Source: Candidatus Doudnabacteria bacterium (GTDB lineage Bacteria; Patescibacteriota; Doudnabacteria; UBA920; O2-02-FULL-48-8). Taken from it: DNA of 64,000 nt. A model generated the notes under the pieces. That model saw nothing but the letters and a program-made list of their open reading frames with translations. It ran no database searches and was not told the DNA's origin. Every line of letters begins with the position of its first letter. The stretch's first letter is position 1. The position numbers and the translations under genes are program-made. This document shows positions 1 through 64,000 of the stretch, one piece after another. Where the stretch lies: contig JBDTSL010000001.1 of assembly GCA_039931165.1 (NCBI GenBank), positions 66,214-130,213 of the forward strand, given 5' to 3'.

Positions 1-289
1 TCGCTAAATTGGCTATTCCTTCCGGTTTCAAGCTTTCTAAAAACCATTTTATATATGGACCGGGCAGTTTATCTTTGAGGCATTCCAGATATAAAGAAGT
101 ATCTTCCACAATTATATTGGTTTCCGAATTAGTCAGCGCTTCCTGCAGTTTATGGCGTATGATTTTGTGGGCATCCAGGGACTGGATTTCGGCCAGATCC
201 ACGTCTAATTGTTCTACTTCGACCGGGGACAGCATTTTTTTCACTTCTTCCAGTTTATTCGCATTGCCGGTGATAAATTTTACTTTCAT
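1..289 (-). CDS. rdgB: Non-canonical purine NTP pyrophosphatase (Ham1/ITPase family), N-terminal ~96 aa; the gene runs past the window start
   Basis: Manual minus-strand translation from ATG at 287-289: MKVKFITGNANKLEEV...IVEDTSLYLECLKDKLPGPYIKWF. Matches Ham1/ITPA motifs. Absent from the ORF track because the window edge truncates it. Confidence 0.75.
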   Translation of the reverse strand, partial: MKVKFITGNANKLEEVKKMLSPVEVEQLDVDLAEIQSLDAHKIIRHKLQEALTNSETNIIVEDTSLYLECLKDKLPGPYIKWFLESLKPEGIANLA

Positions 290-843
290 CAGAGCCCTAT
301 CTCCTGAGCATTCTCTTTCATGGCCTGAAGAGAAATTTCCACCAATTCCGGCAGATCCATATTAATGTATTCTTTACAGAGCATTATAATCTCACGGTTG
401 ACTCCGGCGGCGAAACTTTTTTGCTTGAATTTTTTCAGGACCGATTCCGCAGAGACAGAGGCCAATTTTTTGTTCGGCTGGACCAGAGCAGCAGCCGTGA
501 TCAATCCCGATAATTCCTCCACACAATACAAAGTTTTTTCCAGAAGAGTTTCCGGTTTTATCTCATGGGCCCAGTTGTGGACGTAAATTGCGTTAATAAT
601 TTCGGGTTTCAGATCGGTTTTCTCCAAAATTTCTTTAGAAACCTTCGTATGATTCTTAAAATCGTCTTTCGTTTTTTCCCAATCCAAGTCATGGAGCATG
701 CCGGCCAATTCCCAGTCGTCCTGATTTTCGCCAAATTTGCCGGCCAAAGCCCTCATAATAAATCCCACTGCCAGATTGTGCCGGATCAGGTTCTGGTTGG
801 TAATATGCTCGCTTAAAAGCTTAACTGCTTCATTTCTTGTCAT
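289..843 (-). CDS. HD-domain phosphohydrolase (HDIG-like)
   Basis: 184-aa ORF with an HD-type motif region (GMLHDLDW). A 1-nt stop/start overlap with the downstream Ham1 gene suggests translational coupling. Confidence 0.6.
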   Translation of the reverse strand: MTRNEAVKLLSEHITNQNLIRHNLAVGFIMRALAGKFGENQDDWELAGMLHDLDWEKTKDDFKNHTKVSKEILEKTDLKPEIINAIYVHNWAHEIKPETLLEKTLYCVEELSGLITAAALVQPNKKLASVSAESVLKKFKQKSFAAGVNREIIMLCKEYINMDLPELVEISLQAMKENAQEIGL

Positions 844-2302
844 CTTCTTCTTTCATAGGAGGAAATACCACTGTTTCGCGCAAAGATTTATCCATCAACA
901 CGGCAAACACGCGCTCGCTCATGCCAAAACCCACAGCCGGCGGCATGCCGTATTCCAGAGCTTCGACATAATCCGCGTCCAGCATCTGGGCTTCCTTATC
1001 CCCGGCTTCGCGCAATTTCATTTGCTCCATAAAACGCATCAGCTGATATTGCGGGTCATTCACTTCGGAGAAACCATTGCCCAGTTCGGATTTGCCGGCC
1101 ACAACCTGGAAGCGTAGAACTTTTTTGGGATTTTCGGGGTCCATTTTTGCCAAAGGAGAAATTTCCACGGGGTGTCCTACCAGAAAACACGGCTGAACCA
1201 GTTTCTGGCGCACGGTTTTTTTATAGATAGCGTCGATCATACGCCCTTTGCCGTAATTTTTATTGTAAGACACTTTCAATTCCTGGGCTTTTTTTATCAC
1301 ATCTTCAAAAGACGCCGAATTCAAATCCAATCCGGTTTCTTTTTTAAAAACATCGAAATAATCTACGCGCGGCCAGGCCTTGCCCCAGTTGAGCTTGTGC
1401 CCTTCATATTCCGTTTCCATGCCGCCCGCCACATTCTTGACAATTTTTTTATAAAGTTTTTCCACCAGTTCCATCCCTTTTTCATGGTCCGAATAAGCCC
1501 AATAAAATTCCATGTCATCGTATTCCTGCAGATGCTCGCGGTCGATGCCTTCGTTGCGGAACAGCCGGCCGATCTCGAACACTTTTTCAAATCCGCCGAC
1601 CAGCATCCGTTTCAGAGGAAGTTCCAGCGAGATCCGCAAATAAAAATCCCTGTCCAGAGCATTGTGGTGAGTGACGAACGGTTCGGCATCAGCTCCTCCC
1701 GGGATATTTTCTAAAACCGGCGTCCAAACTTCCAAAAAATCTTCCTCAACCATAAAATTTCTGACTGTCTGCCAAAAAACCGCTTTTTTTCTGAATAATT
1801 CGCGAGTGTCCGGATTGGCGATCATATCCAGATATCTTTTGCGCAGTTTGGTCTCAGTATCCTTCAGACCAAAATAATTTTGCGGGACAGGGCGGAGTGA
1901 TTTGGTCAGCAACGAGCAGTTGGTGGTTTCCAAAGTCTTTTCTCCTGTCTTTGACAACGTCAGGGTGCCTGTGACTTGAATAAAATCGCCGATGTCAATA
2001 AGCTCGTTGAATTCTTTAAATGCTTTTTCTCCCAGCGCGTCATTGCGCAATAAAAACTGAATGGCCCCGCTGCCATCTTCAAGGTTGCCGAAAGTCAGTT
2101 TTCCGTGCGTGCGGATCGAGCGGATTCTGCCGGCGAGCGTGATTGCCGGCTTGGAACCTGCCAAACTTTCAAACTTTTCAACGGCTTCGGCGATCGTATG
2201 AGTCCGCCCCGTGTGGACAGGATACGGGTCAATCCCGTCTTTTTTAAGCTGTTCAAGTTTAAGGATGCGAACTTGCCGTAATTCTTCGATTTTTTCGGTC
2301 AT
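830..2302 (-). CDS. lysS: Lysyl-tRNA synthetase, class II
   Basis: 505-aa ORF carrying class II motifs (FRNEGIDREHLQEYDDMEFYWAY, GGADAEPF...). Start chosen at MTEKIEEL. Confidence 0.9.
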   Translation of the reverse strand: MTEKIEELRQVRILKLEQLKKDGIDPYPVHTGRTHTIAEAVEKFESLAGSKPAITLAGRIRSIRTHGKLTFGNLEDGSGAIQFLLRNDALGEKAFKEFNELIDIGDFIQVTGTLTLSKTGEKTLETTNCSLLTKSLRPVPQNYFGLKDTETKLRKRYLDMIANPDTRELFRKKAVFWQTVRNFMVEEDFLEVWTPVLENIPGGADAEPFVTHHNALDRDFYLRISLELPLKRMLVGGFEKVFEIGRLFRNEGIDREHLQEYDDMEFYWAYSDHEKGMELVEKLYKKIVKNVAGGMETEYEGHKLNWGKAWPRVDYFDVFKKETGLDLNSASFEDVIKKAQELKVSYNKNYGKGRMIDAIYKKTVRQKLVQPCFLVGHPVEISPLAKMDPENPKKVLRFQVVAGKSELGNGFSEVNDPQYQLMRFMEQMKLREAGDKEAQMLDADYVEALEYGMPPAVGFGMSERVFAVLMDKSLRETVVFPPMKEEDDKK

Positions 2303-2353
2303 TTGATTGCATTTACTAGTCCATATTATACCATAAAAAAGCGCCAAATAAAA

Positions 2354-3052
2354 CTATTTTGACAAATATTCTTTACGCCTTTTTTCCGGAAACCTTTCAA
2401 TAGCATAACGCAAGGCAGTCCTGGGCATTTGGCGGCGATATTTATCCAAAAATTTCACCAGAACTTTTTCATCTCTTTTGCCGACTTCTCGCAACATCCA
2501 GCCTACGGCTTTATGGATCAGGTCGTGCCTGTCTTCCAGAAGCATTTTGGCGATCTCCAAAGTTTTGGCAAATGAATGGCGGTAAATAAACTGATAGGTG
2601 GCTACTATCGCGATCCTCCGCTCCCAAATATTTTTCGATCTGGCCAGCTTATTCAAAATATCTTTGGGCTTGTCATGCAAGTACGCCCCGACTATTTTTG
2701 GAGCGGACAGGTCCACCAGGTCCCAATTGTTCACAAACCTAGTGGAATTCAAATAAAATCGATAGATCCTGGCCTTCTCGGATTGTTTGGCTTTCTGGAA
2801 ATTATGAACCAAGATCAGAAGCGCGATCAACCGCTGTTCGTGATATTTTGACTTGAGTAGCAAATTAATCTCTGCCAAACTAGAACCTGCGTGCTTTTTG
2901 GCCAAAATCCGGGACGCAGGAACCCTGATCCCCATAAACACATCGCCTTCCGCATATCCCCCTCTCCCGGTCTTGAAATATCGCTGCATAAACTTAGCTT
3001 GAGGCGGATCGGCCTGTTTTTTTATTTCCCGGCGAAGGGATGACAGTGACAT
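2354..3052 (-). CDS. DNA alkylation repair protein (AlkD-like HEAT-repeat family)
   Basis: Whole-length resemblance to the AlkD/DNA alkylation repair enzyme family. Start chosen at MSLSSLRREIKK. Confidence 0.55.
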   Translation of the reverse strand: MSLSSLRREIKKQADPPQAKFMQRYFKTGRGGYAEGDVFMGIRVPASRILAKKHAGSSLAEINLLLKSKYHEQRLIALLILVHNFQKAKQSEKARIYRFYLNSTRFVNNWDLVDLSAPKIVGAYLHDKPKDILNKLARSKNIWERRIAIVATYQFIYRHSFAKTLEIAKMLLEDRHDLIHKAVGWMLREVGKRDEKVLVKFLDKYRRQMPRTALRYAIERFPEKRRKEYLSK

Positions 3053-3054
3053 GG

Positions 3055-3987
3055 TCACTTTATCCCGCACAATTTTTTGACCGCGGAAATATCATCGGTT
3101 GTCAGCTTGTCATTTTTTCCCTGGTTCAGATAGTACATAATCGCCGCGGGATCAGTCACAATATGCTCCAACCCCAAGGCATGACCGAGCTCGTGGGCCA
3201 GAACGCGGATCAGTTTATACTGATCGTCGAATTCGTAGATGTCGATCTGCTGGCCTGATGAATCGGACTTGTACAGCCCTTCTTCAAACTCATTCCCCAG
3301 CGATGAGCCGACAGTGTTGTATTGCGATACGTTCAAATTCAGCGCGGTCCCAAGCCTGTTAAGCGTGCTGGCCAAGGCATTGATCTGGTCCACTAAAGCG
3401 TTGAATTGTTCCTTTTCCCGGTTGAGGGCTACGGCATCGGCGTTGAGCTGGCTGCGCTGCGCGTTTAACTGCGCTACAATGCCGGGGCTCGCACCGCCTT
3501 TGCTGTTCCAATAATTCACCTGCTGCTCGTAATTTTTACGGCGCTCCTCATAACTTGCGATATGGGCATCCAGTTGTTTTTTGAGCGAACCGTAATCGGC
3601 GCTTAAAGTATCATAGCGCTTCTTCAGGTTTTCGTAAGAGGATTTGGAATCATCAATAGTCAAACCCAGCGCCCTTAGCTTGTCGGTTGCTTCCTGCCGG
3701 TAATCATAAATTAAATTAATCTTCAGCCGGCCGTTTGGAGAATACCGGAACAGATCCTTGTCGACCGCTGCGTCCCAAATGCCCGCGGCCTGATTGATGT
3801 CGGCCAGAAACTTCTCCTCTGTAACGCCGAACTTTGGGTCAATACTGCCGATTGAATAGGTAATTGGGCTTAAGCAAGGTTTGAAAAACAGGTTTAGGTT
3901 CTTTGTTTGGGAGTAAAAAGAAAGACCAGCAATAACAAGCAAGGCAAAAATAGATAATTTGAGAAAATTAGCTTTGGTCAGGTTCAT
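3055..3987 (-). CDS. Membrane-anchored/secreted zinc metalloprotease (matrixin-like)
   Basis: N-terminal hydrophobic anchor, central coiled-coil and a C-terminal HELGHALGLEH (HExxHxxGxxH) zinc site. Confidence 0.7.
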   Translation of the reverse strand: MNLTKANFLKLSIFALLVIAGLSFYSQTKNLNLFFKPCLSPITYSIGSIDPKFGVTEEKFLADINQAAGIWDAAVDKDLFRYSPNGRLKINLIYDYRQEATDKLRALGLTIDDSKSSYENLKKRYDTLSADYGSLKKQLDAHIASYEERRKNYEQQVNYWNSKGGASPGIVAQLNAQRSQLNADAVALNREKEQFNALVDQINALASTLNRLGTALNLNVSQYNTVGSSLGNEFEEGLYKSDSSGQQIDIYEFDDQYKLIRVLAHELGHALGLEHIVTDPAAIMYYLNQGKNDKLTTDDISAVKKLCGIK

Positions 3988-4092
3988 GTCAGGTTAAATA
4001 TAACGAGGAAAAAACAATAAGGCAATTTTTTGACTTTTGGCCGCCAATTGGATAAAATTTTATCAGAAGCCGAACATCAAGGGGGAGCGAAA

Positions 4093-4491
4093 ATGAAGAG
4101 TGAGATCATCAAGCCGACTCTCTCGCACGCGATCTCTGTCGAACGGCACACATTTGAGCGGTTCAGAGAAGTGAGAACCTGGGCCGAGGCGTTTGACCAA
4201 GTCGGACTGCTCTTTCTTCAGAAAGAACGCCGTCTGCTCTACATGATATCGCGAAGCGAGATCGGGAAGCGGGAACCGGTCAGATACGAATTGGTGGACA
4301 TGTGTCAGATCCATGAGCTGGAAGATTCCTGCCAAGATACTGTCACGGCAGTCAAATTCCAGGTCATGGACATAGAAACCAAGGAACAGGTAAGTTCCAT
4401 CGACCAGACTTTGGTCCGGGCCATCGTCCTGGTCTACATGTGCCACGACGAGTGGTTCACCGATCTGGACCTGGCTCAACTCGAGTTTTGA
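4093..4491 (+). CDS. Hypothetical protein on a plus-strand island, GC-richer than its neighbours
   Basis: ORF with a strong SD (GGGGGAG) 7 nt upstream of ATG at 4093. Followed by an intrinsic terminator. No family recognised. Confidence 0.5.
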   Translation: MKSEIIKPTLSHAISVERHTFERFREVRTWAEAFDQVGLLFLQKERRLLYMISRSEIGKREPVRYELVDMCQIHELEDSCQDTVTAVKFQVMDIETKEQVSSIDQTLVRAIVLVYMCHDEWFTDLDLAQLEF

Positions 4492-4517
4492 CAAACCGCG
4501 TACTATGCCGAATCACC

Positions 4518-4550
4518 GACCGCAAACAGAGCTTGCGGTCTTTTCTTTTT
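4518..4550 (+). terminator. Rho-independent terminator (GACCGCAA-loop-TTGCGGTC + TTTTCTTTTT)
   Basis: 8-bp perfect stem followed by a T-run directly after the plus-strand ORF. The A-run on the other side may also let it serve the convergent msrA. Confidence 0.7.
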
Positions 4551-4551
4551 G

Positions 4552-5112
4552 CTAAACTGTTTCAGGTTTCAGGAGCGGAGCAAATTTTGCCCGCAATTTG
4601 GAAATTTTAGGGTTGATGACAAATTGGCAATAAGCCTTATTTTTATTTTGTTCATAATACCGCTGATGATAGCTTTCCGCCGGCCAAAATTTGTCCAAAG
4701 CGGCAACTTCGGTCACGATTGGATCATCAAAAACTTCTTCATCTTCCAATTTTTTGATAAATGCTTCGGCTTCTTTTTTTTGTTCTGCTGTCATATAAAA
4801 AACCGCGGAACGATACTGCTCGCCGACATCCTCGCCCTGCCGGTTCAGAGTCGTCGGGTCATGCAAGGCAAAAAAAACATTCAAAAGGTCGGAATATTTT
4901 ACATTCCCGGGATCAAATTCAACCTTGATCGCTTCCGCATGCCCGGTATTTCCAATGGACACCTGTTCATAAGTGGGATTTTGGGTGTGTCCGCCGGTGT
5001 AGCCGGATTCGACCGATTCCACACCTTTCAATCTCACAAAAACCGCCTCCGTGCACCAAAAACAACCACCTCCAAAAACGGCAACCTCAAGTTTATTTTT
5101 TTTATCAATCAT
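4552..5112 (-). CDS. msrA: Peptide methionine sulfoxide reductase MsrA
   Basis: GGGCFWC active-site motif and family-wide similarity. Confidence 0.9.
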   Translation of the reverse strand: MIDKKNKLEVAVFGGGCFWCTEAVFVRLKGVESVESGYTGGHTQNPTYEQVSIGNTGHAEAIKVEFDPGNVKYSDLLNVFFALHDPTTLNRQGEDVGEQYRSAVFYMTAEQKKEAEAFIKKLEDEEVFDDPIVTEVAALDKFWPAESYHQRYYEQNKNKAYCQFVINPKISKLRAKFAPLLKPETV

Positions 5113-5122
5113 AATATTTACT

Positions 5123-5830
5123 TCAGAATCTTAAATAATTATTCCAATAATCATAAAGCTCCTTGGTCGCGAATAGATCTCCCGCGTTGTATTTTGCCAA
5201 ATCAACAAACTGCTTTTCTTTAAACATCCGGCCGACATCATCGCCGGAAATCCCGTCCGACTTCGGGCTTTTGATGCCGAACGCCCTGGAATATAAATGC
5301 AGGCTGCCTTTCCGCCGCGCCGCGCCGTAAAAAGACAGCTGGTCCATGAGGTCGATATGCTGGCTTTTTTTCTGCTGATAGAGGTAGCGCCCTTCCATCA
5401 GGTCTCTGGTCGGCTTGATCTTATGAATAGCGGAACGGATGGCCAAGAAAGGAGCATCGAACCCCCGGCCGTTGAAACTTATAAACTCCTGATATTTCAG
5501 AGCGCCTTTCCAGAAATTTTCAAGCATCTCTTTTTCGGTCATCTGTTTGTATTTGATCCCGTTTTCTTCAAATTCAGCGATGGTTTCTCCAGGAGCCTGG
5601 AAATAGACGCACCCTTGATTTTTATCGAAATCCAAAACCCCGATCGCCACGATCTGGCCGGTAAGAGGAGAAAACCCCAGGCCATTTTTCAGATCTTCAA
5701 GTGCTGCCCCGTACTCCGTGTCCGAATCCGATTCTTTTTTTATCCAACGGGTTAAAACTTCTTGCGTCGTCTCGTCAAGCTGGTCAAAATTCTCGCCGAC
5801 AGTTTCGATATCGAAAATCAATTTAGGCAT
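5123..5830 (-). CDS. RNase H-like 3'-5' exonuclease (PolB-exonuclease-domain-like, DEDD)
   Basis: N-terminal FDIET acidic motif, later YNAGD motif; 235 aa. Confidence 0.55.
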   Translation of the reverse strand: MPKLIFDIETVGENFDQLDETTQEVLTRWIKKESDSDTEYGAALEDLKNGLGFSPLTGQIVAIGVLDFDKNQGCVYFQAPGETIAEFEENGIKYKQMTEKEMLENFWKGALKYQEFISFNGRGFDAPFLAIRSAIHKIKPTRDLMEGRYLYQQKKSQHIDLMDQLSFYGAARRKGSLHLYSRAFGIKSPKSDGISGDDVGRMFKEKQFVDLAKYNAGDLFATKELYDYWNNYLRF

Positions 5831-5911
5831 AGGGTTGTATTGTACGCTGCTTTAATACTATTATTAATAACATTTTAACCGCAATCTAACAAGGTGGAAA
5901 CCTGGAAACTA

Positions 5912-5940
5912 TTAAACCAGTCTTGCCAGTTCCGGTTTTT
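5912..5940 (+). promoter_or_regulatory. Sigma70-like promoter (TTGCCA-17-TATGAT) for the plus-strand ORF
   Basis: -35/-10 hexamers with 17-nt spacing about 40 nt upstream of ATG at 5982. Confidence 0.4.
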
Positions 5941-5981
5941 TGCGCTATGATATAAGGCTGGTTTTCAATAGGAGGAAGAGA

Positions 5982-6449
5982 ATGGATCGTGAAGTGTTCG
6001 GTAAACAGGTTGACATCTACCTCAACGAACGGCCATGTGGCGATGCTGCCTCGGCCAAATTAGCGCTTGTGGCGCTATATGACTTTATCCTGACCAGGGC
6101 GCATATCGCTCTGGCACATCCAGGAGACCCGGCAACCTGGGACGAGATGTGTTACTTGGTCCTGCAGACCATGGGACGGTCGCCATTGCGCCTCATCTTG
6201 CTGGCGCTAACCAAGGACGATCTGAAGCCGATTCGCGCCGCGGCCAAATACAATCTGGCCCTAACCTCGCAGGGCTTCGAGAATGACCCGGAAGCTCTCA
6301 TGGGGGACGGGATAAATTTCCGGGTCGTGCAGTCCGGAAAAGCCGAGAAATTACTTTCGGAAATTGCCACAAGCCCGCTGGTGAAGCGCGCGGTGGCCGA
6401 ATGGGAAAAGTCTAATCCCAATCCCACTCCCACTCTCGGCGAGGAGTAG
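5982..6449 (+). CDS. Hypothetical protein, plus-strand and GC-richer
   Basis: SD AGGAGGAAG upstream of ATG at 5982. A terminator follows. No family recognised. Confidence 0.5.
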   Translation: MDREVFGKQVDIYLNERPCGDAASAKLALVALYDFILTRAHIALAHPGDPATWDEMCYLVLQTMGRSPLRLILLALTKDDLKPIRAAAKYNLALTSQGFENDPEALMGDGINFRVVQSGKAEKLLSEIATSPLVKRAVAEWEKSNPNPTPTLGEE

Positions 6450-6480
6450 GAAAAAAATACGGATTCACGAAAAAGTTTAA

Positions 6481-6508
6481 GCCTTGCAGCAACTGCAAGG
6501 CTTTTTTT
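6481..6508 (+). terminator. Rho-independent terminator (GCCTTGCAG-CAA-CTGCAAGGC + T7)
   Basis: 9-bp perfect stem plus a T-run. Sits between two convergent genes. Confidence 0.75.
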
Positions 6509-6533
6509 ATTTATTTAACTCTTTTCAAAATTA

Positions 6534-7022
6534 CTAATAATCTCGTTTATTTTTGAATTTCTGTACTACTGTGTATACCGCGATCAATGATAGCAAAAAC
6601 ATGATCGAACCATAAATGCACGGAGACTGCCAGGGGCTGGTAATCACTTTGGAAGTGCAGCCGACAATGCCTTTAGGGCTTTGGCTGAACTGATAAAGCT
6701 CATATCCCACATTCACCCAGCCGAATATGGTCGAAGCAAACAGCAGCCACATCAATTTGATGTAGGAACCGGAAATATTTTCGCGGTCAAGCGCGCGGTA
6801 AAGATAGATTGCCCAGACCAAGCAGATCAAAAACGCAATGGCCCCGTAAAAACAAGGAGTGGTCACGGGATTTGGGAACAAGCAATTTTGGATTTTAAAC
6901 AGCGTGCCTTCGTTGTTATAAAACCGGACAAAACTTTGCAGAACCGTGGTCCACGAAATTCCCACACCCACAATCAAAAACGCCATCAAACATAAAATGT
7001 ATGTTCGAATTGTTCTGGTCAT
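6534..7022 (-). CDS. Integral membrane protein with an internally duplicated C-x(9-12)-P-C-[FI]-Y-G motif; possible thiol-disulfide oxidoreductase
   Basis: 4-5 predicted TM helices. Two Cys pairs (NCLFPNPVTTPCFYG and GCTSKVITSPWQSPCIYG) in predicted loops. Confidence 0.45.
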   Translation of the reverse strand: MTRTIRTYILCLMAFLIVGVGISWTTVLQSFVRFYNNEGTLFKIQNCLFPNPVTTPCFYGAIAFLICLVWAIYLYRALDRENISGSYIKLMWLLFASTIFGWVNVGYELYQFSQSPKGIVGCTSKVITSPWQSPCIYGSIMFLLSLIAVYTVVQKFKNKRDY

Positions 7023-7025
7023 TAT

Positions 7026-7502
7026 TTATTTATTTAATTGCCAAATGGAATAGTTCAGATAAGCGACAAAACAGGTCCATACAAAATACGGGACCAATAC
7101 TATTGCCGCCAAGACGGAAATCGGGAAGATTAATAGGATCAGCGCCAACACCGATAATGCCAATGCTCCCGCTTCCAACACTGCGTAGCCTACCATGTGC
7201 AGAAAGAAAAAAATAAAACTCCAAAACACGTTCATAAGCGCGTTAAGGGTGAACATCACGATGATAAAATTAAAAACCGTTTCTTCGTGAAGAACCGCAT
7301 TTGTATTCCACACGATCAACACTGAGATCGTGGCCAGGATATAAATAACGGCCCAGACCGTTCCGATCACCTGGCCCGCGGGGCTGAACGACGGAAGCTT
7401 AAGGGATTTATACCATTTTTTCAGTCCGGCGCTGGTGAAATAGTCCCCTGTCATGGCCACAAGAAGCGCGATCAAAGGAATAAAGAAATAATTTATTTTC
7501 AT
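7026..7502 (-). CDS. tspO: TspO/MBR family tryptophan-rich sensory protein
   Basis: WYKSLKLPSFSPAGQVIGTVWAVIYIL motif and five TM segments. Start chosen at MKINYFF. Confidence 0.75.
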   Translation of the reverse strand: MKINYFFIPLIALLVAMTGDYFTSAGLKKWYKSLKLPSFSPAGQVIGTVWAVIYILATISVLIVWNTNAVLHEETVFNFIIVMFTLNALMNVFWSFIFFFLHMVGYAVLEAGALALSVLALILLIFPISVLAAIVLVPYFVWTCFVAYLNYSIWQLNK

Positions 7503-7548
7503 TTTTGTTATTAGTCTGTCTTGAGTATACTCCGCCGTGTCCACGCGG

Positions 7549-7746
7549 TCAAAGAATATTTTGCACGCGGCCGACCTGCCCGTCTTCAAGACGGACTTTT
7601 ATTCCATGCGGATGGGACGCGGAACCGGTTAAAATCTCGGCAACTATGCCGCGGGTCAGCGCTCCGGTTCCCTGGTCTGCTTTCAGTACGATTTCCACTT
7701 CTATCCCCGGTTTGATGGCATCCCTATTCTGGCCATTCATAAGCAT
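7549..7746 (-). CDS. YwbE-family small protein (DUF2196)
   Basis: 65 aa with GIVAEILTGSASHPHGIKVRLEDGQVGRV, characteristic of the YwbE family. Confidence 0.6.
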   Translation of the reverse strand: MLMNGQNRDAIKPGIEVEIVLKADQGTGALTRGIVAEILTGSASHPHGIKVRLEDGQVGRVQNIL

Positions 7747-7774
7747 TACTCATGCATAAAAGAAAGGCGCTGAT

Positions 7775-8236
7775 TTATTTTATATCAGTGATCTCGTACA
7801 TGGTCTTGCCTGCCGGAGTGTCCACAGGGATCTTATCGCCTTTTTTGGCGCCCAGTATGCTGCGGCCGACGAGTGACTCATTGGAAATTTTACCGGCTGC
7901 CGGGTTAGCTTCGTTTGCCCCGACTATCGTATATTTCAGATCGGTGCCATTGACGCGGAGCAAAACCGTGGAGCCGATCGAGACCATGCCGTTGTTTTCG
8001 CTGGGGGCGATGATCTGGGCGTTCTTGACCATTTCTTCCAATTCCTGGATGCGGCCTTCGATGAACGCCTGCTCCTCCTTGGCTTGCGCGTAATCCGCGT
8101 TTTCCGAAAGATCGCCGTGCGAGACGGCTTCCTGGATGCGCTCAACGACTTCCTTACGCTTGTCTTCTTTCAAAACCTTTAATTCGTCCTGGAGTTTCTT
8201 CAGCCCGTCTTTTGTAAGCAATACCGCTTTACTCAT
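7775..8236 (-). CDS. greA: Transcription elongation factor GreA
   Basis: N-terminal coiled-coil plus C-terminal FKBP-like domain. Family-wide similarity. Confidence 0.9.
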   Translation of the reverse strand: MSKAVLLTKDGLKKLQDELKVLKEDKRKEVVERIQEAVSHGDLSENADYAQAKEEQAFIEGRIQELEEMVKNAQIIAPSENNGMVSIGSTVLLRVNGTDLKYTIVGANEANPAAGKISNESLVGRSILGAKKGDKIPVDTPAGKTMYEITDIK

Positions 8237-8291
8237 GTTTTTATATCTTTATAAAGGTCCAAATTGAACCTTCGATTAATACGCCAGCAAT

Positions 8292-8320
8292 ATATTAAGA
8301 GATATGGACCGCTTTGTCAA
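8292..8320 (-). promoter_or_regulatory. Sigma70-like promoter for greA (TTGACA-17-TAATAT on the minus strand)
   Basis: The minus strand reads TTGACAaagcggtccatatctctTAATAT about 55 nt upstream of greA's ATG. Confidence 0.45.
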
Positions 8321-8397
8321 CTAGAAAACGTATAACGCATAACGCGAAACGTGTAACGTAAAAAAACATCTTAAAGTTTTACGTTCCAAATTACACG

Positions 8398-9675
8398 TTA
8401 CACGATTAAGAACCAAATTACCAGTATACCGGCTACGGTCATCAGGGCCGTGATCAGCCAGCCAAGTATTGTGACAAACGGATGATTGGTCCATTCCTTC
8501 ATGACCTTGCGGTCGGAAGACAAAAGCACGATCACACCGAGGATAAATGGCGAGATCAGGCCGTTAAGCACTGCCGAATAGATCAGCATCCTGATGACAT
8601 CCAAATGCAAAAAATTCATGGCAAGGCCGATGATCATGGAAACCGCGATCACTCCGTAAAAAGCATGGGCCTGCTTGAATTTCCGATATAGGCCTTCACG
8701 CCAGTGGAAACTTTCGGAAATAGCATATGACGAGGAACCGGCCAGAACCGGAACCGCCAAAAACCCGGTTCCTAGGATCCCCAAAGTAAACAAAAGGTAA
8801 GACATCCGGCCGGCCAGTGGCTTGAGAGCGGCTGCCGCTCCTGCCGCATCCTTGATGTCGGTCATTCCGTGAGAAAAAAGCGTGGCCGCGCAGACGGCGA
8901 TGATAAAAAACATAACAAGGTTGGATAAAAACATTCCTCCCCAGACATCCACGCGCATTCGGCGGATGTCCTCGGGCGAAGTTTCAATTTCGCGTTTTTT
9001 TATCGTCGTTTTCCCCTCCATGATCTGCTCTTCCACTTCCTGCGAAGTTTGCCAGAAAAAAAGATATGGTGAAATAGTCGTTCCCAACACCGCGATGAGC
9101 AGGATCAAAGATTGTTTGTTAAAGATAATTGTCGGAACAATCAGATGTTTAAGCGCATCTGCCCAGTCAATGCGCACGATCAGTCCGGATAAAACATAAG
9201 AAAGCAAAGTTAATGCCAGCCATTTCAAAACTCTGGCATAAGATTTATACGCCGTAAAAATCTGCAGATATAAACTTATGACCGCAAACCCGATCACCAG
9301 CACCGAAAAATTTATGGGTACCAACAGCCGCAAAGCTTCGGCCATGATACCCAGATCCGCTCCGATATTGAATGTATTGGCGATGAACAATAACCCGGCG
9401 CAGGTATACAAAACCCATTTGGAATTATGCCGGCCAATAGCGCCAGCCAGCCCCCGTCCGGTCACAACCCCGATGCGCGCGCACATCTCCTGAACGATGG
9501 CCATCAGCGGAAATGTCAGCAGAGCTGTCCATAAAAAATTAAACCCATACGCGGCCCCCGCCTGTGAATAAGTAGCGATCCCTGACGGGTCATCATCGGC
9601 GGCGCCGGTGGTCAACCCAGGCCCGAGCATGTTCCAGTAGTCGTACACGCTCCGCCTGTTCTCACTTTTCGCCAT
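8398..9675 (-). CDS. mntH: Nramp-family divalent metal (Mn2+/Fe2+) transporter
   Basis: GPGLTTGAADDDPSGIATYSQAGA Nramp signature and about 11 TM segments. Confidence 0.85.
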   Translation of the reverse strand: MAKSENRRSVYDYWNMLGPGLTTGAADDDPSGIATYSQAGAAYGFNFLWTALLTFPLMAIVQEMCARIGVVTGRGLAGAIGRHNSKWVLYTCAGLLFIANTFNIGADLGIMAEALRLLVPINFSVLVIGFAVISLYLQIFTAYKSYARVLKWLALTLLSYVLSGLIVRIDWADALKHLIVPTIIFNKQSLILLIAVLGTTISPYLFFWQTSQEVEEQIMEGKTTIKKREIETSPEDIRRMRVDVWGGMFLSNLVMFFIIAVCAATLFSHGMTDIKDAAGAAAALKPLAGRMSYLLFTLGILGTGFLAVPVLAGSSSYAISESFHWREGLYRKFKQAHAFYGVIAVSMIIGLAMNFLHLDVIRMLIYSAVLNGLISPFILGVIVLLSSDRKVMKEWTNHPFVTILGWLITALMTVAGILVIWFLIV

Positions 9676-10117
9676 CGATTTTGTTTAATATTTTTATGAT
9701 CAGGTTATTCTGATTTTCCAGATGCGCCAATATGGCCTCGACTTCGGCTTCTGCTTTGGTATTGACCTGGAAATCGGCTTCCGCGCGGTACTCAGCATGG
9801 CGCGACTGTAAATTTTGGCCAATCATCAGAAGCGGCATCAGAAAGATCTGAATCATATTCGAAATAAAAAGCCACAGGACGAATGCCGGCGCAGGATCAA
9901 AACGATGTTCGAATGGCCCCATGCTATTCCAGGTCAGCCACAAAATCGTCCAAGAAAAAATAATCATGAAAAAACCCATGGTGCCGACATGGTACGTGAT
10001 CCAAACCGCAAGTTTTTCCAGGCCGGACAAACTTTCACGGTGGCGTTTATTGGCGTTGACAATCGGTCCGCCAATTTTTTTGATCGCCTCAAGAGAAGGG
10101 AGTTTTTTTGATTTCAA
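9662..10117 (-). CDS. DUF1003 family membrane protein
   Basis: Two TM helices followed by a C-terminal coiled-coil, the typical DUF1003 architecture. Confidence 0.5.
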   Translation of the reverse strand: MKSKKLPSLEAIKKIGGPIVNANKRHRESLSGLEKLAVWITYHVGTMGFFMIIFSWTILWLTWNSMGPFEHRFDPAPAFVLWLFISNMIQIFLMPLLMIGQNLQSRHAEYRAEADFQVNTKAEAEVEAILAHLENQNNLIIKILNKIDGEK

Positions 10118-10298
10118 AGTGGAAATTTTAAATATGTCCTAATTATACATTATATCCGATTATATGCCCAGGACTTGACAAAATGGCCAAAAAGGAGTAT
10201 AAATGTATATTTAAATGCCACGAAGAATCTCACCGCTGTCCATTGTAGTCCGCATCAGCGGCCGTGTCCGAAAGCCGCTGCCCGAGTGAAAATTTTCG

Positions 10299-12272
10299 CT
10301 ATTTTTTATACCTGTTCTGTGCCCACCAAAGGTACCCAGCCTTAGCCACTGGCCCAGCCACGGCGTAGCCCTCACCTCCGGCTTCCACCAGCACGGTGAT
10401 GGCGATTTGCGGGTCGTCAGACGGCGCGTAGGAGGTAAACCAGGCGTGATACCGGGTTAAATCTCTTGCGTCAAACTGGGCTGTGCCAGTTTTTGCGGAT
10501 ACCTGGATCGGCAGATCGTTCAGGGAACGGCCGGAGCCTTCTGTCACGGTCTGGCGCATCCCGTCCTGGACAACTTTTATGACTTTCGGGTCAAATATAT
10601 TTTCCGCCAAAGCTTTGGGCGAACCTTTTGCCAGGACTTTGCCGTTTTGCCCCTGTACTTCATCCAGAATGTACGGCTGCATGATTTTCCCGCCATTGGC
10701 GACCGTGGAGGTCCAACTGTTGACCTGCAAAGGTGTGACCAAAACATCGCCCTGACCGATCGATTCATGATAGGTGTCTCCCAGATACCACCTTTCGCCT
10801 TTCACCCGCAGTTTCCATTCCGGGTCCGGCACCAGTCCCGGTTTTTCACCGGGCAGGTCTATGCCCAAAGTCCGGCCCAGATTAAATTTCTTAAACCAGG
10901 CAGCAATGCGTTCAGGCCCCAGTCCGGCAAATCCTGTCTTCGTATTCCCGCCGCCCACCGTATAAAAATATATATCTGAAGATCTTGCAATCGCGGAATA
11001 AATATCCATCAGACCGAGTCCCCCGTGTTCGTAGCCGTAAAAAGTAAATGCCCCGACCCGGATCACTCCGTCATCCAGGATTTTTGTCCGGGTGTTTATC
11101 ACCCCTTCGGACAAACCGGCGGTGGCCATGACCGGCTTGATGGTGGAGCCGGGCGGATAAGTGCCGCTGACTGCGCGGTTGAGAAGCGGATTGTCGGAGC
11201 CGCTGATCAGATGAGAATATTCGTCCACAGTAATGCCGCGGGCAAACATGTTGCTGTCAAATGATGGCATGGAGATGAGTGCCAGGACCTGGCCTGTTTT
11301 GGGATCCGTAGCCACCACGGTACCTTTATTTGCGCGTGCCTTGTTCATCTGGACAACCAGACTGTCATACAGAATTTTTTGGAGATCATAATCAATGTTC
11401 AGTTTTATATTATTCCCCGGTTGGGCCGGAATTTCGGCAAGCGTCCGCTTGAACAGCCCGTTGGCGTCAATTTCCGCCTGCCTTTTGCCTGGGACGCCGC
11501 GCAAGTATTGCTCGTACTGATACTCGAGGCCGGTTTTACCGATGTAATCATTCAAAGCATAATCCGCGTCCTTATGCGAACTCAGCTCGTCAGAGGTGAT
11601 TTTCCCCGTATATCCGACCAGATGGGTAAACGCCAAGGGGTCTTTATATTCCCGGATAGCGTTATTTTGCACATTAAAGCCCTTCCATTCATCCTGTTTG
11701 GCGATCAGGACCAAAGCCTGATCTTTGGTAATATCCTGAACCAGGGTCTGGGCCTGAAAGGAATCCGGATGCATTTTACTGATATCATCCTCGAGCTCAG
11801 ACTGGTCTTTACCAACCACTGCAGCAATTTGCGTAACCTGCGCCTGAAATTCAGCGGAATCTTTGGGCAGGTCGGATGTCGTCACCACCAATTCAAAGTT
11901 CGGAACATTGCCGGCGATGACTTTGCCGTAATGATCAAGCAGCAGCCCGCGGGGCGCCAGAACATCCTGCACGCGAAGCTTGTTGCCCTCAGCCAGTGCT
12001 TTATATTCAGCTCCTTTTATCGCTTCCAGATAAAAAATCCGGCCAAATAAAATCACAAGACACACAAAGGCGATTGTGCCCAGCGTCCTGTAATTCAGTT
12101 CTTCGCGCTCGTCTTCCAAAACATCCGAGTCTTCGTTTTGCAAATCCATAAACGCCTCTTCGAACGCGAGATTTTTACCGGACTTGATTTTTCGCCCCGG
12201 AGAATTATTGACTTCGAATGGGTTGCTTACCCCGCCCGAATTTATTGAAGAATTTTCTTTAAAATTAAACAT
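10299..12272 (-). CDS. mrdA: Peptidoglycan D,D-transpeptidase PBP2 (class B PBP)
   Basis: SxxK (STIK), SxN and KTGT motifs. Sits immediately downstream of mreBCD. Confidence 0.85.
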   Translation of the reverse strand: MFNFKENSSINSGGVSNPFEVNNSPGRKIKSGKNLAFEEAFMDLQNEDSDVLEDEREELNYRTLGTIAFVCLVILFGRIFYLEAIKGAEYKALAEGNKLRVQDVLAPRGLLLDHYGKVIAGNVPNFELVVTTSDLPKDSAEFQAQVTQIAAVVGKDQSELEDDISKMHPDSFQAQTLVQDITKDQALVLIAKQDEWKGFNVQNNAIREYKDPLAFTHLVGYTGKITSDELSSHKDADYALNDYIGKTGLEYQYEQYLRGVPGKRQAEIDANGLFKRTLAEIPAQPGNNIKLNIDYDLQKILYDSLVVQMNKARANKGTVVATDPKTGQVLALISMPSFDSNMFARGITVDEYSHLISGSDNPLLNRAVSGTYPPGSTIKPVMATAGLSEGVINTRTKILDDGVIRVGAFTFYGYEHGGLGLMDIYSAIARSSDIYFYTVGGGNTKTGFAGLGPERIAAWFKKFNLGRTLGIDLPGEKPGLVPDPEWKLRVKGERWYLGDTYHESIGQGDVLVTPLQVNSWTSTVANGGKIMQPYILDEVQGQNGKVLAKGSPKALAENIFDPKVIKVVQDGMRQTVTEGSGRSLNDLPIQVSAKTGTAQFDARDLTRYHAWFTSYAPSDDPQIAITVLVEAGGEGYAVAGPVAKAGYLWWAQNRYKK

Positions 12273-12298
12273 CGTTTATATTATCCGTTGATGGCTAT

Positions 12299-12835
12299 TT
12301 ATTCATACAAATTCAGGCGGGGCGAGTGCTTGCCGAACTTTTTTGTTAATTTTTCAGTAAATAGATAATATTTAAAAACAGGGTAGGTAAAAATTAAATT
12401 AAACATTAAAGTCAGCGGTAGGTCCACCTTAAAAACATAATTATAGTCCAAAGCAGTACTCAGGCGAAATATGCCGAACAACCGGTTCATTACCAGAAAT
12501 ATTATGAAATAAACGATCGTGGACGCGGCCACCGAAGTGAATAATATGATCTGGCTGGATTCGCGGGCTAAAACCGAATTGACAATAAAATAAAGCAACA
12601 AAAATACGCATACCATTGTCATGGTAACCAAGCCGTCAGGGGTTCCGGAGAGGAAATCCAAAAATAATCCTCCGGCAATGGTTAATCCAAGCCCCAGATT
12701 AAAACCTGCAAGTAGTGTGCTAACCACTGCCATGATCAAAACCAAATTCACAGGAGACAGGTGTAGGGGCATCAGCACGCCGGCCTGGACGACCAGTAAG
12801 ATGAATAAAGAAAGTAGCCAAATTGTCGGACGCAT
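12299..12835 (-). CDS. mreD: Rod shape-determining protein MreD
   Basis: Polytopic membrane protein in the conserved position between mreC and mrdA. Confidence 0.55.
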   Translation of the reverse strand: MRPTIWLLSLFILLVVQAGVLMPLHLSPVNLVLIMAVVSTLLAGFNLGLGLTIAGGLFLDFLSGTPDGLVTMTMVCVFLLLYFIVNSVLARESSQIILFTSVAASTIVYFIIFLVMNRLFGIFRLSTALDYNYVFKVDLPLTLMFNLIFTYPVFKYYLFTEKLTKKFGKHSPRLNLYE

Positions 12836-12965
12836 ACCTTATAAACCTTCAGCGAGGTCTGTTGAAAAATTAGCCTTCACAGGCCGACCTTAGTCGGCCG
12901 AGAACGCAGGCTGCGAAATTTAATGAATTTCGACAGCCGATAATTTTTCAATCAGACCGAGCGCA

Positions 12966-13766
12966 TTATTGGATCACAAACAGAAACCTGAGTCCACGGA
13001 GGTCGGCTGCCTGCGAGACAAAGGCTTTTTGGAACAATTCCGTTGTGGATGACCTGATGCCGGCCACTTCTCCGATAAATAATCCGCGAGGAAAATCATC
13101 AGAAAGCCCGGAAGTGATGACCTCATCGCCGGTTTTGATCAATTCGTTTTGCGTGACCAGGTCCAGGCTTAACCCAAGCCCGTGCTCACCGCGAACCAAT
13201 CCGCGGGCGCCTGAATCCACCACCTCGGCATTGATCACAACCGAAGGATCCGTGATCAGGGTCACCTGACTTGAGTTCGAATAAAGCTTGGTGACTTTCC
13301 CGACCAAAAGCCCCGGAGCCGCCACTATAGGCTGATAAAGGCCAATCCCTTCATTTGAGCCCTTATCAATCGTTATGACCTGAGTAAACCCGGTCGGATC
13401 GGAATTCAGGACCTCTACCGGCAAAAGCTTGAACGAAGAGGACTGCTTGAAGTTAAGCGCTTTACGGAGACCGGTATTCTCCTGCTGTGCGGATTTCAGG
13501 CGGGCATTTTCAAAAGCCAACTGATCGATTTTTTGGGATAACGCCGAATTTTCAGACGCCAAGTTCTTGATGGTGAACAATGTTTCAAAAATCCCCTTGC
13601 CGGCATTCGTAACGTTCTCAACGCGGTTTGTGATTGACCCAAAAACCCTGAAAAACCCATCCTTCAACAAACCAAGGTATCCGCGGGCATCCAGAATAAC
13701 CAATAGCGCCAGGATGACAAAGATCGTAAATATCTTGGCAAAAGTTTTGGTGTATATAAATCTCAT
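12966..13766 (-). CDS. mreC: Rod shape-determining protein MreC
   Basis: N-terminal TM helix, coiled-coil and a C-terminal beta domain. Synteny with mreB and mreD. Confidence 0.7.
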   Translation of the reverse strand: MRFIYTKTFAKIFTIFVILALLVILDARGYLGLLKDGFFRVFGSITNRVENVTNAGKGIFETLFTIKNLASENSALSQKIDQLAFENARLKSAQQENTGLRKALNFKQSSSFKLLPVEVLNSDPTGFTQVITIDKGSNEGIGLYQPIVAAPGLLVGKVTKLYSNSSQVTLITDPSVVINAEVVDSGARGLVRGEHGLGLSLDLVTQNELIKTGDEVITSGLSDDFPRGLFIGEVAGIRSSTTELFQKAFVSQAADLRGLRFLFVIQ

Positions 13767-13780
13767 AAAAAGTACATAGA

Positions 13781-13843
13781 GAGGTAGTACGTAGTAGGTA
13801 GTTTTTTCTACCTACTACCTCCCTACGTACTACTCACTACCTC
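13781..13843. repeat. GTAG-rich imperfect palindrome (GTAGTACGTAG ... CTACGTACTAC; GTAGTAGGTAG-T6-CTACCTACTAC) in the mreB-mreC spacer
   Basis: 11-bp inverted repeat pairs seen directly. Shares the 11-mer CTACGTACTAC and the 12-mer GTAGGGAGGTAG with the element at 23173-23247. Confidence 0.6.
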
Positions 13844-14895
13844 GGTATTTGTTCAAACTCTGTCAGCACCAGAACTTCTTTCAGGCTTTCCAGATCCTCG
13901 AGCACAATTCCAGTGCCCCGCACCACCGCAGTCAAAGGATCATCGGCAACCTGGACCGGCATCTGGGTTTCGTCGGCGATCATCCGGTCTAGGCCGCGCA
14001 GCAGCGCTCCGCCGCCCGCAAGCGTGATGCCCCGCTCCATGATGTCGGCTACGAGCTCGGGCGGGGTTTCTTCCACCACCGACTTGATGTTATTCACGAT
14101 CATGCGCACGGAGCGGGACAGTGCAAGCCTGATCTGCTCATCAGACACAATCACTTCTTTCGGAAGTCCTGTGACCAGGTCGCGGCCCCGGATGTGGGTT
14201 TTCATCCGCTCTTTGATCGGAATCGCCGAGCCTATCCTGATCTTCACTTCTTCCGCAGTGCGCTCGCCGACCAGCAGATTGAATTCATCGCGGGCAAACT
14301 GGATGATATTCTCGTTCATTTCATCACCGGCCACTCGGATACTGCGGGAAACCACTATGCCTCCAAGGGAAATTACCGCTATCTCCGAAGTTCCTCCGCC
14401 GATATCCACGATGAAAGAACCTTGAGGGTCCTGCACGGGCAAGCGAGCGCCGATTGCCGCGGCCATGGGCTCTTCGATCAGAAAAGCCATCCGGGCGCCG
14501 GCATTAAGCGTGGCGTCCTGCACCGCCCGCTTTTCGACTTCCGTCACCCCTGACGGAATGCCTATCACCACCCGAGGCCGGGAGAGAAATCCCAAAGCCG
14601 CCTGGTTTACTTTATCGATAAAATACCTCAGCATCTGCTCGGTGACTTCGAAATCGGAAATAACACCGTCCACTAAAGGCCGGTGGGCCACGATATGCGC
14701 GGGGGTGCGGCCGACCATGCGCTTGGCTTCATCGCCGATAGCCAGGATCTGCTTGGTTTTTTGGTTGATCGCCACAACTGACGGCTCATTAATAGCAATA
14801 CCCTTGCCTTTAACATAAACAAGGGTATTGGCCGTGCCCAGATCAATTCCTATGTCTTTGGAGAACTTGTCGAACACAAAATCGAGGATAGCCAT
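13837..14895 (-). CDS. mreB: Rod shape-determining actin homolog MreB
   Basis: IGIDLGTANTLVYV phosphate-1 motif, DIGGGTSEIAV and family-wide similarity. Confidence 0.9.
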   Translation of the reverse strand: MAILDFVFDKFSKDIGIDLGTANTLVYVKGKGIAINEPSVVAINQKTKQILAIGDEAKRMVGRTPAHIVAHRPLVDGVISDFEVTEQMLRYFIDKVNQAALGFLSRPRVVIGIPSGVTEVEKRAVQDATLNAGARMAFLIEEPMAAAIGARLPVQDPQGSFIVDIGGGTSEIAVISLGGIVVSRSIRVAGDEMNENIIQFARDEFNLLVGERTAEEVKIRIGSAIPIKERMKTHIRGRDLVTGLPKEVIVSDEQIRLALSRSVRMIVNNIKSVVEETPPELVADIMERGITLAGGGALLRGLDRMIADETQMPVQVADDPLTAVVRGTGIVLEDLESLKEVLVLTEFEQIPR

Positions 14896-15055
14896 TTGTC
14901 ATCTTCCTAAATAATTGCAGCTGGAGGGGCAGAGAGGTGGATCAAGAATTAAAGGAATCGGTACGGTTTGTTTTATTTAATTTTTTATGTTTGATTTTCT
15001 AAATTGTCGGTTAAATTTTATTTAATTGTAATGAATTTTTATTGACTGTAAATTT

Positions 15056-16513
15056 TTAATATGATTGCGCGAATAACCATCGCCGTGAGGCATTTTTTCC
15101 GCACGCAAAGCATTTTAAATCTTCTTTTTTGTTTATCAATTCTAGTTCCAAAACCCGGGGAGTGGCTTTGGTGTCGGCTTTCACCCTGGCCTCGCAGTCG
15201 GGCTGTTCGCACCAGGGTACGCGGATAAAGGCCTTTTTCTCTTCAAGAATTCTTTTAAACTCGTGGATTTCGCTGGCCTCAAATGTCAGGGCTTTTTTGT
15301 TGTCATCCGATTTCTTATAGAGATCTTTTTGGATCAAATCCAGCATATCGCTTACCGATTTGTCTATTCCTTCGGCTTTCATCTGCCCTTTTTCAAAGTT
15401 ATCCCTGCGAACGTATTGGACAGTTCCGGCTTCCAGCTCCTTACCGCCAATCTCTAATCTTAGAGGCACGCCCTTCAGCTCCCAGTCATTGATGCGGAAA
15501 CCAAGGGAAGACTTAAAATTATCGTCCAGCTCGGCTCTGATATCTTTAGTCATGAGCATGCTCATGACTTTTTGCGCAAACTTAACCACAGCTTCCTGGA
15601 CTTTGGGGTCTTTATTTGATATCGGCAATATCACTACCTGCACCGGAGCGATCTTCGGCGGCAAAACCAGGCCCGAGTCGTCGCCGTGGGTTAGGATCAA
15701 TCCGCCCACGGCCCGGGTTGAAAATCCCCAGGAAGTCTGATGCACAAACTGTTTTTCGCCTTTTTCGTCGAGATATTGCACATTGAAAACTTTTCCAAAT
15801 TTCTCGCCCAGATAATGCGACGTTGCGGCCTGCAAGGCCTTACCATCAGGCATGACAAGTTCTATGGCGTAAGTTTCCACCGCTCCGGCAAAAGTCTCAC
15901 CCCGGCTTTTCAATCCGACATACAGGGAGATGCCGTAATATTCTTCGTAGAATTTTTTATACCACCCCAGCGCTGTCAAAACCATTTTCATGGCGTCCGC
16001 GCGGTCGGCATGAGCAGTGTGCCCCTCCTGCCATAAAAATTCGGAGGTCCGAAGGAACGGGTAGGTCCGCTTTTCCCATCGAACGATATTGCACCATTGG
16101 TTCAGTTTCATGGGAAGATCGCGGTGGCTATGTATCCATTCGGCGAATTTTTGCGTGATCACGGTTTCCGAAGTCGGCCTTACAGCCAGAGGCTCGGCTA
16201 ACTTTTCCCCGCCTCCAATAGTCACCACGGCCAGTTCCGGCGAAAATCCTTCGACGTGTTCCTTTTCTTTCTGAAACAAGCTCATCGGAATAAAGATCGG
16301 GAAGTATACGTTTTGCACGCCGCCTTCCTTGAACCACGAATCCAAAACAGCCTGGGCTTTTTCCCAAATCGCATAGCCGCGGGGCCTGATGATCATGCAA
16401 CCTTTTACATCAGAGTATTCAGCGAGTTCGGCACGCAAAACAACATCATGATACCAATCAGAAATATTTTCTGATTTTTTGGTCAGCCCCTTTTTTTCAA
16501 ATGATTTGGTCAT
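15056..16513 (-). CDS. proS: Prolyl-tRNA synthetase, archaeal/eukaryotic type
   Basis: Class II motifs and a C-terminal Zn-binding CxxC...CxxC tail typical of archaeal-type ProRS. Start chosen at MTKSFEK; an alternative ATG lies at 16534. Confidence 0.85.
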   Translation of the reverse strand: MTKSFEKKGLTKKSENISDWYHDVVLRAELAEYSDVKGCMIIRPRGYAIWEKAQAVLDSWFKEGGVQNVYFPIFIPMSLFQKEKEHVEGFSPELAVVTIGGGEKLAEPLAVRPTSETVITQKFAEWIHSHRDLPMKLNQWCNIVRWEKRTYPFLRTSEFLWQEGHTAHADRADAMKMVLTALGWYKKFYEEYYGISLYVGLKSRGETFAGAVETYAIELVMPDGKALQAATSHYLGEKFGKVFNVQYLDEKGEKQFVHQTSWGFSTRAVGGLILTHGDDSGLVLPPKIAPVQVVILPISNKDPKVQEAVVKFAQKVMSMLMTKDIRAELDDNFKSSLGFRINDWELKGVPLRLEIGGKELEAGTVQYVRRDNFEKGQMKAEGIDKSVSDMLDLIQKDLYKKSDDNKKALTFEASEIHEFKRILEEKKAFIRVPWCEQPDCEARVKADTKATPRVLELELINKKEDLKCFACGKNASRRWLFAQSY

Positions 16514-16519
16514 GTGCCA

Positions 16520-16548
16520 ATTATAGCAGTTCACCGCAGGCTTGACAA
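16520..16548 (-). promoter_or_regulatory. Sigma70-like promoter for proS (TTGTCA-17-TATAAT); the -10 ends 6 nt before the ATG, suggesting a leaderless mRNA
   Basis: The minus strand reads TTGTCAagcctgcggtgaactgcTATAATtggcacATG. Confidence 0.45.
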
Positions 16549-16570
16549 AACTGTCAAAAAAGCGTATAGT
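16542..16570 (+). promoter_or_regulatory. Opposing sigma70-like promoter (TTGACA-17-TATAGT) sharing the palindromic -35 region TTGACAAAACTGTCAA
   Basis: The plus strand reads TTGACAaaactgtcaaaaaagcgTATAGT. The only plus-strand material downstream is ~100 nt of non-coding sequence ending in a T-run at ~16682. Confidence 0.3.
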
Positions 16571-16689
16571 TGATAGTCAGTAGCAATTCGCACTGGCCCA
16601 AAACCAACGTTACAGGAGAATAGCAGGAGAATATATGTCGAGGAAAGGTCATTTCGACGGCAGCAAGCATCTCGGGGTCTTTTTTTTGC

Positions 16690-17808
16690 CTAAAATATCC
16701 TTTCAAACAAATTTTTAAATTGCGTACTATAATGTCCTACGTCTTTTACCGTCACCAAAACCATCAGCAGGAGCAATAATACAAATCCCGCGGTGTTCGC
16801 CCACTGCTCGGCCATGATCGGCAATTTTTTTCTGCGGATTTTTTCAATTAACAAAAACAATATCCGCCCGCCGTCCAGCGCCGGGAACGGCACGGCATTG
16901 ATGATGGCCAAATTCGCTGACAGCACCGCTGTGAATTGCAGGATATAAATGAAACCGAGAGCCGTCACGTCTTTGGTCAGCACCGCGATTCCGACCGGCC
17001 CGGAAAGAGCGGCTGTGACAGGCTGACCATGCAAAAATTGTCCGATAATGCCCGCGAAAGCGGTAAGAGTAAAGGACATCAAATTATACGTGGCAACCGC
17101 GCCCTTATATGGCGCCTGATACCAAGGATAAGAAACATAAGCTACGCTTCCTAGTGCGATACCGAGCGCGCCTTCTCCCGCTGGAGGGTTAGCCCTGGGC
17201 GTGATGATCTTGTCAATTACATCTGTTCCTCTTTTTATAGTAAATGTTGTCGGCTGGCCGGCATCGGCCGAGGTTTGTGTTTGCATATCCTGGATCGAAC
17301 TCACCGGTTTGCCGTTGATCTTCAGGATCGAATCGCCTGGTTTAAGACCGGCAGCCGCGGCTGGAGTTTTATCCCCAACCTCCAGAATTCCTATGGTCTG
17401 ATTTTTTATATGCGCGGATGCGGGCAGTTGCTCTCCTTCGTCGATGACTGTCGGTAGCCCCAGGCCCATGCCGATCGAGATCAAAACCCAGGCCAAAATC
17501 ACGTTCATGGTCACCCCGGCGATCAAAACCGAAAATCTGCGCCAAAAACTTTTGTTGCCGAAACTTTCAGGGTCAATGGAATCTGTGCCGTCCTCGCCCA
17601 AAATTTTTACAAATCCGCCCAAAGGGATCCAATTTATCGAGTAAAGCGTCTCGCCTTTTTTTATCCCAAACAGGCGAGGAGGAAATCCAAAACCGAATTC
17701 TTCGACCCTCATCCCGGCCCTTTTTGCCATTATGAAATGCCCCAGCTCGTGTACGAACACCAGGAGGCCGAGAATTATTATAAAAACTAAAATTGCTAGT
17801 AAAATCAT
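16690..17808 (-). CDS. rseP: RIP metalloprotease RseP (site-2 protease, M50 family) with a PDZ domain
   Basis: HELGHFIMAKR HExxH in the first TM, a central PDZ domain and a C-terminal LDGG motif. Confidence 0.85.
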   Translation of the reverse strand: MILLAILVFIIILGLLVFVHELGHFIMAKRAGMRVEEFGFGFPPRLFGIKKGETLYSINWIPLGGFVKILGEDGTDSIDPESFGNKSFWRRFSVLIAGVTMNVILAWVLISIGMGLGLPTVIDEGEQLPASAHIKNQTIGILEVGDKTPAAAAGLKPGDSILKINGKPVSSIQDMQTQTSADAGQPTTFTIKRGTDVIDKIITPRANPPAGEGALGIALGSVAYVSYPWYQAPYKGAVATYNLMSFTLTAFAGIIGQFLHGQPVTAALSGPVGIAVLTKDVTALGFIYILQFTAVLSANLAIINAVPFPALDGGRILFLLIEKIRRKKLPIMAEQWANTAGFVLLLLLMVLVTVKDVGHYSTQFKNLFERIF

Positions 17809-17829
17809 AAATAGATTATAGGTTATAAA

Positions 17830-18387
17830 CTATATTGTTAAAACTTCCTTCTCTTTAGCGTCCGCTATTTTTTTGATCTGTTCGTTATATTTATCGACGA
17901 CAGCCTGCAGTTCCTCCTTGCCTGAAATCTTATCATCCTCGGAAATCTTTCCGTCTTTTTCAAGTTTCTGGATCTCTTTCCAGATCTCTTCGCGGACATT
18001 CCGCACAGCCACGCGGGCTTTCTCGCTCATTTGGGACACGACTTTCACCAGTTCCTTTCTTCTTTCCTCGGTCATTTGAGGAATGATCAGCCGGATAAAA
18101 CTTCCGTCATTGACGGGATTGATCCCCAAATTGGATGCTTGCACGGCTTTTTCGATATCTTTCAAAGCGTTCTTGTCATAAGGCTGAATCGTGATCATGC
18201 GCGGTTCAGGCACCGCGATCTGAGCCATGTGCATCACGGGGGTGGGCACGCCGTATGATTCCACCATTAAATTTTCGACCAGTCCGGCAGAAGCGCGTCC
18301 GGTGCGGAGCGAAGACAGTTCGTTTTTCATATATTCCAAGGCTTTGGCAAAGTCCGGTTCTTTTTTACTGACTATATCTGTATCCAT
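17830..18387 (-). CDS. frr: Ribosome recycling factor
   Basis: Aligns over its full length to Frr (…LRTGRASAGLVENLMVESYG…). Start chosen at MDTDIVSK. Confidence 0.9.
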   Translation of the reverse strand: MDTDIVSKKEPDFAKALEYMKNELSSLRTGRASAGLVENLMVESYGVPTPVMHMAQIAVPEPRMITIQPYDKNALKDIEKAVQASNLGINPVNDGSFIRLIIPQMTEERRKELVKVVSQMSEKARVAVRNVREEIWKEIQKLEKDGKISEDDKISGKEELQAVVDKYNEQIKKIADAKEKEVLTI

Positions 18388-18391
18388 ATAA

Positions 18392-19516
18392 TTATTGGCC
18401 GGATGCCGATTGAGCAGGCCCCATTCCGGCATAAATATTATTATTGCTTTGCGGGTCCACTAAAATTGACCGGATACCGGCGTTTGTCGGCAAAACTTTG
18501 GTTTCCCAGCTCACTCCGCCGTTCAAACTTTTAAAAATAGTGGATGAGACGGCGACGAACAGATTGTTTGAGTTGCTCGGATTCACTGCCACCGCGTGAA
18601 CTCTGGTCGAGGAACTCCGTACCGGCAGGCTTAAAAAAGCCCAGCTGGCGCCGTCATTTACGGTCCGGAATAGTCCTTGATCCGTGCCTAAATATAGCAC
18701 TCCTGACTGTCTTTTATCCAGAGCCAGATCATAGAACGCGCCGGCTGAGACAGATGTTCGGTTGCGACTGCCCAAATTGTCGGTGGTGAAAGAGTTAGAG
18801 ACGGAACTCCAACTCGAACCCTGGTCGGAACTTTTTTCCACACCTTTGCGGGCAGTTAAGGCATAAACCGTCCCAGACGAACTGAATTTAATTTGAATGA
18901 TCCGGTCCGCAAAATCCGTGGTTGCCTGCCAAGCGTGGCCGCCGTCGGTGGATCTGATGATTTGACCCGAATTAAGGCCGGCCAGCACCAGCGACGGGTT
19001 GGTTTGCGAAACTGCGATTGCCAAAACCGTATTGTTTTTCGACGGTTCGGTATAAATGTCAACCCAGGAAGTTCCGCCGTCCAGGCTTTTTATGATCTTG
19101 CCGTTGGTGCCGACAATCCCCGAAGCGTAGAGATTATTAGCCTGAAACGGGTCGATGGCAATGTCCGCCGCAGCGATGCCTGATAAAATATAGCGCCAGG
19201 TTTTCGCGCCGTCATCCGATTTATATATCCCGCTTGATGCTGCCAGGTATAAAACGCTTGAATTGCCGGTGTCAAAAACCAGGGCATTGGCCGTAACTGT
19301 GCTGATGTCCCCTTTCTTTGCCATGACTTCAGCCGGCCTGAATGTTTCGCCGCTGTCCTCAGATTTAAAAACTCCCTGAGCTCCGCCGCCGCCAAAATCA
19401 AAAATACCGTTTACCAGATCACAGCTGGCCGCGGTCAGAGAAAGTCCCAAGATTAGGATTAAAAATTTTTTTCCGGCGAAGCCGGACCCCGCTTCGCGGG
19501 ACATTTCCTTTTTCAT
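18392..19516 (-). CDS. Secreted BNR/sialidase-like repeat protein (Ycf48-like beta-propeller)
   Basis: Signal peptide, then multiple S-x-D-x-G-x-T/S-W (BNR) repeats. Confidence 0.65.
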   Translation of the reverse strand: MKKEMSREAGSGFAGKKFLILILGLSLTAASCDLVNGIFDFGGGGAQGVFKSEDSGETFRPAEVMAKKGDISTVTANALVFDTGNSSVLYLAASSGIYKSDDGAKTWRYILSGIAAADIAIDPFQANNLYASGIVGTNGKIIKSLDGGTSWVDIYTEPSKNNTVLAIAVSQTNPSLVLAGLNSGQIIRSTDGGHAWQATTDFADRIIQIKFSSSGTVYALTARKGVEKSSDQGSSWSSVSNSFTTDNLGSRNRTSVSAGAFYDLALDKRQSGVLYLGTDQGLFRTVNDGASWAFLSLPVRSSSTRVHAVAVNPSNSNNLFVAVSSTIFKSLNGGVSWETKVLPTNAGIRSILVDPQSNNNIYAGMGPAQSASGQ

Positions 19517-20316
19517 GTATTCAACATTAAATTGGTCAGCAAAAGCTTGGCGTTCGCGTTCTGGTCCAGGAATCTGCGGGCCTGGGCGACCTGCGAAATC
19601 CTGTCAGCCAAAGCTTTTCCGGCTTTGGTCTGCAAAACAGCTTGCAGCTTTACCAGCCAGGTCTCAAGCAGGTTTTTTATTTCCGGGGTTTCCATATCCG
19701 CGATCTCATAGGCGGCTATCAATTTTTCCGGAAGGGTTGAACCTATGAAGGTTCGGTAAAAATTTTCACTTGTTACGTAAGTCTCCAAAAACTCCTTGTC
19801 GTCCGCCATTTTACGCGCCAACCCCGGTTTGCCGCCGGCTTTTTCAAATTCAGGGCCCGCTACCAAGCCAAAATTAATTTTCTGCGTGCGGGAAATAATA
19901 GTTTTCGGCAGGCGATTGGAATTGCCGGTGATGAGAATGATTATCGTGGAAGGCTTTGGTTCTTCCAGACACTTAAGCAACGCGTTAGCCGCTTCTTCAT
20001 TCAGATCCTCGGCATTGTCTATCAGCGCGACTTTGTATTTCGCCTGATAGGGCAGAAGCGATAATTTATAAACCAGCTCGCGTATTTGCTCGATAACGAT
20101 TACTTTCTTATCTTCCGGACGTTCGATTATCAATAAATCGGGATGAAAGTTATTCCCGTCTGCCTGCAGCAATTCCTGCGCCAGTCTTAAGGCCACGGTT
20201 CTTTTTCCCACCGAATCGGGCCCGGCAAAAGTGTAGGCGTGGGCAAGCCTATCTCGCTTGATCGCGTTTTCGAGGAATTCAAGTTGCTTTTTGTGTCCGG
20301 AAATATCTTCAAACAT
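19513..20316 (-). CDS. holB: DNA polymerase III delta-prime subunit (AAA+ clamp-loader)
   Basis: P-loop FAGPDSVGKRT and clamp-loader similarity. Start chosen at MFEDISGH. TATAAT lies 6 nt upstream of the ATG. Confidence 0.7.
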   Translation of the reverse strand: MFEDISGHKKQLEFLENAIKRDRLAHAYTFAGPDSVGKRTVALRLAQELLQADGNNFHPDLLIIERPEDKKVIVIEQIRELVYKLSLLPYQAKYKVALIDNAEDLNEEAANALLKCLEEPKPSTIIILITGNSNRLPKTIISRTQKINFGLVAGPEFEKAGGKPGLARKMADDKEFLETYVTSENFYRTFIGSTLPEKLIAAYEIADMETPEIKNLLETWLVKLQAVLQTKAGKALADRISQVAQARRFLDQNANAKLLLTNLMLNT

Positions 20317-20473
20317 GCTCAAATTATAGCACATATGGTACTCCGACGCTTCGGTCGAAGGCCCGACTTCCTTGAATATTAATAGTAGACGTCGGGGGCG
20401 GGGTTGACAAGAAGGCCTGCATAGCATACTATTACAAGTTGCACATTCCGTGCTAACTAAGGAGGAGATACGC

Positions 20474-20779
20474 TTGGCCAAAGCCAATTTCGCTATCAAT
20501 GGCAAGGAAGTGACAGTTCTCTTTCACATCCAAGATGGTAGCGACTCGGACTGTTTCTACTGTCATCTCGATGGGGCTGTCGAACAGCACGCAGTCACCG
20601 AGGAAGTTCACATGGAAGGCGTTAAGCTCAATCGAACCTCAAAACTGTACCATGAAGCTGAGACCAAGCTCAAACAGCTCATGTTCTCTGGCCGTTCGCT
20701 CCACGTGGGCAAATCCTGCGAAGACAAGTGGATCGAAGAATTTCATTCGCATCCGGGGATAATGATTAATACTCCCTAA
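20474..20779 (+). CDS. Hypothetical protein in a GC-rich island; C-terminus ends in an FHSHPG motif reminiscent of JAB/MPN metalloenzymes but truncated
   Basis: TTG start in frame 9 nt after a strong SD (AAGGAGG). Local GC is clearly higher than the flanks. Confidence 0.4.
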   Translation: MAKANFAINGKEVTVLFHIQDGSDSDCFYCHLDGAVEQHAVTEEVHMEGVKLNRTSKLYHEAETKLKQLMFSGRSLHVGKSCEDKWIEEFHSHPGIMINTP

Positions 20780-20964
20780 GTTTCAGCCTCCGAATCCGTT
20801 AGCAAAACGGGAAAATGAGTGAATTCACTCAAGAGCAAATTGTTTTGTCAAAGCAACTGCTCAAGACTGAGTCGCTCAAGCGGTAACGCCTTATCAGCGT
20901 TCCCCCGGATACAGCTGTCGCTGTGTTCCGATTCCCGTTCGCTGACGCGAACAGGAGGTGCTCC

Positions 20965-21285
20965 ATGGCCGATCAGCATCACGTCCCCGCCAACCTGAAT
21001 ATGTTCAGGATGGATCTGAGTACAGCTCGTATCATCTCCATGGAATCGTTCCATAGAAATGGTGCCGGTCCGCTCTCAGATTACTATCCGCAGGGTCGCG
21101 ACGACATCCGCTTGGTTCTCGAACCAAGCATTGTCATAGCCACTCCTTCGGAACGGGGACGCGCCCACGTTCGTACGGTTGCTCTCAGCGAAGCAATTCG
21201 CTTTGAAACCAACCGTGGACTCTCTGACTCAATCGCCTGGGTCAGGGATCCGAACGGGTTGTGGTGCCGTCTGAGGCTTCTCTAA
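20965..21285 (+). CDS. Hypothetical protein in the GC-rich island
   Basis: ATG preceded by AGGAGG. Followed by a weak stem-loop and T-run (~21338-21370). Confidence 0.4.
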   Translation: MADQHHVPANLNMFRMDLSTARIISMESFHRNGAGPLSDYYPQGRDDIRLVLEPSIVIATPSERGRAHVRTVALSEAIRFETNRGLSDSIAWVRDPNGLWCRLRLL

Positions 21286-21476
21286 GCCCAGGCCGGCGCT
21301 TCACGCGCAAACTGACCGATTGGGCAGTCACCCGATCACCCCGACAACACTCTGTGTTGTTGGGTTTTTCTTTTGTCTGAATAAACAAAAATCAGCAAGT
21401 CTTTTCGAGTTGATCGTGCAACAGATTTGCGACGTTTCAACTGGACTTACTGATTCTTTTCTAAACGTTTAGTAGG

Positions 21477-21620
21477 CCCAGTATATCAACTTCGATAAAT
21501 GGCCGTTTCGCTTTTGCGCTTAAGTAAAATTAAACTCACAATTTTATGGTGGCAGACGATCTAGCTTTGATCGAGTCGGCCATTTGAACGCAAATGCGAT
21601 CGAAGTTGTATTACTGGGTA
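21477..21620. repeat. Large imperfect palindrome (~30-40 bp arms around a ~70 bp centre) in non-coding DNA
   Basis: CCCAGTAtatCAACTTCGATaAAATGGCCG pairs with CGGCCATTT...ATCGAAGTTGtatTACTGGG. A second arm pairing cgcttttgcg/cgcaaatgcg is also present. Confidence 0.45.
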
Positions 21621-21773
21621 GGCTTAACCTCAATCATCTTAAGATGTCCTAAAATTTGCGTCAAAAAAAATAAAAATCCGCGTAAATGCTCGGGTTTATT
21701 ATCGGATAGTGGACAATGTGTGGTTAATGCGGGGAGAAGCTGTTATATTTAATCAATTAATTTAAATACAAAC

Positions 21774-22008
21774 GTAAAAACCACCTTGCGGTGATTTTTA
21801 TTGAACCGGTGTGCTGTCGGATCCGCTAACTTCACCCTTACGGATTCCATTAGCCTGGGAATTGGTCCGAGAGGTTGCCCTTGCTCGTTCTTAACCGGAG
21901 TCGTTTCTTACTCCAGCGTACCAATTCGGATTCAACAGTGCCTGATCCTTCGAGCAGCCTTTTAGAGCCGTCCGCTTGATGAGGATTGCTCCTCACCAAG
22001 ACCATGGT
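21774..22008 (-). ncRNA. Candidate structured small RNA (~235 nt), bounded by a promoter and an intrinsic terminator; identity unknown
   Basis: Near-consensus promoter upstream. 3' hairpin AATCACCGCAAGGTGGTT plus T5. Internal hairpins are capped by GNRA loops (TGAGGA-GCAA-TCCTCA; CGAGcaAGG-GCAA-CCTCTCG). Partial resemblance to RNase P RNA motifs (GTAAGGGTGAA; GACAGcACaCCGG). Confidence 0.35.
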
Positions 22009-22014
22009 GAAAGC

Positions 22015-22043
22015 ATTATAGAAATAGAAATTATTCCGGTCAA
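22015..22043 (-). promoter_or_regulatory. Sigma70-like promoter (TTGACC-17-TATAAT) driving the candidate sRNA
   Basis: The minus strand reads TTGACCggaataatttctatttcTATAAT. Confidence 0.45.
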
Positions 22044-22164
22044 GCAAAATAAAAAATCTCTGAAAACCTAAGCAATCTTAATGATTTTATATAAATTGTG
22101 AATAACCTGTGTCTAACCTGCGGATTATCTGTTGAAGTAAAAAAGGCTAATCAGTTTTTAAAAT

Positions 22165-23172
22165 CTACTTGCTGGCCAAAATGCTTTTTTTATAGCTTTC
22201 CAGATTATCCAAAGCCACGCCTGTGCCTTTGACCACGCAGAGAATCGCGTCGTCGGCCACATATGCCGGAACACCAGTCGCCTGGCCGATCAATTTATCC
22301 AAATTCTTGAGCAGAGCCGTGCCGCCGGTCAGGACCATGCCTTTGTCTATGATGTCGGCAGCGAGCTCGGGCGGTGTCTCCTGGAGCACTGATCTTATGG
22401 CTTTGATAATTTCCCGCAGTTCTTCCTGGATCGCTTCCACGATCTCGTTGGTGGAAACCTGTATAGTCTTCGGCAGACCCTGGATCATGTCCCGGCCGCG
22501 GATCTCTATCGTGGTCTCTTTCTCCACCGGTAGGGCGGACCCGATCTTGATTTTTATCTCTTCGGCCGTCCTGTCTCCCACAGCCAGACCGTGTTTTTTC
22601 TTAATGTAATCCGCTATCGCCTGGTCCATTTTGTTCCCGGCCACCCGAACCGAGGTCTGGGTGACAATCCCGCCCAGCGACAAGATCGCGACGTCCGTGG
22701 TCCCTCCGCCCATATCAATGACCATGTTGCCGGACGGTGTGGCGATGTCAATGCCGGCGCCAATCGCCGCCGCCACGGTTTCTTTTATCACAAAGGCGGC
22801 TTTTGCACCCGCTGCCTGGGCCGCGTCGATCACCGCGCGCCTTTCGGTAGAGGTAATGCCGCCCGGCACCGAAATCATGACTTCCGGCCGAAAAAACCGG
22901 ACATTGCCCACGGTTTTATTTATAAAATAACGGAGCATGGCTTCGGTCACGCGGTAATCGGCGATCACTCCGTCCTTCATCGGCCTGTGCGCCACGATCG
23001 TATCGGGTGTGCGCCCGAGCATTTCTTTGGCCTCAGCTCCCACTGCCATGATCCGGTTATCAATAACCGAAATAGCCACGACTGTCGGCTCGTTGATGAC
23101 AATGCCTTTTTTGGGAACATATACCAAAGTATTGGCTGTGCCCAGATCAATTCCGATTTTTTTTAAAAACAT
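22165..23172 (-). CDS. Second MreB-family actin homolog (MreB/Mbl paralog)
   Basis: IGIDLGTANTLVYV, DMGGGTTDVAI. Clear paralog of the mreB at 13837-14895. Confidence 0.85.
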   Translation of the reverse strand: MFLKKIGIDLGTANTLVYVPKKGIVINEPTVVAISVIDNRIMAVGAEAKEMLGRTPDTIVAHRPMKDGVIADYRVTEAMLRYFINKTVGNVRFFRPEVMISVPGGITSTERRAVIDAAQAAGAKAAFVIKETVAAAIGAGIDIATPSGNMVIDMGGGTTDVAILSLGGIVTQTSVRVAGNKMDQAIADYIKKKHGLAVGDRTAEEIKIKIGSALPVEKETTIEIRGRDMIQGLPKTIQVSTNEIVEAIQEELREIIKAIRSVLQETPPELAADIIDKGMVLTGGTALLKNLDKLIGQATGVPAYVADDAILCVVKGTGVALDNLESYKKSILASK

Positions 23173-23247
23173 AAAATTAGTAGATAGTTAGATAGTAGGT
23201 AGGGAGGTAGACATCTACGTACTACCTATCTACGTACTACTTACTTG
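23173..23247. repeat. GTAG-rich imperfect palindrome upstream of the second mreB (GTAGGTAGGGAGGTAG; CTACGTACTAC x2; GTAGACATCTAC)
   Basis: Shares an 11-mer and a 12-mer with the mreB-mreC spacer element. Confidence 0.6.
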
Positions 23248-24498
23248 TTATTCTATTCTCTTAATCTCCGCTCCCAATTTACTTAATCTTTCTTCCAATT
23301 TCTCATACCCGCGGTCAATGTGATGGATGTCCGAAATTTCAGACTGGCCGGAAGCTGCCAACGCCGCAATGACCATGGTCATGCCCATTCGGATGTCGTA
23401 GCTTGTCATTTTAGCACCTTTCAGGGCTGTCGGGCCAATAATTTTTACCCGGTGCGGGTCCAGGATCTCGGCATTGGCCCCCATTTTTTTCAGCTGCTCT
23501 ACGTAGCCCAGGCGGTTTTCGTAAAGCCACTCATAGATCAGGGATTCGCCTGAAGCCTGTGTCGCCAGCACTGCCAGGGTCGGCATGTCATCGGACGCAA
23601 GCTTGGGATAAAGCCCGCACTGAATTTTGGCCCCGACATATTCGTCTGTGGGCGGCAAAACATGGACAAAATCCGGACCGATTTCAAAATTTACATTCAT
23701 TTTGGTAAGTTTAAGCAAAAAATCATCCATAAAATCCGGATTAAGCCCGCTGACTTTTATATCACTCTTTGTGGAGGCGGCCAGAGTGATAAAACCCGCG
23801 GCTTCGTTGGAATCGGGAATGAGGGAGATTTCCGCGCCATGTAGTTTTTTGACGCCCTCGACAACTACCGTCGTTGTTCCGATTCCTGTGATTTTCCCGC
23901 CCATCTTGTTAATGAATTCGCAAAGCTGTTGGACATGCGGCTCCATCGCTGCCAATTTGATCGTCGTTGTCCCCTCTGCCATACTTGCTGCCAAAATCGT
24001 GTTTTCGGTGGCAGTGACCGAGGATTCCTCCAAAACGATTTTATTGCCTACCAATTCCTGGGCCTGAAGCTCAATAAACCCATCCGTATGTGCGGATGCT
24101 CCGAGAGCTTCAAATGCCTTCAAATGAGCATCCACAGGCCTGCTGCCTATCAAATCCCCTCCGGGAAAAGTCATGCGGGCTTTATGTTTTCGGGCAAGCA
24201 AAGCACCCAGCAAAACAATCGAACCCCGCATTTTGGATGTGAACTCGGAGTTAAGCTCGCTTTTTTTTAAATTGCCGGCTGTAATAGAGACCGAATGATC
24301 GGAAGCTTTCACTTCTGCTCCAAGTTCTTTGATCAGCTCGAGCATTACTTCTTTGTCCTTGATTTCCGGAACATTGGTAAACCGGCAAGCTTCTTCGGTA
24401 AGAAGCGCTGCCGCAAAAAGCGGAAACACCGCGTTCTTTGAACCGGATACCTTGATTTCTCCGGTTAATTTTCTTCCGCCGTTGATAACAAATTTCAT
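23248..24498 (-). CDS. murA: UDP-N-acetylglucosamine 1-carboxyvinyltransferase
   Basis: Family-wide similarity; 416 aa. Confidence 0.9.
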   Translation of the reverse strand: MKFVINGGRKLTGEIKVSGSKNAVFPLFAAALLTEEACRFTNVPEIKDKEVMLELIKELGAEVKASDHSVSITAGNLKKSELNSEFTSKMRGSIVLLGALLARKHKARMTFPGGDLIGSRPVDAHLKAFEALGASAHTDGFIELQAQELVGNKIVLEESSVTATENTILAASMAEGTTTIKLAAMEPHVQQLCEFINKMGGKITGIGTTTVVVEGVKKLHGAEISLIPDSNEAAGFITLAASTKSDIKVSGLNPDFMDDFLLKLTKMNVNFEIGPDFVHVLPPTDEYVGAKIQCGLYPKLASDDMPTLAVLATQASGESLIYEWLYENRLGYVEQLKKMGANAEILDPHRVKIIGPTALKGAKMTSYDIRMGMTMVIAALAASGQSEISDIHHIDRGYEKLEERLSKLGAEIKRIE

Positions 24499-25592
24499 AT
24501 AGTCAAGCTAAAATAATTTTCCAGTTCTTCTTTGCCGAAACCCACCAGCTCCGGCTCAGGCATGATCTCCATGCCGGTTTTTGCGTAAACTTTCTGGCGC
24601 ACGAACTTAAATAATCCGGCCACATCGGTGGCTTTGGCCTGGCCTTGATTAACTATAACCAAAGCTTGCCTCTCCCACAACCTTACCCCTCCCAAAACCT
24701 TGCCCTTGAGGCCGCAAATATCTATTAAATATGCCGTAGGGATCTTTATTCCGCCAACCTGAGGAAATTTATCTTTTATCTCGGCCAGACGGGCCGCGGT
24801 CGCCGCTGAAAAATTCTTCCTGACGTTTTCTTCCAGCAGATCGTATTGATCTTCCGTAATCAGCAAATTTTTGAAAAATGAACCTGCCGTGCCGAGTGCT
24901 GACAGATCGGGAAACTTATTTTTCCGGATCTCGATAATCGCATTCCGAATTTCCAAAAGGCCGGGGTTTGGATGAGCCACCCGCTCAAAATATTTTTTTA
25001 CGTCAAAATAAGTAAGATTCGGCAGGCCGTTTTTACTCAGCGCCAAGGTCACGCTTAGGATAGCAAAACGATTTTTCCAAACCGTATTGAAATAACTTTG
25101 CCTATAGGCGAAACCACACTGGTTCTTTGCGAAATTCATAACTTTTCCGGTTTGCACATCCAAAACCTCAACGCTTTTTATCGTTTGGGAAACCTCCTGC
25201 CCGTACGCTCCGATATTTTGGACCGGAGCAGCGCCCATACTTCCCGGAATATCGGAAAGATTTTCAATCCCCCACAAATTCATGGATATGGACCTCTCCA
25301 CTACCGCGTCCCAATTTTCCCCGGCGCCGATCTTTAGTTCTGCTCCCCCTGCGGTTTCCGTAACCTCAAAACTCTTAATATCAAGACTGATGACCAATCC
25401 GCGGAAACCTTGATCCGAAACCAGCAGGTTGCTGCCGCCGCCCAAAATAAAAACGCTAAGTTTGCCTGACTTGGCAAAATCCAAAGCAATCCTTAGCTCT
25501 GCCAAATTAGGGACAGAAACATAATATTCAGCAGGCCCGCCGATGCGGAAAGTGGTGAGTTCTGACAGCAATTTGTTGGGAATTGGATTCAT
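24495..25592 (-). CDS. murB: UDP-N-acetylenolpyruvoylglucosamine reductase
   Basis: FAD-binding domain (GGGSNLL) and a MurB C-terminal domain. 4-nt overlap with murA. Confidence 0.85.
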   Translation of the reverse strand: MNPIPNKLLSELTTFRIGGPAEYYVSVPNLAELRIALDFAKSGKLSVFILGGGSNLLVSDQGFRGLVISLDIKSFEVTETAGGAELKIGAGENWDAVVERSISMNLWGIENLSDIPGSMGAAPVQNIGAYGQEVSQTIKSVEVLDVQTGKVMNFAKNQCGFAYRQSYFNTVWKNRFAILSVTLALSKNGLPNLTYFDVKKYFERVAHPNPGLLEIRNAIIEIRKNKFPDLSALGTAGSFFKNLLITEDQYDLLEENVRKNFSAATAARLAEIKDKFPQVGGIKIPTAYLIDICGLKGKVLGGVRLWERQALVIVNQGQAKATDVAGLFKFVRQKVYAKTGMEIMPEPELVGFGKEELENYFSLTI

Positions 25593-25626
25593 AGGTCTTG
25601 TGGTATTCTAGCAAAAAGCAGCAGGC

Positions 25627-26919
25627 TTGAAAACGCCTCAAATCTGTAGTAAAATGATGGCTATGACATTGAAATTTCGTTTTTCGCTGATTGGCTTTGG
25701 AATCATTTTATTCATGTTTATAACCCCTGTGCTGGTACTGTACGCCAGGGGGTTTCAGTTTGATTGGCATACTCATAAAATTGTAAAAACCGGGGCAATT
25801 GTTATCAAAACCGATCCTAGCGGAGCCGAGGTTTATCTTAGCGATAAAAAACAATCCGATACAACCCCGGACAGTATCCGATTTTTGCTGCCTGGGGACT
25901 ATAATCTTCGGATCGAAAAAGACGGCTATCAACCCTGGGCTAAAAGATTGACTGTCCGGGAACAATTCGTGACCAAGGCAGCCGAGGACCAAAATTTAAT
26001 AACACTGTTTTTCAAAGACCCGAAACCCGAGGAGCCTCGTGCCGCCAGCCAAATCTCGCTTTCAAAAACCGGGCAAGAAATATTTTATTTTGATGGCAAA
26101 CAAAACGCTGCCAGCATTAATACCTCAAATGGAAGCCTTACTCTCCAAGGCAACAAGGCCGACGCAAAACTTCCGTCTGTTCTGCCGGCCGCGATATTCA
26201 AATGGCAGAATGCCGCCCAATTTTTTGAACTTTTACAAAGCCGGGGCAAATGGGGACTGACCGACGAACAAATCGGCAAAGTCCAGGAGGCGGAGACCAC
26301 AGGAGCGCACAGTGCTGCTAAAATCGGGCCCGATCTGTATTCTCTGGACAATACCACTCCCGGACTTTTGGCAAAAAGTATAACCGCATTCACCCTGGAT
26401 GGCGAAAATATTTGGTATATTCAAGGAAGCGACCTTAAGCGCTTTGATTATTCCACAAACACTTCGGAAACAATCAATCAAATTGCCCCACTAGCCTCTA
26501 CCGCGAGAATTATCCGCGCGGATAATCAAATCTACGCAATTTTGGACAACAGTTTGTACGTGTTGAACGATACCTTTGAAAAAATCTACAGCCCGGTTTC
26601 TATGGCTTCTTATGACCCGGTTTCGAAACAAATGCTGTTCGGGAACAACAACGAGATTTTGATATACAAACCGGCTCAAAAAAATACTGTCCTGATCCAG
26701 CGCAGTTCAAGCGTCATAGGCAATCCGGTCCTGAATGCCGAAACCGGTTTTGTGTTTTTCCGCAATCAGGGCAAGATAAAAGCCGTCGAACTCGACGGCC
26801 GTGATCATAGAAATCTTTATACGATCGCGGACGATTTAGGAAATTTTGCAATTTCACCTGACGGCAAAACATTATACACATTCAACGATAAGCAGCTAAA
26901 AAAATATACAATTCGTTAG
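25627..26919 (+). CDS. PEGA-domain membrane protein with a C-terminal beta-propeller-like region
   Basis: TM helix, then a PEGA-like segment (VIKTDPSGAEVYL...GDYNLRIEKDGYQPW). TTG start per the ORF track; alternative ATGs at 25654-25665. Confidence 0.55.
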   Translation: MKTPQICSKMMAMTLKFRFSLIGFGIILFMFITPVLVLYARGFQFDWHTHKIVKTGAIVIKTDPSGAEVYLSDKKQSDTTPDSIRFLLPGDYNLRIEKDGYQPWAKRLTVREQFVTKAAEDQNLITLFFKDPKPEEPRAASQISLSKTGQEIFYFDGKQNAASINTSNGSLTLQGNKADAKLPSVLPAAIFKWQNAAQFFELLQSRGKWGLTDEQIGKVQEAETTGAHSAAKIGPDLYSLDNTTPGLLAKSITAFTLDGENIWYIQGSDLKRFDYSTNTSETINQIAPLASTARIIRADNQIYAILDNSLYVLNDTFEKIYSPVSMASYDPVSKQMLFGNNNEILIYKPAQKNTVLIQRSSSVIGNPVLNAETGFVFFRNQGKIKAVELDGRDHRNLYTIADDLGNFAISPDGKTLYTFNDKQLKKYTIR

Positions 26920-27323
26920 AATCCTGCCTCATCTAGCGCTTCATTGACCAACTGGTCGGCGAGCTTGTTTTTTTCGCGCGGCACGTTCCTGAATTCAACA
27001 TTTTTAATCTGGTTTTTTAACCTTATGACCTGCATCATCGGTTCCTTCAGGCTTTGTTCCCGCACTTTATATTTACCCTGTATTTGCCGGACCACCAACT
27101 CGGAATCCAAATAACAGACAACTTCTTTTGCTCCCAGCGATACTACCGCTTCTAGTCCTGCTATCAAGGCCCTGTACTCGGCCTGATTGTTGGTTGTAAA
27201 GTCGATGACGCGTCCAAAACGCTTTAATTCCTTGCCGGAATCATCATAAACCACAACGCCGATCGCGGCAGGGCCCGGATTCCCCCGAGCTCCGCCGTCC
27301 GTATAAACGATCAGTTTATTCAT
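26916..27323 (-). CDS. rnhA: Ribonuclease HI
   Basis: VYTDGGARGNPGPAA N-terminus and DEDD catalytic residues. Confidence 0.85.
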   Translation of the reverse strand: MNKLIVYTDGGARGNPGPAAIGVVVYDDSGKELKRFGRVIDFTTNNQAEYRALIAGLEAVVSLGAKEVVCYLDSELVVRQIQGKYKVREQSLKEPMMQVIRLKNQIKNVEFRNVPREKNKLADQLVNEALDEAGF

Positions 27324-29046
27324 TAAGCTTAATATCCAAAATTTTTAATTGCATTTGTTTATTTCCGTTCCATTCGTTGGCCGCAAGCTCAAAAACAACA
27401 TCAATTTTTTTTCCCGGTACCAGGCTGCCCCCAAAAAATCCCTGGCCAAAGGCAATCGCTTCCAGCATATGGACTCCAAAGCGAACCCGCAGTTTTAGGT
27501 GCTGGCCGGTGGCTCCCACCAGACGAGAGTCCAAAACCTCCATGCCGCGCCCAACAAATTTAGGCTTGGAGTTGCCAAATCCGAAAGGACCGAATCTTTC
27601 CAAATAGTTCAAATTATCCCAGGTTATATCCGAAACCTCGGCCTCGGCATCTATTTCAAGCACAGGATCACTTATCGGCATTTCCTTCAGGTCGGCATAC
27701 TCCAAAAGCTTTTGATGAAACCCGGGGATATTATCGTGGGCCAGAGTAAAACCCGCTGCCTGGGTATGGCCGCCGTATTTTTGCAAAAAATCCTTGGAAA
27801 AATTCAAAGCCGCCACCAGGTCAAAGTCGATAACTGACCTGCCCGAACCGGTTGCAACTCCGTCCACGGTGCTTAATGCCACCACCGGCCGGTTGTATTC
27901 TTCCGCCAGCCTTCCTGCCACCAGACCGACTACCCCTTTGGGCCAATCCTGGCCGACCGCCAATAAAACTTTTTTATCGCTGATCAATTCGATCTGAGAC
28001 CTGGCCTCACTGGTGATTTGTTCGGTCAACATCTGCCTGTGTTTGTTCAGGTCATTCAATTGACCGGCTAAACCCTCGGCTTCGTCGGGAGAACCGGAGA
28101 TCAACAATTTAAAAGCAATGTCCGCGTGTTTGATCCGGCCCGCGGCGTTGATCCGGGGTGCTAAAATAAAACCTAAAGTGAACGCGTCATACTTATCAGA
28201 CCTGACCTGGGCTGTGGCAAGCAAAGCTTTTAGGCCCGGCCATTTGGTTTTTGCCAGAACTTTCAGCCCAAAACTTACCAGGATCCGGTTTTCTGATGTT
28301 AAGCTCTGGCAATCAGCCACAGTGCCTAAGGCTACCAGATCAAGAAGCCATTTCTCCCAACCGGCGGCAGCCGGTTGCCCCGAGCGAGCGGAAGCGAGCC
28401 GAGGGGCCGTAAAAAGTGCCTGAACCAGTTTAAACGCCACGCCGACACCGGTCAAATAGAGAAAAGGATATTCGTCGTTGGGATTTTTAGGATTAATGAT
28501 TGCCAGAACCCGAGGCAGCTTGCCGGTCAATTCATGATGATCGGTTATTATCAGATCAACGCCGCAGGCAGCAGCAAGCTCAGCTTCGTCCACGGCATTC
28601 ATGCCGCAATCAACAGTAATAATCAGTCCGCGTTTTTCCGCGTCTTCGTTCCGCGTTTTTTCCGCGATCGATTTTATGGCTTCCTGATTTAATCCATAGC
28701 CTTCGGTAAACCGGTCCGGAATATAATAGTCGGCTTTTGCGCCGAGTTTTCTCAAGGCCAAATATAAAACCGCGCATGCGGTTATGGCATCGGCATCATA
28801 ATCCGCAAAGATCGTTATCTTTTCCTCATATTCGATCGCTTTCCAAATTCTGGTGACTGCCGTCTGCATTTGTTTGAACAGAAACGGGTCATGAAGCTTA
28901 TTAAAGTCGGGATCCAGAAAATCCCCGATACCTTCCTCTGACGCGATTCCCCGCAAACTTAAAAGCTTAAGGATCAAATTCGGGTACTGAGGCAGGTTTG
29001 GCAGAATTTTTGCGTCAAAATTCTTGACTTTCCACTGCTTCTTCAT
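27316..29046 (-). CDS. recJ: Single-stranded-DNA-specific exonuclease RecJ
   Basis: DHH (DYDADAIT; DHH) and DHHA1 (GGHTQAAG) motifs. Confidence 0.85.
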   Translation of the reverse strand: MKKQWKVKNFDAKILPNLPQYPNLILKLLSLRGIASEEGIGDFLDPDFNKLHDPFLFKQMQTAVTRIWKAIEYEEKITIFADYDADAITACAVLYLALRKLGAKADYYIPDRFTEGYGLNQEAIKSIAEKTRNEDAEKRGLIITVDCGMNAVDEAELAAACGVDLIITDHHELTGKLPRVLAIINPKNPNDEYPFLYLTGVGVAFKLVQALFTAPRLASARSGQPAAAGWEKWLLDLVALGTVADCQSLTSENRILVSFGLKVLAKTKWPGLKALLATAQVRSDKYDAFTLGFILAPRINAAGRIKHADIAFKLLISGSPDEAEGLAGQLNDLNKHRQMLTEQITSEARSQIELISDKKVLLAVGQDWPKGVVGLVAGRLAEEYNRPVVALSTVDGVATGSGRSVIDFDLVAALNFSKDFLQKYGGHTQAAGFTLAHDNIPGFHQKLLEYADLKEMPISDPVLEIDAEAEVSDITWDNLNYLERFGPFGFGNSKPKFVGRGMEVLDSRLVGATGQHLKLRVRFGVHMLEAIAFGQGFFGGSLVPGKKIDVVFELAANEWNGNKQMQLKILDIKLNE

Positions 29047-29048
29047 AT

Positions 29049-29483
29049 TTAAAGGATCGTAAAGCCTTGCCTGTCGTCTTCGTCAGGATTCAGCGCCGGC
29101 GTTTGAGGGTTGCGCGTCAGGAGCATGTCCTGGGCCTTATGCAAAATATCCACTGGCCTGTCTTGGCCCTTCACCACAAATTCGACAAACGGATAGCTTT
29201 TGGCTTTTGCACGATCCTCGGGACGTCCCAGATGCGAAAAAATAATTACAGGTGTCGTTTTGGTTGATTTGTTTGCGCGCAGTTTTTCGACCAGTTCAAA
29301 TCCGGACATATGGGGCATCTGGATACCTGTGCCGATAATATCCGGCGTGTTTTTCTGAATTTTTTCCCAGCCGTCAAGACCATCCGTGGCCGTTGTCACT
29401 TCGAAACCGGCGGTGTGGAATATCTCCCGGTACAGATCTCTCTGCACAAAATCATCATCAATAATTATTATCTTTTTGGCCAT
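29049..29483 (-). CDS. Stand-alone CheY-like receiver domain protein; the phospho-acceptor Asp appears to be replaced
   Basis: IIIIDDD acidic pocket and conserved Lys present. The segment aligning to CheY ISDWNMP reads GTGIQMP. Confidence 0.5.
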   Translation of the reverse strand: MAKKIIIIDDDFVQRDLYREIFHTAGFEVTTATDGLDGWEKIQKNTPDIIGTGIQMPHMSGFELVEKLRANKSTKTTPVIIFSHLGRPEDRAKAKSYPFVEFVVKGQDRPVDILHKAQDMLLTRNPQTPALNPDEDDRQGFTIL

Positions 29484-29485
29484 AT

Positions 29486-31096
29486 TTAGCTTTCCGTTTG
29501 TTTAATCATCTGTGGCAGAAGGCTGATGCCCGTCATTTCGGGGGGCTGCTCAATTCCCAGTAATTCTAGCATAGTCGGCGCCGCGTCCGAAAGAACGCCG
29601 ATCGGAACCAGGCCCGCCAGAGAAACCAGCCCGATTTCTTTCGGATGCCTCCTCTTGAACTGTTTGCCGATGAGCATGAATGGCACGGGGTTGGTTGAAT
29701 GCTCCTTGTTGATAGCTCCCGAGCGCACATCCAGAAGTTCCTCAATGTTGCCGTGGTCTGCCGTGATGATCAGGCAGATATCCAGCGATAGGCAAGCTTC
29801 GGAGACTTTTTTTAGGCATTCATCCACGACTTTTATCGCCTGGATCGAAGCGCTCATGTCCCCTGTATGCCCGACCATATCGGGATTGGCATAATTGACC
29901 AGCAAAAAAGTATAGCTTTCTTTTAGTTTGGACAGAAGAACTTCAGTGATCTTAAAGGCCGACATTTCAGGCACATCCGCGTAATTCTGGTAATTCGAGG
30001 CAGGCGAAGTTACGATCTCGCGGTCTTCGCCGGGAAAAGGTTTAATCACCCAGCCATTGAAAAACACCGAAACGTGGGCATATTTTTCCGATTCTGCCAG
30101 ATGATACTGCCGCAACCCCTTTTTGCTGATAACCTCAGCCATGCTGTTTTGCACTTCCAGCGGAGGGTAGGCGATTTTCACCGGCAGATCTTTGGCGAAC
30201 TCGGTCATGGTCACGAACAGCAAATTTTTAAGTTCCTTTCGCGGCTTGGCAAACTTGGTGAAATCCGGTTCGGTAAGGGCCCGTACAATCTGCAGAGCCC
30301 TGTCAGGCCGGAAATTAAAATGGATCACAGCGTCATTATCCTCAATTTTGGCGGTTGTACCGTCAGTTTGAGTTATCACGGTCGGCGGGATCATCTCATC
30401 AAAAATATGCCGGTCATAATTATCCTGGATAGCGTCTTGCGCGGAAGCCGCCTGTTTGCCTTCTCCAAAAACCATGGCCCGGTAAGTCTGTTCCGTCTGG
30501 TTCCAGTGATCTGCCCGGTCCATAGCATAAAACCGGCCCGTCACAGTGGCAATGTTGCCGACCCCGAAATTGCTGATTTTCTTGGTCAGTTTGGCCAGGC
30601 TTTCTAGCGCGATCTGGGGCGGCGTGTCCCGCCCGTCCAGGAACATCTGGATATACACTTTCGGAAGCTTGTATTCCGAGGCAAGGCCCAGGAGCGCGTA
30701 AACATGCTCATCGTAACTGTGAACTCCGCCCGGACTGATCAAGCCTACTAGGTGAAGAGCTGAATTATTTTTTTTTACGTGTTCGATAGCTTCCAAAAAA
30801 ACAGGATTTTGAAAAAAACTCCTGTCTTCTATGGCAAGCGTGATCCGCGACAGGTCTTGTCCCACGATCCTGCCGGCGCCCAAATTCAGGTGGCCGACTT
30901 CCGAGTTGCCCATTTCGCCCCAGGGCAGTCCCACCGACGGCCCCGAGGCCTGAAGCGTCGTGGCAGGAAAGTTCTCGATCATTGAATCAATGGTGGCCGG
31001 TTCGGCCATGGTCACGGGGTTTCCCTGCGACGCGGTGGCAATGCCAAAACCGTCGAGGACGACCAGAACCAATTTTTTATAAGGCTTGAAGTCCAT
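29486..31096 (-). CDS. gpmI: 2,3-bisphosphoglycerate-independent phosphoglycerate mutase
   Basis: LVVLDGFG N-terminus and metalloenzyme-domain similarity. Confidence 0.9.
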   Translation of the reverse strand: MDFKPYKKLVLVVLDGFGIATASQGNPVTMAEPATIDSMIENFPATTLQASGPSVGLPWGEMGNSEVGHLNLGAGRIVGQDLSRITLAIEDRSFFQNPVFLEAIEHVKKNNSALHLVGLISPGGVHSYDEHVYALLGLASEYKLPKVYIQMFLDGRDTPPQIALESLAKLTKKISNFGVGNIATVTGRFYAMDRADHWNQTEQTYRAMVFGEGKQAASAQDAIQDNYDRHIFDEMIPPTVITQTDGTTAKIEDNDAVIHFNFRPDRALQIVRALTEPDFTKFAKPRKELKNLLFVTMTEFAKDLPVKIAYPPLEVQNSMAEVISKKGLRQYHLAESEKYAHVSVFFNGWVIKPFPGEDREIVTSPASNYQNYADVPEMSAFKITEVLLSKLKESYTFLLVNYANPDMVGHTGDMSASIQAIKVVDECLKKVSEACLSLDICLIITADHGNIEELLDVRSGAINKEHSTNPVPFMLIGKQFKRRHPKEIGLVSLAGLVPIGVLSDAAPTMLELLGIEQPPEMTGISLLPQMIKQTES

Positions 31097-31142
31097 TTGT
31101 TAGAATATCTAAATATTAGAGTCTCTAATTAATTCAGTTTCC

Positions 31143-32396
31143 TCAATTTTTCAGCTCTTCCTCGATCTGCATCAGCCGGTTATATTTCGCCACTCGTTCT
31201 CCCCGAGCAACACTGCCGGCTTTGATATATTCTGCTCCTATGCCTACGGCGAAATCCGCGATAAAATCATCGGTCGTTTCACCGCTACGGTGGGAGGCAA
31301 CGATTTTATAATTATTTTTTTGGGCCAATGCCGCTGTAGCCAGAGTTTCCGTGATCGTTCCCACCTGGTTGGGTTTGATAATGATCGCGTTCGCGACTCC
31401 CATGTCAATCCCCTTTTTCAGCCGATCGGCGCGTGTGGCGAACAGATCATCTCCGACCAGCATCAATTTATCGCCAAGCCGGCTCTGCATCATCAACCAT
31501 CCTTCCCAGTCTTCTTCCGCCAACCCGTCTTCAATCGAAATGATCGAATATTTTTCCGCCCATTCTTTCAATAACGACACCAGCCGTTCGGCCGACAGGC
31601 TTGTGTGGTCCGCGGATAAAACATACTGGCTGTCATGCGCTTTAAACAACCCGGACGCCGCGATATCAGTGGCAATTGAAATGTCTTTCCCCAGCGCGAA
31701 ACCCGCCTCTTTTGCCGCTTCGGCTATGAAATCCAGGGCCTGGCGGTTGGATTCCACGTGCGGCGAAAAACCGCCTTCATTGCCGAGATTGGTGTTCAGG
31801 CGGCGGCCTTTCAGGACTTTTTCCAGGAAATGGAAAATTTCCGAAGCCACGCGGACATTTTCGGCCATGGAATCGAATTTGGGCACCAGCATAAATTCCT
31901 GAACATCGAGATTGGTATCCCCGTGCTGGCCGCCGTTGATGACATTGAACATCGGCTTCGGCAGTTTCAATTTCTTTTTCTTGGCCAGTGATCCAACGTA
32001 CTTATATATGGGAATTTTTTTGGCCGCCGCCGCGGCTTTTACCACTGCTCCTGAAACTCCCAGAATGGCATTGGCGCCGAGCTTTTTTTTATTTGGCGTG
32101 CCGTCCATCCCGATCATCGCTTCGTCGACGGCTTCCTGGTCAAATACGTTCATGCCTCTGATATTTTTGGCGATAACAGCATTGACGTTTGCGACAGCCT
32201 TCAGAACGCCGAGACCTCCATAATCTTTTCCTCCGTCGCGCAATTCCAAAGCTTCGGCGCTGCCTGTCGATGCTCCAGAAGGAACCCCGAAAGTCCCGCG
32301 GCCGCTTCCCGCTTCCACGGTCACTTCAACAGTCGGGTTGCCCCGAGAATCAAGTATCTGCCGAGCGAATATATTTTTGATGGGAGTGTTTGACAT
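31143..32396 (-). CDS. eno: Enolase
   Basis: ILDSRGNPTVEV and the SHRSGETED-like signature. Confidence 0.95.
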   Translation of the reverse strand: MSNTPIKNIFARQILDSRGNPTVEVTVEAGSGRGTFGVPSGASTGSAEALELRDGGKDYGGLGVLKAVANVNAVIAKNIRGMNVFDQEAVDEAMIGMDGTPNKKKLGANAILGVSGAVVKAAAAAKKIPIYKYVGSLAKKKKLKLPKPMFNVINGGQHGDTNLDVQEFMLVPKFDSMAENVRVASEIFHFLEKVLKGRRLNTNLGNEGGFSPHVESNRQALDFIAEAAKEAGFALGKDISIATDIAASGLFKAHDSQYVLSADHTSLSAERLVSLLKEWAEKYSIISIEDGLAEEDWEGWLMMQSRLGDKLMLVGDDLFATRADRLKKGIDMGVANAIIIKPNQVGTITETLATAALAQKNNYKIVASHRSGETTDDFIADFAVGIGAEYIKAGSVARGERVAKYNRLMQIEEELKN

Positions 32397-33628
32397 TATT
32401 TGGATGTTTCCAGAGCTTTAATTGCCGGCAATGGCTTTCCTGCCAGGAATTCTAGCATGGCTCCGCCTCCCGTGGAAACGTGGTCAATAAACTGCGATAC
32501 TTTCGCCTGATCCAAGACCTCAACGGTTTCGCCGCCGCCGACCACGCCGAAAGCCGGACCTTTTGACCTTGAAGCAAAAGTCAGGGCAATTGCCTTGCTG
32601 CCGAACCGGTATCGCGGATCCTCTATCAGGCCGAAAGGCCCGTTCCACGCCAGAGACCTTGCCAGTTTTATGAGGGCCGAAAATTTTCTTATGCTTTCCG
32701 GGCCTATGTCCAACATCAGATCGTTTGGCCTGACTTTATCAATATTTACCAATCTTGGCCGCGCCTTCAGGTCGGTTGCCACCACCACATCCACAGGCAT
32801 AACCAGTTTCTGCTTATAATGGCGGAGCAGATCTCTGGCCGCGGGCACATCCGAAATTTTTGACCTGCCAACCTCATAACCCAAAGCCTTCAAAAAAGTA
32901 TTGGCTACGCCGCCGCCCACAATAATATTCGAAGCGTGCTTCGCCAGGTTATGGATAGTATGAACCTTATCCTCAATTTTGATCCCGCCGATCAGAATCA
33001 CTAGAGGCGGGCGGGGATTTTTTGTGATCTTCGAAAGCGACCGGAGCTCTTTCATGAAAGAAATTCCGGCATAGGCCGGCAATTTCTTGGCCAGACCGAA
33101 AGTTGATGCTTCTTGCCTGTGCGCTACGGAAAAAGCCTCGTTGGCATAAACATCGCCGAAGCCCGCGAGAAGATCAATAAATTTTAGGTCGTTTTCTTCT
33201 TCTTCCTTATAAAAACGCAAATTTTCCAAAAATAAAATGCTGCCTGCCGGCAAATCCCGGCTGAGGCCGGAGTAATCTTTCTTCCTGATATCCGCCGGTA
33301 AAAAATTTATGGTCGGAACTTTATATCCGGAAAACTTGCTCACGATCCTGACCAGCTTATAATCTACCAGTTCGGCCAATTTAACAGCCACCGGCCACAG
33401 GCTTTTGGCTTTTTTCCAACCCTCGGGGCGGTCCAGATGCGCGATAATCACGATCTTGGCTCCTTGTTTGATCAAATACCGAAGCGTAGGCAAAATGTCT
33501 TTGACCCTGTTGTCATCCGCCACTTCCCACTCCTCGGTATGGATATTCTGCTTCAGCGGCACGTCAAATCCCGCGCGCAAAATCACGCGCCGGCCGGTAA
33601 CCCTTACTGATGTGATCGATTTGATCAT
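32396..33628 (-). CDS. pgk: Phosphoglycerate kinase
   Basis: Family-wide similarity. Start chosen at MIKSITSVRV. Confidence 0.9.
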   Translation of the reverse strand: MIKSITSVRVTGRRVILRAGFDVPLKQNIHTEEWEVADDNRVKDILPTLRYLIKQGAKIVIIAHLDRPEGWKKAKSLWPVAVKLAELVDYKLVRIVSKFSGYKVPTINFLPADIRKKDYSGLSRDLPAGSILFLENLRFYKEEEENDLKFIDLLAGFGDVYANEAFSVAHRQEASTFGLAKKLPAYAGISFMKELRSLSKITKNPRPPLVILIGGIKIEDKVHTIHNLAKHASNIIVGGGVANTFLKALGYEVGRSKISDVPAARDLLRHYKQKLVMPVDVVVATDLKARPRLVNIDKVRPNDLMLDIGPESIRKFSALIKLARSLAWNGPFGLIEDPRYRFGSKAIALTFASRSKGPAFGVVGGGETVEVLDQAKVSQFIDHVSTGGGAMLEFLAGKPLPAIKALETSK

Positions 33629-34521
33629 CTGCTGACACCTTCCACTTTCACCCAGCCTGGAGGAAGATCGCACGGTGTAGGGAAAGTTTTAACTTCCCCA
33701 GTCGCAGGATTCATTCCCGTCGTGATCACTTGGATGCAAGCAATAGGATTTTTCGGGTCAGAGATTGGGGTGATTTGTTTGGTACAATTTATTCCTGCGT
33801 CAGGGAACGAACCTTCCGAAACGCAGGTGTAGCCGGTCGTCGGGCAAGGCATACCGGCAATTCCTCCGCAAAAAACTGTGTTGGCAACTGTGAACTTGAA
33901 AGTGGAAAGGATTTGTTGAAAAATTTTAATCGCTTCTCCTTGATCCTTTACACTGAATAGCAATTCAATATCTATGCCCTCATTTAAGAGATCAACATTT
34001 TTCAAAAGTGACGCTGGTATTATTAATATGGCTATTCTTGCGGTATTATTTGGATCTATTGCAGTGGCTCCCAAATTCTCCCCATATCCGTACAGTCTAT
34101 ATCCCAAATTTTTGCCGTCTACAAGAACCGGAAATTCTTGATACTTTATAGTACCTTCTCGACAGCAATTGCTCTCGATTTGCAACTTGAATCTATTGGA
34201 AGGATCTTTAAAAGACACTACCGGAATAGAAGAAGTTGGACTGGCTTCAGACGACATAGTACTATCATTTGGATACTTAAAACTAAATCCATACTGATCA
34301 TTCGTATAAGTTTTCCAATTTGCCATTGTGTCAACTTTTTCGTGATGCACGGGAGGAATAATAACAGGCTCTGACTGGGAGACCTGGTAATAGTACGCTC
34401 CGGCAGCGATGGCGCCAAAAAGCAGGATTCCCAAAATCTCGGACATAATATGCCTGGCAAACCAGCTTTTGTGAGGTCCGAGTTCGAGTGGAGGCGGTTG
34501 TGAATTTCCTATTTCGGTCAT
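33625..34521 (-). CDS. Membrane-anchored modular protein, paralog A (TM + WKTYTN-QYGF module ending in ILSTFKFT + Cys-rich tail)
   Basis: Its first 240 nt are identical to paralog B's start. 4-nt overlaps chain A, B and C. Confidence 0.6.
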   Translation of the reverse strand: MTEIGNSQPPPLELGPHKSWFARHIMSEILGILLFGAIAAGAYYYQVSQSEPVIIPPVHHEKVDTMANWKTYTNDQYGFSFKYPNDSTMSSEASPTSSIPVVSFKDPSNRFKLQIESNCCREGTIKYQEFPVLVDGKNLGYRLYGYGENLGATAIDPNNTARIAILIIPASLLKNVDLLNEGIDIELLFSVKDQGEAIKIFQQILSTFKFTVANTVFCGGIAGMPCPTTGYTCVSEGSFPDAGINCTKQITPISDPKNPIACIQVITTGMNPATGEVKTFPTPCDLPPGWVKVEGVSR

Positions 34522-35558
34522 GGGGTGAATTTAAAGGTGGAAAGGATTTGATCCAAAACCTTTTCATCAAAATATTCTTTATCCAGAATTTTACTATTTA
34601 AAATATAAAATTCATTACTTCCAGTTTTAAAATGGTAAACAATGAGACCGCAATAATCTGACCTTGACATCATTATTCCGTTGACTAGTTTTGAGCTAGT
34701 CTTTATATCAAGACATCCCTCACCGAATCCAAATCCAGGATTATTTATCTTGATATTAAATCCATTGCTGCTTTTATTTGCATCCTCAAAGCTTATGTCC
34801 CCCCATCCGCTAGAAGAGGATTTATCTTGATAGGTTATTGACGGAGGATATTGAAACTCAAACCCGTACTGGCTGTTTGTGTAAGTTTTCCAAGTCGAGG
34901 TATCCAGAACTGAACTTGGCGTTGTGAACTTGAAGGTGGAAAGGATTTGGTTAATATAAGCAACGCTTGGCATTGTTTTCGGGTCTCCGGGGCAGTGTTC
35001 TTCATCCATAAAACTAACATCAATCAAATCTAGTCCGTCTTTAGTAATTGTCTGGAACGAGGCCTGGTCACAACCAGGAGCCCCTCCGGCAGGATTATAA
35101 AAAATATGCCAGGTCACGCCATTGATAACTTTTGAAGCAATAGAGGAAGGTGGATTTCCATAAGGATCAGTCGCAACGTCCGTGTAGCCTTTAATAATTT
35201 TTATGTCTGGTACAATATTATTTATCAATTGAATTGTCTGGTAAGTTTTTCCTGCAGTTGTCACGCTTCCAGTACCTGTAGTAGCGTCAAGAGGCATTAA
35301 TTCCACTGGAGTTTTTAACTCAAACCCATACTGATCATTCGTATAAGTTTTCCAATTTGCCATTGTGTCAACTTTTTCGTGATGCACGGGAGGAATAATA
35401 ACAGGCTCTGACTGGGAGACCTGGTAATAGTACGCTCCGGCAGCGATGGCGCCAAAAAGCAGGATTCCCAAAATCTCGGACATAATATGCCTGGCAAACC
35501 AGCTTTTGTGAGGTCCGAGTTCGAGTGGAGGCGGTTGTGAATTTCCTATTTCGGTCAT
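34518..35558 (-). CDS. Membrane-anchored modular protein, paralog B (two modules, each ending in ILSTFKFT)
   Basis: N-terminal 80 aa identical to paralog A. The second module opens with TPSS..DTSTWKTYTNSQYGFEFQYP, as in paralog C. Confidence 0.6.
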   Translation of the reverse strand: MTEIGNSQPPPLELGPHKSWFARHIMSEILGILLFGAIAAGAYYYQVSQSEPVIIPPVHHEKVDTMANWKTYTNDQYGFELKTPVELMPLDATTGTGSVTTAGKTYQTIQLINNIVPDIKIIKGYTDVATDPYGNPPSSIASKVINGVTWHIFYNPAGGAPGCDQASFQTITKDGLDLIDVSFMDEEHCPGDPKTMPSVAYINQILSTFKFTTPSSVLDTSTWKTYTNSQYGFEFQYPPSITYQDKSSSSGWGDISFEDANKSSNGFNIKINNPGFGFGEGCLDIKTSSKLVNGIMMSRSDYCGLIVYHFKTGSNEFYILNSKILDKEYFDEKVLDQILSTFKFTP

Positions 35559-36724
35559 GAGGTGAATTTAAAGGTGGAAAGGATTTGATTAGTTATTTCT
35601 TCGGTGCCCGACACTTCATAAACTTTGCCGTTTTTCTCGACATAGTAATCCGATCCGTTTGGAGTACTAAAATGCTGCCAGGATATACCCGCGACTGTCG
35701 CATTCCCTAGCTTCTTTTCATTTTTTAGAAAAGGATCATCTTTCAAAACAGTGGCCAATGTAACACTGTATATATCCACACGCCCGCTAAAATCTTGCGC
35801 GGGGTAACTAGTACGATAGATGGCTGCGAACATCCGGGAAACCGGCAAATAATCAGTTGAGCTGGCTTGTGAATCAACTACCTTTACCCATGTTTGAGGA
35901 TATTGAAACTCAAACCCATACTGGCTGTTTGTGTAAGTTTTCCAAGTCGAAGTGTCGGCAGTGGAACTTGGCGTGGTAAACTTGAAAGTAGAAAGGATCA
36001 ACTCGGCTGTTTTTTGATTGGAATCAAAATTCGGATCGGACGTAGGTGTAGCGAAATAATCACGAGATCCAAAATAAACATATGTATCGTATAAATCTGG
36101 AATAACGCCTGAATCTGGACTCTCGAAATAATCCACACCAGCTTTATTAAAACTGTATCTGATGTAATGAAAAGTTTTCCCATCCCCTCGATATACCGGG
36201 TGTTTGTAAATCTTAATTCCGCTGGAATTCGGGATAATTGACCTGGTTTTCAAAACATCAGCTTGAACACTGGCAACAGAAGTGGAATCTTGCTTCAAAA
36301 GCGCGGAGCCAGGCTCATTTATTCCCAATATTATTTGTTGTGCGCCGTCGCGGCTCAGATATACTTCATCTCCGTGACATGCAACGGCTGCCAGTGGGTC
36401 TGTTGTGGCGCAATTGTCATCAGCTGTTGTCAAAGCCAAGGCCGGGGGATATTTAAACTCCAATCCGTACTTTGTGTTGGAATACGCCTTCCAGTCAGCC
36501 ATAAAATCTTTATGCGCCGGTACTTGTAAAAATGCAGGAATCTGGCGCACGGTTTGCCAATAGTAAATTCCCGACACGATCGCGCCGACCGCGGCCAGCA
36601 AAAAAACAACGCCAAGAATCATATGCCGTGAAAACCAATTTTTATGCAGAGTATCTGTCATCGGAGTCGGGGGAACTTTGTAGGTTGGATCTGTTGGATT
36701 TTGATTTGGTTGTGGTGTATCCAT
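35555..36724 (-). CDS. Membrane-anchored modular protein, paralog C (two modules; divergent N-terminus)
   Basis: Shares module boundary motifs with A and B. Its TM anchor is homologous but diverged. Confidence 0.6.
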   Translation of the reverse strand: MDTPQPNQNPTDPTYKVPPTPMTDTLHKNWFSRHMILGVVFLLAAVGAIVSGIYYWQTVRQIPAFLQVPAHKDFMADWKAYSNTKYGLEFKYPPALALTTADDNCATTDPLAAVACHGDEVYLSRDGAQQIILGINEPGSALLKQDSTSVASVQADVLKTRSIIPNSSGIKIYKHPVYRGDGKTFHYIRYSFNKAGVDYFESPDSGVIPDLYDTYVYFGSRDYFATPTSDPNFDSNQKTAELILSTFKFTTPSSTADTSTWKTYTNSQYGFEFQYPQTWVKVVDSQASSTDYLPVSRMFAAIYRTSYPAQDFSGRVDIYSVTLATVLKDDPFLKNEKKLGNATVAGISWQHFSTPNGSDYYVEKNGKVYEVSGTEEITNQILSTFKFTS

Positions 36725-36733
36725 AAAATTTAT

Positions 36734-37810
36734 TTAATTATTTTCTTTTCCAATTAATATCGCCTGTTCCACAAATCGGTTGGCGTAGCCGAACTCATTG
36801 TCATACCAGGCGACTACTTTGACCATGTCGCCATCCACGACTTGGGTCAGGCTCAAATCCACGATGGCAGAATGCGGATTACCAATGATGTCAGTGGATA
36901 CGATCGGATCGGTCGTGACCTCCAATACGTTTTGCCACATCGGATGCTTGGACATTTCGATAAAAGCTTTATTCACCTCTTCGACCGTGGTTTTTTTATT
37001 CAAGATCAATGTAAAATCAGAGACTGAACCCACAGCGGTAGGTACGCGAAAAGCCATAGCGGTTAAAAGTCCCTTTAACTCCGGGATCACTTCAGTAGCG
37101 GAAATTGACGCGCCGCTGCTTGTGGGGATGATATTAACCGCTGCCGCTCTTGCGCGGCGCAAATCGCCTGACTTGCCGCCAGGCGGCGGTCCGTCCACCA
37201 AATTTTGTTCGGCAGTATAAGAATGGAGCGTGGACATCATCATTTTTTTCACGCCAAACTTCGAATGCAACACAGCGATGACGGGAGTAATGCAATTAGT
37301 TGTGCAGGAAGCATTGGAAATAATTTTCTCGCCTTTATACTTTTCGTGATTGACCCCGATGATAAAAGTCGGGGTAACCCCATCGTCTTTGGCCGGGGCC
37401 GAAATGATGACTTTTTTAGCCCCTGCCCGCAGGTGCGCTGAAGAAGCTTCAGTGGTGATGAATCTGCCGGTGGATTCCAAAACCACATCCACTCCCAGAT
37501 CTTTCCACGGCAGCATGGCAGGGTCTTTTTCGGCAAATATCGGGTATTTTTGTCCGCCAGCCGGCGGATCGACAATAATATTACCCGACGAAGAGATGAT
37601 CGGATTGGCCTTGGCTTTGACATTGTCAAAACCGACCTTTTTCTCATAGGGACCGTAGTTTGAATCATACCTCAGCAGCTGCGCCAGAACTTGCGGCTCG
37701 GTCAGATCATTGACCGCCGCAACTTCCAGTTCGGGCTTGGTTAAGGCGATTTTAAAAGCCTGCCTTCCGATGCGGCCGAAACCATTTATCGCGATTCTGA
37801 TCTTATCCAT
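36734..37810 (-). CDS. gap: Glyceraldehyde-3-phosphate dehydrogenase
   Basis: INGFGRIGR NAD-binding site and ASCTTNC active site. Confidence 0.9.
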   Translation of the reverse strand: MDKIRIAINGFGRIGRQAFKIALTKPELEVAAVNDLTEPQVLAQLLRYDSNYGPYEKKVGFDNVKAKANPIISSSGNIIVDPPAGGQKYPIFAEKDPAMLPWKDLGVDVVLESTGRFITTEASSAHLRAGAKKVIISAPAKDDGVTPTFIIGVNHEKYKGEKIISNASCTTNCITPVIAVLHSKFGVKKMMMSTLHSYTAEQNLVDGPPPGGKSGDLRRARAAAVNIIPTSSGASISATEVIPELKGLLTAMAFRVPTAVGSVSDFTLILNKKTTVEEVNKAFIEMSKHPMWQNVLEVTTDPIVSTDIIGNPHSAIVDLSLTQVVDGDMVKVVAWYDNEFGYANRFVEQAILIGKENN

Positions 37811-37949
37811 TTATTTTTAACAATGATACGAGAAAAGCTACCACAAACAATCCCCATACCAAAAAAATAATAAATTCCTCGGTGTTATGAAATTTAAGCT
37901 GTTCGTGTATGTGCTGATCGAGTGTTTTTCTTGTTTTGTGCTTGGCCAT
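37806..37949 (-). CDS. Possible 47-aa tail-anchored small membrane protein overlapping the gap start
   Basis: Manual translation: MAKHKTRKTLDQHIHEQLKFHNTEEFIIFLVWGLFVVAFLVSLLKING. Its stop overlaps gap codons 2-3. No SD. Below the ORF-track size cutoff. Confidence 0.25.
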
Positions 37950-37992
37950 ATTTTTTTAATTATTTTTTATTTAATGATATTGATTATTTATT

Positions 37993-38886
37993 TTACCTTA
38001 TTTTACCCGCCTTCCCATTGCACTTCAGCAATTTGATTTTGAATTCTGCCATTTGCTGCAAAGCATCGGTAGCCGGCCCCAGAAGTTTTCTGGGATCGTA
38101 GATCTGCGGGTTGTTTTTCAAGTTCGACCGAAGCGCTTTATTAAAAACCACTCGCAAATCGGTATCAATATTAAATATAGCCACGCCAAATTTTATTGCC
38201 GCCCGGATCTGCCTATCCGGCACTCCCGAGGCTCCGTGGACCACCAGCGGAATTTTGACTTTCTGGCGGATCTCTTTCAGCCGTTTCAGATCGATGTGCT
38301 CAACGAGAGTTGACATTATTTTTTTTATCTTGGGATTGACCGGGATTCCGTGGACAGAACCCAAAGCCACGGCCAAAGTATCGATCCTGGTTTCAGCTAC
38401 GAAACTGGCTGCCTGGTCCGGATCGGTCATGAGGTCATCCCCGGTTTTCACGGTCTGCCAATCCTCGCTGCCCAGAATTCTGCCTAATTCCGCCTGGACC
38501 CATACTCCCCGCTTATGCGCGTAAGCAACCACCTGTTTCGTTAATTTCAAATTGTCCTTATATTCCATTTGGGATGCATCCAGCATCACCGAAGAATAAC
38601 CGAGGTTGATCAGCTTTTTTATCAAACCAAAATCGTGGCAGTGGTCCTGGTGCAGGGCGATGGGGACCTTGGCCTTCCTGGCGTGTGTTTTTATCAGACC
38701 CACCAACTCTTCCATGCCAGCGTATTCCAAAGCGCCGACTGAAGTTTGGATGACGATCGGGGCTTTTTGCTTTTCCGCTGCCCGAACTATTCCAAGCGTG
38801 GTCTCCAGATCTTGCGTATTGAAAGCGGGTAAAGCGTACTTCCCCAGCATGTTCTTATTTATGATCCGGCCGATGTGAACTAGCAT
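37993..38886 (-). CDS. fba: Class II fructose/tagatose-bisphosphate aldolase
   Basis: Class II aldolase motifs (HQDHCHD...; VVHGASGV). Confidence 0.85.
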   Translation of the reverse strand: MLVHIGRIINKNMLGKYALPAFNTQDLETTLGIVRAAEKQKAPIVIQTSVGALEYAGMEELVGLIKTHARKAKVPIALHQDHCHDFGLIKKLINLGYSSVMLDASQMEYKDNLKLTKQVVAYAHKRGVWVQAELGRILGSEDWQTVKTGDDLMTDPDQAASFVAETRIDTLAVALGSVHGIPVNPKIKKIMSTLVEHIDLKRLKEIRQKVKIPLVVHGASGVPDRQIRAAIKFGVAIFNIDTDLRVVFNKALRSNLKNNPQIYDPRKLLGPATDALQQMAEFKIKLLKCNGKAGKIR

Positions 38887-39000
38887 AATAAAAAAATCCT
38901 AATATCTAAACTCTAAATCCTAAATAATATCCAAGCGCCAATTTTTCGAATTTTTAAAACCTTGGGATTTGTCATTTATTTAGAGTTTAGGATTTATGAT

Positions 39001-39210
39001 TTAAAACTTCACACCCGCTGTTAATATATCCCACAGGCCCGGCAATTGCGCTTTGTTGTTTTTGAGGGTGCAAAGCGCGTAGGCTAGATGGTAATTACAA
39101 CTCATTCCGCCTTTGGCCGTGATATTTTTCAGGCCGTGCCAATATAAAAATCCCAATACGACTACTACGGCCAAAATAATTTTTGTACCCCATTTTTTCC
39201 GAAAACGCAT
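39001..39210 (-). CDS. Small hypothetical membrane protein (69 aa)
   Basis: N-terminal TM helix; sits just downstream of paralog D. Confidence 0.35.
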   Translation of the reverse strand: MRFRKKWGTKIILAVVVVLGFLYWHGLKNITAKGGMSCNYHLAYALCTLKNNKAQLPGLWDILTAGVKF

Positions 39211-39218
39211 ATCAATTT

Positions 39219-40091
39219 TTATCTAATGCCTGTATCAATGCTGAAATCAAGTTTCACGCTCTGGCCCGCCTTGATAGTCACAGGCCGTGGAGCCGGACTG
39301 GTCCGAAACATGCCTACTGAACTTTTGTAAGTCACCAAATACGAGCCTGCGGGTAAATTCAAACTGTAATCACCCGATGAATCCAAAGCGGCTGAGGCAG
39401 CCACTGTCTTGGCATCATTTTTGTAAACAATAATTTGAGTGCCCGCATAAGCCTGGGGGGACGGCGGACACGGCATGCCGACCCTTTCCACCGGACAATT
39501 CGGCCCGATTGTGACATGGCCCGTGAGAGTTCCATTGCCGATTTGGACGACGGATGTAGGTGGATTATACGCTTTCAATTTATGGACGAGCTGATCAACT
39601 TCCTCCCATCCTGTTTTAAAATCATAATTATACCGGGCCGGCAGGGCTATTATATACTGCGAATTTTGGGCTAGAATACCGGGTGCGATCGGGGCTGCGC
39701 CCAGCGACATTTTTTCTTGCTGAACTAGCGTCCATTGCGAAGGTGTGAACACCATCACCGGCATATCCTCGCGAGGATCGGCCGCGGTCCAGAGTGGATG
39801 GCGCAGGGTTATCAGCGGGCCGTGGTCGAGAATTTTTCCGCTTGCCACGCTTCGCCCTTCCCATTGACTTGACTGGACCATAAATCCTTTCCAGCTGTTC
39901 GGCAAAGCAATAGAAAATCCATACTGATCATTTTTATAGGTTTGCAAATTTGCTGTTAAGCTTTCATGGATGAAAAAATAGGGCATCGACTGAGAAGCAA
40001 CTTGCCAATAATAGATCAAGCTAACCGCGGCAGCGACAGCCAATACAGCAAACAGAATTCCTAAAGCGTTATATTTATTGTTTTTTTTCAT
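39219..40091 (-). CDS. Membrane-anchored protein, paralog D of the WxTYxNDQYGF family
   Basis: TM anchor, then LQTYKNDQYGFSIALPNSW. Shares a GMPCP motif with paralog A's tail. Confidence 0.6.
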   Translation of the reverse strand: MKKNNKYNALGILFAVLAVAAAVSLIYYWQVASQSMPYFFIHESLTANLQTYKNDQYGFSIALPNSWKGFMVQSSQWEGRSVASGKILDHGPLITLRHPLWTAADPREDMPVMVFTPSQWTLVQQEKMSLGAAPIAPGILAQNSQYIIALPARYNYDFKTGWEEVDQLVHKLKAYNPPTSVVQIGNGTLTGHVTIGPNCPVERVGMPCPPSPQAYAGTQIIVYKNDAKTVAASAALDSSGDYSLNLPAGSYLVTYKSSVGMFRTSPAPRPVTIKAGQSVKLDFSIDTGIR

Positions 40092-40106
40092 AAGATTTTC
40101 TCCTTA

Positions 40107-41087
40107 TTAAATTTCTTTTGCCCTGAACTTAGGATGGGTTTTCAGATAATGCTCAATCTGAGACTTTGTGCGCAACCCGGCGTGAGGGCCGACAAACTGC
40201 ACCACGTAGCCGCCGTTAACCGTGCCCCAGGCGGCAGCTTCCTGGATCGGCTTGCCGTAAAACATGGCTGAAGTAAATGCCGTGCCGTAAGCGTCGCCTG
40301 CTCCCGTGGATTCCACGTGTGGGCCGACAAACTCATCCATATACCAAATTTTCAAAGACCCGTCGGAAGCGTATGAACCTTCCCTGCCGTCCGTGATCAC
40401 TGCGACCCGTGCCCCCAACTTATGCATGCCTGCAAGCAATGTTTTGACATTGCGGGTTTGTTGCTTCAGCACCAGCTGGGCTTCTTCGCGGTTCAGAAAT
40501 AAAATTTCCGTCCTCTTATAAATCCCTCTTAACGTGCTGGTGGCCATGCGCATCTGAAAAGTTCCGGGATTGAAAGCCAGCTTGATTTTTGGATTTTTCG
40601 CAAGCAATCCGCCAAGCTCCTTATGAAATTTTTCCGTTCCCTGGGCCATGGACGAAAAATAGATCCATTGAGTGTCCAGCTTACGCGGAAGTTTGTACGC
40701 AAACTTATTGTGCTTGATCAAAATCGTCCGCTCGCCCTGAAATGACAGAACGAAGTGAAAATTCGTCTGGACGTTTTTGTTGATATGGACAAACTGCGTG
40801 TCTATTCCCTCACGTGTCAATTCCCGGATGATTTTTTGACCGCTTTCATCGTCTCCGACCGCGGACACGAACGCATCTTTCATGCCGAGCCGGGATGAGC
40901 CCACCGCATTATTGGTGGAATTGCCAGCCGGCAGTAAGGTCAGATGTTCGTAAGGGATCTTATCAGCGAAAGACATGCATAATTGGCAGTTGGTATGATC
41001 TACGCCGCAGTGGATCGAAGCTTCATGCAATTGTATAAAAGCGTCAATGGTCGTGTCGCCGATCGATACAATATCGTATTTGCTCAT
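40107..41087 (-). CDS. PfkB-family carbohydrate kinase (ribokinase-like)
   Basis: C-terminal TGAGDAY anion-hole motif and the GG N-terminal motif. Confidence 0.75.
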   Translation of the reverse strand: MSKYDIVSIGDTTIDAFIQLHEASIHCGVDHTNCQLCMSFADKIPYEHLTLLPAGNSTNNAVGSSRLGMKDAFVSAVGDDESGQKIIRELTREGIDTQFVHINKNVQTNFHFVLSFQGERTILIKHNKFAYKLPRKLDTQWIYFSSMAQGTEKFHKELGGLLAKNPKIKLAFNPGTFQMRMATSTLRGIYKRTEILFLNREEAQLVLKQQTRNVKTLLAGMHKLGARVAVITDGREGSYASDGSLKIWYMDEFVGPHVESTGAGDAYGTAFTSAMFYGKPIQEAAAWGTVNGGYVVQFVGPHAGLRTKSQIEHYLKTHPKFRAKEI

Positions 41088-41137
41088 ACTTTTGGTTTCA
41101 AATAAGTTACTTTACAGCATTATTATAATGAATTATT

Positions 41138-41167
41138 AAATAAATGGCAAATATTTGCCATTTATTT
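41138..41167. terminator. Perfect 30-bp palindrome AAATAAATGGCAAAT|ATTTGCCATTTATTT (14-bp stem) in a spacer between two minus-strand genes
   Basis: Seen directly. The stem ends in TTTATTT on both strands. Confidence 0.5.
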
Positions 41168-41194
41168 AAGTTATGTTTTAGAGCATTTCAGGCA

Positions 41195-41815
41195 TTATGT
41201 CTTGGGAAGTTTTATGGCATAATCATAAACTTTTAAATAAACTTTGTGGATGTCGGGCTTGTCAGTTGCGGCCAGGCTAGTTTTGGCGTAGTCAAATACT
41301 TTTTTTGCCGCATCCGGTGTTTGGCCAATTATAAAGCTCTTGGAGTTAATAGACGCATCCTCTGCTGCTTTTCCAAAAGGTATAATTTGCGGAAATAAAA
41401 TTTTGTATTCCCCAAGTTCTTCATCCCATCTGACGCTGAAAATACTTTCTCCATTCTCTGTAAACTCTTCATGATATGACTTATCTGGACCCAGTTCCTT
41501 TTTTTCCTCCTCCGGTTGTTCTTTTTTCCGCGCTCCTAACAACTCTAGTTTTAGCTCTACTTTCAGTTCTGCCATTAATTCAGCTTTCAACTCTGTTTTC
41601 AGCTCATATTTTAGTTCTTTTTTTAATTCAGCTCTCAACTCTGCTTTCATCTGTTCTTTTACCCCTTGGCCCGATTCCTTTACTTCCTGAATCCTTAATT
41701 CGTATCCTTCTTTTTGTCCTGTCCTTCTAGCCTGGGCTATGCTTTCTTCAACCCCATCCTCCGGAACCTCAGCAATATTCATTTCTTCCGGCGACGGTTC
41801 ATTTTTTTCTGCCAT
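41195..41815 (-). CDS. Acidic protein with ~10 tandem tetrapeptide repeats (ELKx)n, then a globular C-terminal domain
   Basis: ELRAELKKELKYELKTELKAELMAELKVELKLEL repeat block seen directly. Confidence 0.5.
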   Translation of the reverse strand: MAEKNEPSPEEMNIAEVPEDGVEESIAQARRTGQKEGYELRIQEVKESGQGVKEQMKAELRAELKKELKYELKTELKAELMAELKVELKLELLGARKKEQPEEEKKELGPDKSYHEEFTENGESIFSVRWDEELGEYKILFPQIIPFGKAAEDASINSKSFIIGQTPDAAKKVFDYAKTSLAATDKPDIHKVYLKVYDYAIKLPKT

Positions 41816-41971
41816 AAATATTTAATTAATTATTAAATATTGAACATGTTCATTTTATTTTTTTGCTTGCCTATTTTTTACGGCGATGATGTTGCCGTGT
41901 ACACATAAACCGATTGTAGAGTAAAACCGGGCTTATCTTTCAATTGATTTATTTTCCGCCAGATTTTAATG

Positions 41972-42478
41972 TTAATTTCCTACACAATAATTCAAGGTCC
42001 ATCCTCTTCCCCAGAGATTGCCGATGATATGATAATCTTGATCCGCGGTGTTTTCCAATTTTGAACAGATGATGTAGTTATCCACGCTCGCGGCAGTCAC
42101 TCCATTGATTCCATCATATTTGTACCCGATCCCGAAATAATACCAATACCCGTCAGCTGCAACACAAAAAGGAGGCAGACCTGGGCTTAAAGGATCATCC
42201 GGCATAGAAGCGAAATATTTAGGAACCAGCGTGCTTGTCAGACCCGAAGAACAAGGATTATTCAGATGGATCCACGTACCCGCATCGTTTGGAGGCCATC
42301 CGTTATCGGATATCATCAGCTCAAAAGCTTTTTGGATTTGGTTTACGTCTACCTTGCGTCTGGCATCGCGCGCCTTGGCGCGGCCGCCACTGAGGGAAAC
42401 CAAAATAATACTGGCAAGCATGCCGATTACGGAGATAACAACCAGAAGTTCTATTAAAGTAAATCCTTTTTGATTCAT
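41972..42478 (-). CDS. Type IV pilin/pseudopilin with a prepilin N-terminal methylation motif
   Basis: KGFTLIELLVVISVIGMLA class III signal plus a Cys-containing C-terminal domain. Confidence 0.75.
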   Translation of the reverse strand: MNQKGFTLIELLVVISVIGMLASIILVSLSGGRAKARDARRKVDVNQIQKAFELMISDNGWPPNDAGTWIHLNNPCSSGLTSTLVPKYFASMPDDPLSPGLPPFCVAADGYWYYFGIGYKYDGINGVTAASVDNYIICSKLENTADQDYHIIGNLWGRGWTLNYCVGN

Positions 42479-42511
42479 TAATTTATTATGGATCCCCGCT
42501 TTCGTGGACGG

Positions 42512-43489
42512 TCAAGCTTTACGCTTGACCGCTTTTTTTACTGCCGCAATTATCGCTTTTGCATCCATTCCCCATTTGGCGATCAGTTCTTTTTGTTCCC
42601 CGGATTCCCCGAAATGATCGGGCATGCCCACAAACTCCTGAGGCACCGGAAAATTTCTTCCCAAAACCTCCGCCACCGCGCTACCCACGCCGCCTGTGAT
42701 CTGATGTTCCTCGGCCGAAACCGCGCAGCCGGTTTTTTTGACCGACGCTACCAGAGTTTGTCCATCAAACGGTTTGACTGACGCGACGTTTATCACTTCG
42801 CATTCAATTCCGACTTTACTGAGTTGATTGGCCGCATCCAAGGCATAATATACTTGCGGGCCGGCAGCCGCGATGGTACAGTCTTTTCCTTCACGATAAA
42901 CGTAGGCTTTACCGATCTCAAACGGCGTTTCGTCCGTGGTGAATTGAGGGGTTTTTTCCCGGGCCAGCCTCAGATACACCGGACCTATGATTTTCGCCGC
43001 GGCCAAAGTCGCTTTTCGGGCTTCCAAAGCATCGCATGGCACCAAAACTGTCATTCTCGGCAAAACACGCGTGATCGCGATATCTTCCATGGCCTGATGC
43101 GTAGCCCCATCCGGCCCGACCGAAATGCCGGCGTGAGAGCCCACGATCTTCACATTATTTCCGCTGTAACAGATTGAAACCCGAATCTGGTCCCAGTTCC
43201 GTCCCGGAGAGAAGGTAGCATAGGAAGTGATGAAAGGGATCTTGCCTTCATGGGCCATGCCCGCGCCCAAACCCGCCAAATTTTGCTCCGCAACCCCCAC
43301 TTCCACGAACCGCTCCGGGTACGCTTCGGCAAATTCCTGCGAACGGGTCGATTCCGTAAGATCGCAGCACAAAACCACGACTTCGGGGTTTTCCTTGCCC
43401 AAGATCATCAGTCCCTCGCCGTAACCGTTGCGGATCGGGATGTGTTTGATGTCAGGCTCGAACAAATTGTCGATTAATTTTACGGGCAT
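42512..43489 (-). CDS. Transketolase, C-terminal subunit (split transketolase)
   Basis: Pyrimidine-binding and C-terminal domains present. The N-terminal subunit is encoded separately upstream. Confidence 0.85.
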   Translation of the reverse strand: MPVKLIDNLFEPDIKHIPIRNGYGEGLMILGKENPEVVVLCCDLTESTRSQEFAEAYPERFVEVGVAEQNLAGLGAGMAHEGKIPFITSYATFSPGRNWDQIRVSICYSGNNVKIVGSHAGISVGPDGATHQAMEDIAITRVLPRMTVLVPCDALEARKATLAAAKIIGPVYLRLAREKTPQFTTDETPFEIGKAYVYREGKDCTIAAAGPQVYYALDAANQLSKVGIECEVINVASVKPFDGQTLVASVKKTGCAVSAEEHQITGGVGSAVAEVLGRNFPVPQEFVGMPDHFGESGEQKELIAKWGMDAKAIIAAVKKAVKRKA

Positions 43490-43719
43490 TAATTCACTGC
43501 ACCTTTTTCAAAATCTTTTTTTAATTTTTCTTGAGTTAAACTATCTGCTTCATTTATCAAATCCGATTCAACATCAATTTCTTTTTGTCTTTTCATCATT
43601 TCCAAAGTCATCTTATTTGGACTCCGCATTTCACTTTGTAGTTTAGCGAATTTGTTGATTACTTCTTTTTTCGTAATCTCTTCCGCGCCTTTTGGCATTT
43701 CACTTTCGCTTTGATTCAT
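43489..43719 (-). CDS. Hypothetical 76-aa charged/coiled-coil protein between the two transketolase subunit genes
   Basis: TAATG 1-nt overlap with the downstream transketolase C-subunit start. No family recognised. Confidence 0.45.
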   Translation of the reverse strand: MNQSESEMPKGAEEITKKEVINKFAKLQSEMRSPNKMTLEMMKRQKEIDVESDLINEADSLTQEKLKKDFEKGAVN

Positions 43720-43757
43720 AATTATTCCTTTCTTTTTAATTAACGAGGATACTGCGA

Positions 43758-44639
43758 CTATTCATGTTCGCTCCTGATCTTCCCTCCCAAAGTTCTTAAT
43801 TCTTTCAGGGCAATTTCGGCTTGCTGGTCTTTCGGCGGCGAACCGGACGGCTCGATCGTACCCGGCGGATTGCCGTGCCATTCAAAGCGGTATTCCATAA
43901 AATCCACTCCCTTTCCGGGAATGGTATGGCAAATTATCACGGTCGGTTTTTCGTAAATCGCTTTGGCTTCGTTGCAGGCATCGATAATTTCCCGGATATT
44001 ATGGCCGTCTATTTCCAGAACATGCCAGCCGAAGGCTTTCCATTTGTCCACAAACGGTTCCAACGGCATAATGTCTTCCGTATAACCGTCGATCTGAATA
44101 TTATTGCGGTCAATAATGCCGGTCAGATTTCGCAATTTATTTTTGGCGGCAAACATGGCAGCTTCCCAGATCTGCCCCTCTTCCTGTTCGCCGTCCGACA
44201 TAACGCAATATACTCTCCACGGTTCTTTTTTCATTTTAAGGCCGACATAAGCCATGCCGGCGGCCTGCGAAAGGCCCTGGCCCAGAGGTCCCGAGCTATT
44301 TTCGGCGCCGGGCAACTCTTCACCGTGAGGGTGCCCTTGTAGTCTGGTTCCTAATTTTCTTAAAGTCGATAACTCCGTCATCGGAAAAAAACCGGCCTCC
44401 GCGAGCGTGGCGTACCAGACGGGACAAATATGCCCGCAGGACAAAACAAACCGGTCGCGGCTTTCTAATGCCGGATTTTTCGGGTCGACGTTCATCACCG
44501 CGAAATACAGCGCGGTAAAAACATCTGTCATGCCCAAGGGTCCGGCCGAGTGGCCGGATTTAGCCGCGACAAGCATTTTGATAATGTCCTGCCTGATGTC
44601 GTTGGCTTTTTCTTCGAGTTGTTGGATCGAGAATTCCAT
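43758..44639 (-). CDS. Transketolase, N-terminal (TPP-binding) subunit
   Basis: TPP-binding GDG...N motif region and AAKSGHSAGPLGMTD. Confidence 0.85.
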   Translation of the reverse strand: MEFSIQQLEEKANDIRQDIIKMLVAAKSGHSAGPLGMTDVFTALYFAVMNVDPKNPALESRDRFVLSCGHICPVWYATLAEAGFFPMTELSTLRKLGTRLQGHPHGEELPGAENSSGPLGQGLSQAAGMAYVGLKMKKEPWRVYCVMSDGEQEEGQIWEAAMFAAKNKLRNLTGIIDRNNIQIDGYTEDIMPLEPFVDKWKAFGWHVLEIDGHNIREIIDACNEAKAIYEKPTVIICHTIPGKGVDFMEYRFEWHGNPPGTIEPSGSPPKDQQAEIALKELRTLGGKIRSEHE

Positions 44640-45298
44640 TATGCGTTTTCAATATCAATTTTAAGCGCTTCGACTGCCATGGCTTCATCTTCCGATTTGA
44701 GAATGGCGGAACCGGTGACCAAAATATCAGCGCCGGCCTTGGCGCAGGCGCCGGCAATGCCGATTTTTATCCCTCCGTCAACCGCAATTATGACACTTTT
44801 GGAAAGCTGCCGCAATTCACGGATTTTTCCGATTGTCGCAGGGATAAAAGGACGGCCCTGAAAACCCGGCTGAATACCCATCAGCTGGATCAGCGGCACG
44901 ATGTTGATAAATTTTCCGATGTCATAGAGCGGCGTTTCCGGACTCACCGACAAACCCACTTTCAGGTCCAATTTTTCCGCCTGATCGATCACCGGGGTAA
45001 TCTGCGCAATATTTCCGAACGCTTCAAACTGTAAAATTACCCACTTAAATCCGGCTTCTTTTGCGTCAATAAAATATTTTTGCGGTTCCAAGGTCATGAA
45101 ATGCGCCATCAAGGTCATGGGCGATGATTTCAAAAAACCCAGATCAGCCGGCATCACGGTTTTGTTTTCGATAAACTTGCCGTCAATAAAGTCTATGTGC
45201 AGTTTCGTGAAATAGTGGCTTACCGCAAAAAGTTCCGCGTATCTTAGGCGGAAATCCGCAACATCATTGGTTAAAATCGCAGGGGAAATTTCGGTCAT
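44639..45298 (-). CDS. rpe: Ribulose-phosphate 3-epimerase
   Basis: TIM-barrel epimerase similarity (HIDFIDG, VDGGI). Confidence 0.8.
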   Translation of the reverse strand: MTEISPAILTNDVADFRLRYAELFAVSHYFTKLHIDFIDGKFIENKTVMPADLGFLKSSPMTLMAHFMTLEPQKYFIDAKEAGFKWVILQFEAFGNIAQITPVIDQAEKLDLKVGLSVSPETPLYDIGKFINIVPLIQLMGIQPGFQGRPFIPATIGKIRELRQLSKSVIIAVDGGIKIGIAGACAKAGADILVTGSAILKSEDEAMAVEALKIDIENA

Positions 45299-45303
45299 GA
45301 ATA

Positions 45304-45756
45304 CTACAAATTTACGTCTATTTTCTTAACTTTATTTACCCTTCTGACAAACCGCTCCTCCTTCTCATCAAAAGGCGTGGTCAAAAACATATGGACCATG
45401 GCTTTGGCGCTGCCCAAAGTCACATAATCCGCAGGCAGGCACAGAATATTAGCATCGTCGTCGTTGCGCGCTGCCGCTGCCGAGTGTTCGGTCCAGGCAA
45501 GCGCGGCCCGCGCTCCTTTAGCTTTGTTGGCGACAATCGATTCGCCTTGCCCTGACCGGCAGGCCAAAATTCCGAACGCCCCTTCCGCATTACCGACTTT
45601 CACCGCGACCGGCCAGGCATAATCCGGATAGTCATCATCGGATTTAAATTCTTTCGCGCCTAGGTCCTCAAATTCAATATGCCACTCGGCCAGCCAGTTT
45701 TTTATTTCTTCTTTCAGTTTAAATCCGCCGTGGTCGGCGCCTAAATATACTTTCAT
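45304..45756 (-). CDS. rpiB: Ribose-5-phosphate isomerase B
   Basis: GADHGGFKLKE N-terminus and the RpiB/LacAB fold. Confidence 0.9.
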   Translation of the reverse strand: MKVYLGADHGGFKLKEEIKNWLAEWHIEFEDLGAKEFKSDDDYPDYAWPVAVKVGNAEGAFGILACRSGQGESIVANKAKGARAALAWTEHSAAAARNDDDANILCLPADYVTLGSAKAMVHMFLTTPFDEKEERFVRRVNKVKKIDVNL

Positions 45757-46529
45757 GTGCGATGTATCGCCTCCCGGCCGAACTCTTGCACTATTTTCCA
45801 GAAATTTTCCGCGTCCAAACTGGCGGCACCGACCAGCGCTCCGCCGATTATCGGATATTTAGCATATTCATGGACATTGGCTTGATTTACCGTGCCGCCG
45901 TATAAAACTCTGACATTCAAGGATACTTTGCCGATCCGGTGTTCCAGGAGCTGAAAAATATGCCTGACCAGCTCATGAGCGTGCTCGCCGGTGGCTGGCT
46001 CGGATTTTTTCATGCTCGAAATGGCCCAAACCGGTTCGTAAACAAACACAATTTTTTCCAGTTGTTTTTTATCCAGATCTTTTGTGGTTTTAATGAACTG
46101 CTTCGTCACCAAATTTTTCATTTCAGCCTTTATCGCTCCTTCTTCACCGCCCAGGCAGACGATGGGAGTGATTTTATGTTTTAAGGCCGCAATAATTTTC
46201 GCGTTGACCACGGAATCGGTCTCGCCTAAGAAAAGCCTTCTTTCGGAATGTCCTAAAATAACATAGTTTACATTCCAAAGTTTCAACTGAACCGCGGATA
46301 TTTCACCGGTCAAAGCGCCCTTGTCGGCCCAGCTCATATTCTGCGCTCCCATAAAAACCCGATGCGTATAGTGCAACAACGCCGGAAGATACACAAAAGG
46401 CGCGCATATCGCGACCTCGGCATCGGCTGTAGTGGTGTGCAAACGGTGCTCGAGCGAAGCCGCCAGACGCCGAGTTTCTTCTATGGTCTGAGGGTTCATT
46501 TTCCAATTGGCAATAATCAATTTTTTCAT
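45753..46529 (-). CDS. tpiA: Triosephosphate isomerase
   Basis: ANWKMN, ILGHSERR and YGGTVN signatures. Confidence 0.9.
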   Translation of the reverse strand: MKKLIIANWKMNPQTIEETRRLAASLEHRLHTTTADAEVAICAPFVYLPALLHYTHRVFMGAQNMSWADKGALTGEISAVQLKLWNVNYVILGHSERRLFLGETDSVVNAKIIAALKHKITPIVCLGGEEGAIKAEMKNLVTKQFIKTTKDLDKKQLEKIVFVYEPVWAISSMKKSEPATGEHAHELVRHIFQLLEHRIGKVSLNVRVLYGGTVNQANVHEYAKYPIIGGALVGAASLDAENFWKIVQEFGREAIHRT

Positions 46530-46530
46530 A

Positions 46531-47532
46531 TTAGGGTTGCCTGTAAATATCAGCTGCTGTTTCCGGCAAAATTGTATTCACGTATACATCCGAGCCAAGT
46601 TCAAACCCGCCCCAGACGTTCAGGCGCGGCAAAATTTCCAGATGCCAATGATAACTGCGCACGTCATACCGGGTGTGGAGAGAGTGGGAAACAGGCAAAG
46701 TATGAATATAAAAATTGTAAGCCGGGTTTTTCAGCTTAAAATAAATTTTCTGCAAAATCAGCTTCAATACCCGGGCCAGTGATCGTCTTTCGCCATCGGT
46801 CATTTCAAAAAAATTGGCCTGGTGTCTTTTTGGGATTATACGCAAGGCAAAAGGCACCCGGGCGGCAAAAGGCGAAGAAACAAAAAAATCCTTTTCATCC
46901 AAAACCACCCGCACCTGGTCGGATAATTCCTTCAAAATAACTTCACAATAAATACAGGCCCCGCTTGCCAAAAAAGAGTGATAACTGCTGACAACCTCGC
47001 CATGCAGATGCTCCGGCACGAATGGCGTGGCAAAGATCTGGGAATGGGGATGCAAAATAGAAGCGCCGCCGGCGTGACCGTGATTTTGTATGACATGGAC
47101 ATACTCGACTTCAGGATGGTTGGAAAGCTCTACCATGCGGTCCTGATACACCTTAAGCGAGGTGTCTAAGATGTCATCCGTCAAAAAACCGGTCAGGATA
47201 TTATGCGGTCTGGTGATGATCACTTCGTGGTCGCCAATACCTTCACGGACGCGGTAAAAATCGTGCCGCTCCGAGCTTCCACCGAGATGGCCTAAGGCCT
47301 CAAATTTATTCGGAATGACGCGCACTTGCCAGTTCCGGCCGTTGGGGACCGAGCAAATTTCCTGATTTTTCTCTTCATTACCGGGACAAAAAGCGCAGGA
47401 TTTGTCTACCTCAGGAAGCTGGTCTGAAGGCGGTGTTGACGGTTCAAGCTTAAAATCCTCAGGTTTTGAGGCCCGGTTGGGCGCAAACAGCACCCAATGT
47501 TTGGAGACAATGTCCTGCCGGAATTCACTCAT
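46531..47532 (-). CDS. galT: Galactose-1-phosphate uridylyltransferase (HIT superfamily)
   Basis: CAFCPGNE zinc site and the HPHSQ active-site motif. Confidence 0.85.
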   Translation of the reverse strand: MSEFRQDIVSKHWVLFAPNRASKPEDFKLEPSTPPSDQLPEVDKSCAFCPGNEEKNQEICSVPNGRNWQVRVIPNKFEALGHLGGSSERHDFYRVREGIGDHEVIITRPHNILTGFLTDDILDTSLKVYQDRMVELSNHPEVEYVHVIQNHGHAGGASILHPHSQIFATPFVPEHLHGEVVSSYHSFLASGACIYCEVILKELSDQVRVVLDEKDFFVSSPFAARVPFALRIIPKRHQANFFEMTDGERRSLARVLKLILQKIYFKLKNPAYNFYIHTLPVSHSLHTRYDVRSYHWHLEILPRLNVWGGFELGSDVYVNTILPETAADIYRQP

Positions 47533-48047
47533 CTAAACTGGAAAGTTAAAACCAGCTTCATGACCAGATTGTCCGTGCCCCGCAATTCATAAAGCTTGTT
47601 ATTGTGCTGGGCTAAGACGACAGTTTCCGAATGGCCGCCGCCGAGATCATTTATGATTTTCTGGGCCGGACTGCCGTCCACTCGAATCGTGTTTTCCTGG
47701 ACAATCTTCAGAGTTTTGCGGATGGCATTTTCCGAGGCAGGCGGCACCACCAGCACCGATACGCCTTCGTCCGAGATGGTGCTGGGGAAAATATTTATCA
47801 TCGAACTGTTGACAGCCTCAATCGACCAGTCCGCCGGAAAATGGACCCTGAATCCTAATCGGATATCTTGGAACGTATGCCATGGCTGAAATGTATTTTC
47901 TGCAATTTGAGATTCAAAGTTGACTTCCGTAACTTGAATATATCCGACCAGAGCAATTGTCACAAAAATTCCGTAAACTATTGCCCAAACCAGCCACCTG
48001 TTAGGGTGGACTATTATTTGATGGAACTTATGTAGTTTTTTTGCCAT
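47529..48047 (-). CDS. Membrane-anchored hypothetical protein, distant member (E) of the W-x-T-[FY]-x-[ND]-x-x-[YL]-G-F...P-x-x-W family
   Basis: TM anchor, then QPWHTFQDIRLGFRVHFPADWSIE. 4-nt overlap with galT. Confidence 0.5.
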   Translation of the reverse strand: MAKKLHKFHQIIVHPNRWLVWAIVYGIFVTIALVGYIQVTEVNFESQIAENTFQPWHTFQDIRLGFRVHFPADWSIEAVNSSMINIFPSTISDEGVSVLVVPPASENAIRKTLKIVQENTIRVDGSPAQKIINDLGGGHSETVVLAQHNNKLYELRGTDNLVMKLVLTFQFR

Positions 48048-48075
48048 ATTTGTTTTTTAATTTTATTTGAATGCT

Positions 48076-48495
48076 TTATTCTGCCGTTCTTGCTTTTTTT
48101 GTATCGAGGTATTGCTGGAGCATGATCTGGGCTGCAATGTTATCTTTAACCCCCCTCTGCTCTTTTTCTTTGATTCCGAGCTCTCTCAGTCTGTTCGTTG
48201 CTTCCACTGAAGTAAACCGTTCGTCTATCAGGGTTATCGGGACTTTCACAGCCTTGGAAAGATTATCTACAAAAACCTTAAGTTTCACGGCGGATTTTTC
48301 TTCTTTGCCGGCCAAATTCTTAGGCAGTCCAACCAATACCAAGCTGATTCCGAGTTCATTAATTATTTTTATTATTTCAGCTATTGCATTTTGTGTTTCG
48401 AAGAACTGTTCCAGGGGAAAAGCGATTTTTCCTTCTTCATCCGAAACCGCCGCCCCGACCCGGGCTTCTCCCCAATCAATCGCCAAAACCCTCAT
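48076..48495 (-). CDS. ruvX: Holliday-junction resolvase-like RNase RuvX/YqgF
   Basis: VLAIDWGEARVGAAVSD N-terminus (RNase H fold). Confidence 0.85.
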   Translation of the reverse strand: MRVLAIDWGEARVGAAVSDEEGKIAFPLEQFFETQNAIAEIIKIINELGISLVLVGLPKNLAGKEEKSAVKLKVFVDNLSKAVKVPITLIDERFTSVEATNRLRELGIKEKEQRGVKDNIAAQIMLQQYLDTKKARTAE

Positions 48496-48630
48496 TTACC
48501 CCCACACCAAAAGAGCTTTTGTTTCGGCAAAGCCGAAACAGTTGGCTCTTGAATTATCGCTGTTGGACTATATTCAATCATTTTATATTCATAATTATTT
48601 TACTAAATAAGCTCGTTATGGTGTGGGGGT
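48496..48630. repeat. MITE/Correia-like element, copy 1 (TIRs ACCCCCACACCAAA.GAGCTT / AAGCTCGTTATGGTGTGGGGGT; internal TTTCGGCAAAGCCGAAA hairpin)
   Basis: Fills exactly the spacer from htrA's stop (TTA at 48631-48633) to ruvX's start codon (CAT at 48493-48495). About 90% identical to copies 2 and 3. Confidence 0.8.
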
Positions 48631-49887
48631 TTATTTGCTCTCCCCTAAGGTCACCGTCAGATCTTTGGTTTTGCCGCCGCTGAAAACGGTCATTTTCACA
48701 ACATCTCCCGGATTAAAATCTTTCAGGTAGGAAGCCAAGCTATGGTCTTGATTTAAATCCTTCCCATTGATCTGCTGGATTATGTCATGTTCCTTAAGCC
48801 CGGCTTTATCCGCGGCCGAACCCGGTAAAACTGCCGGCGAGCTGATCAAGTCTCCCGAAACGATCAGCGCGCCATGGTCGACGCTTAAATTATTTTGCTG
48901 CTGGATGCTTTGGTTGATCATGACATACCTCACTCCAAGGAACGGCTTGACGATCCTGCCGACTTTTTGGAAGCTGCTGATATCTTTTTTGATGTCATTT
49001 ACCGGAATGGCAAATCCGATCAATTGTCCCTGGGAATCCATGGCGGTGTTAATGCCTATCACCGAACCGCCTATATCCAGAAGCGGACCGCCTGAATTGC
49101 CCGGATTGATCGCCGCGTCGGTCTGGATCACGCCTTCCAGTTGTTCGGAATCCGAACCGGTCTCACCGCCGGCCGTTATCGTCCGGCCGATGCCGGAAAC
49201 AATGCCTTTGGTGACAGTATTGCTATATTGGCCCAAGGAATTCCCGATCGCTATGACAGTCTGGCCGATCCGGAGACCGGAGGAATCACCCAAAGGTAAA
49301 GTTGGCAATTGACTGGCGCTTATTTTCACCAAAGCCAGATCATTGACCGGGTCGCGCGACAATACTGTCGCGTCATATTTCTTGCCGTCATTGGTCAGTA
49401 CTGTATAAGTGGCGGTTGTGTCTGCAACCACATGCTTGTTGGTCATGATCAGCCCATCGGAAGATACGATAAATCCGGAACCGCCTCCTATCTGCTGGAT
49501 ATTCGGCGTATTGTTTTTTTGGTTCTGCTGATTGCGGTTCTGAAAAAACGGGTCAAACGAAAAGGGGCCAAAGTCAAAAGGCGAGGTAGAATATCCGGGA
49601 ATTTTATTAAGATCTTTGGAAATTATGATCGAAACAACCGCCGGACTGGCATTCTTGACCACGTCAACAATCCCCGACTGTTCGTTCACGGAAACGGTTT
49701 TTATATCGCTGCCGATGCCGGAGCCAAATGAAACGCCATTATGCAATAAAAACGTTGAACCAAAAACAGCTCCTCCGATGCCAAAAAGAAAACTGAGCAA
49801 AACCACCAAAGTAATCAGCTTAATACTGGATTCCCCTGCTTCGGGCAAATCCGAAGTCAGAGCTTTTTCATTATTTAACTTTGTCAT
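48631..49887 (-). CDS. htrA: HtrA/DegP-family serine protease with a PDZ domain
   Basis: Catalytic triad context (TNKHV, GNSGGPL) and a C-terminal PDZ domain. Confidence 0.85.
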   Translation of the reverse strand: MTKLNNEKALTSDLPEAGESSIKLITLVVLLSFLFGIGGAVFGSTFLLHNGVSFGSGIGSDIKTVSVNEQSGIVDVVKNASPAVVSIIISKDLNKIPGYSTSPFDFGPFSFDPFFQNRNQQNQKNNTPNIQQIGGGSGFIVSSDGLIMTNKHVVADTTATYTVLTNDGKKYDATVLSRDPVNDLALVKISASQLPTLPLGDSSGLRIGQTVIAIGNSLGQYSNTVTKGIVSGIGRTITAGGETGSDSEQLEGVIQTDAAINPGNSGGPLLDIGGSVIGINTAMDSQGQLIGFAIPVNDIKKDISSFQKVGRIVKPFLGVRYVMINQSIQQQNNLSVDHGALIVSGDLISSPAVLPGSAADKAGLKEHDIIQQINGKDLNQDHSLASYLKDFNPGDVVKMTVFSGGKTKDLTVTLGESK

Positions 49888-49963
49888 ATTTTTATTGTGA
49901 TTTCAAAGTATGCGCTATGTACAGAACCATTAGATTATAACATATTTATGCTCAAAGGCAAAA

Positions 49964-50731
49964 TTAGACCGATGTAAGGATCTCGCAGCCGGCTTCAGTG
50001 ACCAAAACCGTATGTTCAGAATGCGCCGACCACCCGCCATCCACGGTTTTTATGGTCCAATTGTCATTTGTAAAATAAACCTTCCAGCCGCCTTCATTTA
50101 CCATTGGTTCCACCGCGATGACCATGCCTTTTACGAGTTTGGTCCCTGTTTTGGTTCGGCCAAAGCAAGGCACTTCCGGTTCTTCATGGACCGCTTTGCC
50201 GACGCCGTGGCCGACAAGCTGACGCACTACCTGAAAATCATTTTCCTGGACCTTTGTCTCGATCGCAAACCCGACGTCACCCGTATAATTGCCGGCTTTG
50301 ACCGCGGAAAGTCCGGCGGCCAAAGATTCTTTTGCGGCTTCGATCAGCTTGCGGTGCTTCTCGGTCACATCTCCGACCGGCACCGTGATAGCGGCGTCGG
50401 TGAACAATCCTTTGTATTGAACGCCCAAATCCAGGCCCACGATATCGCCGTCCTTTAAAATTTTATCCTTGTGAGGAATGCCATGAACGACTTCGTCATT
50501 GACAGACACACAAAGGCTGGCCGGAAAAGGCGGGTCGCCCGGTTCCGACCGGTAATTTTTAAAAGCCGGAATTCCGCCTCTCTTCCTGATTTCCATTTCC
50601 GCCAGTTTATCCAAATCAAAGGCCGACACTCCCGGTTTCACCTGACTAGCCGCCAAGTTTAAAACTTCGGCTAGAATCTTGCCGCCTTTGCGCAAAATTT
50701 CAATTTCTTTTGGATCGCTTGTAATCATCAA
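49964..50731 (-). CDS. map: Methionine aminopeptidase, type I
   Basis: Pita-bread fold with the metal-ligand pattern (D..D..H..E..E). Confidence 0.9.
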   Translation of the reverse strand: MMITSDPKEIEILRKGGKILAEVLNLAASQVKPGVSAFDLDKLAEMEIRKRGGIPAFKNYRSEPGDPPFPASLCVSVNDEVVHGIPHKDKILKDGDIVGLDLGVQYKGLFTDAAITVPVGDVTEKHRKLIEAAKESLAAGLSAVKAGNYTGDVGFAIETKVQENDFQVVRQLVGHGVGKAVHEEPEVPCFGRTKTGTKLVKGMVIAVEPMVNEGGWKVYFTNDNWTIKTVDGGWSAHSEHTVLVTEAGCEILTSV

Positions 50732-51287
50732 TTTTCTTTTTCATATCCAGGGCCACTTTTATGATGTCTTGGTTGCCATTGATAAACTTGACCTTGTTGA
50801 ATTTCTGAAAATATTTAATGGTTTCCATAACTTGTTTTTTGTGATACTTGATCCTCGACTTGATATAGCCCATGTCCAAATCGCTTTTTTCACGGTCCCG
50901 GTGGAATGAGCGTTTTTTTATTAACGCATCAGGGAGCCTTATATAAAGAGCGAAAAAATCGCGTTTTTTCTTATCCAACATTTTTTTCAACAAAATAGCT
51001 TCGTTTTTCAGCCGCGGATTGCCGACAAACAATAAATTTTTACTTTTCGGGGCGCGCTCAACCGCCTTTTTTATAAAATCATCAATAATTTTTGAAGGCA
51101 CCGGCAAGCCCTTATCATAAGTCTGCTTAAATATTTTTTTATACCGGGGATTTTCACGCAACCGCCGCAAATACTCTCCTGATCTGATCGGTTTCAGATC
51201 ATAATAGTTCATAAGCAAATCAGCCTGGGTATCTTTGCCTGAGGCGGGTGATCCTAAGATAATTAAATCAAATCCTAATCGCTTCAT
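50700..51287 (-). CDS. Divergent adenylate kinase-like NMP kinase, second paralog
   Basis: P-loop GSPASGKDTQ resembles the Adk GxPGxGKGTQ. Basic, lysine-rich C-terminus. 32-nt overlap with map. Confidence 0.55.
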   Translation of the reverse strand: MKRLGFDLIILGSPASGKDTQADLLMNYYDLKPIRSGEYLRRLRENPRYKKIFKQTYDKGLPVPSKIIDDFIKKAVERAPKSKNLLFVGNPRLKNEAILLKKMLDKKKRDFFALYIRLPDALIKKRSFHRDREKSDLDMGYIKSRIKYHKKQVMETIKYFQKFNKVKFINGNQDIIKVALDMKKKIDDYKRSKRN

Positions 51288-51853
51288 TTCAGTTTCTCCA
51301 TAATGTCTTTATGGACATTCTCTACGGTCTGGTCGCCGTTTATATGGATGAGCATGCCTTTTAATTCATAAAAATCCCGGATCTTGGCGGTTTTCTTTTG
51401 AAATTCGTCAAAGCGCCTCTCCACCGCCAATGTGCTCACATCATCCGCGCGGCCTTCAGTTTTACTCCGAAGCGCCAAACGGCCGAGGAGTTTCTTTTTA
51501 TCGACATCCAACAGCATAATTTTTTGATCCGTCACTTTATGCTCGGCAAGAACTCCATTAAGCATTTCCACTTGTCCCGGGGTTCTTGGAAATCCATCAA
51601 CCACTAAACCTGATTTACCCATAACCTTTGATATGAATTGATCAAACACTTGCCGCGTTAATTCATCGGAAACAATTAACCCCTGTTCGATCGGGGCCTT
51701 GATTTGCGTTCCCAACGGCGTATCCTGCCTGGCAACTTCCCGCAAAGTATCCCCCATGCTGAAATAACCGTATCCGAGTTTATCGATCAGCAATTTGCTT
51801 TGCGTGCCTTTGCCGCTCCCCGGCGGCCCCATGAGAATAATAATCTGCTTCAT
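51284..51853 (-). CDS. adk: Adenylate kinase
   Basis: GPPGSGKGTQ P-loop and NMP-binding/LID regions. 4-nt overlap with the downstream paralog. Confidence 0.9.
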   Translation of the reverse strand: MKQIIILMGPPGSGKGTQSKLLIDKLGYGYFSMGDTLREVARQDTPLGTQIKAPIEQGLIVSDELTRQVFDQFISKVMGKSGLVVDGFPRTPGQVEMLNGVLAEHKVTDQKIMLLDVDKKKLLGRLALRSKTEGRADDVSTLAVERRFDEFQKKTAKIRDFYELKGMLIHINGDQTVENVHKDIMEKLK

Positions 51854-51940
51854 GTCACTATTATAACCTAAAATCTTGGTTTAACAAAAAGCCGCCTTTC
51901 GGCGGCTTCTACTTTCTATTTTCTACTTGCTATTTTCTAA

Positions 51941-53239
51941 TTAAAAATCCTCGTAATCTCTCATTACCATCTGGGCCTGGACCTGCTTCATAACTTCGAT
52001 CACCACGGATACCACGATCAGAAGAGATGTTCCGCCCAATGTCAGCGATTGGCTGTGGGTAAATGCCTGGACAATGTTCGGCAGAACCGCGATCAGGCCC
52101 AGGAAAATGGCGCCAACCAAGGTGATGCGGTTCAGAACTTTATACAAAAATTCCGCGGTCTGAAACCCGGGGCGCAGTCCCGGAATAAATCCGCCTTGTT
52201 TCTGGATATTTTCGGAGATTTCTTCGGGATTGAATACGATGGCGGTATAGAAGTAAGTGAAAGCCACGACCAAAATAAAATATATGATGCCCTGGTAGGT
52301 CTGGTTCTGGAAAAAATTATTGATGGCGGTAGCGGCGTGGGCGACAAACTCAGTCTTGGCATTGGAAAAGAAATTGGCGATAAGACCCGGAAAAAGCAAA
52401 ATGGAAATGGCAAAAATTATAGGGATCACCCCGGCTTGGTTTACTCTCAGCGGCAAATGAGTATTCACTCCGCCGTACATTTTATTGCCTCGGATCCTTT
52501 TCGCATAAGATACGGGGATATTCCTTTGAGCTTCGGTGATCAGTACAACTCCGCCGATGACCACCGCGGCCAACGCCACATAAGATAGCGCTGTGATCAG
52601 ATTCTGAGGGCTGATGGCCGAACCCGAGCCAGATAGGCTCAAATACGCCTGTTGCACCACGGTCGGAAGCCGAGCTACTATCCCGGCAAAAATGATCAGG
52701 GAAATACCGTTGCCGATTTTGAATTCGGAAATCATCTCGCCCAGCCAGAGCAGGATCATGGTACCAGTGGTAACGGAAAGCAAAGTCACAAACCATTGAA
52801 ATGGCGAAAAACCAGACGTAATATCGATGTTGCTGGTGCGAGAAAGCAAAATAATCGTGCCATATGCCTGGATCGGGGTCAAAGGAACTGTCAAATAACG
52901 CATGTACTGGTTGATCTTCATGCGTCCGGCCTCTCCCCCTTCTTTGGACAGCTCACCGAGCTTCGGAATGATGATCGTCAGCAGCTGGATGATGATCGAA
53001 GCGGTGATGTATGGTCCCACGCCGAGCATGACAATGGAAAAATTACGCAGTCCGCCTCCGGAAAAAATATCGAATAATCCCAGCAGCTGGTTGGTGTTCA
53101 GCAAAGCCCGTAAATTCGTCACGTCTATCCCGGGGATCGGAATGTGGGCAAGAACTCTGGTCGCGACCAAAAGCAGAGCCACGAAGATGATCCTGTTGCG
53201 AAGCTCTTTAACTTTCCAGATTTGAGAAATCCTAGACAT
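51941..53239 (-). CDS. secY: Preprotein translocase subunit SecY
   Basis: 10-TM SecY family similarity. Confidence 0.95.
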   Translation of the reverse strand: MSRISQIWKVKELRNRIIFVALLLVATRVLAHIPIPGIDVTNLRALLNTNQLLGLFDIFSGGGLRNFSIVMLGVGPYITASIIIQLLTIIIPKLGELSKEGGEAGRMKINQYMRYLTVPLTPIQAYGTIILLSRTSNIDITSGFSPFQWFVTLLSVTTGTMILLWLGEMISEFKIGNGISLIIFAGIVARLPTVVQQAYLSLSGSGSAISPQNLITALSYVALAAVVIGGVVLITEAQRNIPVSYAKRIRGNKMYGGVNTHLPLRVNQAGVIPIIFAISILLFPGLIANFFSNAKTEFVAHAATAINNFFQNQTYQGIIYFILVVAFTYFYTAIVFNPEEISENIQKQGGFIPGLRPGFQTAEFLYKVLNRITLVGAIFLGLIAVLPNIVQAFTHSQSLTLGGTSLLIVVSVVIEVMKQVQAQMVMRDYEDF

Positions 53240-53304
53240 AAATTAGGTTATAGGTTATAGGTTATAGGTTGTAGCCGGTTGAGCTATAACCTATCACCTA
53301 AAAC

Positions 53305-53748
53305 CTAGTTACTGATCTTTCCTCCGGCTTTCTGCACTTTCTCCAGCGCCGAAGCTGAAAACTTGATCTTTTCAAAATTCAAGGCTTTTTTAATTTCACC
53401 TGAAGCCAGAATTTTCACTTCAAGGCTTGCGGATTTGATAAGTCCTAAATTATATAAAACTTTCGGATTGACCTTATCGCCTGCCTTAAATTTATTGTTC
53501 AGATCATCAAGGCCCAAAACTGTAAGTTTGGTATTTCTGGAAGTAAAACCCCGGCGCTTCGGCAATTGGCGCTGCAACGGCATACGGCCGCCTTCGAACC
53601 CGACCGGGATCGAAGAGCCTGAACGGGCTTTTTGGCCTTTGGCGCCGCGGCCCGAATACGTTCCGTGGCCCGAACCAACACCGCGCCCGACAACTTTGCG
53701 GCGTTTGGTGGCTCCTCTATATGGTTTAAGCTCCGATAACTTCAACAT
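53305..53748 (-). CDS. rplO: 50S ribosomal protein L15
   Basis: Gly/Arg-rich N-terminus (RGVGSGHGTYSGRG). Confidence 0.9.
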   Translation of the reverse strand: MLKLSELKPYRGATKRRKVVGRGVGSGHGTYSGRGAKGQKARSGSSIPVGFEGGRMPLQRQLPKRRGFTSRNTKLTVLGLDDLNNKFKAGDKVNPKVLYNLGLIKSASLEVKILASGEIKKALNFEKIKFSASALEKVQKAGGKISN

Positions 53749-53751
53749 ATA

Positions 53752-54273
53752 TTACTCCGTTACTTTCTGGACAGCCTTACGGCTGGCAATTTCTTCTTTT
53801 GACCGCAGTTTAGACAAAGCCAAATATGTGGCCATGACATTATTCACTTTATTCGAAGAACCGAGCATTTTTGACAGGACGTTTCTGACACCGACCAAGT
53901 CCAGCACTTGCCTGATCGCCCCGCCGGCAATCACTCCGGTGCCGGGCTGGGCGGGCTTAAGGAATACCACCGAGGATTTATATTTGAACTTGATTTCGTG
54001 AGGGATCGTGTCATTCACTATTTTGATCGGGATCATTGTTTTCTTGGCAGCAGTCACGGCCTTATTCACGGCTTCCGAAACATCCGCCCCTTTCTTGAGT
54101 CCGATGCCGACCCGGCCTTTCTTGTCGCCGATCACGACCAGAGCTCGAAAACGCATGCGCTTGCCGCCGGCAACCACGCGAGTGACGCGCTTGATCTCTA
54201 CGATCTTCTGTTCAAAATCTTTCTTTCCGCCGTCGCCCTGTCCCCGGCCGCGGCCTTGTCTTTTAAATGCCAT
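53752..54273 (-). CDS. rpsE: 30S ribosomal protein S5 (no L30 gene between S5 and L15)
   Basis: S5 dsRBD and C-terminal domain similarity. Confidence 0.9.
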   Translation of the reverse strand: MAFKRQGRGRGQGDGGKKDFEQKIVEIKRVTRVVAGGKRMRFRALVVIGDKKGRVGIGLKKGADVSEAVNKAVTAAKKTMIPIKIVNDTIPHEIKFKYKSSVVFLKPAQPGTGVIAGGAIRQVLDLVGVRNVLSKMLGSSNKVNNVMATYLALSKLRSKEEIASRKAVQKVTE

Positions 54274-54277
54274 AGGT

Positions 54278-54622
54278 TTAAAACTCCAATCCAGCGGCTC
54301 TCGCCGCTTCCGCTAATTCTTTCACACGGCCATGGTATTGATAGCCGCCTCGGTCAAATACGATTTTTTTGATGCCTAGGGCCTTAGCTTTTTCCGCGGC
54401 CAATTTACCCACAGCGGCGGCGATTTCCGATTTCTTGCCCTTGCTTTTAACTTCAGAGCTTGAAGCAGCAGCCAGGGTTTTACCGGTTTCGTCGTCGATC
54501 AGCTGGATATAAATGTGCGAAAGTGAGCGAAAAACATTCAGCCTTGGCTTGGATGAACTGCCGATGACTTTAGCGCGAACCCTTCTCTGGCGCATTTTTC
54601 GTTGTGCTTGTCTGGTATTCAT
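54278..54622 (-). CDS. rplR: 50S ribosomal protein L18
   Basis: Start chosen at [14 protein letters not shown]. Confidence 0.9.
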
Positions 54623-54761
54623 ATTTACCCCCACACCAAACGAGCTTTTCTTCCGGCAAAGCCGAAACAATTTTCCCGTGATGTGTTAATTTCTTCGTAA
54701 TCTACTAATATTCTTATAATCATAATTATTTTACTAAATAAGCTCGTTATGGTGTGGGGGT
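54623..54761. repeat. MITE/Correia-like element, copy 2
   Basis: Exactly fills the rplF stop (TTA at 54762) to the rplR start (CAT at 54620-54622). TIRs and internal hairpin as in copy 1. Confidence 0.8.
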
Positions 54762-55343
54762 TTATTTCGCTCCCACGGCCTTCACGACTTTGCCGGCTTT
54801 GCGTCTGATGACCTCATCCGAATATTTAATACCTTTGCCTTTATAAGGCTCCGGTTGCCGGTGAGAACGCACAACCGCGGCAAATTGCCCGACCGCCTGG
54901 CGGTCAGAGCCCGTGATGGTAATCGTGTTTTTCTCGACTTTCGCTTCCAGCCCCTGCGGCACTTCCATTTCGATCGGGTGAGAATAACCCAGATTTAAAA
55001 CCAATTTTTTTCCGGAAATCGCCGCCTTATACCCCACACCGTTGATCTCCAAAATTTTTGTAAACCCGGTGGTGACCCCGACGATCATATTGTTGATCAG
55101 TGCCCGGAACAGTCCCCACAAGGCACGCTGCTGTTTATTCTCACTATCGCCTACGCTAACCAGCACTTCCGAGTCTTTTTGTTCGACTTTAACTTTCGGA
55201 TGCAACGCCAAACTCAGCTCTCCTTTAGGTCCTTTGACTTGCAGGATTGAGTCCTTTCCGCCGGAGGCGGATCCGCCTTCGGCGGAGATGTCAACTGTGA
55301 CACCCGCGGGCACTGGAATTGGTTTTTTTCCTATTCTGGACAT
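54762..55343 (-). CDS. rplF: 50S ribosomal protein L6
   Basis: Family similarity. Confidence 0.9.
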   Translation of the reverse strand: MSRIGKKPIPVPAGVTVDISAEGGSASGGKDSILQVKGPKGELSLALHPKVKVEQKDSEVLVSVGDSENKQQRALWGLFRALINNMIVGVTTGFTKILEINGVGYKAAISGKKLVLNLGYSHPIEMEVPQGLEAKVEKNTITITGSDRQAVGQFAAVVRSHRQPEPYKGKGIKYSDEVIRRKAGKVVKAVGAK

Positions 55344-55378
55344 AGTTTTTTAATCTTTAATCTAAAATCTTTAATCCT

Positions 55379-55777
55379 CTACCACACCTGGCAGACAACC
55401 TCGCCGCCAATCTTGTTTTGGCGCGCTTCCTTATCCGTCATTAATCCTTTCGAGGTTGAAATGATCGTGGTGCCGATGCCTCCCATGACTTTCGGGATCT
55501 CGGTTCTGGCGGAGTAAATCCTCTGTCCGGGTTTGCTGACACGCTTGATCCCTGAAATCACAGGCAGTCCGGTCTCGTCATATTTGAGTTCCAACAACAA
55601 GCTTTTGAAACCATCGGTCTCCTTGACTTCCACTTTCTTGATATAACCTTCAGAATGCAAAACCTTGGCCAAATTATGCTTAAAATTCGAATAGGGCAAA
55701 ACCACGTCCGGTTTGCGTGCCATCAGGCCGTTGCGGATGCGGGTCAACATATCGGAAATTGTATCGGTCATGGTCAT
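55379..55777 (-). CDS. rpsH: 30S ribosomal protein S8
   Basis: Start chosen at MTMTDTISDMLTRIRN; the ORF-track GTG start at 55789 lies inside the repeat element. Confidence 0.9.
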   Translation of the reverse strand: MTMTDTISDMLTRIRNGLMARKPDVVLPYSNFKHNLAKVLHSEGYIKKVEVKETDGFKSLLLELKYDETGLPVISGIKRVSKPGQRIYSARTEIPKVMGGIGTTIISTSKGLMTDKEARQNKIGGEVVCQVW

Positions 55778-55917
55778 ATTTACCCCCACACCAAACGAGC
55801 TTCTGTTTCGGCAAAGCCGAAACAGTTTGCTCTTGAATTATTTTCTTCTCTGTTATATTCGATCATTCTTGTAGTCATAAATATTATTACTAAATAAGCT
55901 CGTTATGGTGTGGGGAT
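55778..55917. repeat. MITE/Correia-like element, copy 3
   Basis: Exactly fills the rpsN stop (TTA at 55918) to the rpsH ATG (CAT at 55775-55777). Confidence 0.8.
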
Positions 55918-56112
55918 TTACCAAGAAGCCTTAAATACGCCGGGGATCTCGCCGTTGGATGCTAGTTCCCGAAAACAAATGCGGCAAATATCAAAATCAC
56001 GCATATAGCCGCGCTTGCGGCCGCAGCGCCAACAGCGTCTGACCACGCGCGTCGAATACTTCGGGTTGGTGCGCGAACGGAATGATTTAATTGTCTGTGC
56101 TTTGGTTGCCAT
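55918..56112 (-). CDS. rpsN: 30S ribosomal protein S14, type Z (zinc-binding)
   Basis: [20 protein letters not shown] zinc ribbon; 64 aa. Confidence 0.9.
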
Positions 56113-56124
56113 ATCTTTGTAATT

Positions 56125-56664
56125 CTATTCTTTTTGAAACGGGAACCCCAGAGACTTTAATAATGCCAGCGCTTTCTTGTCGTCGTTGGTCGAGGTCTGG
56201 ATATTGACTTCAAGACCAAATACATATTCCAAATGTTCGCGGGTAGTTTCCGGAAAAACAATCTGCTCCCGAATACCGACATTATAATTGCCGTGGCCGT
56301 CAAATTTTTTCGGGGCAAGGCCCCGGAAGTCCCTCACGCGGGGCAATGAGACATTCACGAACTTATCCAAAAAATCATACATCCGGCGGCCCCTAAGTGT
56401 GACCATCAGCCCCACGACCTGGTTTTCGCGGATCTTGAATCCGGCAATTGATTTTTTCGCCATGGTCTTCACAGGTGCCTGTCCGGCGATATTTTTTACA
56501 TCTTCGATGATCGCCTCAAGCATTTTCGGATCTTTCAGCGTTTTGCCGACACCGACATTGATCACCACTTTCTTCACCATTGGCACAGCCATGGGATTGG
56601 TCAATCCGAAAGCTTTTTTCAGATCCGGCACCGATTTTTCTTTATAAATAGTCTTTAAATTCAT
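56125..56664 (-). CDS. rplE: 50S ribosomal protein L5
   Basis: Start chosen at MNLKTIYKEK. Confidence 0.9.
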   Translation of the reverse strand: MNLKTIYKEKSVPDLKKAFGLTNPMAVPMVKKVVINVGVGKTLKDPKMLEAIIEDVKNIAGQAPVKTMAKKSIAGFKIRENQVVGLMVTLRGRRMYDFLDKFVNVSLPRVRDFRGLAPKKFDGHGNYNVGIREQIVFPETTREHLEYVFGLEVNIQTSTNDDKKALALLKSLGFPFQKE

Positions 56665-56669
56665 AAGTG

Positions 56670-56990
56670 TTATCCTATGACCTTTCCGCATTGCTTACAT
56701 TTGCGCATATTCCCGGCAGCGGTCAGTTCATGACCGATCCTGGTCGGTTTACCACAATTAGAACAAATTAGCATAACTTTGGAAACATTCAAAGGAGCGG
56801 GGAGTTCCAGGCGCTGTCCTTTTTCACCTTGTTTTTTTGGCCGGGAAAAACGCACATGGATGTTCATACCCTCCACTGACAGGCGGCTTGTTTTCGGGAA
56901 CACTTCCAAAACCTTGCCGGATTTGCCTTTTTCCTTGCCGGCCAAGACTTTGACCATATCGCCTTTTTTAATGCTCATATATCGCGCCAT
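56670..56990 (-). CDS. rplX: 50S ribosomal protein L24 with a C-terminal CxxC...CxxC zinc-ribbon extension
   Basis: KOW N-terminus (KKGDMVKVLAGKEKGKSGKV). C-terminus CSNCGKP...CKQCGKV. Confidence 0.85.
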   Translation of the reverse strand: MARYMSIKKGDMVKVLAGKEKGKSGKVLEVFPKTSRLSVEGMNIHVRFSRPKKQGEKGQRLELPAPLNVSKVMLICSNCGKPTRIGHELTAAGNMRKCKQCGKVIG

Positions 56991-56991
56991 A

Positions 56992-57363
56992 TTATATTAC
57001 CTCTTCCGCCAGTGAAATTATCTTAGTGAAACCCATATCACGCAATTCGCGGGGAATCGGCCCAAAAATACGCGTACCGCGCGGTTCCTGGCTGTCCTTG
57101 CTGACAAGCACAGCGGCGTTATCGTCAAAACGGATATAAGAACCATCCGCGCGTCGGACCTCTTTATGGGTACGCACGATCACAGCATAAACTTTCTCGC
57201 CTTTTTTCACTTGGCCCTTAGGGCTGGCGATCTTTACTGAAGCTACGATCACATCACCCAAACCAGCGAAACGACGTTTATTTTTTCCATTCACGCTGAA
57301 AGCCGCGATTTCTTTCGCGCCAGTGTTATCCGCAACTTTTAATCTGGTTCTTAACTGTATCAT
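56992..57363 (-). CDS. rplN: 50S ribosomal protein L14
   Basis: Family similarity. Confidence 0.95.
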
Positions 57364-57431
57364 AAGGGTGGAATATAGAATATGGAATGTGGATTATGGA
57401 TTTTTAAATCCTATATTCCAAATTCTAAATT

Positions 57432-57668
57432 CTACATTCTATTAATTACTTTCCAGCTAACTGTCTTACTATAGGGCTTTGATTCTTCGATTACAACTTT
57501 GTCGCCAACGGAGAATTCCGTATCAGCGTGAGCCGGAAATTTTTTGAAAACCTTATAGCGCTTGTGATATTTCGGGTGGACTTTTACAATTTCAACCTTA
57601 ACTACCACAGTCTTGTTCATCTTGTTGGAGGTTACGGTGCCGGTTAATTTTCTCTTGATAGTTTCCAT
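57432..57668 (-). CDS. rpsQ: 30S ribosomal protein S17
   Basis: Family similarity. Confidence 0.9.
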   Translation of the reverse strand: METIKRKLTGTVTSNKMNKTVVVKVEIVKVHPKYHKRYKVFKKFPAHADTEFSVGDKVVIEESKPYSKTVSWKVINRM

Positions 57669-57670
57669 GA

Positions 57671-57853
57671 TTACTGTTCGTTGATTAAGGTTAAAATCCG
57701 GGCGATGTCGCGCTTGACCACTTTCAAACTATGCGTATTCTTCACTTCCCTGGAATGAAGCTTAAAAGCTAGATCACGCAGCTGTTCGCGCATCGTGGCC
57801 AGCTGCCTGACCTGTTCCGCCCGATTCATAGTTTTTAGTTCTTTAAACTTCAT
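57671..57853 (-). CDS. rpmC: 50S ribosomal protein L29
   Basis: Family similarity; 60 aa. Confidence 0.85.
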   Translation of the reverse strand: MKFKELKTMNRAEQVRQLATMREQLRDLAFKLHSREVKNTHSLKVVKRDIARILTLINEQ

Positions 57854-57858
57854 AAAAA

Positions 57859-58272
57859 TTAAATCTGATCCCTTAACACAAATCTGGTCTTGATCGGCAA
57901 TTTATGAGAGGCCAGCCTCATGGCTTCTGCCGCCTGCTCCGCAGTTACGCCGTCCATTTCAAACAGTACGCGTCCTTTTTGGACCACAGCCACAAAGTGG
58001 TCGACAGCGCCTTTTCCGCCGCCCATGGGCGATTCATTGCCGTGGGAAGTGATCGGCTTATCAGGAAAAATTCGGATCCAAACTTTACCGCCGCGCTGAA
58101 TATAGCGGGTCATGGCGCGCCTGGCAGCTTCGATCTGCCGGCTGGTGACCCAGCTATTTTCCATGGCCTTCAGGCCGAAGCTTCCGAATGCCACGAAATT
58201 GCCCGACATGGCTTTGCCGCTGGACCGTCCGCGATGATGCTTTCTATGTTTTACTTTTTTGGGAATTAACAT
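57859..58272 (-). CDS. rplP: 50S ribosomal protein L16
   Basis: Family similarity. Confidence 0.95.
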
Positions 58273-58279
58273 ATATTAA

Positions 58280-58939
58280 TTAAATTTTCAGCTTAGCTTT
58301 GCCGCCAGCGAAGACTTCCCCTTTATTGATCCAGACTTTCACCCCGATCGTGCCGTAAGTGGTAAACGCCGTGGCGCGGGCAAAATCAATGTTGGCTCTC
58401 AGGGTATGCAACGGCAGTTTTCCTTTGAACAATCTTTCGCTTCTGGCGATCTCTGCACCTCCCAGACGCCCGGCGCATTCGATTTTGACGCCCAACGCTC
58501 CGGCTTCCATGACCTGCTCGATCGAGCCTTTCATGGCGCGCCTGAAAGCAATGCGCTTTTCGATCTGGTCCACGATGTTTTGCGCGACCACCTGGGACTG
58601 CAAATTTACTTCCTTGACTTCCTCAATATTGATCTTCAGGTCAAGCTTCTTCAGTCCCAAATTTTTCAAGATCTTTTTCTTCAGATCTTCAATTCCAGCG
58701 CCGCCTTTACCGATGATCATCCCTGGTTTGGTGGTTTTCACTGTCACCACGAGATTTTGGCCGAAACGCTCGATATCAACGCGGACCAAGCCCGCTTTGC
58801 GCAGCTCATGCATCAAGAAGGCCCGGATCCTGGTATCCTGCTCAAGCCAAGCCGCAAAACCGGTTTTGGAAAGCCATTTCGACTTCCAAGTATCGGTAAT
58901 GTTCAGTCTTAAACTGCTGGCGTTTATCTTATTTCCCAT
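58280..58939 (-). CDS. rpsC: 30S ribosomal protein S3
   Basis: KH domain (GKGGAGIEDL) and C-terminal domain. Confidence 0.95.
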   Translation of the reverse strand: MGNKINASSLRLNITDTWKSKWLSKTGFAAWLEQDTRIRAFLMHELRKAGLVRVDIERFGQNLVVTVKTTKPGMIIGKGGAGIEDLKKKILKNLGLKKLDLKINIEEVKEVNLQSQVVAQNIVDQIEKRIAFRRAMKGSIEQVMEAGALGVKIECAGRLGGAEIARSERLFKGKLPLHTLRANIDFARATAFTTYGTIGVKVWINKGEVFAGGKAKLKI

Positions 58940-58943
58940 AAAA

Positions 58944-59528
58944 TTAAGGCCCGCTTCTCCGGTTGAATAATCGTCTCTTCAAATTAACCAAATTCTGCTT
59001 GATCTTCTGGCTGGACCTCGGCGCCTGCGCCGGTTTTACTTTATTCGCGGCTACTTCACCCGCTTTTGGTTCCACGATCCCGGCTTTATGCTCGGCTTCT
59101 TTGTTTATTTTCTCATCCGCGGTAAGCTTCGGCCTGATAGCAAAAATTGAGCGGGTTTTCTTATTTGTCCGTTCACGTATTCCCAAAACTACATTAATAT
59201 GGCTGGTTCTTTTCCGCTCCACGAAAGCGCGTCCCTGCGCTCTTGGCGCATAGCTTTTGAAAACCGGTCCCTGGTCTATCGTCACAGCTTTCACATACAA
59301 ATTTTCTTTCTTCATTTCAAAATTATGCACCGCATTGGCCACTGCCGAGTTTATGGCTTTGGCCAGAGGCTCTGCAGCATTTTTTGAAGAAAAGCGAAGC
59401 TGTTCCAGTGCGGTGTCAACCGGAGTTTGGCGGATCAAATTCGCCACCAGACGCAGTTTTTGCGGAGAGACGTGGATGTAGCGGGCGAATGCCTTAACCT
59501 CTATAACTTTTGATTTATCGATTGCCAT
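58944..59528 (-). CDS. rplV: 50S ribosomal protein L22 with a ~80-aa basic C-terminal extension
   Basis: Core L22 in the first ~115 aa, then a Lys/Ala-rich tail. Confidence 0.85.
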   Translation of the reverse strand: MAIDKSKVIEVKAFARYIHVSPQKLRLVANLIRQTPVDTALEQLRFSSKNAAEPLAKAINSAVANAVHNFEMKKENLYVKAVTIDQGPVFKSYAPRAQGRAFVERKRTSHINVVLGIRERTNKKTRSIFAIRPKLTADEKINKEAEHKAGIVEPKAGEVAANKVKPAQAPRSSQKIKQNLVNLKRRLFNRRSGP

Positions 59529-59530
59529 AT

Positions 59531-59875
59531 TTATTTTTTCGCCCCTTCAGCCGGTGCCTTAGCCGCTTCCAATGTCCGCTTCTCGGCTTCCTGGGCCGCG
59601 ATGGCTTCATCTTTCGCCATACGTCCGCCGTGGCGGTTAAATTTACGTGATGGAGAAAATTCGCCTAATTTGTGCCCGACCATATTTTCGGAGCAGTTCA
59701 CGGTAATAAAATTCTTGCCATTGTGGACGAGAAAAGTCAGCCCGACCATTTCCGGGAAAATTGTGGAATCCCTGCTCCAGGTCTTGATCTCTCCCTTTTG
59801 GCCAGGTTTAACCTTCTGGATCTTCTCCAGCAATTTCGGGTCTATAAACGGTCCTTTTTTCAGTGATCGTGACAT
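59531..59875 (-). CDS. rpsS: 30S ribosomal protein S19 with a short C-terminal extension
   Basis: Family similarity. Confidence 0.9.
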
Positions 59876-59939
59876 AAATTAGTTAAGATTCTTATCAACC
59901 AACAAAATTCCAATTGTAGCGACAAAAATCTTTTTCATA

Positions 59940-60770
59940 TTATTTCCTTCGCTTTACTATAAACTTGCTCGATGCTCTCTTCGGGTCGCGGGTTTTCACG
60001 CCCAAAGCATGCTTGCCCCATGGGGTTTTCGGATATTTCAACCCAATTGGGTTATGTCCTTCACCTCCGCCGTGCGGATGGTCGATCGGGTTCATGGCTT
60101 TGCCTCTGACAGATGGGCGGATGCCGCGGTGTCGCTGACGGCCAGCCTTACCGATTCTAACATACATCCAGTCAATATTGGAAACCTGTCCAATCGTGCC
60201 ATAGGCCTTGACCGGCACTTTGCGCAGTTCGCCTGAAGGAAGTTTCAAGGTCGTATACTCCGGTTCTTGCGCGGCAATGATGGCATATGTACCCGCACTG
60301 CGGGCAATCTGCCCGCCTGAATTGCCCAAAATCTCTATAGCATGGACGTTTGTGCCGATGGGAACGTTCTTCAGCATCATGCGGTTACCGGACTTCAGTT
60401 CGGCGCGTTCTGAGGTCAGTAAAATTTCCCCTACTTTCACGCCATCGGGAGCCAAAATATACCGTCTTTCACCGTCCTTGTAAGCCAAAAGAGAAATAAA
60501 AGCGCTTCGTCCGGGATCGTATTCCAAAGTTTGAACTTTAGCCGGTATATCGAGTTTGTCTCGCTTAAAATCAATCAATCTGGAGATTTGTTTATGGCCT
60601 CCGCCCTGATGGCGGATTGTGATCTTACCTTGATTGTTGCGACCTGCCGTGCGGCCGAAAGACTTCATCGAAGGCTTATGGGGCTTTACATTTTTCGTCA
60701 AAACCGAATAATCGGTCACCGAGTGGATGCGCCGACCTGCGGAAGTTGGTTTGTAAATTTTGATCGCCAT
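59940..60770 (-). CDS. rplB: 50S ribosomal protein L2
   Basis: Family similarity. Confidence 0.95.
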   Translation of the reverse strand: MAIKIYKPTSAGRRIHSVTDYSVLTKNVKPHKPSMKSFGRTAGRNNQGKITIRHQGGGHKQISRLIDFKRDKLDIPAKVQTLEYDPGRSAFISLLAYKDGERRYILAPDGVKVGEILLTSERAELKSGNRMMLKNVPIGTNVHAIEILGNSGGQIARSAGTYAIIAAQEPEYTTLKLPSGELRKVPVKAYGTIGQVSNIDWMYVRIGKAGRQRHRGIRPSVRGKAMNPIDHPHGGGEGHNPIGLKYPKTPWGKHALGVKTRDPKRASSKFIVKRRK

Positions 60771-60771
60771 A

Positions 60772-61224
60772 TTAGACTCCTTCGCTCAATCCTGCGATCC
60801 GCTCGCCTGACTTTAATGTTACGATCGCTTTCTTCCAATCCTGGGTCCGGCCTACTGATTTTCCTTGTCGACGGTTTTTACCTGAGACATTAATCATATT
60901 GACCGCCATAACGTGCACATCATATACTGCCTCGATCGCTTTTTTTACTTCGATCTTATTAGTAGATTTGGCGACTTTGAATACATAGCGGCCTATGGCT
61001 GAAAGCTGGTTGGTTTTTTCCGACAAATGATGGCGAAGCAGGATATGGTGGGCCCGGCCGGTGTTTTCCTTAAGAATTGCTTTTTGTTCAGCAGTTTTTT
61101 CCTCAGCCGGTTCTTTGACCATATCTAAAACATTCTCTTCCTTAGGAGCTTTTTTTCCGGCGGAGCCGGATCCGGCTTTGCCGGACTTTTCATCTTTCTG
61201 TTTAAATCTGTCTAGGATTCCCAT
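60772..61224 (-). CDS. rplW: 50S ribosomal protein L23, possibly with an N-terminal ~50-aa extension
   Basis: The L23 core begins near HHILLRHHLSEKTN. The true start is uncertain; an internal Met is possible. Confidence 0.8.
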   Translation of the reverse strand: MGILDRFKQKDEKSGKAGSGSAGKKAPKEENVLDMVKEPAEEKTAEQKAILKENTGRAHHILLRHHLSEKTNQLSAIGRYVFKVAKSTNKIEVKKAIEAVYDVHVMAVNMINVSGKNRRQGKSVGRTQDWKKAIVTLKSGERIAGLSEGV

Positions 61225-61248
61225 ATTCTATATTCCAAATTCTATATT

Positions 61249-61887
61249 CTACTTTAAATATGTCTTCTCGATCACCGGCAGGGCGTCTTTCAAAATCATT
61301 GTATCGTGATTCAATAAATCCAGAACATTCAGCTGGTTGGCCGGCAAAATCTTGACATGCTTTAGGTTTCTGGCGGCGCGAACCAAATCTTGATTGTGAG
61401 TCGATAAAACCAATATATATTTCTCACCCAAACCGGCCTTGGTGGCAAGTATTGCCAGTTTGACGGCCAAATCTTTGGTTTTGGCCGTCGTATCAAAACT
61501 TTCAACGATAACCAATTTATGATTATTGACCTTGTCGGTTAAAATGCTGAATAACGCTTTTCTTACTGCCGACTTATTCATTTTAAGCGACCAATTACGG
61601 GCAGAAGTCGGACCAAATGTAATTCCTCCATGCCGCCAAAGCGGCGAGCGGACCGATCCCGCGCGGGCGCGTCCGGTGCCTTTTTGCTTCCAGGGTTTTT
61701 TGCCCGAGCCGGCAACTTCCCCTCGATTTTTCGTATGGGCGATCGAAGGACGGGCGTTGTTTCTCTGCGTCCTGACCGCGGCGTGGACGAGGCTGGCGTC
61801 GATTCTATCAATGCCAAAAATCTTCGGGTTCAGGTCAAGTTCCGTGACTATTTCGCCTGTTTGATTGTAGACTGCTGTCTTGGTCAT
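61249..61887 (-). CDS. rplD: 50S ribosomal protein L4
   Basis: Family similarity. Confidence 0.9.
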   Translation of the reverse strand: MTKTAVYNQTGEIVTELDLNPKIFGIDRIDASLVHAAVRTQRNNARPSIAHTKNRGEVAGSGKKPWKQKGTGRARAGSVRSPLWRHGGITFGPTSARNWSLKMNKSAVRKALFSILTDKVNNHKLVIVESFDTTAKTKDLAVKLAILATKAGLGEKYILVLSTHNQDLVRAARNLKHVKILPANQLNVLDLLNHDTMILKDALPVIEKTYLK

Positions 61888-61888
61888 G

Positions 61889-62491
61889 TTAGTTTAATTT
61901 GGAAACAATATCTGGGTAATCCGTAAAGATTCCATCAACACCATAATTTTTTAACCGATAGAATTCTTCAGGAGTATTAATTGTGTATACATATACTCTC
62001 CAGCCCAATTCCCTAAATTTGGACATCCGATTTTCATTGACCAATTCCGGCGTGACCGAGATGGAAAAAATATTTACCTTTTTTAAAAAACTTATTACCA
62101 ATGGAAGGAGAATTCCGTATCGGGTGGCAATCACCAGACCTAGTTGGATATTTCCGTCCAAAGCCCTGATCTTCTTTAATACTAGTGGGTTCCAAGAAGT
62201 GATCAAAACCTTGTGCGCAAATCCTTTTATTGACTCTAAAACCTCGTTTTCAAACCCGCTTTCCTTGATCTCCAAATCCAGGGGCAAGGTTGCCATATGC
62301 AGTAGTTCGTCCAAACCCGTTGAATCGGAATAATCGTTTTTGCGATCATGCGATAAAACTATTTTACCGTCGGAGGTGCGTCGCAAATCGCATTCAAGCA
62401 TTTGCGCGCCGCTATCCTGAGCTTTTTTAAAAGAACGAATCGTATTCTCCGGCTCCAACCCCGCTGCTCCCCGATGCCCGATGATCAGCAT
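61889..62491 (-). CDS. Glycerophosphodiester phosphodiesterase-family protein (GDPD) embedded in the S10 operon
   Basis: IIGHRGAAGLEPENT (HR(G) GDPD motif) and the E..D metal ligands; 200 aa. Confidence 0.7.
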   Translation of the reverse strand: MLIIGHRGAAGLEPENTIRSFKKAQDSGAQMLECDLRRTSDGKIVLSHDRKNDYSDSTGLDELLHMATLPLDLEIKESGFENEVLESIKGFAHKVLITSWNPLVLKKIRALDGNIQLGLVIATRYGILLPLVISFLKKVNIFSISVTPELVNENRMSKFRELGWRVYVYTINTPEEFYRLKNYGVDGIFTDYPDIVSKLN

Positions 62492-62641
62492 ATACCCTCA
62501 CACCAAACGAGTTTAATTGCCCTGTTTGATAACATATTCGAGATTATTTAGTTTATTAAGTTAACTGCTTTTAAATAACCAATCCCGAATCGTATTTTTT
62601 ATCTAAAAAATACAATTCGAAACTCGTTCTGGTGTAGGGGT
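62492..62641. repeat. MITE/Correia-like element, copy 4 (diverged interior; TIRs kept with compensatory changes)
   Basis: Exactly fills the rplC stop (TTA at 62642) to the GDPD start (CAT at 62489-62491). TIRs are ACCCTCACACCAAACGAGTTT / AAACTCGTTCTGGTGTAGGGGT. Confidence 0.65.
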
Positions 62642-63244
62642 TTAGACAGCCTGAATCTTTACGATCCCGCCATTGGCCCCGGGTACTGCTCCCTTCACAG
62701 CGATAAGATTGCGCTTTACATCCACATCAACAACTTCCAAATTGGTAACTGTCCGCACTCCGCCCATTCTTCCGGCCATACGCAAGCCTTTTCTGACATG
62801 CTGTGGAAATCGTCCGCCGATGGCCCCTACCGCTCTTGGATGATCATGGCCGTGGGATGCCGGAGCTCCTTTAAATCCGTAACGCTTGATCGGGCCTGCG
62901 AATCCCCGCCCTTTCATTTCCGCAGTAACTTTAACCTTGTCGCCGACCATAAAAGCATCGACTTTGATCTCCTGGCCGGGCATAAACACGTCTTTGGCGT
63001 CAGTCCGGAATTCCGTCAGATTCATAAGCGCACCTGCAATTTTCCCATGGCCGAGTTCAGCCTGATTTGGTTTTGTTTTCTTGCCGAATCCGACCTGTAC
63101 CGCTGAGTACTTGTCTTTTGCCATGGTCTTGACCTGGACAACTTTTATCGGGCCTGCCTTAAGGATGGTCACAGGCACGACTTTGCCGTCTTTGGCGAAC
63201 ATTTGCGACATATTCAGTTTTTCGGCAAGGATAAACTTGGTCAT
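62642..63244 (-). CDS. rplC: 50S ribosomal protein L3
   Basis: Family similarity. Confidence 0.95.
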   Translation of the reverse strand: MTKFILAEKLNMSQMFAKDGKVVPVTILKAGPIKVVQVKTMAKDKYSAVQVGFGKKTKPNQAELGHGKIAGALMNLTEFRTDAKDVFMPGQEIKVDAFMVGDKVKVTAEMKGRGFAGPIKRYGFKGAPASHGHDHPRAVGAIGGRFPQHVRKGLRMAGRMGGVRTVTNLEVVDVDVKRNLIAVKGAVPGANGGIVKIQAV

Positions 63245-63396
63245 AATTTTGGCTAAAGAAAAGCCGCTTAGATCTCGGAAAGCTTCAGAAACCTAAGCGG
63301 TTCTTCTTTCGTGATCGTCGTTGTCCTTTCGGACCTGCACAATCTTAACTATTGATTTTTTTCTATAACCTACAACCTACCACCTACAACCTGTTT

Positions 63397-63723
63397 CTAC
63401 ATCTTTATCTCGATATCGACTCCAGCCGGAAGATTGAGGTTTGATAACGCGTCTATCGTCTTCGGGGTTGGGGAAGCGATATCAACCAAACGCTTATGGA
63501 TGCGCATCTCAAACTGTTCGCGGGCGTTCTTATGCACGAACGTCGAACGGTTGACGGTATATTTCGTCTTTTCTGTCGGAAGAGGAACCGGCCCGATGAC
63601 CGCAGCGCCAGTACGCTTGGCTGTCTCTACAATCTGCTTGGCAGACTGGTCGATCAGCTTATGGTCATAAGCTCGTATCTTGATTCGAATTCTTCCTTTA
63701 TTCTCTTCGCTGTCTTGCGGCAT
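63397..63723 (-). CDS. rpsJ: 30S ribosomal protein S10
   Basis: Family similarity. Confidence 0.95.
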
Positions 63724-63793
63724 TGGGTTTGTAAAGAATTAGGCTAAAGTCTTGCTTTTATTGGGTATTTACAACTTTCCGTGTAACTTGCAT

Positions 63794-63822
63794 ATATTAA
63801 AGGATTTTGGGCATTAGGTCAA
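63794..63822 (-). promoter_or_regulatory. Sigma70-like promoter of the S10 operon (TTGACC-17-TAATAT)
   Basis: The minus strand reads TTGACCtaatgcccaaaatccttTAATAT about 70 nt upstream of rpsJ. Confidence 0.45.
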
Positions 63823-63824
63823 GA

Positions 63825-63857
63825 GTAACAAAAGCCCAGCCCTCCTAAGGGCTGGGC
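63825..63857 (-). terminator. Rho-independent terminator after tuf (GCCCAGCCC-TTAGGA-GGGCTGGGC + TTTTGTT)
   Basis: 9-bp perfect GC-rich stem plus a T-run on the minus strand, 9 nt past the tuf stop. Confidence 0.8.
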
Positions 63858-63865
63858 GATCATAT

Positions 63866-64000
63866 TTACTTTGTAATCTTCAGCACCACGCCTGCCCCTA
63901 CGGTGTGTCCACCTTCGCGGATAGCAAAGCGCATCTTTTCTTCCATGGCTACCGGGGTAATCAGCTTAATATTCAGGGTAACTGTATCGCCGGGCATGAC
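63866..64000 (-). CDS. tuf: Elongation factor Tu, C-terminal 44 aa; the gene starts beyond the window end
   Basis: Minus-strand translation: [44 protein letters not shown]. Confidence 0.85.

Follow-up and report, generated by a model that had tools for sequence, protein, structure and literature searches.

Short inverted-repeat elements at gene boundaries of a Doudnabacteria genome as probable miniatures of a GIY-YIG-encoding, transposon-like family of CPR bacteria

The Correia elements (CREE/NEMIS) are MITEs of 100-155 bp with terminal inverted repeats, adjacent to genes and co-transcribed with them; their arms form long RNA stems that are cleaved by RNase III, and they can change gene expression. 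We know of no cognate enzyme for these elements, nor, to our knowledge, have IS200/IS605 elements or REPINs been reported to lie in start or stop codons. Among nucleases, Slx1 cleaves branched or stem-containing DNA. A further precedent is Ssn, a ~90-aa GIY-YIG protein with a single domain. Its gene has its own repeat on either side, and hundreds of ORF-less NTS/SRM hairpin repeats are found between genes (Chenal et al. 2025, PMC11893778). The authors remark that the system is built like an IS and draw a parallel with REP/IS200-IS605, and describe Ssn as a transformation modulator, not a transposase (PMC11893778).

Here we analysed a 64-kb stretch of Doudnabacteria DNA (hereafter the window), in which an earlier note had placed four copies of one element at gene junctions on the minus strand. 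This placement holds, with four facing arm pairs, that is eight matches to the arm core ACCCCCACACC (at most one mismatch, whole 64-kb window), where shuffling leads us to expect 0.69 and none of 100 shuffles reaches eight; a chance repeat is thus ruled out. All four elements are inverted repeats of 131-146 nt on the minus (coding) strand, each with a TAA stop before it and the ATG of the following gene after it. Pfam identifies the flanking genes as HtrA-like protease/RuvX, L6/L18, S14/S8 and L3/GDPD and confirms their starts: the profiles of L18, S8 and RuvX align from residues 1-5 of the ORFs onward. We consider it probable that the four loci are MITEs of a CPR-specific, transposon-like family, the complete form of which is a 303-nt unit with a GIY-YIG gene, inserted with 4-bp duplications at gene boundaries; mobilisation and a translational relay are the parts of this proposal that we infer. 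The features of the four elements are the following.

54628..54760, minus strand: MITE-like copy 1, L6/L18 junction, 133 nt, CCCCC...GGGGG
54740-54760, minus strand: copy 1, 5' arm, CCCCCACACCATAACGAGCTT
54628-54647, minus strand: copy 1, 3' arm, AAGCTCGTTTGGTGTGGGGG
54649-54669, minus strand: copy 1, inner hairpin
54761..54764, minus strand: copy 1, left TAAA duplicate; TAA 54762-54764 is the L6 stop
54624..54627, minus strand: copy 1, right TAAA duplicate, then T, then L18 ATG 54620-54622
54625..54723, minus strand: copy 1, mini-ORF (putative 'relay ORF'), 32 codons
55783..55916, minus strand: MITE-like copy 2, S14/S8 junction, 134 nt
55896-55916, minus strand: copy 2, 5' arm, begins TCCCC
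55783-55802, minus strand: copy 2, 3' arm
55804-55824, minus strand: copy 2, inner hairpin
55917..55920, minus strand: copy 2, left TAAA duplicate; TAA 55918-55920 is the S14 stop
55779..55782, minus strand: copy 2, right TAAA duplicate, then T, then S8 ATG 55775-55777
55780..55878, minus strand: copy 2, mini-ORF, 32 codons, MTTRMIEYNREENNSRANCFGFAETEARLVWG*; duplicated TAA 2 nt upstream of S8 ATG
48499..48629, minus strand: MITE-like copy 3, htrA-like/ruvX junction, 131 nt
48609-48629, minus strand: copy 3, 5' arm
48499-48518, minus strand: copy 3, 3' arm (one mismatch)
48520-48540, minus strand: copy 3, inner hairpin
48630..48633, minus strand: copy 3, left TAAA duplicate; TAA 48631-48633 is the protease stop
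48495..48498, minus strand: copy 3, right TAAA duplicate; final A is the A of ruvX ATG 48493-48495
48492..48581, minus strand: copy 3, alternative-frame mini-ORF, 29 codons; TGA overlaps the ruvX ATG (ATGA)
62495..62640, minus strand: MITE-like copy 4, L3/GDPD junction, 146 nt, second subfamily
62620-62640, minus strand: copy 4, arm, CCCCTACACCAGAACGAGTTT
62495-62514, minus strand: copy 4, arm, AAACTCGTTTGGTGTGAGGG
62641..62644, minus strand: copy 4, left flank TAAA; TAA 62642-62644 is the L3 stop
62491..62494, minus strand: copy 4, right flank TATA (TAAA with one substitution); final A is the A of GDPD ATG 62489-62491

The copies are less uniform than the earlier note had described. An AAAT spacer is found before L18 and S8, but ruvX has AA and GDPD has AT, and the five Gs reported 5-6 nt before all four ATGs end at 5 nt (a borderline spacing) in L18 and S8 but at 3 nt (too short for the ~5-9 nt usual for an SD) in ruvX and GDPD. 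The GDPD arm reads GAGGGT in place of the supposedly general GGGGGT, and the 5' arm is not constant either, the S14/S8 copy beginning ATCCCC. Copy 4, described as like the rest, has an interior unlike the other three and decayed arms, and represents a separate subfamily, while copy 3 differs from its sibling copies by two 1-nt deletions. No nuclease ORF, GIY-YIG or other, is present within the window copies, in which the mini-ORF of 29-32 codons is the sole ORF.

Three of the four window copies are framed by a 4-bp target duplication, TAAA/TAAA, and the fourth by TAAA/TATA. The orthologous junctions are empty in the Doudnabacteria relatives L148, L149, L150 and a P0011 contig, with 81-83% L6 identity and unchanged gene order (metagenome assemblies, as are all sequences compared here). 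In L149 the empty L6/L18 site reads AAATAATATG and the empty S14/S8 site TGGTAAATCTATG, and the L3 stop and GDPD start overlap as TAATG with the element absent; a relative without the element has a 4-nt overlap of htrA and ruvX. The Doudnabacteria MAG L023 carries copies at L24/L5, S8/L6 and L18/S5 instead, and the L18/S5 junction is empty in the window though occupied in L023. TAA and (A)AAT thus each come from one copy of the native junction TAAAT(AT)G, duplicated over 4 bp, and this duplicated junction together with the element ends ACCCCC/GGGGGT accounts for every feature noted earlier. Read from the sequence in this way, GGGGG marks the end of the transposon and AAAT belongs to the native spacer. 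The window copies combine terminal inverted repeats, fixed-length target duplication, small size, multiple copies and presence/absence polymorphism, the defining traits of MITEs; on these sequence traits, the four elements are MITE-like copies of non-autonomous mobile DNA. A group I or II intron is ruled out by the lack of a ribozyme match together with the duplication at the DNA level.

The same insertion pattern is found family-wide. A perfect 4-bp duplication flanks 45 of the 89 non-redundant copies and involves eight different tetramers, the typical form being T-N-N-A (TAAA in Doudnabacteria, TGAA elsewhere). Nine perfect-duplication copies have other tetramers (two each of TGTA, TTCA and TTTA, and one each of TATA, TGCG and TTGA), and about five copies have no duplication and read stop, element, TGAA.... 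The left duplicate retains the upstream stop (TAA/TGA), and the right duplicate retains the host start or, with the terminal G/A of the element, rebuilds it. Of the 89 copies, 45 share their 3' end with the start of a long host ORF (codon GTG, or ATG in the T...A-ended subfamily), the terminal G/A and the duplicated TG forming the regenerated codon; the L24 N-terminus lines up with the ATG of a relative. Copies lie sense to their host genes in 63 cases and antisense in seven. Within the window, all four insertions fall in the eight tight stop-start TAAA sites, among 192 TAAA/TTTA sites outside ORF interiors. The copies span CPR classes in hundreds of unrelated gene contexts, and with 0 matches of the arm pattern in viral contigs, phage carriage is without any sign.

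The complete form of the family is a 303-nt unit in which ~21-nt repeats tightly enclose the gene of an 85-aa single-domain GIY-YIG nuclease. Its terminal inverted repeats, CCCCCACACCA[T]AACGAGCTT ... AAGCTCGTTTGGTGTGGGGG, are common to the miniatures (repeats of the CCCCCACACC... type), and the stop codon of the gene sits inside the 3' repeat. Units with the miniatures' arms were found in many CPR MAGs; 37 of the 89 copies measure at least 200 nt, mostly ~303 nt with the 85-aa ORF, and ORF-less MITEs are the more numerous form. By Pfam the ORF is a GIY-YIG protein (E about 1e-15 to 1e-17): PF01541 spans residues 1-71, and a second domain is absent. An AF2 model predicts one compact domain (pLDDT 94), nearest in fold to UPF0213 BH0048 and then to Slx1; 1zg2, which precedes Slx1 by fold, is also matched by sequence (E 8e-7). 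The ORF is under purifying selection (median dN/dS = 0.16), and identity is 96.8% in the arms versus 73.5% in the ORF. Two units, L002 and L026, are 100% identical and occupy two different start codons within one MAG. Clustering of the GIY-YIG family at 90% identity gives at least 320 clusters; at 50% identity (E<=1e-10) there are 2,991. In the distant members L151 and L152 the design is unchanged with different repeats. No arm pairs 0.5-5 kb apart occur among 147 loci, and therefore there is no larger parent element; an ORF other than GIY-YIG was never found between the repeats of these loci. As tblastn with three GIY-YIG proteins detects no GIY-YIG gene in the 64-kb window, mobilisation of its miniatures in trans by a nuclease encoded elsewhere is assumed.

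How does this family relate to the systems outlined above? The CPR protein is, like Ssn, a small single-domain GIY-YIG protein, and in both cases ORF-less copies lie between genes. However, the CPR gene lies within one long inverted repeat, whose two arms make up a single stem, whereas the hairpins flanking the Ssn gene are short and separate; the repeat sequences are unrelated, the CPR unit having no separate ATTCCC-N8-GGGAAT-type flanks. The CPR family also has the 4-bp duplication and exact start/stop placement, neither of which is reported for Ssn (PMC11893778). A gonococcal 94-aa GIY-YIG ORF from the plasmid collection, flanked by seven ATTCCC-N8-GGGAAT (dRS3/NTS core) repeats and presumably the SsnA orthologue, is matched by the CPR profile with an hhalign probability of 97%, E 2e-11 and 34% identity; UPF0213 YazA (42% identity, E 3e-13) is slightly closer. 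UPF0213 (YhbQ/YazA/BH0048) and Slx1 are the closest relatives of the 85-aa protein in sequence and fold, but these are stable single-copy cellular genes, without terminal repeats, duplications or miniatures (yazA, for example, overlaps trmNF and rsmI). With REPIN-RAYT and IS200/IS605 the family shares dispersed non-autonomous hairpin doublets, one small flanked enzyme gene, a strong orientation bias and a likely ssDNA hairpin substrate; the enzyme there, however, is an HUH/Y1 transposase, and IS200/IS605 and REPINs have neither target duplication nor strict terminal inverted repeats. Free-standing GIY-YIG homing genes (I-TevI, Seg proteins) are likewise selfish and rely on a GIY-YIG nuclease to spread, but their enzymes carry a separate DNA-binding domain, absent here, and recombination takes them to one cognate allele, with no terminal repeats, target duplication or multi-site dispersal. 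As for the Correia elements, the earlier comparison is right about the kind of element, the window copies being small MITEs with terminal inverted repeats beside genes and a long predicted RNA stem. The 26-bp Correia repeats are unrelated, duplicate TA, occur only in Neisseria and are not stop/start-targeted; membership is ruled out by arm sequence, 4-bp duplication and the Doudnabacteria host. An incomplete search of the literature turned up neither a CPR GIY-YIG inverted-repeat element nor CPR MITEs, so that an earlier description is possible.

A mini-ORF of 28-32 codons is open and in frame in six of the seven copies of the window's subfamily, reading across the 3' arm as far as the duplicated TAA, and its stop usually lies 2 nt before the host ATG. 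In copy 1 it spans the inner hairpin and the entire 3' arm and ends at the right-duplicate TAA, 2 nt upstream of the L18 ATG. The frame is kept open despite an interior identity of 49% (3' arm 97%, inner hairpin 76%), the lone indel inside it measures 3 nt, and its conservation has a shuffle P = 6.6e-4 with related copies counted as independent. Three of ten pairs of the inner hairpin are compensatory. Mini-ORFs are absent from Saccharibacteria-type MITEs and confined to the Doudnabacteria TAAA subfamily. A conserved mini-ORF ending at the duplicated TAA, beside the host ATG, suggests a translational relay, an unexpected support for the translational coupling raised in the earlier note. Conservation of the arm could alternatively reflect lineage sorting of transposition-competent copies.

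In the mechanism that we propose, the GIY-YIG nuclease would mobilise the elements, its probable substrate being the stem produced when the two repeats pair in single-stranded DNA. In the mRNA, a bulged stem of 20-21 bp would loop the element out and occlude positions -15..-4 ahead of the following gene; in the window's subfamily, translation of the mini-ORF through the 3' arm would open the stem, and termination at the duplicated TAA could then lead to reinitiation at the adjoining host ATG. Taken to its fullest extent, the 303-nt unit might be an autonomous transposon with the 85-aa GIY-YIG protein as its sole enzyme, aimed at stop/start codons, and the window miniatures might be shaped for translation relay. 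An enzyme acting on the ssDNA stem would thus explain the 63:7 strand bias, and aim at stop/start codons would explain why the 4-bp duplication (TAA-A or TGA-A) re-creates both gene ends. We advance this fuller version tentatively and with some doubt. Against the proposed mobilisation in general, we know of no GIY-YIG enzyme that catalyses transposition with target duplication, and the protein here is just 85 aa long.

The earlier note had instead suggested host riboregulators, in which the 3' arm donates an SD that the stem sequesters, with attenuation, or RNase III processing as for Correia elements. The folding that it called for gives -40 to -53 kcal/mol for the element RNA (z-scores -5.5 to -9.5), with about equal stability for the opposite strand and for ssDNA. 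The stem is not the perfect ~21 bp first envisaged: arms of 20-21 nt (95% Watson-Crick over 89 copies) form 11 bp, one bulged U and a further 9-10 bp, with one G-U in S14/S8, one mismatch in ruvX, and a mismatch and a wobble in GDPD. Pairing of the arms in the mRNA, as predicted, would bury -15..-4, the modelled cost of opening -15..+10 being 19.5-24.3 kcal/mol with the element versus 3.6-12.1 kcal/mol in the reconstructed empty junction. GGGGGU is indeed SD-like, forming a -9.8 kcal/mol duplex with a canonical anti-SD (an assumed tail that may not be the host's), compared with -10.9 kcal/mol on the same tail for the native GGAGGU of L18 in a relative, and at L6/L18 the insertion has left a native-type SD (GGGAG, in the 3' end of L6) ~140 nt away. 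An SD 4-mer within -18..-5 precedes 18% of 73 crudely called window genes, versus 9% of control positions, so the remark that most genes lack an SD roughly holds. The higher conservation of the 3' arm and the covarying inner hairpin over the interior, the strong sense bias, and the fact that a ~20-bp stem suffices for RNase III (general knowledge) also fit regulation. However, terminal CCCCC is conserved as strictly as GGGGG across the family, even in the start-fused copies, half of the family, where the G-run ends 0 nt from the start and its last G is base 1 of the codon; GGGGG therefore has no SD role there. The 3-nt spacing in two of the four window copies, the predicted unpaired AUG (P = 0.56-0.90), and the unchanged operon of close relatives with empty junctions also tell against regulation, and RNA-level selection on the arms, as a sense-strand G-U excess, is absent (27 arm-mismatch G-U pairs in sense versus 38 in antisense RNA). 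An RNase III signature motif is absent from the six-frame translation of the 64-kb window, which says nothing on the rest of the genome. Of the earlier interpretation, the predicted stem pairing, occlusion and SD-like pairing hold up, but in place of a device acquired by four genes we see a family-wide invariant terminus plus target duplication. We regard the elements as unlikely to be riboregulators, though GGGGGU may, from its modelled duplex, make some contribution as an incidental SD. A native, vertically inherited structured RNA of the ribosomal-protein operon (leader, terminator or attenuator) would suit the strong predicted structure and conserved operon location, but has next to no probability in our view. 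Rfam covariance models give 0 matches at gathering score over the whole window, the htrA/ruvX copy is outside the operon, as are the hundreds of contexts across CPR classes, and the pattern of presence and absence, with relatives empty and L023 occupied elsewhere, refutes a native operon leader RNA. The tRNA/tmRNA scan found none, and the sigma-70 promoter scan of 54200-56200 gave 0 matches; the sole terminator-like match in an element, within the same interval, is the hairpin of the S14/S8 copy on the antisense strand. The inner hairpin is terminator-like on that strand, and the sense bias of the family could reflect selection, not mechanism.

Mobility itself leaves room for another agent, and the elements might be common MITEs that an unrelated transposase (e.g., DDE) encoded elsewhere moves in trans, with GIY-YIG as a passenger or selfish homing-type colonist. 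Terminal inverted repeats with a fixed 4-bp duplication are a DDE hallmark, as in IS5, IS701 and IS1380 (general knowledge), a GIY-YIG transposase is without precedent, and the excess of ORF-less MITEs over complete units is also as expected. Yet the 147 loci contain neither distant arm pairs nor any other ORF between the repeats, and the GIY-YIG ORF exactly fills the inter-repeat space, its stop within the 3' repeat, even in distant relatives with different repeats; the purifying selection on this ORF and the identical units at two sites of one MAG point the same way, and we find an outside transposase rather improbable. We give similarly little credence to inert relics, tolerated as the duplication kept stop and start, in which the mRNA stem would be irrelevant or opened by passing ribosomes, and mini-ORF and inner hairpin would have no present role. 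Interiors diverged to 49% identity, the decayed arms of the fourth copy, start codons accessible in the predicted folds and the lack of a nuclease gene within the window would all agree with decay, but the 97% identical 3' arm, the frame open in six of seven copies and the compensatory changes of the inner hairpin are unexpected for unselected relics of such age.

CPR/Patescibacteria genomes are tiny and tightly packed, and this element family inhabits the most conserved operon of these compact genomes. In the data used here, gene callers turn the element into products of 92-93 aa or fused products and move host starts to GTG, and they should recognise it; GGGGG and the abutting TAA/ATG are read here as footprints of transposition, not as an evolved ribosome-binding device. 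The stem and mini-ORF offer testable predictions on how translation may be coupled where SDs are scarce. Should the GIY-YIG protein prove to be the mobility enzyme, another nuclease superfamily would join the short list of transposase chemistries, in a 303-bp one-gene system directly testable in vitro, and the Ssn finding would be widened from "repeat-associated nuclease" to "mobile element". Were the autonomous-transposon reading true, the unit would represent a new mechanistic class and the smallest autonomous prokaryotic transposon known. Insertion between stop and start with regeneration of both codons would be a very economical life for selfish DNA in genomes with almost no intergenic space.

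The repeats occupy four gene junctions of the window, all on the minus strand, with flanking genes assigned by Pfam:

48499-48629, minus strand: between a trypsin/PDZ protease (htrA-like) and RuvX; spacer to the ATG, AA
54628-54760, minus strand: between L6 and L18; spacer AAAT
55783-55916, minus strand: between S14 and S8; spacer AAAT; arm begins ATCCCC
62495-62640, minus strand: between L3 and a GDPD-family protein; spacer AT; interior unlike that of the other three

In all four, the upstream gene ends in TAA, next come ACCCCCACACC... and ...GGTGTGGGGGT, and a few A/T residues lead to the next ATG, confirming the stop-element-start abutment claimed in the earlier note. The arm core (at most one mismatch) occurs eight times in the window, as four facing pairs, where dinucleotide shuffles expect 0.69. 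Since the Pfam profiles of L18, S8 and RuvX begin at ORF residues 1-5, these start codons are considered sound. Four details of the earlier description require correction, two of them (the ATCCCC of the S14/S8 arm and the deviating L3/GDPD interior) being given above. The AAAT spacer, attributed to every copy, is present at L18 and S8 but not at ruvX or GDPD, and the arms do pair in the predicted fold, yet the supposedly perfect stem of about 21 bp is split by one bulged U into 11 bp and 9-10 bp. Folding of the spacers, a check which that note had proposed, predicts strong structures in the sense RNA (-40 to -53 kcal/mol, z -5.5 to -9.5), with the opposite strand and ssDNA folding nearly as strongly as the transcribed strand.

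The flanks provide clues on the origin of these repeats. With the element limits taken as CCCCC...GGGGG, TAAA is found on both sides in three of the four copies, and TAAA plus TATA in the fourth; such a 4-bp direct repeat beside terminal inverted repeats is a signature of transposition. The window L6 matches a Candidatus Doudnabacteria MAG at 100%. In the nearest relatives compared (L6 identity 81-83%, the genes in the same order, with GDPD likewise between L3 and L4), the four orthologous junctions are all tight and devoid of the element.

Orthologous empty junctions in the nearest relatives
L3/GDPD: overlap TAATG
S14/S8: TGGTAAATCTATG
L6/L18: AAATAATATG
htrA/ruvX: 4-nt overlap

Together with the unoccupied L22 junction of the window (TAAATATG), these empty sites indicate that the flanking TAA and (A)AAT represent a duplicated native stop-start junction, external to the element. 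In a further Doudnabacteria MAG (L023), sibling copies occupy L24/L5, S8/L6 and L18/S5, the last being empty in the window; the elements have thus inserted independently in separate lineages. When the window was rebuilt without the elements, using crude gene calls, 192 TAAA/TTTA sites fell outside ORF interiors, eight of which are a stop-codon TAA(A) with a start at most 8 nt on. All four insertions belong to this eight-site class under those crude calls, and so the avoidance of ORF interiors alone is insufficient to account for the abutment. Two readings are left: recognition of the target in the stop-start context, or tolerance of insertions there alone.

A scan of genome and metagenome collections with the arm pattern returned 147 loci. 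The genuine matches all come from CPR/Patescibacteria (Saccharibacteria, Doudna-, Nealson-, Wildermuth- and Staskawiczbacteria, Minisyncoccia); a few in high-GC genomes were dismissed as chance. The non-redundant set comprises 89 copies of 59-74, 119-160, 212, about 303 and about 410 nt. In the 303-nt class the same two arms enclose an 85-aa ORF, whose start codon lies 6 nt past the 5' arm and whose TAA stop is at the inner edge of the 3' arm. It encodes a single-domain GIY-YIG nuclease (Pfam E 1e-15 to 1e-17), closest among solved proteins to UPF0213 BH0048 by sequence, and by fold to UPF0213 and then Slx1 (AF2 model, pLDDT 94). The ORF is under purifying selection (median dN/dS 0.16), and the arms are 96.8% identical versus 73.5% for the ORF. 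Units of 100% identity were found on two contigs of one MAG, at different host start codons. Clustering of the protein family at 90% identity gives 320 clusters or more, almost all of them of exactly 85 aa; at 50% identity there are 2,991 with E<=1e-10. Some database calls of the ORF have 92-93 aa or 200-300 aa (P0152, P0159, P0175, P0278 and P0301, among others), which suggests that callers take the former host ATG as the start or continue into the host gene. Among the 147 loci, these arms bounded no other ORF and no larger element. A GIY-YIG gene was not found in the 64-kb window, and its four copies are therefore non-autonomous.

The design of a gene within repeats recurs, with different repeat sequences, in the two distant members inspected. 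In L151 (540-899) an 89-aa GIY-YIG gene lies within the inverted repeats CCCTCACTCAGAAATTCCT / AGGAATTTCCTGAGTGAGGG, inserted where a tRNA gene begins; a 9-12-bp duplication, GGGGCGGTTAGC, restores the tRNA 5' end. In L152 (1-340) an 88-aa gene lies within CCCCTCACATGGAAT.../...ATTCCATGTGAGGGG and is flanked by a TTGA duplication; thus, the combination of a gene inside a hairpin and a 4-bp duplication reaches beyond the 303-nt family.

Across the family, 45 of the 89 copies have a perfect 4-bp duplication (TGAA in 31; TAAA in 5; TGTA, TTCA and TTTA in 2 each; TATA, TGCG and TTGA in 1 each), and the target logo reads A-T-G-A-A. In 45 of the 89, a long host ORF begins with a codon made up of the element's final base (G, or A in the subfamily whose ends are compensated to T...A) and the duplicated TG; neither of the remaining frames is open. 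The element thus interrupts the host start codon, which is rebuilt as GTG or ATG; what the left duplicate preserves is the original ATG or, where an upstream gene once overlapped it as ATGA, the TGA of that gene. The rebuilt GTG of L24 in locus L002 lines up with the ATG of a relative's L24; the database call of this gene is 2 codons too long. Relative to flanking ORFs, 63 copies are sense and 7 antisense, and the ORF-less miniatures behave likewise. About five copies (L043, L110, L142, L140, L094) have no duplication: a host stop (TAA/TGA) abuts the element on the left and a TGAA... start follows on the right, which would fit insertion between the A and the TG where stop and start overlap as TRATG, or recombination of one copy with another. 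Tandem double insertions with one shared duplication, ATGAA[69 nt]TGAA[145 nt]TGAA (L045 420-637, L067 2888-3107, L109 2203-2426), suggest that the regenerated site was targeted again. Arm-only hairpins of about 32 nt with the duplication TTCA also occur (L013; L015 84-113).

Junctions of the same operon also carry other sequences. In place of the inverted-repeat element, AT-rich short tandem motifs, (AACCTAT)n, TAGAAT/ATTCTA-type or GATTAAAGATT, are found at 53241-53310 (L15/SecY), 55344-55378 (S8/L6), 57364-57438 (S17/L14) and 61215-61255 (L4/L23). Those at 57.4 and 61.2 kb are mutually related, and a comparable run of GTAGAAT is present in the L6/L18 spacer of the relative L148; such motifs may be a second junction filler or a promoter-like array. 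Palindromic units of the AATTCGTAATTCG type fill the L14/L24 spacer of a Patescibacteria MAG (L153 405-500) and the S14/S8 spacer of Doudnabacteria L023 (2100-2190). The GDPD gene (61889-62491) resides between L3 and L4 in the S10 operon, a position conserved in relatives, two of which (L149, L150) have an extra PsbP_2-like gene between L2 and S19 that is absent from the window. A 283-nt direct repeat of 97% identity (34270-34552 and 35307-35589), with related shorter repeats nearby, and a run of 12-nt-periodic repeats (41540-41647) probably represent repeated protein domains.

The earlier note had proposed that GGGGG is an acquired Shine-Dalgarno (SD) motif, 5-6 nt ahead of each ATG and hidden by the stem. 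SD cores are indeed rare in the window (18% of genes vs 9% at control positions), and the predicted duplex of GGGGGU with the anti-SD reaches -9.8 kcal/mol, the anti-SD being taken as canonical; with it, the GGAGGU ahead of L18 in the relative L149 gives -10.9 kcal/mol. The computed cost of opening positions -15 to +10 is also higher with the element (19.5-24.3 kcal/mol) than at an empty junction (3.6-12.1), and the predicted fold sequesters -15 to -4, although the AUG is mostly unpaired. However, GGGGG is the invariant end of the element, CCCCC at the opposite end being equally invariant. Counted to the ATG, the spacing is too short for ruvX and GDPD (3 nt) and borderline for L18 and S8 (5 nt); in half of the family no gap separates the Gs from the start codon, which precludes an SD role in those copies. 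The window's own GGGAG at the end of L6 was moved away from L18 by the insertion. Arm mismatches (27 sense-compatible, 38 antisense-compatible, 28 other) show no G-U excess in sense RNA, arguing for conservation of sequence and pairing generally and not of the mRNA specifically. An SD role is possible as an incidental effect in two copies, and is not the reason for the motif being there. That interpretation captured the stem, a possible coupling and possible SD pairing, but missed that these are GIY-YIG-associated transposition footprints.

Its analogy with Correia elements stands in kind, both being MITEs (non-autonomous miniature inverted-repeat elements), whereas sequence, duplication and host all differ, and membership of that family fails. 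There is also a resemblance to Ssn/NTS and REPIN/RAYT, in which a small nuclease gene is likewise paired with dispersed hairpin repeats. In contrast to these, the CPR unit places the gene inside one long inverted repeat, duplicates a 4-bp target and lands exactly in stop and start codons. Homology links the CPR protein to an SsnA-like protein of the gonococcus, flanked by NTS (34% identity, E 2e-11); UPF0213 YazA is slightly closer (42%, E 3e-13). In Neisseria gonorrhoeae, L154 (NZ_CP119140.1 1881887-1882866, on a 2.17-Mb record catalogued as 'plasmid') contains an unannotated 94-aa GIY-YIG ORF with seven flanking ATTCCC-N8-GGGAAT repeats, and is presumably the SsnA locus. No prior account of the element was found in the literature, our coverage of which was incomplete. 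We consider it quite probable that the repeats are a GIY-YIG-associated miniature element, in both identity and insertion logic.

A conserved mini-ORF might link the element to host translation. The Doudnabacteria TAAA subfamily comprises seven copies (three from the window, L005 and three from L023), six of which have an open frame of 28-32 codons. Five start at a conserved ATG at about element position 38, the N-terminus being MIIRI... or a close variant in four and MTTRM... in the S14/S8 copy; in L023_S8_L6 this ATG is lost and an in-frame ATG further downstream serves as the start. The frame runs on through the variable interior and the inner hairpin, then through the whole 3' arm (...EARLVWG), and ends at the TAA of the right duplication. 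In four of the six, both window copies among them, this TAA lies 2 nt ahead of the host ATG; it abuts an ATG in L023_S8_L6 and is 5 nt upstream in L005. The ruvX copy has two 1-nt deletions and instead a 29-codon ORF whose TGA overlaps the ruvX ATG. Interior identity averages 49%, the sole indel within the mini-ORF is 3 nt, and at least six open frames in seven have P = 6.6e-4 under a composition-preserving shuffle, a significance overstated by taking the copies as independent. Compensatory pairs number 3 of 10 in the inner hairpin. Mini-ORF and GIY-YIG ORF share the same frame relative to the 3' arm, and in complete units the in-frame stop after the TAA is the TGA of the duplication, overlapping the rebuilt GTG. 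Saccharibacteria-type miniatures have no mini-ORF. The stem would set the upstream stop and downstream start at the two feet of one helix; translation of the mini-ORF would open the stem and terminate beside the host start, and the downstream cistron would then be served by termination-reinitiation. We offer this relay as a hypothesis, and hold it to be somewhat less likely than not that it works as proposed.

As for mobility, the closest characterised proteins to the 85-aa protein are probably the Ssn nucleases, 94-aa GIY-YIG enzymes that are strictly ssDNA- and strand-specific and whose cut site adjoins a hairpin repeat that also brackets the ssn gene (PMC11893778); Slx1, a structure-selective nuclease, is also near by fold. 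The enzyme may recognise the arm-arm stem in single-stranded DNA. This would fit the strand bias, the compensated terminal pair and the bulged T, which is conserved in 78 of 89 copies. Across the window the plus strand has a negative GC skew throughout, so that genes are co-oriented with replication, and replication- and transcription-linked causes of the bias are inseparable here. We tentatively put forward that the GIY-YIG protein of these CPR elements could be a new kind of transposase.

Follow-up and report, generated by a model that had tools for sequence, protein, structure and literature searches.

The 148-nt segment that follows rplC in the analysed window, a 64-kb stretch of a Doudnabacteria contig, is a member without an ORF of a family of inverted-repeat elements that is associated with a GIY-YIG nuclease gene in the Patescibacteria (CPR). 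The ~305-bp form of this family consists of two arms of 21 and 22 nt and an 85-aa single-domain GIY-YIG gene, and of nothing else. The segment, copy 4 of four in the window, has the attributes of a MITE: it is short (148 nt), has no coding capacity, and shares its inverted repeats with a longer, protein-coding element. We consider it probable that copy 4 is a non-autonomous, MITE-like derivative, the stem of which serves as the cis-acting site of an SLX1/UPF0213-like nuclease.

Copy 4 and its gene cluster

The sense orientation of an element is taken here as the strand on which the arm with the extra base comes first, which for copy 4 is the minus strand (Table 1). The ATG of the gene downstream of copy 4 (62489-62491) begins 2 nt past the 3′ arm, and the flanks make up an imperfect direct repeat, with TAAA towards rplC and TATA at the opposite end. 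Both arms were found where the initial annotation had placed them, and read ACCCTCACACCAAACGAGTTT and AAACTCGTTCTGGTGTAGGGGT on the plus strand; its start of the copy, 62492, lies 2 nt out in the flank. Copy 4 is not an assembly artefact, since a second, independent assembly (L092, Logan SRR26386588) matches it with 100% identity.

Table 1. Elements of the window, parts of copy 4 and adjoining features
Feature	Position	Strand	Description
Copy 1 (Doudnabacteria subfamily)	48498..48630	-	from TAA of 418-aa ORF to ATG of 139-aa ORF; flanks TAAA...TAAA
418-aa ORF	48631-49887	-	upstream of copy 1
Copy 2	54627..54761	-	from rplF stop TAA to rplR ATG (54620-54622); flanks TAAA...TAAA; site empty in L053
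Copy 3	55782..55917	-	from rpsN stop TAA to rpsH ATG; flanks TAAA...TAAA; site empty in L053
GDPD-like ORF	61889-62491	-	200 aa; named by eye from the sequence
Copy 4	62494..62641	-	148-nt element without ORF, from rplC stop codon to start of GDPD-like ORF; identical in independent assembly
Copy 4, 3′ arm	62494..62514	-	AAACTCGTTTGGTGTGAGGGT, 21 nt, sense orientation
Copy 4, internal AT-rich hairpin	62581..62624	-	stem of ~20 pairs, 3 of them G-C; adjoins 5′ arm
Copy 4, 5′ arm	62620..62641	-	ACCCCTACACCA-G-AACGAGTTT, 22 nt, bulged G, sense orientation
rplC stop codon	62642..62644	-	TAA; directly abuts copy 4

On the minus strand, the 21 positions of the copy 4 stem comprise 19 Watson-Crick pairs, one G.U pair and one mismatch, and the stem of this copy is slightly degraded. 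Compared with copies 1-3, C5 stands opposite A (the mismatch), U6 stands opposite G (the wobble), the bulged base is G and not T, and one C:G pair has become U:A (T:A in DNA). The change from GAGCTT/AAGCTC to GAGTTT/AAACTC that had been described for this copy is accordingly real and amounts to one compensated pair. The mismatch, the wobble and the different bulge base were not part of that description. One compensated pair among four substitutions is weak evidence (p ~0.05-0.1, a rough estimate), so that the strong evidence for pairing comes from the wider family and not from copy 4 by itself. The minus strand of copy 4 folds at -44.7 kcal/mol (z -5.7), with a z of -6.1 for the plus strand.

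The interior of copy 4 is unrelated to that of the other copies, as had been noted: the hairpin TTTCGGCAAAGCCGAAA occurs within the window only in copies 1-3, and a BLAST comparison with other family members found no similarity. In a scan of metagenomes with the G-bulge form of the arm, none of the four loci recovered had a related interior. Against Rfam, copy 4 gave chance-level miRNA matches alone (E 0.5-0.9) and the whole window gave no match at the gathering score; a search for tRNA and tmRNA genes was also negative. The AT-rich hairpin beside the 5′ arm is the sole terminator-like match inside copy 4, and a weak one. A role as promoter or terminator was considered and set aside; a search for promoter-like sites was negative.

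All four copies lie among the genes of one minus-strand cluster that includes ribosomal-protein genes. On the transcribed strand, each copy directly follows the TAA of the upstream gene and leaves 2-4 nt to the ATG of the downstream one, and each has a 21-bp terminal stem with a one-base bulge (z -5.7 to -8.4, on either strand). A search of the window with the arm pattern gave seven matches, compared with 0.00 expected from shuffles. Fuzzy searches of the window found no copies beyond the four, and a look-alike at 37845 was rejected as an extra copy on account of its different context and the lack of a partner arm. In copies 1-3, the internal hairpin (48522-48538, 54651-54667 and 55806-55822) and its counterparts in L053 and L071/L010 show, by eye, compensatory changes. 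The compensated pairs of this Doudnabacteria ORF-less subfamily are GTTTCGGC/GCCGAAAC, GTTTTGGC/GCCAAAAC and GTTTTAG/CTAAAAC, which suggests a second structured module beside the 3′ arm.

Several other features of the cluster were recorded. The GDPD-like ORF, named for its resemblance to glycerophosphodiester phosphodiesterases, sits between rplC and rplD in the S10 operon; since it occupies the same place in L010 (48% identity), it is a conserved trait of the Doudnabacteria and is not carried by the element. For the 418-aa ORF that precedes copy 1, a homologue with 52% identity lies in Parcubacteria contig L041 (6738-7906). It too is immediately followed by an element, of the 314-nt class with an ORF, which suggests that distant lineages have used this junction repeatedly. 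In addition, six intergenic spacers of the minus-strand cluster (ribosomal-protein genes with secY/adk), at 51907-51939, 53244-53274, 55349-55376, 57369-57441, 61223-61251 and 63363-63392, each contain 4-5 tandem copies of a 7-nt unit that differs between spacers (for instance TAGGTTA, TTTAATC and CTACAAC) directly upstream of starts that lack a Shine-Dalgarno sequence, and the orthologous spacers of L053 also look heptad-periodic.

An element family of the CPR and its enclosed nuclease

Scanning one genome per species with the arm pattern gave 69 loci, almost all of them in MAGs of Patescibacteria (CPR) from many classes; the family is present in about 45 such genomes, and a single MAG can hold up to 10 loci. 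Few of the 69 are labelled non-CPR. One of these, L022, was binned as Thermodesulfobacteriota, and its element and flanks are identical to Nealsonbacteria contig L058, so that it is probably a mis-binned CPR contig. A scan of viral contigs for phage carriers gave no matches. Our search of the literature, the coverage of which was incomplete, found no description of this CPR element, and an earlier one may exist.

Complete elements numbered 62 at these loci and were all oriented so that the bulged arm leads. Their lengths fall at 54-74 nt, at 118-158 nt and in a tight class of 303-314 nt with 21 members. The shortest are bare hairpins, and among members of 54-160 nt the interiors are unrelated and the arms are the sole shared part, which fits the proposal of the initial annotation that the terminal stem is the functional or mobilised part. 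An autoregulatory RNA of ribosomal-protein genes could be ruled out, because the same arms occur at differing junctions across genomes and beside unrelated genes. An intron or self-splicing element was likewise discarded, since the shortest class (54-74 nt) amounts to no more than a hairpin and the ORF fills the 303-nt form.

All members of the ~305-nt class (303-314 nt) enclose the 85-aa gene, the product of which matches PF01541 only (E 5e-15). A protein search gave 393 clusters, almost all of them from CPR and 85 aa in length. The catalytic-type residues Y5, Y16, R26, H30, E62 and N64 are each conserved in at least 97%. Heterozygosity of the gene at codon positions 1, 2 and 3 is 0.29, 0.20 and 0.54, and this concentration of variation at third positions indicates purifying selection on the nuclease. 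Since elements collected by their arms are subject to an arm-search bias, seven GIY-YIG genes were also chosen on protein similarity without regard to the arms; each of them has the arms on both sides, at a fixed geometry. The same 21/22-nt arms thus bracket a GIY-YIG gene at 21 arm-selected loci and at seven protein-selected genes. In the 64-kb window itself, no similarity to the GIY-YIG ORF was found; the Doudnabacteria genome nzgw380 holds an ORF-bearing copy (L006) together with ORF-less ones (L053 and L042).

The structure predicted for the nuclease (pLDDT 93.8) has as its best match among solved structures the UPF0213 protein BH0048, followed by SLX1 (TM 0.65-0.71) and HIGLE, with I-TevI and UvrC more distant; with 1zg2 there is also a sequence match (E 8e-7). 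The long elements contain a second stem, in which the region of the nuclease start codon pairs with the codons of the conserved KEHN motif. This stem has 12 bp (alignment columns 28-39 with 116-127) and was seen in L004, L005, L038, L041 and 15 other loci; seven of its pairs carry double changes, for example AAUUAUG/CAUAAUU to AACGAUG/CAUCGUU. Judging from this covariation, the start-codon stem probably serves translational control of the nuclease.

Insertion sites and constraint on the stem

The elements are placed at gene boundaries. In 47 of the 62, a long ORF that runs in either direction begins no more than a few nt from the element end, and in 36 of those 47 the start codon is a GTG composed of the terminal GT of the element and a flanking G; in L030, such a rebuilt GTG opens the expected rplX frame. 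In elements of the Doudnabacteria type, the downstream gene has an ATG 2-7 nt after the element end. An A stands before the TGAA left flank in all twelve copies that have one, which indicates insertion at a start codon, ATGAA. Of the 21 ORF-bearing copies, 13 end at a downstream gene of the same direction and none at an opposite-strand gene only; the other eight have the stop of a same-strand ORF within ~25 nt of the 5′ end. ORF-less copies occur in both orientations, 17 versus 15.

Counting four bases on each side, with the terminal A and T included, a perfect 4-nt direct repeat flanks 31 of the 62 copies, against a mean of 10 and a maximum of 21 when partners were permuted. The repeats are mostly TGAA, its complement TTCA, or TAAA, and look like a T(G/A)AA duplication. 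Simple duplication does not explain the TTTA...TGAA flanks of six copies, so this rule is not strict. Nine of the 69 loci lie in the ribosomal-protein cluster, on a rough estimate about 10 times its share of a 1-Mb genome.

Closest to the window, at 68-94% identity of their ribosomal proteins, are L010 and L053, two loci from Doudnabacteria that carry the same ORF-less subfamily at different junctions. The window is filled at rplF|rplR, rpsN|rpsH and rplC|GDPD, and L053 at rplR|rpsE, rpsH|rplF and rplX|rplE; each filled site is empty in the other genome, save rplC|GDPD, which lies outside L053. In L010 that junction is empty and reads TAGCATG, and no insertion site in the ribosomal operon is common to the window, L053 and L010. 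These are comparisons of diverged species, in which no clean excision or insertion footprint was seen. Lookups for a clean empty site in a close relative returned nothing with RpsN and only an identical copy of the same organism with RpsJ. A 71-nt difference between L078 and L080 was considered as an insertion of the element and turned out to be an unrelated repeat (AAGTGAAAAGTGAAAAGG..., L080 ~1945-2015), which lies just upstream of a gene start and is absent in the near-identical L078 (Falkowbacteria-type).

Selection on the pairing of the arms, as the initial annotation had supposed, was supported across the family. Among 44 distinct arm pairs, 95.6% of cells are paired, eight of the 21 pairs have changes on both sides, and none of 500 shuffles reaches the observed values. 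When the register is slid, pairing falls to ~40-50%. The pair that had drawn attention in copy 4 is U:A in 22 cases, C:G in 14, G:C in one and U.G in two. T:A being the majority state, it came to copy 4 by descent from another subfamily; the double change is not this copy's own, contrary to what had been implied. On the tree of the enclosed gene, the C:G and T:A states are interspersed and intermediates occur (L011 with T/G, L051 with C/A), indicating several independent switches between the two. Pairs 17-32 and 19-30 are also compensated (L086, L088 and L090), and distant members swap the whole inner helix with complementarity kept (TAATG/CATTA in L078, AATT/AATT in L074).

The accompanying claim that selection acts on the stem rather than on primary sequence was not sustained. 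Across CPR classes, hardly any variation is seen in the outer 11-12 bp (ACCCCCACACCA / TGGTGTGGGGGT), and heterozygosity of the arms is 0.05, lower than at the second and third codon positions of the enclosed gene. The bulge is present in all copies, with a base that varies. On the alignments, the stem is doubly constrained, by sequence in its outer part and by structure in its inner part. Mispairs that would be G.U on the sense strand number 21 and those that would be A.C number 16, so that selection on RNA and selection on DNA are not separable by this measure.

Roles of the stem and comparison with known systems

In the reading that we favour, the arms would be the cis-acting ends of the element, with the outer 11-12 bp read as sequence and the inner 9 bp and one-base bulge read as structure. 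The two ends would pair into a hairpin or branched DNA, the most likely substrate, and the element's own nuclease, supplied in trans, would cut the paired structure at its base, where both element/flank junctions would lie. Cutting at the base of a hairpin would explain why pairing is selected, why the outer sequence is invariant, why the bulge gives the stem a polarity and how gene-less copies spread in trans. We infer that the nuclease moves the element and that its substrate is single-stranded or cruciform DNA. Several points count against this reading. We know of no transposition chemistry for a hydrolytic 85-aa GIY-YIG nuclease, and a hydrolytic nuclease by itself cannot join DNA. Furthermore, only half of the copies have a perfect flanking repeat, the window lacks a GIY-YIG gene, and the interior of copy 4 is without relatives in the sample. 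The uncompensated mismatches of individual copies fit decay after insertion, and they weaken the claim that the host keeps the stem of each copy.

The stem may have a secondary role in mRNA, tying downstream translation to that of the upstream gene. The G-rich, Shine-Dalgarno-like 3′ arm, followed by the GTG or a nearby ATG, would be sequestered by the 5′ arm until upstream translation frees it, and such coupling would make insertions into operons tolerable. Placement and orientation back this role, and strand asymmetry (the G.U and A.C counts above) lends it no support. A Shine-Dalgarno role of the 3′ arm is only plausible, because about half of the genes in the window have no obvious Shine-Dalgarno sequence.

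A stronger version of this proposal, which we put forward tentatively and regard as somewhat less probable than its opposite, is that the ~305-bp form is an autonomous mobile element. It would be moved by its 85-aa SLX1/UPF0213-like nuclease, which would recognise the bulged end hairpin and target T(G/A)AA at start and stop codons, rebuilding the start codon and ribosome-binding signal of the host; the four window copies would be gene-less passengers. Such an element would colonise even the ribosomal-protein operons of tiny CPR genomes and would, to our knowledge, be the smallest bacterial mobile element.

It is unlikely that the stem owes its maintenance mainly to an RNA function within the polycistronic mRNA of the host, as a site of translational coupling or of RNase III processing, with the DNA ends mattering less. 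An upstream stop codon, or the original start, would then be brought beside the downstream start, and the 3′ arm would stay hidden until a ribosome melts the 5′ arm. The window copies suit such an arrangement, being sense-oriented between co-transcribed genes with the stop codon touching the 5′ arm and the ATG 2-4 nt past the 3′ arm, which is fully paired in the predicted folds. So do the in-frame GTG rebuilt by the element end in 36 copies, the constant co-orientation of ORF-bearing copies with host genes, and the covarying stem over the start codon of ORF-bearing members, which is most naturally translational control. However, G.U is not in excess over A.C on the sense strand, mismatches are tolerated in individual inserted copies, the covariation lies between subfamilies and not within one site, and many window genes have no Shine-Dalgarno sequence. 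An RNA function also leaves unexplained the invariance of the outer 12 bp in either orientation and the association of the arms with a nuclease gene.

It seems improbable that a conventional transposase encoded elsewhere moves a MITE of which the arms are just the terminal inverted repeats, the GIY-YIG gene being a passenger or a secondary invader of the loop. The MITE-like size, the inverted ends, the short repeats at the flanks and the variety of interiors agree with this reading, as does the fact that we know of no transposition activity for such small GIY-YIG proteins. It is opposed by the fixed geometry of the arms around all seven protein-selected genes, by the tightness of the ORF-bearing class, which leaves no room for anything else, by the finding of no transposase gene beside any locus in the gene tables examined, and by the covariation of the inner helix, which a transposase binding duplex DNA does not require. 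Least credible of all is that nothing is selected and that the compensated pair of copy 4 reflects coincidence or descent from another master copy, since the single compensated pair beside a mismatch and a wobble in copy 4, and its inheritance of the majority T:A state, are outweighed by the double changes at eight pairs that no shuffle matched, the independent C:G/T:A switches, and the compensated or wholly replaced yet complementary inner pairs of L086, L088, L090 and the distant members.

If the nuclease does move these elements, a GIY-YIG-based class would be added to the bacterial transposable elements, with a new lower size limit of ~305 bp; we know of no such class among the standard insertion-sequence families. 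The very large group of 85-aa proteins annotated in CPR as 'GIY-YIG nuclease family' would gain a role, and the Ssn/NTS idea discussed below would extend to a different repeat architecture. The placement at start and stop codons, the rebuilt GTG and the coupling stem would show how a selfish element can live in the essential operons of minimal genomes, and a small nuclease with a short target of sequence plus structure could serve as a tool. For annotation, the copies account for unusually long spacers, for GTG starts and for spurious small ORFs in CPR genomes.

Among known systems, a free-standing GIY-YIG homing endonuclease of the I-TevI or Seg type, in which a DNA-binding domain is attached to the nuclease domain, was rejected, the CPR protein having 85 aa, no extra domain and only a distant fold match to I-TevI; homing into one cognate site was rejected as well, as copies occupy many unrelated sites. 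Correia elements of Neisseria and RUP of Streptococcus pneumoniae are bacterial MITEs with a TA duplication that derive from or depend on DDE-type insertion sequences. The CPR elements resemble them in being short and non-coding, with inverted ends that form a long RNA stem, in having many copies and in being co-transcribed with their neighbours. They differ in their T(G/A)AA flanks, in a GIY-YIG nuclease as partner and in insertion on start and stop codons, and a DDE-type partner beside the loci was sought in the gene tables examined with no result.

REP/RAYT and IS200/IS605 share with the CPR elements an enzyme gene flanked by its own repeats, recognition of DNA hairpins (here putative) and a specific tetranucleotide by the ends. 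The RAYT and IS200/IS605 enzymes are HUH tyrosine transposases with covalent intermediates, and act on local subterminal hairpins, whereas the CPR stem is formed by the two ends and its GIY-YIG enzyme would be hydrolytic. SLX1, UPF0213 (YhbQ-type) and HIGLE proteins are the best fold and sequence matches of the enclosed protein. Both SLX1 and HIGLE are structure-selective and cleave branched DNA, in keeping with a stem-based substrate for the CPR nuclease. In contrast to it, the proteins of this group are cellular repair enzymes or uncharacterised and are not known to be bracketed by inverted repeats, and SLX1 requires SLX4 and has an extra RING domain.

Of the published systems, Ssn with its NTS/SRM repeats appears to come closest: the gene for a small single-domain GIY-YIG nuclease has its own hairpin repeat on either side (Chenal et al. 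2025, Nat Commun, PMC11893778). The target of Ssn nucleases is single-stranded DNA, which they cut next to a DNA hairpin to which they bind; the SRM repeats are self-contained hairpins of 20-50 nt with the consensus HGTCWY...RNCYNB, and the authors point out the IS-like layout and the parallel with REP/RAYT (PMC11893778). That paper does not mention CPR and reports neither a flanking duplication nor placement at start codons (PMC11893778). In the CPR elements, the arms pair with each other and the gene lies in the loop, whereas each SRM is a local hairpin; inspection of the arm ACCCCCACACCA(T)AACGAGYTT showed no self-complementarity, no GTC-type lead and no fit to the SRM consensus. The nearest solved relatives of the CPR protein are UPF0213 and SLX1. 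The two systems nevertheless have in common a single-domain GIY-YIG protein of ~85-94 aa, a gene bracketed by its own repeat, and the presence of that repeat in many gene-less copies outside coding sequence.
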